Positions 1-32,701 of a stretch of 32,701 bases of DNA are shown one piece after another. Position 1 is the first letter of the stretch, and every line of letters starts with the position of its first letter. The stretch is from Candidatus Eiseniibacteriota bacterium. Its GTDB lineage: Bacteria > Eisenbacteria > RBG-16-71-46 > SZUA-252. The notes beneath the pieces were generated by a model. The model worked only from the letters and a program-made list of their open reading frames with translations. It did no database searches and had not been told where the DNA came from. The DNA is taken from contig JANMQV010000103.1 of NCBI GenBank assembly GCA_031370645.1, positions 1 to 32,701 on the forward strand, in the 5' to 3' direction. The translations under genes and the position numbers were made by a program.

Positions 1-1
1 C

Positions 2-2311
2 TTCGCGCTGGGACGGAATCCGAATCCCTATTACGAGCCCTACAACGCGCCGCGACCGGAGCTCCCTTCCCTGACCGAATACCAGATCGCGATCGCATCC
101 GGTTCGGGAGGCCGATTCGGCGGAATCGCCTGGCACTTGAACAATCGCGGCGGGCACGCCTGGCGGAAGTCGAATTACCTTTCCTTCGGACACATCGGCC
201 GCCCCGATCGGCACGTGTCGTTCGGTTGGGCGTCCCAGTGGGCTCCCTCCACGGGGGACCAGCAGAACATCCTCGATCTCGCTCTGCGTCCCGACGGCAG
301 CCCTCGGCTGACCCTCTTCGCCGACTACGCAAACCGGGGTCTGTTCCAGCGACGAACCGAATCGTTCGGAGCGGGTGTGCGCGTGCGACCGATCGACGGC
401 TTAGAGGTGTCTGCCCGCTGGCGTGACGACGTGAAATTCCAGGTCACAGCCGGCGTGACGCTCGCACGATTTGGAGCACGCGTGACGCCGATCTACAAGC
501 GCCTCAAGGCAGAACCGTACGGAAATAGGCCGGCCGTGACGGACCACTTCGGAACTTGGTACGCCGTTCGGCTTAATCCGCCCGTTCGGGGCATCGATGT
601 CGAGCGCCGCTTGATGCGAAATCGCCGCTTCCTCTCCATGGACCTCCATGGTCACGCGGTCTACCAGTCGTATCGTTGGTTCGACTCCGACGCGAAGCCG
701 CTCCGCGACTTGACCGAGCAAATTCGCTTCGCGAAGGAAGACCCCACGGTGGGCGGCGTGGCCATCCGCCTTTCCGACTTCCAGGCGAATGCAGCCATGT
801 ACTGGGAACTCCGCGAATCGCTCCTGGCGCTGAAGCGTGCGGGAAAGAAAGTCGTCATCGCGGCCGATCACCTCGACCAGCGCTCGTACTACTTCGCCTG
901 CGTCGCCGACCATCTGGTGCTCGACCCGCTCGGCGGGCTCCTCATGCCGGGCGTTCAGGCATCGCGCACCTACATGAAGGAACTCCTCGGAAAAATCGGC
1001 CTCGGCTTCGACGAGTGGCGCTTCTACAAGTACAAGTCGGCACTGGAGGGATTCTCGCGGACGTCGTTCTCGGACGCCGATCGCGAGCAGTTCGACGTAC
1101 TCGTCCACGCGACGTACGAGGAATTGGCGAACGGAATCGCGGCGAGCGGCCGGATCACGAGAGAGCGGCTCGACCGTTTGGTGAACGAAGAGCCCTACGT
1201 GACCGCGAGCCGCATGAAGGAGCTGGGACTGGTCGACTCGCTCGGACGCTGGGAAGATCTCGAGGCGCAGGTGAAGCGCTGGGGCGGACGGGGCGGCCCG
1301 CAATCGTACGCGTCCGTCGCGGGACGGCGCTGGAAACCCGACGAGACCTGGGGACCGGTTCCGACGGTCGCCCTCGTCTACCTCGTCGGCGACTGCGCCA
1401 TGGACACCGGCATTCGCGCACGCACCACCGCGCCGGCCATGCGCCAATTGCGCGAGAGCCGGAACGTGAGCGCGGTGGTGCTTCGCGTCGACTCGCCGGG
1501 CGGCGACCCGCTTGCCTCCGACCTCGTGGCGGATGAAACGAAGAAACTGCGCGCGGCGAAGAAACCGACCTACGTGAGCCAAGGGCGCGTCGCCGGGAGC
1601 GGCGGCTACTGGATCAGCATGGACGGCGAATCGATCGCCACCGGCCCCTTCTCGCTCACCGGCTCAATCGGGATCATCGGCGGCTGGGTCTGGAACGACG
1701 GCTTCGGCAAGAAGCTCGGTCTCGTCTCCGATCACGTTCAGGTCGGAAAGAGCGCCGACCTTCTCGGAGGCCTGGTCGTTCCGTTCGTCGGAGCGCGCCT
1801 CCCCGAGCGAAACCTGGACGAAGGAGAGCGGCGCCAGATCAAAGGACTCTTCGACGAGCTCTACGACAACTTCACGACCCGCGTCGCCACGGCGCGGGGA
1901 CTCGAAACGACGCGCGTGAGGGAGTTGGCGGAGGGGCGAATCTACGACGGCAGGGCCGCGGTCGCGAACCACCTGGCCGACCGTATCGCAACGCTTGAGG
2001 AAACGATGGAGACCGCGAAGCGGCAGGCGGGGATCAAGCCGGGTCGCCGCTATCGGCTGGTGGAGATTCCGCGCCGCCCCTTCATCAAGTTCCCCCGCTT
2101 CCTCCCCGGCGTGCGCGCATTGCTGGGCGGGGAAGGACCGCGGGGGCTCGAATCGGGTCTCCTCACCGCGCGCGAAGGCCTGACCGGCGCCGCGACGCCG
2201 TCCCGGCTCTACGAGACCGGCGTGCTGCAGCAGATCATCGACCAGCCGGGGCGCCCGCTCCTTCTCACGCCGGGCTCGCTCTTGCCGCTCGAGGAGGAAC
2301 CGATCCGCTAG
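2..2311 (+). CDS. sppA: Signal peptide peptidase SppA (protease IV, tandem S49 domains) with N-terminal beta-strand-rich extension; 5'-partial
   Basis: Frame is open from base 2, so the TTG at 137 is probably not the start. Motifs YKYKSA (catalytic Lys region), LRVDSPGG, VAGSGGYWIS (catalytic Ser), TGSIGI and AEGRIYDG; two S49-like halves. Confidence 0.9.
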   Translation, partial: FALGRNPNPYYEPYNAPRPELPSLTEYQIAIASGSGGRFGGIAWHLNNRGGHAWRKSNYLSFGHIGRPDRHVSFGWASQWAPSTGDQQNILDLALRPDGSPRLTLFADYANRGLFQRRTESFGAGVRVRPIDGLEVSARWRDDVKFQVTAGVTLARFGARVTPIYKRLKAEPYGNRPAVTDHFGTWYAVRLNPPVRGIDVERRLMRNRRFLSMDLHGHAVYQSYRWFDSDAKPLRDLTEQIRFAKEDPTVGGVAIRLSDFQANAAMYWELRESLLALKRAGKKVVIAADHLDQRSYYFACVADHLVLDPLGGLLMPGVQASRTYMKELLGKIGLGFDEWRFYKYKSALEGFSRTSFSDADREQFDVLVHATYEELANGIAASGRITRERLDRLVNEEPYVTASRMKELGLVDSLGRWEDLEAQVKRWGGRGGPQSYASVAGRRWKPDETWGPVPTVALVYLVGDCAMDTGIRARTTAPAMRQLRESRNVSAVVLRVDSPGGDPLASDLVADETKKLRAAKKPTYVSQGRVAGSGGYWISMDGESIATGPFSLTGSIGIIGGWVWNDGFGKKLGLVSDHVQVGKSADLLGGLVVPFVGARLPERNLDEGERRQIKGLFDELYDNFTTRVATARGLETTRVRELAEGRIYDGRAAVANHLADRIATLEETMETAKRQAGIKPGRRYRLVEIPRRPFIKFPRFLPGVRALLGGEGPRGLESGLLTAREGLTGAATPSRLYETGVLQQIIDQPGRPLLLTPGSLLPLEEEPIR

Positions 2312-2356
2312 GAGGGCCGGCGCTCCGCGCGCCCGACCCCTTCGCGAGCATTCGCC

Positions 2357-4588
2357 ATGATGAACGCCCCGATCGGAACCATCTACCTTCTCGTAGCCGG
2401 GCTCGTATTCCTCCTCGGCTTCGTGATCTTGCGCGAAGCGCCTCGCGAGCGTGCCAACCGCGCCACGGCGCTCATGCTCTTCTTCGCGGGCCTCGGCTCC
2501 GTGCTCGGCGCGATCGGCTTCATTCTCGAGGGCGTCGGCGCGGCGAAGCAAGGGACGAACGATCTTCTCCGCTCGTTCAACTATCTCTGGGAACTCTTTT
2601 TCCCGTCGCTGCTCTATTTCGCCTGCGTCTTCCCGTCGGAGAATCGCTTCTACCGGAAGATCCCGTTCGGCTCCTTCGTCATTTACGGCCCGCACGTCTT
2701 CCACCTCCTCTTCATGCTGCTTCTGCTGCAGGGGGCGCTCTGGGGGAGCCTCCTGGCGAACGTCTCGAAAGCCACGTCCGGGCGGGCCGTCATCGCGGCG
2801 CTTCGGCTTCCGGTAGAGCTCTCCATCCAGTTCCACCAGATCCTCTTCTCGCTCGTCAACCTCTTCTACATCGTCGCGGCCCTCACGATTCTCTTCCTCT
2901 CGTATCGCCGCGCCATGAACCCGAGGATCCGAAACCAACTGCGAGCCATCTTCATCGGGCTCGCCTCCTGCGCGAGCCTCTACGCGGTCGCCGTTCCGCT
3001 GCCCGTCCTCATCAATCATCCCTGGTCGGCGGTCGTCCGCTCCACGCTCATCATCAGCGCGCTGATTCTCGGCTCCGGCTCCATCGCCTATTCAATGGTC
3101 CGCTATCGCTTCCTCGACGCGAACCTGATCGCGCGGAAGTCGATTCTCTACGCTCTCACGTCGGGATTCCTTCTGATCGTCTACTCCACCGTGGTGCGGC
3201 AGCTCGATTCGCTTCTCGAGACGGTGCGCGGCTTCGACACGTCGATCTTCCAGACCGCCATGCTCCTTCTGGCGCTCATTCTCTTCCAGCCGATGTTCTC
3301 CTGGCTCGACGAGACGCTCGACCGATTGTTCCTCCGCGAGAAGGGCGACTACCGGTCGCTCCTCCGCCGCATGTCGAGCGAGATCCTCACGGTGCTCGAT
3401 CTCGAGAAATTGACCGAGAACGTCGTCTCAACACTCCGCGACGCGATTCCCGCGCGGACCACGGTCTTGCTCCTCACGCCCGAGCGGCGCGCCCCGATCG
3501 TGCGCGGTTTCGGCGGCGGCGTCGACGTGGCGCGCCTGGCGGCGATTCCGCGGCTCACGCTGGCTCAGCTGGTCGAGGGATCGGAACTGCTCCGGAAGGA
3601 GGAGATTCCGGCGCTCGCGGCGGAGCGGGGACTCGAGGCGGAGACCGCGGCGCTTCTAGAAACGCTACCGTTCGTGCTGATTCCGCTCCGCCACGGAGAG
3701 GATTTTCTCGGCGTGATCGCCCTCGGCCGAAAGATCACCGAGACGCGGTACAAGGCCGAGGAGTTGAGCCTCCTCCAAACGCTCGCCAACCAGACGAGCG
3801 TCGCGGTGAAGAACGCGCTTCTCTATCGCGAAAGTCTCGAAATGTCGATTCTCGAGGAGGAACTCGCGGTGGCGCGCCGCATTCAGCGGCAGTTTCTTCC
3901 CGCCTCGCTTCCCCAGACGCAGCGTTTCGGACTCGCCGCGTTGAATCTTCAGACGAAGCAGGTGGGCGGCGATTACTATGATCTGGTGGAACTCGGCGAC
4001 GGGCAATTCCTCGTGGTGATCGCCGATGTCGCCGGAAAGGGAATCCCGGCGGCGCTTCTCGCGTCGATGGTGCAAGCCTCCATTCGCACGCAGGCCGATT
4101 TGGCGAGTTCGGTCTGCCAGATCATGACGCGACTCAATCGTCTGGTGCACGACGCCACGCCCGACGATCGCTTCGCCACCTGCTTCCTTGCGCGGCTTGG
4201 CGGCGAGCGGATGTCGGTCCAGTTCGCGAACGCGGGACACAATTTTCCGATCGTGCTCCGGGCCGCCGGCGGATGGCGCTATCTCGAGGAGGGGGGCATT
4301 CCGCTCGGCATCATGCCGGGCTGGGAGTACGGCGAGACGGCCATGTCGCTCGCGCCGGGCGACTCGCTCTTGATGTACACGGATGGAATTACCGACGCGC
4401 GAAATCTCGAAGGCGAGGACTTCGGCGAGGAGCGGCTCATTCGCCTCGCGGAACGGCTTTCCCGTGAGCTCTCGGCGGACGAAATCGTGCAGGCGGTGGC
4501 CGACGAAGTCTCCCAATTCACGGCGGGAGCGGACCAGGCCGACGACATTACCTTGGTGGCCCTCAAGGCACTGGTGGTGATAGAGTAA
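2357..4588 (+). CDS. Membrane sensor PP2C/SpoIIE (RsbU-like) phosphatase with multi-TM N-terminus and GAF domain
   Basis: About 8-9 hydrophobic segments, then a GAF-like region (LIPLRHGEDFLGVIALG...LQTLANQ), then PP2C motifs GGDYYD, IADVAGKG, NAGH, YTDGITD and DDITLV. Confidence 0.9.
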   Translation: MMNAPIGTIYLLVAGLVFLLGFVILREAPRERANRATALMLFFAGLGSVLGAIGFILEGVGAAKQGTNDLLRSFNYLWELFFPSLLYFACVFPSENRFYRKIPFGSFVIYGPHVFHLLFMLLLLQGALWGSLLANVSKATSGRAVIAALRLPVELSIQFHQILFSLVNLFYIVAALTILFLSYRRAMNPRIRNQLRAIFIGLASCASLYAVAVPLPVLINHPWSAVVRSTLIISALILGSGSIAYSMVRYRFLDANLIARKSILYALTSGFLLIVYSTVVRQLDSLLETVRGFDTSIFQTAMLLLALILFQPMFSWLDETLDRLFLREKGDYRSLLRRMSSEILTVLDLEKLTENVVSTLRDAIPARTTVLLLTPERRAPIVRGFGGGVDVARLAAIPRLTLAQLVEGSELLRKEEIPALAAERGLEAETAALLETLPFVLIPLRHGEDFLGVIALGRKITETRYKAEELSLLQTLANQTSVAVKNALLYRESLEMSILEEELAVARRIQRQFLPASLPQTQRFGLAALNLQTKQVGGDYYDLVELGDGQFLVVIADVAGKGIPAALLASMVQASIRTQADLASSVCQIMTRLNRLVHDATPDDRFATCFLARLGGERMSVQFANAGHNFPIVLRAAGGWRYLEEGGIPLGIMPGWEYGETAMSLAPGDSLLMYTDGITDARNLEGEDFGEERLIRLAERLSRELSADEIVQAVADEVSQFTAGADQADDITLVALKALVVIE

Positions 4589-4592
4589 ACAG

Positions 4593-5051
4593 ATGGGCGG
4601 CGACCTGACTCCCCCGTCACCGAACGGGACCGACAACATCCGCCTGACGATCGGGAGCCGTCTTGAGCTCCTATCGATGGTGCATGCCCTCATCACTCAG
4701 ATTTCCCGCCAGTACGAGCTGAGCGAGGATTTCGAGAACGCCCTCCTCATTGCCGTGATCGAAGCCGGCACGAACGCCATCCAGCATGGGAACTGCTTCG
4801 CCGACGACAAGTGCGTGGAGTTCGAGTTCAAGGTCGGGGCGGGAGAGATCGTCATTGCCGTGGAGGATTTCGGGACGGGCTTCGATCCGAAGCAGGTGGA
4901 GAATCCAACCGATTCGTACGCGCTTTTGAACCCGCATGGGCGCGGGCTCTTCTTGATGCGGGAGTTGATGGACGACGTGAGTTTCGACGTCCGGGCCGAT
5001 CACGGAACCCGGGTGCTCTTGAAGAAGTCGCGCGTCAACGCGACGGCGTAA
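4593..5051 (+). CDS. RsbW/SpoIIAB-like anti-sigma factor Ser kinase (HATPase_c_2)
   Basis: N box EAGTNAIQHGN, G1 box EDFGTGFD, G2 box GRGLFLM; starts 4 nt after the phosphatase stop. Confidence 0.9.
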   Translation: MGGDLTPPSPNGTDNIRLTIGSRLELLSMVHALITQISRQYELSEDFENALLIAVIEAGTNAIQHGNCFADDKCVEFEFKVGAGEIVIAVEDFGTGFDPKQVENPTDSYALLNPHGRGLFLMRELMDDVSFDVRADHGTRVLLKKSRVNATA

Positions 5052-6216
5052 CGCTTTCCTCTCGCGGGCGCAAATGTTCCAGCGTCCGCCTCACCGCCGG
5101 GTAAATCTGCTCGAACGCCGCGATCACGCGCGGATCGAAGTGCGTGCCCGCGTTCCGCTTCAGTTCCGTTAGCGCCACCTGCTCGGCGAGCGCCTTTCGG
5201 TAGGGCCGGTCCGAGGTCATGGCGTCGAACGCGTCGGCCACCGCCATGATGCGCGCCTCGATTGGAATTCCCTCCCCCTTCAATCCGTCGGGATACCCCG
5301 TGCCGTCGAAGTGCTCGTGATGGGAGCGGACGCCGGGGAGGAGCGGGTGGAGGAGCGCAATCGGCCGCAGGATGCTTTCGCCGATCTGGGGATGGAGATC
5401 CATCTTCTCCTTCTCTCCCTGACTCAACCGTTCCCGCTTGTGCAAAATTCCCTCGTCCACGGCGATCTTCCCGATGTCGTGCACCAGGCAGGAGCGGTGG
5501 ATCACGTCGAGCGTCTCGGGCGGAAGTCCCAACTGCTTCCCGATCGCCTCGCTGTACGCCGCCACGCGGACCGAGTGGCCCTCCGTGTAGGGGTCCTTCG
5601 CTTCGATCGCCATCGTCAGGGAGACGATGACGCTCATGAAGAGATCCTCGAGTTTCGCCCTCTGCGCGTCTTCCAGAATCGCCACACCCGCCATCGTCCC
5701 GAGCGATCGAAGCCCCGCGGCATGTTCGGCGCCGAAACGGAACGGGGTCGCATGATTGAGGAGAAGCGCGCCGATCGCCTCGCCATGGGCGCGAATCGGG
5801 GCGAGCGCGCCGCCGTTCATTCCCGCGGCGAAGAGGAATTCGCGAGACCACGGGGTCTTCTGGCGGCGATGGAAGAGGACCACTTCGTCGCGGCGAAGGA
5901 GTTCGTCCAGGAGATCGCACGAAGGGCCGGTGAGCGTGAAGTCTCCCCACTCTTCAAGGACGCCCTGCACGTGCCGGAAGACGTACTCGCCGGGGCGCAC
6001 CCTCGTCAAGACGGCCACGCCGTCCGGATTCAGGAGCCGGTCGACGCCGCTCGCGACGTGGTGGAGCGAAGAGGTCCCCTCGTGGAACGGCTCGAGGGAG
6101 CGGGCCACGTCGTTCAGGCCGCGGATCAGCTCGAGGGCGCTCGGGAGTGACCGAGCGTCGGCGGGTGCGGCGGCGGATGTTGGTGCGTGCGCGGTGCGTT
6201 TCGTCTCGGTCGCCAT
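5035..6216 (-). CDS. GAF + HD-GYP domain cyclic-dinucleotide phosphodiesterase
   Basis: AKDPYTEGHSVRV, HDIGK, HHEHFDGTGYP, ADAFDAMTSDRPYR and GTHFDP motifs. ATG at 6216 has GAGG upstream and is preferred over TTG 6237. Confidence 0.9.
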   Translation of the reverse strand: MATETKRTAHAPTSAAAPADARSLPSALELIRGLNDVARSLEPFHEGTSSLHHVASGVDRLLNPDGVAVLTRVRPGEYVFRHVQGVLEEWGDFTLTGPSCDLLDELLRRDEVVLFHRRQKTPWSREFLFAAGMNGGALAPIRAHGEAIGALLLNHATPFRFGAEHAAGLRSLGTMAGVAILEDAQRAKLEDLFMSVIVSLTMAIEAKDPYTEGHSVRVAAYSEAIGKQLGLPPETLDVIHRSCLVHDIGKIAVDEGILHKRERLSQGEKEKMDLHPQIGESILRPIALLHPLLPGVRSHHEHFDGTGYPDGLKGEGIPIEARIMAVADAFDAMTSDRPYRKALAEQVALTELKRNAGTHFDPRVIAAFEQIYPAVRRTLEHLRPREESVTPSR

Positions 6217-6401
6217 CGCCTCGGTGTCCGGGGGCAAGAGCCCCCCTGCCTAGGGGTTACGCGTGAAGAAGGGAACGCGCTAGGGGTTCCCTTCCGTGTC
6301 CCCCCTGCTGTTGGAGGTTTCGGCAGGGACCGGTGCGATATTTAGCCGGAGTAGCGGGCGGGGCCGCGAAGGCGCGAAGGCGCGGCGCGCGGGCGGGAGT
6401 G

Positions 6402-7142
6402 CTACCCGATCGCCGGGAGGTATCGCGAGAGGAAGGAGACGAAGTAGCGGAAGAGATTCGTCACGAGCGCAATTCCGAACACGATGAGAATCACGCCGCT
6501 CACGATCTCGATCGTCCGAAGCGAGGAGCGAAGTTTCTTCGACGCGGCGAGGAACGAATTCATGCCGAGCGAGGCGAGGAAGAAGGGCACGCCGAGCCCG
6601 AGCGAATAGACACTGAGAAGGAGAATGCCGGTCCCCGCCTTTTCGGAGGTGCTCGCGTAGAGAAGGATCGAGGCGAGGATTGGACCGATGCAGGGCGTCC
6701 AACCGGCGGCGAACGTGATCCCGACCAGCACCGAGCCGAAGAGGCCGAGCGGCTTCGACGTCATGCGGAACTTCGCCTCGCGGGAAAGCGCCGCGATCTT
6801 CAGCACGCCCGTGAGGTAGAGCCCGAAGAGGATGATGAGGACGCCGCCCACCTGCCGGAGGACGTCCTGATACTCGCGGAGGAATTTTCCCGCGGCGGTC
6901 GCGGTGGCGCCGAGCGCGATGAAGACGAGTGAGAATCCGAGGATGAAGGCGAGTGAGTGGAGGATCGTGAGCCGCCGGATGCGGCCCGTCTTGTCCTCCG
7001 TCGTCAGCTCGTCGAAGGAGACGCCGGTGATGAACGTGATGTAGGACGGAACGAGCGGCAAGACGCAGGGCGAGGCGAACGACACGAGCCCCGCGAGGAA
7101 CGCCGCGAAGATGGAGACCTGGCTTGCCTGCGTTTCGAACAT
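6402..7142 (-). CDS. ccdA: Cytochrome c biogenesis / disulfide transfer membrane protein CcdA
   Basis: SPCVLPLVPSY and WTPCIGPIL Cys motifs, about 6 TM helices; ATG 7142 lies directly after the tlpA stop. Confidence 0.92.
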   Translation of the reverse strand: MFETQASQVSIFAAFLAGLVSFASPCVLPLVPSYITFITGVSFDELTTEDKTGRIRRLTILHSLAFILGFSLVFIALGATATAAGKFLREYQDVLRQVGGVLIILFGLYLTGVLKIAALSREAKFRMTSKPLGLFGSVLVGITFAAGWTPCIGPILASILLYASTSEKAGTGILLLSVYSLGLGVPFFLASLGMNSFLAASKKLRSSLRTIEIVSGVILIVFGIALVTNLFRYFVSFLSRYLPAIG

Positions 7143-7143
7143 G

Positions 7144-7722
7144 CTACGAGGTGGCCGCCAGGAGCGGAGCGATCGTTTGTTCGAAGACCTCGGGCGAGGT
7201 GAACCCGACAAAGCGCTGCACGACCTTTCCCTGGCGATCGATCACGAACGCCGTCGGGATGGAGTTGATTCCGCCGTACGCCTTCGCCACGTCGTCGGCG
7301 CCGATGAGCATCGGGTAGTTGATGTTGTGCTCCTTGGCGAACGGGGCGACATCGCCCGCGCCGCCGGCGTCGAGCGAGAGCCCGACGATCACCAAGCCTT
7401 GGCTGGCGTACTTCCTCTGGAGTTCGACGAAATGGGGCACCTCTTCACGGCAGGGCGGGCACCAGGTGGCCCAGAAGTCGAGGATCACGACCTTGCCGGC
7501 GAACGTGCTGCTCGCGACCTTCACGCCGCTGAGGTCGGAGAGTTCAAACGCTGGCGCCTGCGTGCCAATTTCGGCGTGTCCCGAGGCAGCGGGCGTCGGG
7601 GACCCCGACGTGGTCTTCGACCCGCCGCCCCCGCCGCAGCCCGCCAAAATCGCCAGTACGAGAATCGGCATCGCCTTCGCGGCGAGGGAGCGGACGCGTG
7701 AATGGGCGAGAGAACGGACCAT
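7144..7722 (-). CDS. TlpA/ResA family thiol-disulfide reductase lipoprotein
   Basis: LDFWATWCPPC and IPTAFVIDRQG motifs, lipobox LAGC, AGGAG upstream of the ATG. Confidence 0.92.
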   Translation of the reverse strand: MVRSLAHSRVRSLAAKAMPILVLAILAGCGGGGGSKTTSGSPTPAASGHAEIGTQAPAFELSDLSGVKVASSTFAGKVVILDFWATWCPPCREEVPHFVELQRKYASQGLVIVGLSLDAGGAGDVAPFAKEHNINYPMLIGADDVAKAYGGINSIPTAFVIDRQGKVVQRFVGFTSPEVFEQTIAPLLAATS

Positions 7723-7777
7723 GGCGATCGATGCTCCTAAGTGTTGGAGTGGCTTGGGAAGGCCGGAATTGCCCCTG

Positions 7778-7807
7778 ACACTACCGACCGGCCATTCGGG
7801 GCGTCAA
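7778..7807 (-). promoter_or_regulatory. Putative sigma70 promoter for tlpA-ccdA
   Basis: Minus strand TTGACG-N18-TAGTGT, about 55 nt upstream of the tlpA start. Confidence 0.45.
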
Positions 7808-7954
7808 GGGGGCTCCCCGTGGCCGGCGGTACCACCGTCCCGGCTCCGTAGTACAACCTCCTGAGGGCCCGCCCGGTTCCGGCCGGACAAACGAGATGAG
7901 CCCAGATCCTTTCGGATGCCGGGCTCGATCTCGAGATGCGAAACGTCCGCCGAA

Positions 7955-9286
7955 CTAGAGAATCGGGTAGTACGCGTCCAATTCGTAGTCGGTGACCTGC
8001 GTGCGATAGTTGTCCCATTCGATCCGCTTGTTCACGACGAACTTCTCGAAGACGTGCTCGCCGAGGACGTCACGGACCAACTTCGACTTCTCGAGCGCAT
8101 CGACGGCTTCGCTGAGGCTACCGGGGAGCGACTCGATGCCGTGCTTCTTCCGCTCCTCGGAGTTCATCTCGTAGATGTCCTCTTCGACGGCCGAACGAAG
8201 CGTGTACCCCTCTTCGACGCCGCGAAGACCCGCCGCGAGCATCACCGAGAAGGCGAGATACGGATTGCAGGCCGGATCCGGGCAGCGAAGCTCGATGCGC
8301 GTCGCCTTCTCCTTGCCGGGCTTGTAGATCGGGATCCGGATGAGGGCCGAGCGATTCCGCTGCGCCCAGGCGATGTAGACCGGCGCCTCGAATCCGGGGA
8401 CGAGCCGCTTGTAGGAGTTCACCCACTGGTTCGTGACAGCCGCGATCTCCCGCATGTGCTTCAGAAGCCCGGCGAGATACGCGCGCGCCGTCTTCGAGAG
8501 GTGCTGCTTGTCCTTCGCGTCGTGGAAGAGGTTCTTCCCCGCCTTGAAGAGCGACTGGTGGACGTGCATCCCGCTTCCGTTCTGACCGTAGACCGGCTTC
8601 GGCATGAACGAGGCGTAGTAGCCGCCCTGCCGCGCCATCTCCTTCACCACGTAGCGGTAGGTGATCGTCTGGTCGGCCATCTTGAGCGCCTCGGAATAGC
8701 GAAGGTCGATCTCGTGCTGGCTATGCGCCACTTCGTGGTGCGCCGCCTCGACCTGGATCTCCATCGCCTGAAGCGCTTCGACCGTCCGGCTCCGGAGTTC
8801 GGTGCCGATGTCGTCCGGGACCTGGTCGAAGTAGCCGGCCGTGTCGAGGAGCGTGCGGTCCTTGTTGCTCTTGAAGTAGAAGTACTCGAGTTCCGGTCCG
8901 AGGTAGGCCGTCATTCCCTGCTTGTCGAGTTTCTTCACAAGGCGCTTCAGCACGCCGCGCGGATCGCCCGGGTAGGGCGTCCCGTCCGGATTGAGCACGT
9001 CGCAGATGAGGCGCCCGACTGGCTCGTCATTCACCTTCCACGGGAGGAGCTGGAACGTGGCGACGTCCGGCATCGCGATGAGATCGCTCTCGAAGATGCG
9101 CGCGAACCCTTCAACCGAGGAGCCGTCGATGCCGGCGCCTTCGGCGAGGGCGGTGGCGAGCTCGTGGCGCGTGATCGACACGGCCTTCAGCTGGCCGAGA
9201 ATATCCACGAACCAGAGCTGAATGAGTTCGACGTCGCGGTCCTCGCAGAACTTCACGACGTCCTTGGCTGTCTTGAGGCTTTCCAT
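7955..9286 (-). CDS. glnA: Glutamine synthetase type I (GSI-alpha-like)
   Basis: DGSSVEGF, GPELEY, HHEVAHSQHEI, FMPKP, NGSGMHVHQSL, NSYKRLVPGFEAP, NRSALIRIP and RIELRCPDPACNPYL motifs. Confidence 0.93.
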   Translation of the reverse strand: MESLKTAKDVVKFCEDRDVELIQLWFVDILGQLKAVSITRHELATALAEGAGIDGSSVEGFARIFESDLIAMPDVATFQLLPWKVNDEPVGRLICDVLNPDGTPYPGDPRGVLKRLVKKLDKQGMTAYLGPELEYFYFKSNKDRTLLDTAGYFDQVPDDIGTELRSRTVEALQAMEIQVEAAHHEVAHSQHEIDLRYSEALKMADQTITYRYVVKEMARQGGYYASFMPKPVYGQNGSGMHVHQSLFKAGKNLFHDAKDKQHLSKTARAYLAGLLKHMREIAAVTNQWVNSYKRLVPGFEAPVYIAWAQRNRSALIRIPIYKPGKEKATRIELRCPDPACNPYLAFSVMLAAGLRGVEEGYTLRSAVEEDIYEMNSEERKKHGIESLPGSLSEAVDALEKSKLVRDVLGEHVFEKFVVNKRIEWDNYRTQVTDYELDAYYPIL

Positions 9287-9340
9287 CCTACCGGGGTCCT
9301 TTCGCTGGGGGTCGCACGGGGGAACCGCCCCGTCGGCCGG

Positions 9341-9772
9341 CTAGCGCCGGAGCAACATCGACATTTGGTTTTCCACGGTGAAACCGAAGTGCTTGTAGAA
9401 GGACTGCCGGTCCTTCGTGAGAAGGAGGAACATCGTCACGGTCTTCAATTCGGGATGGTCGAGCACCTTCCGCATCAGTTCGCGGCCGATGCCGCGTTTC
9501 CGGTGCGTCTCCGCGACGATCACGTCCCAAATCGTCGCCCGGTAGGTGAGGTCCGAGATGACGCGCGTAAATCCCACCAGGCGAACTCCGTCCCACGCCG
9601 TGATGACGGGTCGCGAATACTGGAGCGCTCGCTCCACCTGAGCGGCCGTGCGTCCCTTCGCCCAGTACGTGACGTGATAGAGCCCGAGGAGTTGCGTGAT
9701 GTTCACGCGTTCGGGATCGTCGCTGTAGGTGATCGCTCCGGCGGAACCGGCGGCGCGCTTCTCGTGCGGCAT
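9341..9772 (-). CDS. GNAT family N-acetyltransferase
   Basis: LVGFTRVISD...IWDVIV...RKRGIG acetyl-CoA motif and FYKHFGF. Confidence 0.9.
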   Translation of the reverse strand: MPHEKRAAGSAGAITYSDDPERVNITQLLGLYHVTYWAKGRTAAQVERALQYSRPVITAWDGVRLVGFTRVISDLTYRATIWDVIVAETHRKRGIGRELMRKVLDHPELKTVTMFLLLTKDRQSFYKHFGFTVENQMSMLLRR

Positions 9773-9892
9773 GTTCTACAGTAGGGTGCGCGCACCTTGA
9801 AAATCAATCTTTCCGAGTGACGGTGTAAGGCATTGCGTCACCGCCAGTTAGCTCACCGCCGATCGCTATGGCATCACATACGACCGGCATCA

Positions 9893-9914
9893 ATATATCT
9901 ATCAGATATATACT
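9893..9914 (+). promoter_or_regulatory. Palindromic operator overlapping the padR -10 element
   Basis: ATATATCT-atc-AGATATAT inverted repeat (9893-9911) overlapping TATACT (9909-9914), 6 nt before the ATG. Confidence 0.7.
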
Positions 9915-9920
9915 CCCTTC

Positions 9921-10520
9921 ATGCGCGCCCCGAAGTCATCTCCGTTCGCGGTCCTCGGCATGCTCCGTCTCGGCGCCATGTCTGGTTATGAAATTCGGCG
10001 CGAATTGTCGGAGACGATCGGCACATTCTGGAGCGAATCGTATGGCCAGATCTATCCCGCGCTCCGCGAGCTCTCGAGGAAGGGCCTGGCGCGACGCCAC
10101 TCCGCGCGGCGCCCCGGCGGCCCCAGGCGCTATCTCTACGAGATCACGCCGAAGGGCAAGGAAGCCTTGCGGCGCTGGCTCGAGGAGCCTCCGCGCTTTT
10201 CGCCGCCTCGAAATGAACTCCTCCTCAAGTTCTTTTTCAGCGATCGGGACACGGTGGACGCCCCGGCCGTCTGGGCTCGCTCGCTTCTGGCCGAGGAGTC
10301 GGAGCGCCTCCGGCTGGTGCGCCGGATGAAGGAGCAGCTCCCGCGTGACCCTCACCACCACCGAAGCCTACGATTCTGGATGATGACCCTGGAGTACGTG
10401 GAGAAGCAGTCCGAGGCCACGGTCTCGTGGTGCCAGAGGACCATCTCCACGCTCGACCTCATGCAGGAGGCGCTCGCCCGCCGTCGCACCGCGGCCCAGC
10501 GGCGCTCTCCCCTGGAGTGA
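9921..10520 (+). CDS. PadR family transcriptional regulator (with AphA/Vir_act_alpha_C-like C-terminus)
   Basis: SGYEI...[20 protein letters not shown] and ELLLKFFF motifs. Confidence 0.92.
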
Positions 10521-10524
10521 CGCG

Positions 10525-10947
<423 letters not shown>

Positions 10948-11053
10948 CCGCCTGGCATACCCTGTGCTTGGTTGGGGGAGGCAGCCGCAAGTCGTGGCCG
11001 CGCGGGACGAGGGGTCGATCTCGGCGGCGAAACACCATCCGAGGGGAGTGCAA

Positions 11054-11629
11054 ATGTTGCAGGAAGCGGTGCGCCATCTGAGGGCAAGTGTGGGGTGGTT
11101 CCTCGCAGTCTGCGTTCTCCTAGCCGTCTCGCCCGGCCTTGTGGCCGCCGACGACGAGCCCGCGGAAAAGAATTCCCTTCGCGAAGTCGCCTACGATGAC
11201 GGCGCATCGTGGAAGGCGGTCGAACTGATGACCGGCTCCGTAGACGGCCCGGGCGGCGGCGCGACTCCGGTCGCGCGGTTCAAGGCCGACCTCGGCGGTC
11301 CCAAGACCTACTTCGTTCTCGCCGGCCCGGTGAGCGAACTCGCGATCTCGGTGGCGCGCCCGCGTTTCCGATTCGCCGCGAGCGAAGGGATCGCGCGTCG
11401 CGTCCAGTTGGCCCAGTTCGAAACGAAGGACGAATCCCGCCGCACGGTCGTCCAAGTCGGGAATGGCCCCACGGCCTTCCAGCGGGGTGCGGAACTTGAG
11501 GTGAGCAAAGTCTCGGATGGCGTCTGGGAGGTGAGGCCGAAGAAGTCGCTCCAGCCGGGCGAGTACGCGCTCGTCCTCGACGAGTCAGGCCCGGTCGCCG
11601 ACTTCACGATCGTGGAGCGGGGGTACTAG
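11054..11629 (+). CDS. Hypothetical exported protein
   Basis: GAGGGGAG RBS before ATG 11054; hydrophobic signal ending VAA; beta-rich mature region. Confidence 0.65.
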   Translation: MLQEAVRHLRASVGWFLAVCVLLAVSPGLVAADDEPAEKNSLREVAYDDGASWKAVELMTGSVDGPGGGATPVARFKADLGGPKTYFVLAGPVSELAISVARPRFRFAASEGIARRVQLAQFETKDESRRTVVQVGNGPTAFQRGAELEVSKVSDGVWEVRPKKSLQPGEYALVLDESGPVADFTIVERGY

Positions 11630-12027
11630 CGCTTCCGACGAATCTTCCTCGTCGAGCGGCGAAGCCAATCGGCGAAGCCGACCTCGTCGAGCGCACGCTC
11701 CGCCAAAGCACGCGTGGCCCCCGCGGCGTCCGACTCCGACGCCTGGAGCCGATAACCGTTCATCTCCAGAAAGACACCCGCTGCGGCGAGCGCCACGCGC
11801 TTGTTCCCGTCATGGAACGGGTGATTCCGAGTGAGGGCGAAGGCATACGCGGCAGCCAGCGCAAACAGATCCGCGTCCGCATAGACGAGATGATTCAGAG
11901 GGCTCGCCAACGCGCTCTCGAGCAACGTCTCGTCCCGAAGCCCGGCGGCGCCCCCATGTTCGACGATCAGCAGCTCGTGGATGGCCAGAACCGCCGCGAC
12001 GGATAGCCACCGTGGTGGCTGCTTCAC
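11626..12027 (-). CDS. doc: Type II TA toxin, death-on-curing (Doc/Fic) family
   Basis: Doc-type motif NHPFHDGNKR and GLRDETLLESALA; GTGA overlap with the antitoxin stop. Confidence 0.92.
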   Translation of the reverse strand: MKQPPRWLSVAAVLAIHELLIVEHGGAAGLRDETLLESALASPLNHLVYADADLFALAAAYAFALTRNHPFHDGNKRVALAAAGVFLEMNGYRLQASESDAAGATRALAERALDEVGFADWLRRSTRKIRRKR

Positions 12028-12248
12028 TTCGCAAGGTCACGCAGCGCGTTCTTGTACCTCGCCATGAATGACTCCGCAATCTCCATGGTCTCCGCGAAGT
12101 TGGGGTCGTAGGAGGTCAGTCGGAACCCACCCGGCGCCTCCGTTAGATAGATCGCATCCCCTTCTCGCACGCGAAGCGCCTGCGCTGCCTGTACCGGGAG
12201 CGTGACCCCGAGAGAGTTCCCCACTTTCCGAACCTTGAGTTTGATCAC
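12024..12248 (-). CDS. AbrB/MazE family antitoxin
   Basis: KVRKVGNSLGVTLP AbrB signature and C-terminal RYKNALRDLAK; GTG 12248 is preceded by GAGGAGG. Confidence 0.9.
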   Translation of the reverse strand: MIKLKVRKVGNSLGVTLPVQAAQALRVREGDAIYLTEAPGGFRLTSYDPNFAETMEIAESFMARYKNALRDLAK

Positions 12249-12261
12249 GCGCACCTCCTCG

Positions 12262-12290
12262 TTGTTACCAATGTTATAACATATCGGCAA
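12262..12290 (-). promoter_or_regulatory. TA operon promoter/operator
   Basis: Perfect palindrome ATGTTATAACAT (12271-12282) within TTGCCG-N17-TAACAA, in an AT-rich patch upstream of the antitoxin RBS. Confidence 0.6.
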
Positions 12291-12335
12291 AGATCGCTAG
12301 AGCTTGACGGTGAGGAAGCGGGGGGGCGGGTCGGG

Positions 12336-13100
12336 CTACAGCTTCGTCCGCTCCGACAGTAGCAGCGTCGAAGCGAGATGTTCCGCGATCTCCAACCGCG
12401 AGAGCGCCTCATCGACGGTGTCACCCACGGTCAGGGCGCCGTGATTTCGCAGAAGAATCAAGTTCGGCGCGCCGAGCGGCGCCATCACGGGGATGCCGGG
12501 TACGACCGTCTTCCGCGCCGAGCCCTCTCCCATCAACGCCAAACCCACCGCATTCGCCAGGGCATCGCTCCCCGAAGGGTGATAGGGCACGAGCGCGATC
12601 GGGCCGATGAAGGCGCGGGCCTCGTCGAACGCCGCGAAATTCGGCAACTCTCCTCGAAGCCCGAACGCGGTGAGCGCCATCGGATGCGCGTGGACCACCG
12701 CTTCCACGTCGTCGCGCGCCCCGTAGGACGCCAGGTGGACGCGATGCTCCGTTGAAGCGGCCGCCCGAGACGCGGAGTCTTCCGGTTCGGTCAACGCCAA
12801 CTCCACGAAGTCGCGCGGAGTCAGTTCCCCTTTCCGCCTCCCCTTCCGCGTGATGACGATCGAACTGAGATCGAATCGCGCGGACAAGTTTCCCTCCGTC
12901 GCCACAACCATCCCGCGGCGGTCGAGGACCTTTCCCGCTCGAATCAACTCATGACAGACCGCGATCCGCACCGCGCGGCGGCGTGAAGCGGCCGCGCCCT
13001 TTCCCGTGCCGCCGCCGATGCGGCGATCGGGATCGTTTTCTGGATGTCCCGGCGGATCGGGCCGGTCGCCCGGCTTATTCGGAGTCATCGAGTGCTCCAC
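12336..13100 (-). CDS. Class II aldolase/adducin family protein
   Basis: EGNLSAR, ASTEHRVH, VVHAHP and LRNHGALTVG Zn-binding motifs; start uncertain (GTG 13100 or ATG 13088). Confidence 0.85.
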   Translation of the reverse strand: MEHSMTPNKPGDRPDPPGHPENDPDRRIGGGTGKGAAASRRRAVRIAVCHELIRAGKVLDRRGMVVATEGNLSARFDLSSIVITRKGRRKGELTPRDFVELALTEPEDSASRAAASTEHRVHLASYGARDDVEAVVHAHPMALTAFGLRGELPNFAAFDEARAFIGPIALVPYHPSGSDALANAVGLALMGEGSARKTVVPGIPVMAPLGAPNLILLRNHGALTVGDTVDEALSRLEIAEHLASTLLLSERTKL

Positions 13101-14790
13101 TCTCCAGTGCCAGGAGGGCGGCGGGAAGCGCGTCCCGAATATCCCCCGCCATCAAGCCGCGCCGGCCCTTCCGTCTCACCGCGACGTCGCCCGCCAAGCC
13201 ATGAACGTAGCATCCGACCGCCGCCGCTTCAGGAGGATCCACCCCTTGAGCCAAGAGTCCCGCGATGGTTCCGCTCAGCACATCACCGGCGCCGGCGGTC
13301 GCCATGCCGGGATTCCCCGTCGCGTTCACGAGCACCGGTTCCCCGGGAGCGACGGTCATCATCGGGACGCTCTTCAGGCAGACGATCGCGCCGGAATCGG
13401 CCGCGAACTTCCGCGCCCACGCGGCGGGATCCCGTGCGACGTCGGCGATCGACTTCCCGCTCAACCGCGCCGCCTCGCCATAGTGCGGCGTCACGATCAG
13501 CGGCGCTCGGGAGCGGCGAAGCGGATGCCCCTCGAACGCGTTCAATCCATCGGCGTCCAAAATGACCGGCGCATCGAGCAATTCCAGGAGCGCGCGCACC
13601 AGCGCCTCGCTCTCGGGATGGCGCGAGAGGCCGGGGCCGAGCACCACGACATCGGCCCGCATCGCCTCGGCCAACACCGCGTCGCCCGCACCGGCGGCAA
13701 GCGTGCGAGCCGCCGTCTCAGCGACGCCACGTTTCACGACCTCGGCCACGCGCGATTCCAAAACGTCGACGCACGATGCCGGAACGCACGCCACCACATA
13801 TCCCGCGCCGGCGCGATAGGCCGACTCGGTGGCGAGCGCCACCGCACCCATCATGCCGGCGCTTCCGCCGACAAAGAGCACGCGCCCTACCGTTCCCTTG
13901 TGTGCGTCGGCGGGCCGCGACGGCAAGAGTGGCCGCGCCCACTCGGCGCTTACGAGGAGGTGGCTCGGGCGCTGCCCCGCGATCACTTCGCGCGCGATGC
14001 CGATCTCGACCACAACCAAGCGCCCGGCGCGCTCGCGCCCCGGCTCGAGGACAAGGCCCGCTTTCGGCAGTCCGAGCGTGACGGTCATCTCGGCTCGGAT
14101 GCAGGGAGACTCGGCGTGTCCCGTGGTGGCATCCACGCCGGAGGGAAGGTCGATCGCGACGATCGGCTTCTCGGCGCGGAGCGCGCACTCGATGGCCGCG
14201 GCAATGGCGCCGCGCGGCGTTCCCTTGCTCCCTGTCCCAAGGAGCGCATCGACGAGGAATGACGCCGATCCGGCAGCGTTCGCCGCTTCGCTTCCCTCGC
14301 TCCAGGCGCGCGGCTCCGGAAGGAAGGTGACGGGGACGCGCGCTTTCTCACAGGCTTGATGGGTCACGCGCGCATCGGCGGACAGGTCTCCCTCCACCGC
14401 GGCGACCAGAACCCGCACCGCGAATCCGGCCGCCTTCAAGTGCCGGGCCGCCACGAATCCATCGCCGCCGTTATTGCCGCGACCGCAGAGGAGCACGACA
14501 GAACCGCCGCCCGTGAAGCGGCGCATGGCCGCCGTCGCGCCGCCTCGGGCGGCCGCGCCGGCTCCCGCGCGCTTCGTCACCGCCGGCTTCGCCCCATTTG
14601 CCCCAGCCCCGTCGCCGCCCCGCTCGCGCCACCAGGTGACGATCGATTTCGAGACCTCGAGCCCCGCGCGCTCCATCAACTTCAACGACGGAACGGCGAC
14701 GCGCCCCCAGGCGCCCTGGATCGTGGCGCGATCGAGCGCGGCCATTTCCTCGGCGGTGACGATGCGTTGATGTACCGGCGGTAGTTTCAT
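13075..14790 (-). CDS. nnr: Bifunctional NAD(P)H-hydrate epimerase/dehydratase (YjeF/Nnr)
   Basis: LMERAG, CGRGNNGGDG, VDALLGTG, AIDLPSG, HKGTVG, LDADGLN, TPHYGE and NPGMATAGAGDVLSG motifs; ATG 14790 follows acpS. Confidence 0.93.
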   Translation of the reverse strand: MKLPPVHQRIVTAEEMAALDRATIQGAWGRVAVPSLKLMERAGLEVSKSIVTWWRERGGDGAGANGAKPAVTKRAGAGAAARGGATAAMRRFTGGGSVVLLCGRGNNGGDGFVAARHLKAAGFAVRVLVAAVEGDLSADARVTHQACEKARVPVTFLPEPRAWSEGSEAANAAGSASFLVDALLGTGSKGTPRGAIAAAIECALRAEKPIVAIDLPSGVDATTGHAESPCIRAEMTVTLGLPKAGLVLEPGRERAGRLVVVEIGIAREVIAGQRPSHLLVSAEWARPLLPSRPADAHKGTVGRVLFVGGSAGMMGAVALATESAYRAGAGYVVACVPASCVDVLESRVAEVVKRGVAETAARTLAAGAGDAVLAEAMRADVVVLGPGLSRHPESEALVRALLELLDAPVILDADGLNAFEGHPLRRSRAPLIVTPHYGEAARLSGKSIADVARDPAAWARKFAADSGAIVCLKSVPMMTVAPGEPVLVNATGNPGMATAGAGDVLSGTIAGLLAQGVDPPEAAAVGCYVHGLAGDVAVRRKGRRGLMAGDIRDALPAALLALESGALDDSE

Positions 14791-14803
14791 GGCGAGCGAA
14801 GGA

Positions 14804-15175
14804 TCAGCCGTCCGAGTCGTCCACGATGACGACCGCGACGGCGTAGTCGGCCGTATGGGAGAGGGAGACATCGACGCGCCGCGCTCCGACCATCTCGCGC
14901 GCCGCGCCATGAAGCACGACCACCGGGCGAGGGGCTTCTTCGCCTCGCGCGATTTCGACTTCGCGCCAGACCGAGGCCTTCCCCACCTTCAGCGCCTTCG
15001 CGAACGCTTCCTTCGCGGCGAAGCGAACGGCGAACGACGAGGCTTCGCGCGCCTTGCCGCGGCAGTACTCGATTTCGGCCGGCGTGAAGACCCTGTCGAG
15101 AAAACGCGGGCCGAACTGCTCGATAGCGCGCGCGATCCGTTCCACTTCGACGATGTCGACGCCTACCGAGACCAC
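14804..15175 (-). CDS. acpS: Holo-[acyl-carrier-protein] synthase
   Basis: GVDIVEVERI, FAAKEAFAKAL and VSLSH motifs; conserved acpS-nnr order. Confidence 0.95.
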   Translation of the reverse strand: MVSVGVDIVEVERIARAIEQFGPRFLDRVFTPAEIEYCRGKAREASSFAVRFAAKEAFAKALKVGKASVWREVEIARGEEAPRPVVVLHGAAREMVGARRVDVSLSHTADYAVAVVIVDDSDG

Positions 15176-15882
15176 GCCGCTCCTTCCGCCCCCGGTTGCC
15201 CCGCCTTGTTCATCTCATCCACGATGGCGATCAACTCGATCACGTCGTTGAGATCCCAATCGGCGCCGGAATGAACGGTGCCGAACGTGTCGCCGTAGCG
15301 GGCGAAGGCGGTGCGAATGCCGAGCCCCTTGGCGCCCACCACGTCGCGATCGGGCCAGTCGCCAATCATGATCGCTTCATCGGGCGCGACCCGAAGGAGT
15401 TCGATGGCGCGTTGAAACGGCTTCGGACTCGGCTTCCGCTCGCCGGTGTCCTCGAACGCCACGACCGGATCGAAGAGGTGCTGAAGTTGCAACTGCGCCA
15501 GACGCATCCATGCCTGAAGGCGCGGGGCGTCGGAGACGACCGCCAGTTTCAGCCCGCGCTTCATCAGTTCGAGGAGCGTGTAGTTCACGTGGGGATAGAG
15601 CACGAGATAGGAATCGCGCGCGCGGCGATAGGCGACGACAGCGCTCGTGAGCACCTTGTAATCGACGCGCCCCAGCTCTTCCTGCAGGAAGCGATCGAAG
15701 ACCTGCTGGTATTCGATCCCTTCGCGATCGTAGACGCCGTAGATCTTCTTCGAGACTTCTTCGCGGGAGAGCGGGAGGCCGGCGTCGAGCATGCCGTCGA
15801 CGGCCGCGTCGATGGAGGCTCGCTTCATCTTCATGAAGTCGGTGAGCGTGTTATCGAGATCGAAGATGACGGCTCGGATCAT
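15163..15882 (-). CDS. HAD-superfamily IA hydrolase/phosphatase
   Basis: Motif I FDLDNTL, motif II VVSD, motif III KP, motif IV IGDWPDRD. Confidence 0.9.
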   Translation of the reverse strand: MIRAVIFDLDNTLTDFMKMKRASIDAAVDGMLDAGLPLSREEVSKKIYGVYDREGIEYQQVFDRFLQEELGRVDYKVLTSAVVAYRRARDSYLVLYPHVNYTLLELMKRGLKLAVVSDAPRLQAWMRLAQLQLQHLFDPVVAFEDTGERKPSPKPFQRAIELLRVAPDEAIMIGDWPDRDVVGAKGLGIRTAFARYGDTFGTVHSGADWDLNDVIELIAIVDEMNKAGQPGAEGAAWSR

Positions 15883-16004
15883 TGAGTTCCTCTCGGAGAT
15901 TGCCCTCAACGCGAGAAGCGCCGACCCAGGGCGGCCGCTTGGGCCGCGCCCGCGCCGGCGCCATGGGCACAGAGATTCTGCGACGGAGCTGCTAGCGGAG
16001 GGCG

Positions 16005-16196
16005 CTACTTGGTCGACTGCTGGATCATCCGCCCCAGGCTGATTTCCCCGTTGTCGATGCGGACGTTATAGCCGCACGTCGGGTTGGTGCAAACCCAGGC
16101 CTTGTAGGTGATCGGGGCGCCATCCCTGCCGTAGTCCGAAAGGGGGATCAAGACCCCCGCGCTGCACTTTCGGCACTCAGGAAACTTGCCTTCCAT
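16005..16196 (-). CDS. Small Cys4 zinc-ribbon-like protein (63 aa), function unknown
   Basis: CRKC...CTNPTC, GC3-biased codons, purine-rich RBS (GGAGGGGAGG) before ATG 16196. Confidence 0.75.
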   Translation of the reverse strand: MEGKFPECRKCSAGVLIPLSDYGRDGAPITYKAWVCTNPTCGYNVRIDNGEISLGRMIQQSTK

Positions 16197-16373
16197 GTCC
16201 CGGTTCCTCCCCTCCACACGTGGAACGTAACGGCGACGCTCCGCAGCGAGCGCGCGGCGCCGCTGGTCGTATCGTCAGCCCGACGTGTCGGGTCGTCAAG
16301 ATTCAAATCACGATTTTCCAATGGCATGGATCGGTTAGTATCGCGGCCGCTGCGTCATTTCACGGAGGAATGG

Positions 16374-17570
16374 GTGCCGAAACCGATTCGACTCGACCAA
16401 ATCGCGCTGAACCCGGAAGCGCATCTGGCTCAATTCCAGGGACTTATGTCGCTCGCACGGGAGACGCTGCCGCAACTTTCGGCCGAAGCCGCCCGGAAAG
16501 TGTTGGCCGCCGCCGCGGCCCCGCTTGGGCTGGAGTTAATTGAAAATAAAGGCGTTGCCCCGATCTTCGCACTCCTTCCGCCGGAGGGGGTCGCGCCGAA
16601 GGTCACACTCTTCTCCACCTGGCACGCGGAGACGGTTCCGGTGATGCCCGCGGCGGTCGAGGGGTCGGAGCGGCTGGCCCTCGCGGCGACGATCGCGGGG
16701 CTCACGTCGGTGGTGGCGGCGGGCGGTCTCGAGCCCGGATCGGTGGCGGTCGTGGTGGCACCGGGCGCCGCGCATGGGTCGCTGGTCCTCGACCCATTCC
16801 TCCGTGAGCGACGGGCTCGTATCGCCTCGCCTCTCGGGTTCTGGATACGTGTGATTCCAAAAGCGCCGAAACGCCGACGGATCTTTCTCGGCGGACGTGG
16901 ACGAGTCGTCATCGGGATTTGGGGCGGCGACACGAGTCCGCATCTGATTCGCGACGAGATCGTGGAGACGTTGAGCGATGAGGCATACGGACCGCGGCCT
17001 CTCGATTTCGAATTGCTCCGGAAGCTCGCGGAAAATCCCGCCGTCTTGGAATTCCTGGAGGAAACGGTCGAGGATCCAGAGGCCGCTTCCGGTAGCGGCG
17101 AAGGGCGATTGAAGTTCGCCATGTTCGAGCCGCACGGCCAGGTGATTCGCCCCGGCGCCAGCCACCCCGATCGTCCTGCCGCATGGCTCACGCTCGAAAC
17201 CGCCGAGGCGATGGAAGGGCCGGAGATCTTGGCGCGCATTCGTGCGGCGGCACCCGCTTCGCGCGTGGAGATGGCCGAGTCGATGCCGTGGGATCGAATC
17301 GGCATCCACCATCCGGCCATTCAGACCCTCATTCCGCTCTCCAAGACGCGGTCGGCGGGGCCGGAGATCTGGCCCTCGTCGCCCTGGGCGACTCCCTCCG
17401 GCATTTTCACTCGCGCCTTGGGCACCCCGCTTGCCGAGTGGGGCGTGCCGATCCCGGCTGGGAATGCAGTCCGCTTCCCCAAGCCGGAGTCGTTCGAGGC
17501 GATGGCGCGGGAGGTTGCGGAGCTTCTCCTGCGCGCGGTCGATGCGCTCGAAGAGGCGCCGACTTCGTAG
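16374..17570 (+). CDS. M20/M25/M40 peptidase-fold-like protein with degenerate metal ligands
   Basis: GGAGG RBS before GTG 16374. Segment order resembles M20 (PIFAL...VTLFSTWHAETVP...VVVAPGAAHGS...IFLGGRG), but the catalytic motifs are altered. Confidence 0.55.
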   Translation: MPKPIRLDQIALNPEAHLAQFQGLMSLARETLPQLSAEAARKVLAAAAAPLGLELIENKGVAPIFALLPPEGVAPKVTLFSTWHAETVPVMPAAVEGSERLALAATIAGLTSVVAAGGLEPGSVAVVVAPGAAHGSLVLDPFLRERRARIASPLGFWIRVIPKAPKRRRIFLGGRGRVVIGIWGGDTSPHLIRDEIVETLSDEAYGPRPLDFELLRKLAENPAVLEFLEETVEDPEAASGSGEGRLKFAMFEPHGQVIRPGASHPDRPAAWLTLETAEAMEGPEILARIRAAAPASRVEMAESMPWDRIGIHHPAIQTLIPLSKTRSAGPEIWPSSPWATPSGIFTRALGTPLAEWGVPIPAGNAVRFPKPESFEAMAREVAELLLRAVDALEEAPTS

Positions 17571-17743
17571 CGAGCGGCGCTCCCAGCGCCGCGTTCGGTA
17601 CACCCCACCCCGTACGCTGAGGTACAACGTGTGCGGTAGCAGGACGTGCCGCACCTCCCGCCCCCTGCGTAACCCTCCCCGATACAGCTCGCAAATACAA
17701 CTTCAGCAACATCTTATGAGGTCTTGAGAGTTATCCCCAGAGG

Positions 17744-17758
17744 TGGCACAAGTGATGC
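17744..17758 (+). promoter_or_regulatory. Sigma54 (-24/-12) promoter
   Basis: TGGCACAAGTGATGC has the exact GG-N10-GC spacing; AT-rich, IHF-like tract upstream at about 17693-17716. Confidence 0.7.
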
Positions 17759-17803
17759 GATAACAATTCGTCGGGGATGTGCCCGGACCCAGGAGGGATC
17801 ATC

Positions 17804-17869
17804 ATGCTTCGCAGATTGGCGCTGGCCGCCGCATCCCTGCCCCTAGCGATCTACCTCGTATTGGGCTAG
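17804..17869 (+). CDS. Small hydrophobic peptide MLRRLALAAASLPLAIYLVLG (21 aa), not in ORF track
   Basis: AGGAGG at 17791-17796, 7 nt before the ATG, downstream of the sigma54 motif and upstream of an intrinsic terminator. Confidence 0.5.
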   Translation: MLRRLALAAASLPLAIYLVLG

Positions 17870-18005
17870 TGCGAAGCCCCGATTCGAGCCGACGTACGGA
17901 CTGTCGGATCGAATCGGTCACCTGAGATGTCACATCCGCACTGAGCATTCGGTAGAAAACGTCGTGCGCCTGTAAGCCTGACCCCCCACGTGGCGTGCGG
18001 CGGAT

Positions 18006-18040
18006 GCCCCCTCGGGCCTAGCCCGAGGGGGTTCTTTTTT
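18006..18040 (+). terminator. Rho-independent terminator
   Basis: GCCCCCTCGGGC-cta-GCCCGAGGGGGT stem followed by TCTTTTTT. Confidence 0.88.
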
Positions 18041-18049
18041 GACTACCCG

Positions 18050-18808
18050 CTAGCGCAGGATCTGAAGCAGCCCCGAGGACTCGAAGTTCAGCCGCCCCTT
18101 CCCCTGGGGCGTGAGGTCGATCGTCGATCCCGCCGGAATCGCGCCGCCCTTCCAGAGGATTCCCCCCAACGGCGTGATGACGATCGGCGGGATGGAGTCC
18201 GAGACCGCGAATCGGCCCGCGACCTCGATCTTCCGGGGCTCCAGGAATCGCACCCTCAAGATCTCCTCGCTCCGCTCTGTTACCAGCAGCGTATGGGGGT
18301 CGGGGGTGCTCCATTTGACGGTGGCCTCATGCGTGCCGATCTGGTTTCGATGAAACCTCACGCCGAAGGAATCGTTGGTTGCCACGGGATGGCAGGTCAC
18401 GAAGAGCCCGCGCGTCTCCGGCTCAAGGAGTAGGAACGTTTCCTTGTCGACCGAGAGTTCGTACCGATCCGAGGCCGCGACGCGCACGAGCACGCTGCCC
18501 AAGAGGAGCGAAGTGGAGAGAGTCCCTTCGAGTTGGTTCGTGCTGGAATCCACACTGCTCGCGGGCCGGGGAAGAAGCGGTGTGAGCGGTTTTGCTTGCT
18601 GAACGGGGGTTCGCGATCCGAGCCCGCCGGCCGTGTGAATCTTCCGGTTCATCGAGAGGCCGACGGTAAGGGCGAGGAAGGCGAGGCTGATGGCACCGAG
18701 TTGGAGCCCCCGGGCCCGCTGCCCCTGACGGAGCAGGCTCACGCCTACAGCGCCCGCGAAAAGCGCGGCCAGGAAGAGCGCTGATTCCAACAACCATTCA
18801 GGGCTCAT
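18050..18808 (-). CDS. Hypothetical membrane protein (two N-terminal TM helices, soluble beta-rich C-terminal domain)
   Basis: ORF fills the gap between the terminator and the GT2 gene; two hydrophobic helices; no family recognised. Confidence 0.6.
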   Translation of the reverse strand: MSPEWLLESALFLAALFAGAVGVSLLRQGQRARGLQLGAISLAFLALTVGLSMNRKIHTAGGLGSRTPVQQAKPLTPLLPRPASSVDSSTNQLEGTLSTSLLLGSVLVRVAASDRYELSVDKETFLLLEPETRGLFVTCHPVATNDSFGVRFHRNQIGTHEATVKWSTPDPHTLLVTERSEEILRVRFLEPRKIEVAGRFAVSDSIPPIVITPLGGILWKGGAIPAGSTIDLTPQGKGRLNFESSGLLQILR

Positions 18809-18853
18809 AACGCTCCGATCGTACCAGGCGCCAGGGCTTGGGTGGAGGGCCCG

Positions 18854-20038
18854 TTACCTCACTCTACCCCGCCTCAGCTCCTTGATTCCATAGTGCGTCC
18901 CGCGCCAGATCACCCCGCGCCGGCTCAGCGTCACGACCATCGAGCGCAGGATCGCGTAGGAAAAGAGGGCGGCACCAACGGGCGCGGTCAAAAAGTCCCA
19001 CCAGCGGATGTGAAAATTTCGCCCGATCGAGCGGTAGAGGATCCAGATCCCAACCCACCCCGCGATCGCGAACGCCTTGGGCCAGACGCCGGGAAGCAGC
19101 CAACCGAACGCCGGTGCCATCGTGCCTAGGAACTGAAGGGTCACCGACACGACGGTTTCGCCCACACGATAGCGAAGCGCCGCGAACGAGTTCTTCTCCA
19201 CGCCGCGAATCAGGCCGCGCACCCCTTCGTGCCAGCGAACGCGAACGTAGCCATCATGCAGCGCGAACCACGACTTCCCGCCCGCTTGCTTCACAATCAG
19301 TCCGAGCGCCATGTCGTCGAGCACCTCCATCCGAAGCCGCGTATGTCCGCCCGCGCGGTCGTAGAGTTCCCGGCGCACCAGGTTGAACGCGCCGATCCCG
19401 ACGTGCGATTTCGATTTCGGATTCGGCGCTTCCCACGGCTTCTGGCTCGCGTAGAAAAGCGCGCTGAAGTAGGCGACGAAGATCCGCTCGCCGAGCGAGT
19501 GAATCTCGAGATCGGCTCCCACCGCGAGATGATCGGCATGGAGATCCTTCGCGAGCGAGATCGCCTGCCGCACGGCGTCGGGCTTCATCCAGACGTCGCC
19601 GTCGGTGAAGAGGAGCCACTCTCCCTTGGCCTCCTCGGCGCCGCGCGCGAGGGCGTGGCACTTGCCGAGCCATCCTTCGGGGAGTTCGGTCACGTGAAGC
19701 GCGCGAATGCGCGAGTCCGACGCCGCGAGGCGATCGAGGATGACGCCGGTTGCGTCGGTCGACCGGTCGTCCACGAGGACGATTTCGAGTCCCGGATATG
19801 CCTGCGCCCGAAACGACTCGGCGGCGTGCTCCACGCGCGCCGCTTCGTCGCGCGCCGCGGAAATGATCGTTACCGTGGGGAGTTCGGCGTCGTTGCGCGC
19901 GGAGGCGGAGGCGAGACCGCGGATGCTCCGCTGTCCCCAAAGCATCGGCAACGCCAGGCAGAGCCAGACGAGTGCCGCGAATCCGGTGAAGCCGATTCCC
20001 AGGTTCACCGCCAATTGACACGCCTGCTCGAGACCCAT
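18854..20038 (-). CDS. Glycosyltransferase family 2, HpnB/CrtQ-like membrane enzyme
   Basis: AARDE, VDDRSTD, GWLGKCHA, LLFTDGD and LDDMALG motifs; N- and C-terminal TM helices. Confidence 0.88.
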   Translation of the reverse strand: MGLEQACQLAVNLGIGFTGFAALVWLCLALPMLWGQRSIRGLASASARNDAELPTVTIISAARDEAARVEHAAESFRAQAYPGLEIVLVDDRSTDATGVILDRLAASDSRIRALHVTELPEGWLGKCHALARGAEEAKGEWLLFTDGDVWMKPDAVRQAISLAKDLHADHLAVGADLEIHSLGERIFVAYFSALFYASQKPWEAPNPKSKSHVGIGAFNLVRRELYDRAGGHTRLRMEVLDDMALGLIVKQAGGKSWFALHDGYVRVRWHEGVRGLIRGVEKNSFAALRYRVGETVVSVTLQFLGTMAPAFGWLLPGVWPKAFAIAGWVGIWILYRSIGRNFHIRWWDFLTAPVGAALFSYAILRSMVVTLSRRGVIWRGTHYGIKELRRGRVR

Positions 20039-20049
20039 AGCCTGCGAGG

Positions 20050-21057
20050 ATGCGTGATCAACGCGGCACCGTTCAAGTCTTCCCCGTGGAGAGCCGCGTC
20101 TTAGCCGGGAATCTCCCGGGCGATCCCCACGTCCGGGACCTCCACGTCTACCTGCCGCCGGGCTACGAAGCGGGCACGGAGCGCTACCCGGTCGCCTGGG
20201 TTCTGGCCGGATTCACAGGACGCGGCCGCCAGATCTTGAACGACGGAGCCTGGTCGCCCGCGCTGAACGATCGGATGGATGCACTGATCGCCTCCGGCAA
20301 ATGCCGCCCGATGATCCTCGCGCTCCCCGACTGCTTCACGCACCTCGGCGGTAGCCAATACGTGAACTCGTCGGGATTGGGCCGTTACGAGGATCACATC
20401 GTCCAGGAACTCGTCCCCGCCGTCGACGAGCGCTTCCGCACGTTGCCCGGCCCGCGGCATCGCGGCGTCATGGGGAAATCGAGCGGCGGCTACGGCGCCA
20501 TCACCCTCGGGATGAAGAACCCCGAAACGTTCGGCGGGATCGCCTGCCACAGCGGCGACATGTTCTTCGAGTTCTGCTACACGCGCGACTTCGGCCCGGC
20601 GTTACGGCGGATCCGGAAAGCGGGCGGCGTGGCCGCGTGGTACAAGAAATTCCACGCCGGCCCCCGCATGAGGAACGAAGACCACGCGCCGCTCGACACG
20701 CTCGCCATGGCCGCCTGCTACTCGCCCAATCCCAAGGTCCCGCCGGCCTACGCCGATCTGCCCTTCGACTTGGAGACGGGCGCGCCGCGTCCCGATGTCT
20801 GGGCGCGCTGGATGGAGCACGATCCGATTCGATTGGCCCAACGCTACGCGGAGAACCTCCGCCGTTGCCGGCTCCTTTTCCTCGACTGCGGAACGGACGA
20901 CGAGTTCTACCTGGAACTCGGAGCGCGCCAGATGTCCGCTAAACTGAACGAACTCGGCGTCACGCACGAATACCAAGAATTCGAAGACGGCCACATGGGG
21001 GTCTCGTATCGCTACGACGTGAGCCTTCCCAAGATGGCGGCGGCGCTCGCGCCGTGA
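20050..21057 (+). CDS. Esterase family alpha/beta hydrolase (Fes/enterochelin esterase-like)
   Basis: VYLPPGY, nucleophile elbow GKSSGG, DCGTDDE and EFEDGH. Confidence 0.88.
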   Translation: MRDQRGTVQVFPVESRVLAGNLPGDPHVRDLHVYLPPGYEAGTERYPVAWVLAGFTGRGRQILNDGAWSPALNDRMDALIASGKCRPMILALPDCFTHLGGSQYVNSSGLGRYEDHIVQELVPAVDERFRTLPGPRHRGVMGKSSGGYGAITLGMKNPETFGGIACHSGDMFFEFCYTRDFGPALRRIRKAGGVAAWYKKFHAGPRMRNEDHAPLDTLAMAACYSPNPKVPPAYADLPFDLETGAPRPDVWARWMEHDPIRLAQRYAENLRRCRLLFLDCGTDDEFYLELGARQMSAKLNELGVTHEYQEFEDGHMGVSYRYDVSLPKMAAALAP

Positions 21058-21659
21058 GCGAGGCGAGGGACCAGGCGATCGCGCGGCTCTCCGCCGCGAT
21101 CGCGGCGAATGCGCCGGAGGACGTCGCGCGCGAAGCGGAGGCGGCGATGTCGGCCGGGCTATCCGCCGCGTCGGTGTACGAAACGATCTTGCAGTCGTAT
21201 CTCTTCGTCGGATTTCCGCGCACCATCGAAGCGTTCTTCGCCGCCAAGCCTCTTCTCGAGCGCCACGGCGGCATCCCCGCGGCACCCGAGCCTCCCTCTT
21301 CCGCCGAGTGGACGGCGCGAGGCGAGTCGCTCTGCCGGGAGATCTACGGCCGCCACTACGAGAAGCTGGTCGATACCATGCGCGCCTTCTCGCCCGATCT
21401 CGCGGCATGGATGATTCTCGAGGGGTATGGGAAGACACTCTCGCGACCCGCGCTGACCCCGGTGGAACGAGAGACCGGAGTCCTCGCGATCCTCACCGTG
21501 ACGCGCATGTGGCGACAACTTCGCTCCCACGCCATCGGCACGGTGAACGTCGGAGGGACACGCGCCGGCGCGCGGGCGGCGATCGTGGCCGCGCGACCCT
21601 GGGCAGGCGACGACGCGGTGCGCGAGGCGCTCGCGACGACGGGACTCACGGAGGGGTGA
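21054..21659 (+). CDS. Carboxymuconolactone decarboxylase/AhpD-like family protein (two repeats, no CxxC)
   Basis: ETILQSYLFVGFP, YGKTLSRPAL..ERE and QLRSH motifs; GTGA overlap with the esterase stop. Confidence 0.8.
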   Translation: MSEARDQAIARLSAAIAANAPEDVAREAEAAMSAGLSAASVYETILQSYLFVGFPRTIEAFFAAKPLLERHGGIPAAPEPPSSAEWTARGESLCREIYGRHYEKLVDTMRAFSPDLAAWMILEGYGKTLSRPALTPVERETGVLAILTVTRMWRQLRSHAIGTVNVGGTRAGARAAIVAARPWAGDDAVREALATTGLTEG

Positions 21660-22492
21660 TGGCGATGAAGCCCGGTGAATTCGTGAAGTCGCATGGACTC
21701 GGGAACGACTACGTCGTGGTCGATACCGCGACGTTCGGAATTCCGCTCACGCCCGAGCGGGTGCGGCTCCTCTGCCATCGAAATCTCGGCCTCGGCTCGG
21801 ACGGTGTGTTGGAAGTCGACGCGAGCGGGCGCTACTTCGTGAAGATCTGGAATCCGGACGGCAGCGAGGCGGAACGAAGCGGGAACGGCCTCCGAATCGC
21901 GGCGAAGTTCCTCGCGGAGCACGGCTACGAGAAGGGCGACGACTTCACCGTGGAGACGGTCGCCGGCCCCGTACGGACTCAGGTTTTTTGCGAGTCAGGG
22001 CGCGTGAATGCCGTCCGCCTCGAAATGGGCCGCGCCACGATCGATCGCGAGCGGAAGCAACTGGAAGTCGGCGGCAAAGCACTCGACGTCACCATCGTCT
22101 CCGTGGGGAATCCCCACTGCGTTGTCTTCGGCGAAGCGATGACCCAGGCCCGCCTCTTCGACCTCGGCCCGAAGATCGAGAACCACGAGGCGTTCCCCAA
22201 GCGAATCAACGTTCAATTGGCCTCCCCCGTTTCCCGCGCGCAGGTCCGCGCCCTGATCTGGGAACGAGGTGCCGGCCACACGCTCGCCTCGGGCACCTCT
22301 TCCTGCGCCGTGGCGGTCGCGTGCTACGACCGGGGATTGGTGGACGGCACGGTGACGATCGAAATGGAAGGCGGCGCTTTGGGGATTGAAGTGGGGAAGG
22401 ATCTCTCGATCATCCTGAAGGGGCCGGTGGAGGAAGTCTTCGTTGGAGTCCTCAGCCCCGACCTGCGGCACCGACTGATGCAATTGCCCTAG
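21659..22492 (+). CDS. dapF: Diaminopimelate epimerase (DapF)-family protein, Ser/Ser active-site variant
   Basis: KSHGLGNDY, GLGSDG, WNPDGSEAERSGNG, VGNPHCV, FPKRINV and WERGAGHTLASGT motifs; TGATG coupling to the CMD gene. Confidence 0.8.
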   Translation: MAMKPGEFVKSHGLGNDYVVVDTATFGIPLTPERVRLLCHRNLGLGSDGVLEVDASGRYFVKIWNPDGSEAERSGNGLRIAAKFLAEHGYEKGDDFTVETVAGPVRTQVFCESGRVNAVRLEMGRATIDRERKQLEVGGKALDVTIVSVGNPHCVVFGEAMTQARLFDLGPKIENHEAFPKRINVQLASPVSRAQVRALIWERGAGHTLASGTSSCAVAVACYDRGLVDGTVTIEMEGGALGIEVGKDLSIILKGPVEEVFVGVLSPDLRHRLMQLP

Positions 22493-22499
22493 GGCTTCG

Positions 22500-23447
22500 C
22501 TAGAGCAATCGCGTCAGCCAGTGCATCAAGTTCAACGCCAGTTGCCGGTTGTCGTAACCGGGGACGTTCATTCCGATCCGAACTCCGTCGTTTCGCCTCA
22601 GACGCGCCGTGAGCATCGCCGCTTCTCCTAGCACCACCACGCGACCCTTTCCCCACTCGAGCGCCACCCCCTGGGACCATCCCGGAAGCGGAACCGGATC
22701 CTCGTACGTCACGCTCACGATGACGTCGCTCCCCTTGTGCTCCACGGTCGCCTTCGGCGAACGGGCGATCGCCGTATCGGAGAGCCGTAGAAATCCCACC
22801 GCGGGCGGATTCGCGCGAACGGCCTCCCCGGTGAAGGTCAGGACGCGCTCGATCCGTTCGGCCGCGCTTCGGCCTTCCACGATCGGGTGAGCAGTCAGAC
22901 CGCCATTCTTCCTCGAAAAGACGAGGTGCGTCGGCTCGAACGCGGGGTCGAACGCCATCGAATCCGAGACATCGCCCTTGCTGAGTTGAATGCCGAATCG
23001 CGCCGCGAGCGATTCGGCCGCGTGACCGGTGGGGTAGTGATCGGTGACGAGGAGGAGCGATCCGCCCGACGCGACCCAGTCGCGGATCGCGTCGCACTCC
23101 AAATCGTCGAAGGCTGCCGCGTCGTTTCGCTCGTTCGCGCCGACCGCGTTCGCCACTAGGTAGACGGCGTAGGGACGAAGCGCCTCGGCGGTGATTCGCT
23201 TGGAGGTCGTGGCGACGCGGTAGCCGTCGGACCCTAGAAGGCGGACGAACGGGCGATAGCTCCCTCCCGCGCGGTGCCAGTTCCGGTGCGCTTCGTCGAA
23301 GAGGACGCGTGGTCCGTCAGCCCGATAGGCGGGGGACTCCACGCGCGTGTCGAACTGAGTGTCGATCTTGTCGTCGGCGGAGCAGCCACCGACGACGAGC
23401 GCGGCGAGAAGGAGGCGACCCCATTCGCCGCCGCGCCGCACGATCAC
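22500..23447 (-). CDS. Lipoprotein with class I glutamine amidotransferase-like (DUF4350/ThuA-like) fold
   Basis: Lipobox VGGC; RVLFDEAH, WVASGGSLLLVTDH and GKGRVVVLGE; GTGA overlap with the upstream gene. Confidence 0.65.
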   Translation of the reverse strand: MIVRRGGEWGRLLLAALVVGGCSADDKIDTQFDTRVESPAYRADGPRVLFDEAHRNWHRAGGSYRPFVRLLGSDGYRVATTSKRITAEALRPYAVYLVANAVGANERNDAAAFDDLECDAIRDWVASGGSLLLVTDHYPTGHAAESLAARFGIQLSKGDVSDSMAFDPAFEPTHLVFSRKNGGLTAHPIVEGRSAAERIERVLTFTGEAVRANPPAVGFLRLSDTAIARSPKATVEHKGSDVIVSVTYEDPVPLPGWSQGVALEWGKGRVVVLGEAAMLTARLRRNDGVRIGMNVPGYDNRQLALNLMHWLTRLL

Positions 23448-23863
23448 TTCTCTTCCGACTTGGGCCAGATCACTCGCGAACTGACCAACATCGCCACGCC
23501 GATCAGGAACGGCATTAGCCCGATCGCCCAAATTCTCTTGTCCGGCTCGATCGACGTGAGCAGCACCATCATGCTGATCCCCACCGCCAGGAAAATGAGA
23601 CCCCCGACCATGAGGCCGTGCGCGCGCCGCCCACGCGAGCCCCAGCCGTGCCCGTTTTCGTGCGCGTCGGGGCTCGACATCGGCGGCAGCTTGGCCGGAT
23701 CGACGCCTCGCTCGATCATCGCGATCCGCTCCTTCCGTTCCAATTCCGCAAGACGCTGTTGACCCGTGATCCTCACGATCGCTACCGTGATTCCACCGAT
23801 AATCGCGATAATCGGGATCGCGAACGGCAGGGTCCCCCACATGAGCTGCTCAATATCGTGCAT
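23444..23863 (-). CDS. DUF6249-like small membrane protein
   Basis: TM helix, then ERIAMIERG, then two TM helices (GLIFLAVG; GLMPFLIG); GGAAAGG RBS before ATG 23863. Confidence 0.7.
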   Translation of the reverse strand: MHDIEQLMWGTLPFAIPIIAIIGGITVAIVRITGQQRLAELERKERIAMIERGVDPAKLPPMSSPDAHENGHGWGSRGRRAHGLMVGGLIFLAVGISMMVLLTSIEPDKRIWAIGLMPFLIGVAMLVSSRVIWPKSEEK

Positions 23864-23934
23864 GGCGTTTCCTTTCCAGGGTTTAGGTTGATGGCTCTTC
23901 GTGGTGCCGAGAGCCCCTTTCTTCTCCTTCGCCC

Positions 23935-23967
23935 CCTTGGACGGGAGGAGAGGGTGATCCGGTTTCA
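23935..23967 (-). promoter_or_regulatory. Putative ECF sigma promoter driving the DUF6249-lipoprotein operon
   Basis: Minus strand TGAAACCGG-N14-CCGTCCAAGG, mirrored by the same motif on the + strand. Confidence 0.7.
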
Positions 23968-23987
23968 AGCGCCGGAGCCCCGGATCC

Positions 23988-24020
23988 TGAAACCGGCGCT
24001 CCCCCTCGCCCCGTCCAAGG
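23988..24020 (+). promoter_or_regulatory. Putative autoregulatory ECF sigma promoter
   Basis: TGAAACCGG-N14-CCGTCCAAGG directly upstream of the ECF gene. Confidence 0.7.
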
Positions 24021-24025
24021 AGCAG

Positions 24026-24661
24026 ATGATGGAGGCCCCTCGGGGGCGCGGTGCCGACCGGCCCCTCCTTCTGGATGAGCCGGAGCTCCTGGCGCGTTGT
24101 CGCGCCGGGGAGACGGCGGCGTTCGCCGTGCTGGTCGATCGTTACCGCGATCGAGCGTACGGATTGGCGTTCCGACTGATCCGCTCCGCCCCCGACGCTG
24201 AAGAGGTGGCGCAGGATGCCTTCGTCAGCGCGTGGCGGTCGCTCGGCGCCTTCCGTGGCGATGCGACCTTCTCCACCTGGCTCTATCGAATCGTCTGGAG
24301 GAAGGCCCTCGACCGGGTCGAACTCCTTCGGAATCGCGGACGGCGCGAAGTGGCCGTGGACGATCCGGCGCGCGTGGAGGCCGAGGCGGCCGGGAACGCG
24401 CCGATGGCCGACGAAGGAGGGGCTTCGGCCAGGGACGTGAATAAGTTGGAGCGACTCCTCGGGACGCTTTCAGAACTCTCGCGGGCGGTGGTGACGCTCT
24501 ACTACTATGAAGACCGCTCGGTGAGCGACGTCGCGGCGGCGCTCGGGATCCCCGAGGGGACGGTGAAGACGCATCTCTTCCGGTCGCGCGTGGCGCTCCG
24601 CGAGGGCTGGCTCCGCGACGAGCGATCGACAAGCGAGGAACGGGAACATGATCCGGTGTGA
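24026..24661 (+). CDS. ECF RNA polymerase sigma-70 factor
   Basis: Region 2 DAEEVAQDAF and FSTWLYRI; region 4 ALGIPEGTVKTHLFR. Confidence 0.93.
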   Translation: MMEAPRGRGADRPLLLDEPELLARCRAGETAAFAVLVDRYRDRAYGLAFRLIRSAPDAEEVAQDAFVSAWRSLGAFRGDATFSTWLYRIVWRKALDRVELLRNRGRREVAVDDPARVEAEAAGNAPMADEGGASARDVNKLERLLGTLSELSRAVVTLYYYEDRSVSDVAAALGIPEGTVKTHLFRSRVALREGWLRDERSTSEEREHDPV

Positions 24662-25226
24662 CGAACTGAATCGCTGGCTCGATGAGGGAATGCCGGCCGA
24701 TGGCGCCGCCGGAGCGCGGGCTCACGCCGCGAACTGCCCCTCCTGCGCGGAGGCGCTCGGCGCCTTCGAAGCGATCGATTGCGCCCTCGCGCTCCCCCCG
24801 CGCACGCTCCCCGATGGCGCGGCGTTCACGGCCCGGGTGATGGAGCAAGTGCGAACGGTCGTCCCCATCGCGGCGCCCCCCGTGACCGGAAAGCGCGACC
24901 CGTGGTGGATCACGATCTTTTCCGAGCCCGGTTTTGCCGTTGCCGCGGCCGCGGCGGTCGTGTTGATCCTCACCCCCGCCGCGGTTCGATTCGACACGAC
25001 CCGAAGCGTGGCGCTCCCACTCTCGGTCGCCATGCAAACCCTCGGAGCGTCGGTCGGCCTGACCCTCGCCGGCTGGTTTGACCCCGCGGCCCTCGCCGCG
25101 CGCCTCACGCCTCTCTCGCGAATCTGTATCCTGATCGGCTTCGCGCCGCTCCTCGTCTGGGCCGGCCTCTGGATGTTCGGCGCCGTGGAGCGTCTGGTCC
25201 GAAATGTTCCCGCTCGCCGCGGGTGA
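24648..25226 (+). CDS. Zinc-binding (ZAS) membrane anti-sigma factor
   Basis: C-x-HxxxCxxC pattern (CDE...HAANCPSC) plus C-terminal TM helices; overlaps the sigma stop. Confidence 0.8.
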   Translation: MIRCDELNRWLDEGMPADGAAGARAHAANCPSCAEALGAFEAIDCALALPPRTLPDGAAFTARVMEQVRTVVPIAAPPVTGKRDPWWITIFSEPGFAVAAAAAVVLILTPAAVRFDTTRSVALPLSVAMQTLGASVGLTLAGWFDPAALAARLTPLSRICILIGFAPLLVWAGLWMFGAVERLVRNVPARRG

Positions 25227-26377
25227 AGCGCCTCCTCGTCGGAATCGTCGCGCTGGCGCTCGTCGTCGCGGCGCTCCTCGCGGGCTTAGGGTGGTACGTT
25301 TCGGGCCGAATTCAACGCGAAGCTCTCCTCGCTTCCTACGATAAGGCTCCCCCGCTCTACGACGACGCGACGGTCACGGCCGTCGACTCATCCCAAATCA
25401 CCCTCCGCATGCTCCGTGATGAACACGACCGGCTGGCGCGCGAAGGGGCGTGGGGGCTCTTCTGGAATGAGGGAGGCGGCCGCGTCGGCGCCATCCTGAA
25501 GCGTGAGGGCTCGAGCGTGGTGCGCGCCTTCACGCCGATCGACGGCTTCCCCGCCCCTGGTGACAGCGTCGATCTCCGCCTCGAGGCCTATCAGGGCGAC
25601 CCCCTCCGAGCCCGCGACATCCCCTTCGAAAACGTCGTCGTCGGAACCGAACTCGGCCCCGCGCCCGCCTGGAGAATCGGCGGCACGCGCTCCACGTGGG
25701 TCGTGTTCGTGCATGGGAAGGGCGCTTCGCGGCGGCAGGCCCTCCGCGCGCTCGGCGTGGTCCACGCGCTCGGGTTTCCCGCGCTCGTCATCACCTACCG
25801 GAATGACGACGGCGCGCCACCGAGTCCCGATGGGCGCTATCATTACGGTCTGACCGAGTGGCGCGACGTCGAGTCGGCGGTGCGCTACGCCATCGCGAAC
25901 GGCGCGTTGAACGTGATTCTGTGCGGCACGAGCATGGGGGGTGGCATCGTCGTCGCGTTCCTGGAGCACTCATCTCTCGCGTCGCGCGTGCCGCGTGCGG
26001 TGCTCGACTCGCCGATGCTCGACTTCGGCGAGACAATCGACTGGGGCGTGGAGCACGCAACCCTTCCCGGAACGGCGATCCCGATGCCCCGCATCGCCGG
26101 CGTCGTCGGGAAGCAATTCGCCGCCTGGCGTTTCGGCGTCGATTGGGCGGCACTCGACCTGAGGCGCCATGCTGATGCGATTCGAACGCCACTCCTCGTC
26201 TTCCACGGCGGCGAGGATGACGTCGTTCCGATCGCCACGAGTCGCGAGCTGGCGGCGCGCTTTCCCGATCGCGTGACGTTCCTGACGTTCCCGGGCGCGA
26301 GGCACGCGGAAGGGTGGAACGTCGATTCGCTCCGCTTCAACACCGCGCTCCGTGAGTTCCTGGGGAGAGTTCGATGA
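25223..26377 (+). CDS. Membrane-anchored/exported alpha/beta hydrolase
   Basis: N-terminal hydrophobic helix; VHGKG, GTSMGG, HGGEDDVVP and ARHAEGWN catalytic triad motifs. Confidence 0.88.
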   Translation: MKRLLVGIVALALVVAALLAGLGWYVSGRIQREALLASYDKAPPLYDDATVTAVDSSQITLRMLRDEHDRLAREGAWGLFWNEGGGRVGAILKREGSSVVRAFTPIDGFPAPGDSVDLRLEAYQGDPLRARDIPFENVVVGTELGPAPAWRIGGTRSTWVVFVHGKGASRRQALRALGVVHALGFPALVITYRNDDGAPPSPDGRYHYGLTEWRDVESAVRYAIANGALNVILCGTSMGGGIVVAFLEHSSLASRVPRAVLDSPMLDFGETIDWGVEHATLPGTAIPMPRIAGVVGKQFAAWRFGVDWAALDLRRHADAIRTPLLVFHGGEDDVVPIATSRELAARFPDRVTFLTFPGARHAEGWNVDSLRFNTALREFLGRVR

Positions 26378-28752
26378 GCCCCGCGCGATCGGTGACGAGA
26401 AGTGGGGTCGGAGGCGTGCCCGGTACGGGTCTCGCGGTCGCCACAGCGGTCGCCATGATCGCCTTCCAAGTGGCCGCCAAAGCGACGCGCGACACGCTTT
26501 TCCTGACCTCGTTCCCCGTCTCCTACCTCCCCGCCATGACCGTTGCATCGGCGATCGTCTCGATCACCATGGTCATCGTGGCGGCCCGCGCGTTGGCCCG
26601 CTTCGGCCCCGAGTTCGTGATCCCGATCGGATTCGCCGGAAGTGCGGTGCTCTTGCTGGTCGAATGGACCGTGGTCCGGACCTGGCCGGGACCGATCGCG
26701 ATCGTGGTCTACCTTCACTATGGCGGGCTCGGTGCGCTCCTCATCTCCGGCTTTTGGGCGTTCCTGAATGAGCGCTTCGATCCGCGCTCGGCGAAGCGCG
26801 CGCTGGGGCGCATCGCTGCGGGGGGAACCGTCGGGGGACTGGTCGGCGGCGTCCTGGCCGACCGCGTCGGTTCGGCCTTCAACGTCTCGATGATGCTCCC
26901 GATTCTCGCGACGATTCACGCGCTCTGCGCGGTACTCGTCTTCCGTCTCCGCGAATCGTCGGGCTCGGCGAACGTACCGCCAAAATCGAAACGCGTCGTG
27001 GCGGCCGAGGAACCGGAACGGCCCGCCGTGGCGCCCCCTCCTTCCGCCGGCGAAAGCGCGGCCGCTGTCCCGACGACCTCTGTCTTCGGATTCGGCATCC
27101 TGCGTCGGTCGCCCTATCTCCGCACGCTCGTCGCGCTCGTTGTGCTGGTCACGATCAGCGAGGGGTTGGTCGACTGGATCCTCAAAGCCCGGGCCGCGAC
27201 CGCCATGGTGCGACCGCAGGACCTCCTTCGTTTCTTCGGCGCCTTCTACACCGGCGTCTCGGTTCTGACGGTCGTCGTGCAAACGTTGCTGAGCCGCGTG
27301 GCACTCGAGCGTCTCGGGCTCGCACGGTCGGTCGCCACGCTCCCGGCCGCGGTTGGGCTCGGGAGTTTCGGCGCGCTCGCGTGGCCGGGGCTCGGTAGCG
27401 CGATCGCGCTTCGGGCAACTGAATCGGTCGTTAGCAATTCGCTCTATCGCGCGGGATACGAAGTGCTCTTCACGCCGCTTCCCCCGAGGGAGAAGCGGGG
27501 CGTGAAGACACTCGTCGACGTGGGGGCCGCGAGGGCGGGCGACTTCCTCGGCGCCGCCGCGATTCAGATCGTGATCCTGGCGACCGACCTGGGGCGCGCC
27601 CCCGGCGCGATCTTGATTCTCGTCGCCACCTCCTGCGCGGCGACACTCTTCGTCGCGAGTCGTCTCCATGCGGGTTACGTCAAGGCGTTGGAGCGCGGGC
27701 TCGTCTCGCGCGCCGTTCATCTCGATTTCTCGGAAGTTCACGACGCGACGACGCGATCGATGCTCTTGCAGCGGATGGCGCCGCTCGCGCTGAGTCAGGT
27801 GCTCGATCGTTCGCAACTCACGGGGGTTTCGGGAGTCGTCGGACGGAGCGACGCGACGGGAGCGTCGGGCACGACGAGCACGAAGCCGGCTCGCGACGCG
27901 GGGAGGGCCGCTGCCGCCGCCCTCGATCCCGTGGCGCGACGCGACGCCTCGCTCCTGTCGGGACGCCCCTCGGAGGTGCGCGCGGCGCTTCGACAGGGTC
28001 CGCTCCCTCCGGAACTCGTCCCCCGCGTCATCACGCTCCTGGCGTGGGATGAAGCCGCGCGGGAAGCGATCGAGGCGCTCCGCGCGGTCGGTGACGACGC
28101 GATTCCGGCGCTCTCGGGAGCGCTATCCGATTCGAACAGCGACTTCGCCATCCGCCGCCGCGTGCCGCTCGTTCTCGGGACGGTGCCGTCGGCCTCCGCA
28201 ATCGAGGGTCTCCTGGGCGGGTTGGGCGACCAGCGCTTCGAGGTTCGTTATCGCTGCGGGCGCGCGCTCCACCATCTCGTCACGACGTACTCGAAACTTG
28301 GCGTTCCGCCGGATCGGGTCTTCGAGGCGGTGCTGCGTGAGGTGGGAGCGGAGCGGCGGGTCTGGGAGGGGCAGCGGCTGCTCGATCAACTCGACGACGA
28401 GTCGTGGACGCCGGCATTCGACGAGGCGCTTCGCGCGCGCGCGAACCGAAGCCTGGAGCACGTCTTCACGCTGCTCGCGCTAACGCTACCGCGTCAGCCG
28501 CTTCAGATCGCCTATCGCGGACTTCACACCGACGACCCGCTCCTTCGCGGGACAGCCCTCGAGTATCTCGAGACGACGCTTCCTCCGGAGATTCGAAAGC
28601 AGCTCTGGCCATTCCTGGAAGACACGCGAGGGAAGCGGCCGGAGACGCGAAGCACCGACGAAGTGTTGGCGGATCTCCTCCGATCGAACCAGTCGATCGC
28701 GATCCAGTTGGACTCCCTCCGCGCTCGCGAGCCGCGGGAGGGGGACTCCTAG
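26374..28752 (+). CDS. Npt/TLC-like (ATP/ADP translocase-related MFS) transporter fused to HEAT-like repeats
   Basis: About 12 TM helices with KATRDTLFL, FWAFLNERFDPRSAKR..G.IAAGG and YEVLFTPLP.REKR motifs; helical repeats (AIEALRAVG...IRRRVPLVLG...VRYRCGRAL) at the C-terminus. Confidence 0.72.
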   Translation: MSPARSVTRSGVGGVPGTGLAVATAVAMIAFQVAAKATRDTLFLTSFPVSYLPAMTVASAIVSITMVIVAARALARFGPEFVIPIGFAGSAVLLLVEWTVVRTWPGPIAIVVYLHYGGLGALLISGFWAFLNERFDPRSAKRALGRIAAGGTVGGLVGGVLADRVGSAFNVSMMLPILATIHALCAVLVFRLRESSGSANVPPKSKRVVAAEEPERPAVAPPPSAGESAAAVPTTSVFGFGILRRSPYLRTLVALVVLVTISEGLVDWILKARAATAMVRPQDLLRFFGAFYTGVSVLTVVVQTLLSRVALERLGLARSVATLPAAVGLGSFGALAWPGLGSAIALRATESVVSNSLYRAGYEVLFTPLPPREKRGVKTLVDVGAARAGDFLGAAAIQIVILATDLGRAPGAILILVATSCAATLFVASRLHAGYVKALERGLVSRAVHLDFSEVHDATTRSMLLQRMAPLALSQVLDRSQLTGVSGVVGRSDATGASGTTSTKPARDAGRAAAAALDPVARRDASLLSGRPSEVRAALRQGPLPPELVPRVITLLAWDEAAREAIEALRAVGDDAIPALSGALSDSNSDFAIRRRVPLVLGTVPSASAIEGLLGGLGDQRFEVRYRCGRALHHLVTTYSKLGVPPDRVFEAVLREVGAERRVWEGQRLLDQLDDESWTPAFDEALRARANRSLEHVFTLLALTLPRQPLQIAYRGLHTDDPLLRGTALEYLETTLPPEIRKQLWPFLEDTRGKRPETRSTDEVLADLLRSNQSIAIQLDSLRAREPREGDS

Positions 28753-28821
28753 ACGAGGCCGAGGGCGGAGGCGTCGAATGCGACGATCGGGAAGAGGCGC
28801 TTGCCTCCGTAATCCCGCGCT

Positions 28822-30567
28822 TCAGCGATCGACGGCGACCACGCGCCCGCCGGCGCGCGCCACGTAGAAACGGACCGGCCGGCTCCATCCCGCTCCGCGA
28901 TCGACCGACGCCTCGATCGCCAGGAACGGCCGGTTCGCTCCCCCTGCCGCGCCGCCCGGCGGATTCGCCGCTAGTCCCGCGAGATCCGCCGACGTTTCCT
29001 TTGTTTCACTCCAATCGCTCCAGGCGCCCAGACTCCGCTCGGCGTCGCAGGCGGCGAGCCGAACGCGGTAGCGCGGCGTCGTCCCGGGATAGAGTCCCCG
29101 CTCGGCGCCGAGATCGTGGAACCGGAGCGCGCCTTCCTTCCAGGTGAAGAAATCGAGCGGCGGCACGCGATCGAACCAGATGCGCGCCACCTTGTCGCGC
29201 CGCGCTTCGAGCATGTCGACGATGTACTTCGCGGCGTTCGGATTCCGATACTTCCCTTCGGCCACCGCCGCCTCCAACTGGTCACGCCGGAACGCCGAGA
29301 TGATCTTCGCCGCCCAGTAGCCGTCTCGCTCGGTCATGTTCGCGAAGGCCGCGTTCGGCTGGAGCGACTTCCACTCCATCGGATCGAACTGCACCGCCTC
29401 GAAGTAGCCGATTTCCGGCATCCCCTCCGGAAGCGTGAGCCGCCGCCAGTCGTCCTCGTGGATGCCGAGCCCCAAGAGCCGACCACCGACCGCGGAGAAA
29501 TCGAAGCCGTACTCCATGTTCGCAAGCGGGAATGGTCCGACTCCCCCCGTCCCGAGCGTGGCCGTGAAATCGAACAGATAGTGCCGCACGTACCGCTTGT
29601 CGCCCTCGGTGATGTAGCTGTCCTGCGTGTTGCCTTGCTTCACGTCGAAGTGAGCGAGCCAGGCGCAGATCATTCGGAGTCCGCGGAGCTCGCGGCGGTT
29701 TTCGTGCTTGATGCGGTCGAACGGATCGCTGTGGCGGCGGCTCTTCCAGTCGAAGGGACCGAGCAGTTCGCCGGGGAGGTATTTGCTCGCGATGCCGCGC
29801 CACGTTCCATCGGGATCGCGCGGCGAGCGCGCAAGAATCGTGTCGAGGTCCGCCTCGGTCATCGGCCGCTTCTTGCCGTGCTTTCCCGTGATCTGGACCC
29901 CCTCCTTCAAGACGAGATCCTCGCGGCGGAAATTGATGACGAAGTCCTCCGAGACGTTGTACCCGGCCGCGTAGAGAAGCCGCCCCGCGATGACGCCGGC
30001 CGCGGTGGTCGAACCGGGACAGCAATCCGGATCGAACTTCACGACGTACGTATCGCCGCGCGCGTCCTTCACGTTGAATCCCGAGGTCACGCCCTGCGTC
30101 TTCGCGCGGACCACCTTCCAGGGAGCGCTCCGATCGGGACCGTCGACCGTCAACACCCCGCGCGCCACCTCCTCGGGAGTCATCGGGTAGAGCCCGATTC
30201 GATTCGTGAACCAGGTGGAGGAGAGCGCCTCGTCGAGTTCGTTCACGTCGACGGCGGGGCGGGCGACGTCTCCGCCGAAGATCCCTCCCACGTGCCTAGC
30301 GAGTCGCACGGGATTGAAAAGCCGGCCAACGGGGCGAACGATCGTCTCGTCGAACTCGTCCTTGCGAAGGCTCGGGTCTCGTTTCTTCGGCTTCTCGATA
30401 GTGCCGCGATCGGCGGCGTCCCATCGCACCGGCTCGTCGCGAAGCGGCTCCCGCGCCGCCGCGACGGGGACTAGAGCGGGCACAAGAAGTCCCCACGCGG
30501 TGAATCCGGCGAGGAAGAGGGCCGCGAGGGCGGCGCGCCTAACGAGCGGGAATCGGCTCGCGCCCAT
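28822..30567 (-). CDS. Exported hypothetical protein with atypical protein-kinase-like motifs
   Basis: Signal peptide; KTQGVTSGF (Gly-loop-like), YVVKFD (beta3 Lys), HFDVKQGN (DxKxxN catalytic loop) and LFDFTATLG (DFG-like). Confidence 0.65.
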   Translation of the reverse strand: MGASRFPLVRRAALAALFLAGFTAWGLLVPALVPVAAAREPLRDEPVRWDAADRGTIEKPKKRDPSLRKDEFDETIVRPVGRLFNPVRLARHVGGIFGGDVARPAVDVNELDEALSSTWFTNRIGLYPMTPEEVARGVLTVDGPDRSAPWKVVRAKTQGVTSGFNVKDARGDTYVVKFDPDCCPGSTTAAGVIAGRLLYAAGYNVSEDFVINFRREDLVLKEGVQITGKHGKKRPMTEADLDTILARSPRDPDGTWRGIASKYLPGELLGPFDWKSRRHSDPFDRIKHENRRELRGLRMICAWLAHFDVKQGNTQDSYITEGDKRYVRHYLFDFTATLGTGGVGPFPLANMEYGFDFSAVGGRLLGLGIHEDDWRRLTLPEGMPEIGYFEAVQFDPMEWKSLQPNAAFANMTERDGYWAAKIISAFRRDQLEAAVAEGKYRNPNAAKYIVDMLEARRDKVARIWFDRVPPLDFFTWKEGALRFHDLGAERGLYPGTTPRYRVRLAACDAERSLGAWSDWSETKETSADLAGLAANPPGGAAGGANRPFLAIEASVDRGAGWSRPVRFYVARAGGRVVAVDR

Positions 30568-32023
30568 AGAGCATTCCGCCTTTCACGAATTGGAAAACCT
30601 GGTCGGCCCGAAGGCGAATGATCGAGGTCTCCTCGCTCTTCGCGTACTCGATCCGAAGCGCGAGGCCGTGGCCCGATTCGATTCGAAGGCCGCCGCCGTA
30701 CGAGAGCTTCATTTCACGGAGCGCGACTTGGCGGGCGTCGCCGAACACCTGTCCCACATCGGTCAGGAGGTAGGCATCGACTCCCGGGCCGAAGGGCCGC
30801 TGATGCGCCCAGATGGGCCATCGGTATTCGGCCGTCGCGATGGCGATGCCGCGGTCGCGCCAGCGGAAATCGTCGTATCCGCGGAGGAGATCGGGATCGT
30901 CGTTCGTGTTGAGTCGCGCGAGCGGAACGGGATCGCTTCCCGCGTTATCGATCCAGGAGGCGACACCGCGGAGGGCCAGGATGCGGAGCGGCCTCCAGAG
31001 GGTGAAGAAGTGCTGCAATTCGCCGCGGTACGTCCAAAAACGGACGTTGTCTCGATCGACGCTCTTGAAATAAGTCGCGCGAAGCCGCTGAATGCCGCCG
31101 CGGCCCGGACGGTTCTGGAGCCTCGCGCTCTCGTGCCTCCACTGGCCACCCACCGTGAAGCCGTAGGAGTGCCGGCCGTAGCCGGGCAGGGACGGCGCGG
31201 CGAAGGTGTCTTCCGCCGGCGGGTCGTTGCCCTTCCCGTTCCCCGGCGCGCCCGTCGCGACGGTGGAATATTCGAGATTCGCTTCCAAGTGCGAGGCGCC
31301 GCCGAAGGGACGGCGGAGATTCAGGCCCGCCCAACCGGTTTCCTGGTGAAGATACGACTCGTCCTCTTCGCGCGACTTGGGGCCGAGCCCGAAGTAGCGG
31401 ACATTCGGACGCTGCCGATAGCCCGCGCCGATCTCGAGAAACCCGCCACGATCCGAATGAAAGCGCGCGGCGATCCCGAGGTGGTCATCGTGGTGCGTGG
31501 TCGTGGAGGCGCGGGCCCGGAGCGTATTCCCCGTTCCGAAAAACTTCGTGTGCTCGGCGATGAGTCCGCCGCCGAGCCCCGAGAGACCGCCGAATTGGAA
31601 GTCGACCAAGAAGCCGAACGGTCCCTGCCGAGGTCCTAGCAGGCTTGCGGCCCGCTCCAGTACCCTATGCTCGTCCATGTATCCGATTCCCGCTCCGGTC
31701 CCTTTGGAGACGAGCACGATCGGGTAGGTGACGACGCGGTAGGGTGCGAGGAGCACTTGCTCCCACACCGGCTTGGGTGGTTCGGCGAGCGCGGCCGCCA
31801 CCGTGTCGGGGCGGGCCGCGATCGGTCCCCAATAACTCTCAACCGTCTGGGCGCACGCAGCGGCGCCCACCAGGAAGGACCCCAGGATGAGGATGGCGAA
31901 TCCGAGCGGGAAGCGCGCGTCGAGGCGTGGCCCGCTCCTGTGTATGTGGCGTAGTGGGCGTAGTGGGCGTATGGGGCGTATCGCGCGTTTCGCGGCGCTC
32001 GGTCTGCTTCTGGCGTTGGCCAT
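30539..32023 (-). CDS. Omp85 (BamA/TamA) family outer-membrane beta-barrel without evident POTRA domains; start uncertain
   Basis: Signal peptide ...GAAACA-Q; alternating beta-strands; lid loop LRGYDDFRWRD, AEYRWPI, LTDVGQVF and SYGGGLR. Confidence 0.8.
   Translation of the reverse strand: MANARSRPSAAKRAIRPIRPLRPLRHIHRSGPRLDARFPLGFAILILGSFLVGAAACAQTVESYWGPIAARPDTVAAALAEPPKPVWEQVLLAPYRVVTYPIVLVSKGTGAGIGYMDEHRVLERAASLLGPRQGPFGFLVDFQFGGLSGLGGGLIAEHTKFFGTGNTLRARASTTTHHDDHLGIAARFHSDRGGFLEIGAGYRQRPNVRYFGLGPKSREEDESYLHQETGWAGLNLRRPFGGASHLEANLEYSTVATGAPGNGKGNDPPAEDTFAAPSLPGYGRHSYGFTVGGQWRHESARLQNRPGRGGIQRLRATYFKSVDRDNVRFWTYRGELQHFFTLWRPLRILALRGVASWIDNAGSDPVPLARLNTNDDPDLLRGYDDFRWRDRGIAIATAEYRWPIWAHQRPFGPGVDAYLLTDVGQVFGDARQVALREMKLSYGGGLRIESGHGLALRIEYAKSEETSIIRLRADQVFQFVKGGMLYGREPIPAR
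31942..31986. repeat. Degenerate 9-bp tandem repeat (5 units)
   Basis: GTATGTGGC GTAGTGGGC GTAGTGGGC GTATGGGGC GTATCGCGC. Confidence 0.75.
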
Positions 32024-32462
32024 GGCGTCGGTGGCGGCGTCCCCGTTCATGTGGCCGCGCGGCTCGCGGCAGGCGGTGGCGCCGCTGGCGCAGCCCACGC
32101 TCGAATCGAAACTGGCGGCGTTCACGCCGGGGCCGGAGGCGGGCTATACGTTCGCCGCGTTCGGGGACCAGCGCGCCTTGGCCGGCGGCGAATGGGAATC
32201 GATGATGACTTCGATCGACTCGCTCTCGCAGCTGGATCCAAGAATGCTCTTCCTGCTCGACACCGGCGACATCGTGGAGAGCGGTTTCTACCGAGACCAG
32301 TTTCGAACGCTCGCCAGCATCCTGACCAGGGCTCCGAGCCTACCGTACCTGGTGGGGGTGGGCAATCACGAGCTCGACAACGATCGGCCCGGGCCCTCCC
32401 GGCTCCATACGGCGGCATTCCTGAAGCCGGCCGGCGCGAGCATCAACATTCTCATCGGGTGA
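31971..32462 (+). pseudogene. Exported calcineurin-like metallophosphoesterase, C-terminally truncated
   Basis: Signal peptide; motifs I-III (FGDQR, TGDIVE, GNHE) present; the ORF stops about 30 aa after GNHE and lacks the later His and GHxH motifs. Confidence 0.7.
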
Positions 32463-32469
32463 GTTCCTC

Positions 32470-32700
32470 CTATGTTTCTTCGTCCCGCGCCACGCGCACG
32501 GTGGCGAGCGGAGTTTCCTGGCGAAGCGGCGACATCGGCGCCGCGGCCGGCAGATGGAGGTCCCACCACTCCTCGGCCCGCGCGGCGTTCCACGGTTCGT
32601 GGAGCGGAATCGAGTCGAGGCGCCGCGCCAACTCCACCGTGCTCGCCGGGCGATCCTCGGGCTTCTTCGCGAGGCAGGCGAGGATCACCCGATCGAGTTC
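32470..32700 (-). CDS. C-terminal end of a Hanks-type Ser/Thr protein kinase (runs off the window)
   Basis: ELDRVILACLAKKPEDRP matches kinase subdomain XI. Confidence 0.8.
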   Translation of the reverse strand, partial: ELDRVILACLAKKPEDRPASTVELARRLDSIPLHEPWNAARAEEWWDLHLPAAAPMSPLRQETPLATVRVARDEET

Positions 32701-32701
32701 A

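Follow-up and report, generated by a model that had tools for sequence, protein, structure and literature searches.

An exported protein with a predicted kinase-like fold is paired with a POTRA-less Omp85 barrel and associated with putative NTT-type nucleotide carriers in Eisenbacteria and other phyla

Organization of the locus

The window analysed here, i.e. the whole 32,701-nucleotide stretch of contig JANMQV010000103.1 of a Candidatus Eiseniibacteriota bacterium, contains a gene for a kinase-like protein together with genes for a POTRA-less Omp85 barrel, an NTT/TLC-type carrier fused to HEAT repeats, and a truncated exported metallophosphoesterase (Table 1). The stop codon of the Omp85 gene overlaps the start of the kinase-like gene by 29 nt. 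The NTT-HEAT gene is convergent with the kinase-like gene, leaving a 70-nt gap, and the metallophosphoesterase gene is divergent from the Omp85 gene. A first-pass annotation of this stretch had described kinase motifs and an export signal in the kinase-like protein; the Omp85 partner and the linkage to nucleotide carriers were not seen in it.

Table 1. Features of the kinase-like gene and its neighbours, in order of position (counts refer to the 135-sequence family alignment)
Feature	Position	Strand	Basis
NTT/TLC-type carrier fused to HEAT repeats	26374..28752	+	PF03219 30.8 bits (cut-off 21), MFS_1, HEAT_2
Kinase-like gene	28822..30567	-	ORF and translation, 581 aa; exported protein by signal read
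FN3-like beta-sandwich at C-terminus, residues 469-581	28825..29163	-	VIA fold matches
Protein-kinase-like catalytic core, residues 136-468	29164..30162	-	VIA and Foldseek fold matches
Metal-binding DFG-type motif, D333-F-T in this copy	29563..29571	-	D333 130/135, F334 118/135
Catalytic loop D308-V-K310-Q-G-N313	29629..29646	-	D308 128/135, N313 124/135
G191, alphaC acidic position	29995..29997	-	family E 89, D 26, G 12 of 135
C182-C183 vicinal pair, beta3-alphaC loop	30019..30024	-	4/135
Beta3 lysine K177	30037..30039	-	131/135
Gly-containing nucleotide loop AKTQGVTSGF, residues 155-164	30076..30105	-	K156 121/135, G159 128/135, G163 118/135
N-terminal extension, residues 39-135	30163..30453	-	conserved motif ...DEVPDSSWFTNR (S117, W119, R123)
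Export signal, residues 1-38	30454..30567	-	basic n-region with RR, hydrophobic core, AAA followed by RE; sequence read by eye
POTRA-less (noNterm-type) Omp85 barrel gene	30539..32125	-	PF01103 3.5e-15
Truncated exported metallophosphoesterase, 191 aa, GD and GNHE motifs	31887..32462	+	tblastn to full-length L006 gene

The ORF at 28822-30567 is confirmed to encode a real exported protein, with the signal read by eye and export itself inferred. Residues 7-28 of the signal region form a low-confidence helix in the AlphaFold model. All relatives inspected carry either a signal peptide or a lipobox at the N-terminus, and 54 of the 135 relatives match a strict lipobox pattern. The RR pair in the n-region raised the possibility of Tat export; other family members carry lipoprotein signals. 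In the N-terminal extension, the columns of S117, W119, and R123 are conserved in 126, 129, and 134 of the 135 sequences, respectively.

Predicted fold of the kinase-like protein

The AlphaFold model of the protein (pLDDT 93.7, pTM 0.92) was compared with known structures using VIA and Foldseek, and only kinase-like folds were found at the top of both searches. The best VIA match in the PDB was CtkA (3akj/3akk; Z 14.2 over 222 residues, spanning residues 149-472 of the model, rmsd 3.6), followed by Fam20C (Z 13.7 and 12.9, aligned over residues 46/47-468), PI4KIIa (Z 12.7, residues 136-468), CotH (5jda; Z 12.2 over 235 residues, within residues 145-468), AFK (11.5), HipA (11.0), HipT (10.8), and MavQ (10.8). 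Foldseek returned 13 matches at E<=1e-3; CtkA (1.6e-4) and Fam20C (3e-4) were both assigned a probability of 1.00, and among the matches listed were CtkA, Fam20C/Fam20A, and actin-fragmin kinase, with small-molecule kinases (amicoumacin and aminopropanol kinases) lower down. Residues 466-576 were matched by FN3/cytokine-receptor domains at Z 8.2-9.8 in VIA. The earlier proposal of a HipA/CotH/PI3K-like atypical kinase with an export signal is supported by the presence of HipA, CotH, and PI4KIIa among these matches, the signal itself having been recognized by eye.

In the model, strands 150-156 and 163-167 flank the Gly loop, strand 173-178 terminates at K177, helix 186-201 contains position 191, the segment from D308 to N313 comes after helix 297-304, and D333 follows a hairpin (residues 314-331). 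As far as the predicted structure can be relied upon, and without a residue-by-residue superposition on a known kinase structure, the motifs follow one another along the secondary structure in the canonical order of kinase-like folds.

When the sequences of solved structures were searched with phmmer and with the profile of the 135 aligned sequences, no match was obtained at E<=10, and thus only fold comparison ties the protein to kinases. Pfam likewise gave no family for the protein at E<=1 or E<=10, which includes the HipA families, and PF06702 (Fam20) was absent for this protein at E<=10 and did not appear for 85 members in a listing of 25 out of 30 matched families. A XerD match (0.013) in the Pfam/NCBIfam screen of the protein was dismissed as chance. 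The only recurrent Pfam signal among the members was weak, namely HipA_C in 13 and HipA_2 in 12 of 85, every other family being found in at most 2 of 85. These HipA-like matches are all sub-threshold (best E 0.012 for HipA_C and 7.9e-4 for HipA_2), which indicates remote kinship and not membership of PF07804 or PF20613. The nearest named clusters in a language-model comparison were Fam20C (0.80), HipA_2, and PI3_PI4_kinase (range 0.79-0.80), which is taken only as a lead.

Conservation of the catalytic residues

The family comprises 2,666 cluster representatives at E<=1e-3 and has no Pfam model, and no paper on it was found, although the supplementary tables and trees of PMC11358297 and PMC5381601 could bear on this point. 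An alignment of 135 sequences, with this protein and close relatives among those added by hand, has a mean column identity of 29%. The first-pass annotation had placed the kinase lysine, aspartate, asparagine, and second aspartate on particular codons; these positions recompute exactly (D308 at 29644-29646 and D333 at 29569-29571), the motifs occur in the claimed order, and the alignment of homologs that it had called for finds the four residues in 92-97% of the sequences (Table 1). K177, D308, N313, and D333 are present together in 118 of 135. Position 310 of the catalytic loop is R in 58 and K in 55 of 135. The residue after the D333-F334 pair is G in 96 of 135, and this protein reads DFT, not DFG. 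Because the key columns are conserved despite the 29% mean column identity, the catalytic motifs are not due to chance. Membership of the protein-kinase-like superfamily is therefore supported by the predicted fold and the catalytic set, with nucleotide binding and phosphotransfer remaining inferences.

Pairing with a POTRA-less Omp85 barrel

Related loci were searched with 13 closer sequences, and the best 80 of 582 confirmed loci, from many phyla, were surveyed. In all 80 of these best loci, the gene immediately upstream of the kinase-like gene, in the same orientation, codes for an Omp85 homolog, and a paralog of the kinase-like gene in the same genome (C48) has an Omp85 fragment directly upstream. 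The kinase-like and Omp85 genes form an obligate, translationally overlapping pair in which the barrel is dedicated to the kinase-like protein. The model of the Omp85 protein has 16 strands, an N-terminal helix (residues 120-152), and no POTRA domain, and its barrel matches those of BamA and TamA at 1e-13. Translation probably begins downstream of the GTG, and the N-terminus of the mature protein would be near residue 93. A complex prediction with residues 93-528 of Omp85 and 39-581 of the kinase-like protein scored 0.74, compared with 0.62 for a control in which chain 1 was unrelated; this neither supports nor opposes direct binding.

In the available parts of PMC4104836, a noNterm class of Omp85 proteins is described that consists of a barrel without POTRA domains, and the partner fits this class. 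No established function is given for noNterm proteins in what is available of PMC4104836 and PMC11358297.

One reading of the pair is that the kinase-like protein is displayed or secreted, with the barrel as its dedicated translocator to the cell surface or the medium, on the pattern of two-partner secretion, and with external substrates, as is reported for CtkA, the carriers described below serving some other purpose. The constant upstream position of the Omp85 gene in the best 80 of 582 loci and the overlap of the two genes would be expected of such an arrangement, CtkA as the top structural match is a secreted protein, and FN3-like folds are common in surface proteins. For Leptospira, the portion of PMC11358297 at hand discusses noNterm Omp85 genes beside lipoprotein/adhesin genes as possible secretion pairs. 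Two-partner secretion nevertheless finds no support in the domains present, since the Omp85 model lacks a POTRA domain and the kinase-like protein has neither a TPS domain nor any other Pfam family. TpsB translocators recognize their cargo through POTRA domains. Extracellular ATP would, moreover, be scarce.

Association with putative nucleotide carriers and a phosphoesterase

The NTT-HEAT gene exceeds the PF03219 cut-off (the carrier gene at the C48 locus reaches 52.4 bits) and falls far below that of TIGR00769 (23.5 bits for the window gene and 23.5-54.6 across the genes scored, against 387). The assignment to this carrier family is modest and rests on profile scores, and the substrate and direction of transport are presumptive. 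In the source genome, PF03219 genes, kinase paralogs, and Omp85 homologs are equal in number, with three of each; the operon of the C48 paralog runs in the order kinase, Metallophos, TLC, OmpA-type outer-membrane protein.

According to tblastn on the best 80 of 582 loci, a TLC-type gene is present in 50 of the 68 loci whose downstream sequence extends for 1.5 kb or more, being adjacent and on the same strand in 33 of 68, and in 29 of the 36 loci flanked by 9 kb or more on each side; it is absent from 18/68 and 7/36, respectively. A count of 65/80 obtained by ORF clustering was dropped in favour of tblastn because shadow ORFs in high-GC DNA, i.e. alternative frames inside the kinase gene, had been absorbed. 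In a phylum sample of 151 genomes, 74 contained both genes, 8 the kinase only, 5 the carrier only, and 64 neither (73, 8, 5, and 64 of 150 without G015, an unpublished genome positive for both), so that 8 of 82 kinase-positive genomes lack a PF03219 match; none of 14 control genomes matched PF03219. These co-occurrence counts come from related genomes, and the statistics are inflated because the sampled genomes are kin, which makes the p-value of the Fisher test too strong.

Linked phosphoesterases likewise have a signal peptide or lipobox at the N-terminus, and a Metallophos gene was identified in 16 of 63 evaluable loci (best 80 of 582). The truncated protein in the window has no Pfam match at E<=0.01. 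The kinase-like gene has a strong association with TLC/NTT-type carriers, both by neighbourhood and by genome, and is sometimes associated with an exported metallophosphoesterase. Two other neighbours were set aside: a Hanks-type kinase, present in only 24/80 loci (best 80 of 582), mostly from close relatives, which points to lineage synteny outside the core, and NhaA, which lies between kinase and carrier in 6/80 (best 80 of 582) and is incidental.

The carrier linkage (74 of 82 kinase-positive genomes and 50 of 68 loci) is left unexplained if the protein is a surface or secreted kinase, and that reading is considered unlikely. The linkage can also be read as nucleotide scavenging, in which the carriers import, the phosphoesterase trims, and the kinase-fold protein binds or converts periplasmic nucleotides. 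According to the parts of PMC5381601 available, all functionally characterized NTTs are from reduced-genome parasites or endosymbiotic organelles, the parasites importing nucleotides through them, and NTT-HEAT fusions of the type encoded in the window are described with roles stated to be unknown. Consistent with scavenging are this importer or organellar-exchanger character, the weak matches (7.7e-8 and 1.4e-6, neither reaching the cut-off) between linked Metallophos proteins and cyclic-nucleotide phosphodiesterases, and the small-molecule kinases (amicoumacin, aminopropanol) among the Foldseek matches. A phosphotransferase would, however, still require a periplasmic phosphate donor, the phosphoesterase occurs in only a minority of loci (16/63), the nearest folds are protein and lipid kinases, not nucleoside kinases, and an Omp85 pairing in 80/80 loci (best 80 of 582) is unexpected for a soluble salvage enzyme. 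Scavenging is accordingly regarded as improbable.

Divergence of the present copy

The first-pass annotation had noted the lack of a Glu in the alphaC helix. This holds for the present copy, which has G191, and for its clade, but not for the family, in which an acidic residue that would pair with the beta3 Lys is found in 115 of 135 sequences and in which both in-genome paralogs have D. Of the 12 sequences with Gly at this position, 6 are this protein and the close relatives added by hand. A vicinal cysteine pair after the Lys had also been pointed out; C182-C183 is real but confined to a small subclade, each of the four sequences being at least 56% identical to the present one, and the redox sensitivity suggested for it is an inference only. 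Further substitutions are G185, where the family has Glu in 91/135, and S276, S280, and F283, where the family has G (125/135), D (115/135), and N (122/135), respectively. The copy is a divergent paralog that may have altered Lys positioning or reduced activity.

It could be argued from this that the family is catalytic and that the present paralog is an inactive pseudokinase or scaffold, i.e. a nucleotide-binding or structural partner of the barrel. The replacements at 191 and 185, the DFT motif, and the substitutions at three sites with 85-93% conservation across the family would fit this, as would the surroundings of the gene: the adjacent single-domain carrier gene of same-genus genomes (G101, G078, and G034) is missing from the window, which contains only the convergent NTT-HEAT gene, the phosphoesterase nearby is cut down to 191 aa, compared with 411 aa for the full-length Metallophos in L006, and the genome carries two more canonical paralogs. 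Nonetheless, K177, D308, K310, N313, and D333 are all kept and do not vary even in those members of the G191 clade that share only 43-45% identity, which argues for continued selection on catalysis. Gly at position 191 is also maintained within the clade and does not look like random decay. Some active kinases function without the canonical Lys-Glu pair. Loss of activity in this copy is therefore thought rather unlikely.

Proposed function and relation to known systems

The reading preferred here is that the protein is an extracytoplasmic phosphotransferase supplied with ATP by the carrier. A probability of roughly 0.55 is given to it; fold and linkage are established, the chemistry is inferred, and there are no biochemical data. 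Under this proposal, the carrier would release ATP from the cytoplasm into the periplasm and take up ADP in return. The kinase-like protein, located at or beneath the Omp85 barrel, would spend this ATP to phosphorylate an envelope substrate, which might be a protein, lipid, or glycan, and the exported phosphoesterase would undo the modification. Two points count against carrier-fed ATP: ATP is small enough to leak via general porins, and characterized NTTs are importers or organellar.

Several known kinases share features with the protein. CtkA and the actin-fragmin kinase (1cja) have the same bilobal kinase-like core, but their identity to the present protein is only 10-13%, and the present protein adds an N-terminal extension and an FN3-like tail. 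The CtkA of H. pylori is a secreted kinase that acts outside the cytoplasm; to our knowledge, it has no obligate Omp85 partner or carrier linkage. The fold alignment with Fam20C, Fam20A, and Fam20B (4kqa/4kqb, 5yh0) extends into the N-terminal extension, and, as proposed for the present protein, Fam20 kinases function in a non-cytosolic compartment to which ATP has to be supplied by import, although identity is 9-10% and the present protein is bacterial and has an outer-membrane barrel. By analogy, it may be inferred to be a bacterial counterpart of Fam20-type secretory-pathway kinases, which are fed by a lumenal ATP/ADP exchanger. HipA-like kinases (PF07804, PF20613) show the same D-x4-N spacing in the catalytic loop but are cytoplasmic toxins with antitoxins, whereas the present protein carries an export signal and has an Omp85 barrel as its partner. 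The spore-coat kinase CotH of Bacillus acts on an extracytoplasmic structure; it differs in belonging to another cell-envelope type without Omp85 or carrier context, and no Pfam CotH match was found in the present protein.

A link between kinase, Omp85, and carrier was not found in any paper, with the reservation that the supplements of PMC11358297 and PMC5381601 could bear on it. The papers on noNterm Omp85 and on NTT/NTT-HEAT proteins, as far as their text is available, link neither class to the other or to a kinase; 'export' and 'periplasm' have no occurrence in PMC5381601, nor has 'kinase' in PMC11358297.

Extended to many diderm phyla (Eisenbacteria, Gemmatimonadota, Krumholzibacteriota, Fibrobacterota, Ignavibacteria, Acidobacteriota, and Zixibacteria), the proposal becomes one of ATP-dependent phosphorylation in the envelope through NTT-mediated ATP/ADP export, a barrel-docked Fam20/CtkA-like kinase, and reversal by a phosphoesterase. 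In this general form it is put forward tentatively and could well prove wrong.

Even the established part alone, an exported kinase fold that has an Omp85 barrel of its own in 80/80 loci (best 80 of 582), is a clean and unexplained pair. Should the proposal be true, a large new kinase-like family (2,666 cluster representatives without a Pfam model) would be placed outside the cytoplasm in little-studied phyla, and a first function would be provided for the NTT/NTT-HEAT carriers of free-living bacteria and for POTRA-less Omp85 barrels. ATP is normally considered absent outside the cytoplasm. The working rule that there is no ATP-driven chemistry in the periplasm would then be overturned, and, if the mechanism holds, a defined three-gene module would make this absence directly testable. 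The system would represent a bacterial parallel to the eukaryotic secretory-pathway kinases.

Fold and export of the kinase-like protein

The 581-aa target had been described by the first-pass annotation, from sequence alone, as a signal-peptide-bearing protein with HipA/CotH/PI3K-like kinase motifs. Recomputation of its ORF and translation confirmed the ordered motifs, and the codon positions given for K177, D308 and D333 (Table) were exact. An AlphaFold2 model generated from a 135-sequence alignment (pLDDT 93.7, pTM 0.92) was matched by Foldseek in PDB to CtkA (1.6e-4), Fam20C (3e-4), actin-fragmin kinase (AFK; 4e-4), and Fam20A, with PI4KIIa and Rio2 next in rank. A Foldseek-independent aligner yielded Z scores of 14.2 for CtkA, 13.7 and 12.9 for Fam20C, 12.9 for Hydra Fam20, 12.7 for PI4KIIa, 12.2 for CotH, 11.5 for AFK, 11.0 for HipA, and 10.8 for both HipT and MavQ, and matched residues 466–576 to FN3-type domains (Z 8.2–9.8). 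Judged by the order of secondary structures in the model, the Gly loop, K177, position 191, D308 to N313, and D333 lie as expected of a kinase-like fold. Taken together with the family evidence, these results indicate an architecture in which a kinase-like core (approximately residues 136–468) is preceded by a signal peptide and an N-terminal extension and followed by an FN3-like tail. The kinase-like reading is thus supported by fold matches and a conserved catalytic set, while its chemistry is unproven.

At the N-terminus, read by eye without a signal-peptide predictor, a basic n-region is followed by a long hydrophobic stretch and then AAA|RE. An Arg-Arg pair in the n-region is kept in the target and its close relatives and, judged from sequence only, could direct Tat export of the folded enzyme; other family members bear lipoprotein signals instead. 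A surface or secreted kinase remains an alternative to one retained at an Omp85 barrel.

A new family and its conserved residues

No Pfam family matched the target at E ≤ 1, NCBIfam gave nothing real, and PDB sequence and profile searches with the target or family found no match at E ≤ 10. A word-indexed search scored 8,000 candidates, of which 1,520 were relatives at E ≤ 1e-3; those among the matches listed were named 'hypothetical protein', came from Ca. Eisenbacteria and Gemmatimonadota MAGs, and carried a Pfam domain in 0 of 120 cases. Exhaustive searching of cluster representatives gave 2,666 matches at E ≤ 1e-3, 1,768 at 1e-10, and 685 at 1e-30. When 85 members were scanned against Pfam at E ≤ 10, only HipA_C (13/85) and HipA_2 (12/85) recurred, every other family appearing in at most two. 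The nearest Pfam-sharing clusters among language-model neighbours (Fam20C, HipA_2, PI3_PI4_kinase, and Sca4/LepB_N; 0.79–0.80) serve as a lead only. Literature searches, which did not cover supplements possibly bearing on neighbourhoods, found no description of the kinase family or of a kinase–Omp85–carrier link. The target is a member of a new, very large family in the kinase-like superfamily.

The target was aligned with 5 close relatives and 129 full-length representatives, with fragments and sequences of <500 or >650 aa excluded, at a mean column identity of 29%. Conserved residues were K156 (121/135), G159 (128), G163 (118), K177 (131), D179 (132), D308 (128), N313 (124), H329 (132), D333 (130), and F334 (118). 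Position 310 is R in 58 and K in 55 sequences, and because position 335 is G in 96, the family consensus is DFG. K177, D308, N313, and D333 occur jointly in 118 of the 135. Further invariant or near-invariant residues (D281, D284, H288, R291, R292, R295, D415, W418, and R456), whose role is unexplained, may form a substrate site.

The lack of an alphaC Glu pointed out in the first-pass annotation holds for the target, which has G191, but not for the family: among the 135 sequences, 89 have E at this position, 26 have D, and 12 have G. Gly at 191 is common to the target's clade down to 43–45% identity. The Cys pair also exists as described, but only 4/135 sequences carry it. The target further has G185 (family E, 91/135), S276 (G, 125/135), S280 (D, 115/135), F283 (N, 122/135), and DFT instead of DFG. 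A pseudokinase role of this copy is an alternative to catalysis; K177, D308, K310, N313, and D333 are invariant within the G191 clade. The genome encodes two further paralogs (38 and 37% identity by tblastn); both have D at 191, and one has Q at position 313.

Genomic neighbourhood

Table. Features of the kinase region (window G+C, 61–70%)
Feature	Position	Strand	Remarks
GAF-domain signalling protein	2357–4588	+	SpoIIE/PP2C-type phosphatase
GAF-domain signalling protein	5035–6237	-	HD_5 (HD-GYP-like)
Sigma-70-type factor	23618–24661	+	precedes NTT-HEAT gene
Alpha/beta-hydrolase	25223–26377	+	precedes NTT-HEAT gene
Antisense ORF over carrier	25885–27816	-	643 aa
NTT-HEAT carrier	26374–28752	+	convergent with kinase; sole carrier gene in window
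Exported kinase-like protein	28822–30567	-	581 aa
Antisense ORF over kinase	29116–30474	+	452 aa
D333 codon	29569–29571	-	
D308 codon	29644–29646	-	
K177 codon	30037–30039	-	
Residues 1–11, with Arg-Arg	30535–30567	-	signal-peptide n-region
Omp85 protein	30539–32125	-	upstream of kinase; PF01103, 3.5e-15
Exported metallophosphoesterase	31887–32462	+	191 aa; ends just past GD and GNHE motifs
Hanks-type Ser/Thr kinase, C-terminal tail	32470–32700	-	open at window edge

The Omp85 and kinase genes share 29 nt, the stop codon of the former lying beyond the start of the latter. Among the best 80 of 582 confirmed related stretches (one genome per species; 35–76% identity, many phyla), an Omp85 homolog immediately preceded the kinase gene, on the same strand, in all 80 fetched loci. 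The modelled partner has 16 strands and a long N-terminal helix without a POTRA domain, resembles the barrels of BamA and TamA (1e-13), and by this predicted structure belongs to the 'noNterm' class. Such proteins have been described without an established function in the portions consulted of two papers (PMC4104836, PMC11358297), and 'kinase' does not occur in PMC11358297.

Of the 68 loci extending 1.5 kb or more downstream, 50 contained a TLC/NTT-type carrier gene, which was adjacent to the kinase on the same strand in 33; where both flanks reached at least 9 kb, the gene was present in 29/36 loci. In the target's own genome, kinase paralogs, Omp85 homologs of the same type, and PF03219 (TLC/NTT-type carrier) genes each number three; PF03219 was found in 0 of 14 control genomes. 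In a sample of 151 genomes of the phylum, 74 (including one unpublished genome) had kinase and carrier, 8 kinase only, 5 carrier only, and 64 neither; relatedness among the genomes means that the p-value overstates the association. A single-domain carrier, absent from the window, follows the ortholog in the closest related loci (L006–L008) and in three same-genus genomes (G101, G078, and G034). NTTs and NTT-HEAT fusions are reported from free-living bacteria with unknown function (PMC5381601), in a paper that contains neither 'export' nor 'periplasm'. Nucleotide salvage is an alternative to the supply of ATP to an envelope kinase.

An exported metallophosphoesterase was divergent upstream in 11 of 63 evaluable loci and present anywhere in 16. 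The window's copy looks, from its sequence, like a truncated remnant, its syntenic counterpart in L006 being 411 aa with a Pfam Metallophos match. Another contig of the same genome (L004:2347–9031, -) carries an operon of a kinase paralog, a lipoprotein Metallophos, a single-domain TLC carrier, and an OmpA-family protein with thrombospondin type 3 repeats, with an Omp85 fragment upstream at the contig end; this is a second, fuller module than that of the window.

Among other neighbouring genes, the sigma-70-type factor, the hydrolase, and NTT-HEAT are probably co-transcribed, because the end of the hydrolase gene shares 4 nt with the start of the carrier gene. The Hanks-type kinase tail shares 69% identity over 74 aa (E 3e-31) with a gene tail in L006, and in 24/80 loci, mostly of close relatives, such a kinase is encoded close to the module. 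In 9/80 loci (ORF clustering was partly polluted by shadow ORFs), the carrier is followed on its strand by a gene of approximately 958 aa; an example from a Ca. Krumholzibacteriia MAG (L050:13307–16183, +) is CheA-like (Hpt, HATPase_c, and CheW). Both long antisense ORFs, with Arg/Gly/Asp-rich translations, look like high-GC shadow ORFs and not genes. Two GAF-domain signalling proteins are also encoded in the window.

Proposed function

The fold, catalytic set, export, Omp85 pairing, and carrier association are established by these observations, the target's own signal being judged by eye. We infer that the carrier would exchange ATP out for ADP in, that the kinase at its barrel would phosphorylate an envelope substrate (complex prediction gave no verdict on direct binding), and that the phosphoesterase would undo the modification. 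The chemistry of the module is unproven; what the data describe is a kinase family set in a conserved envelope module.
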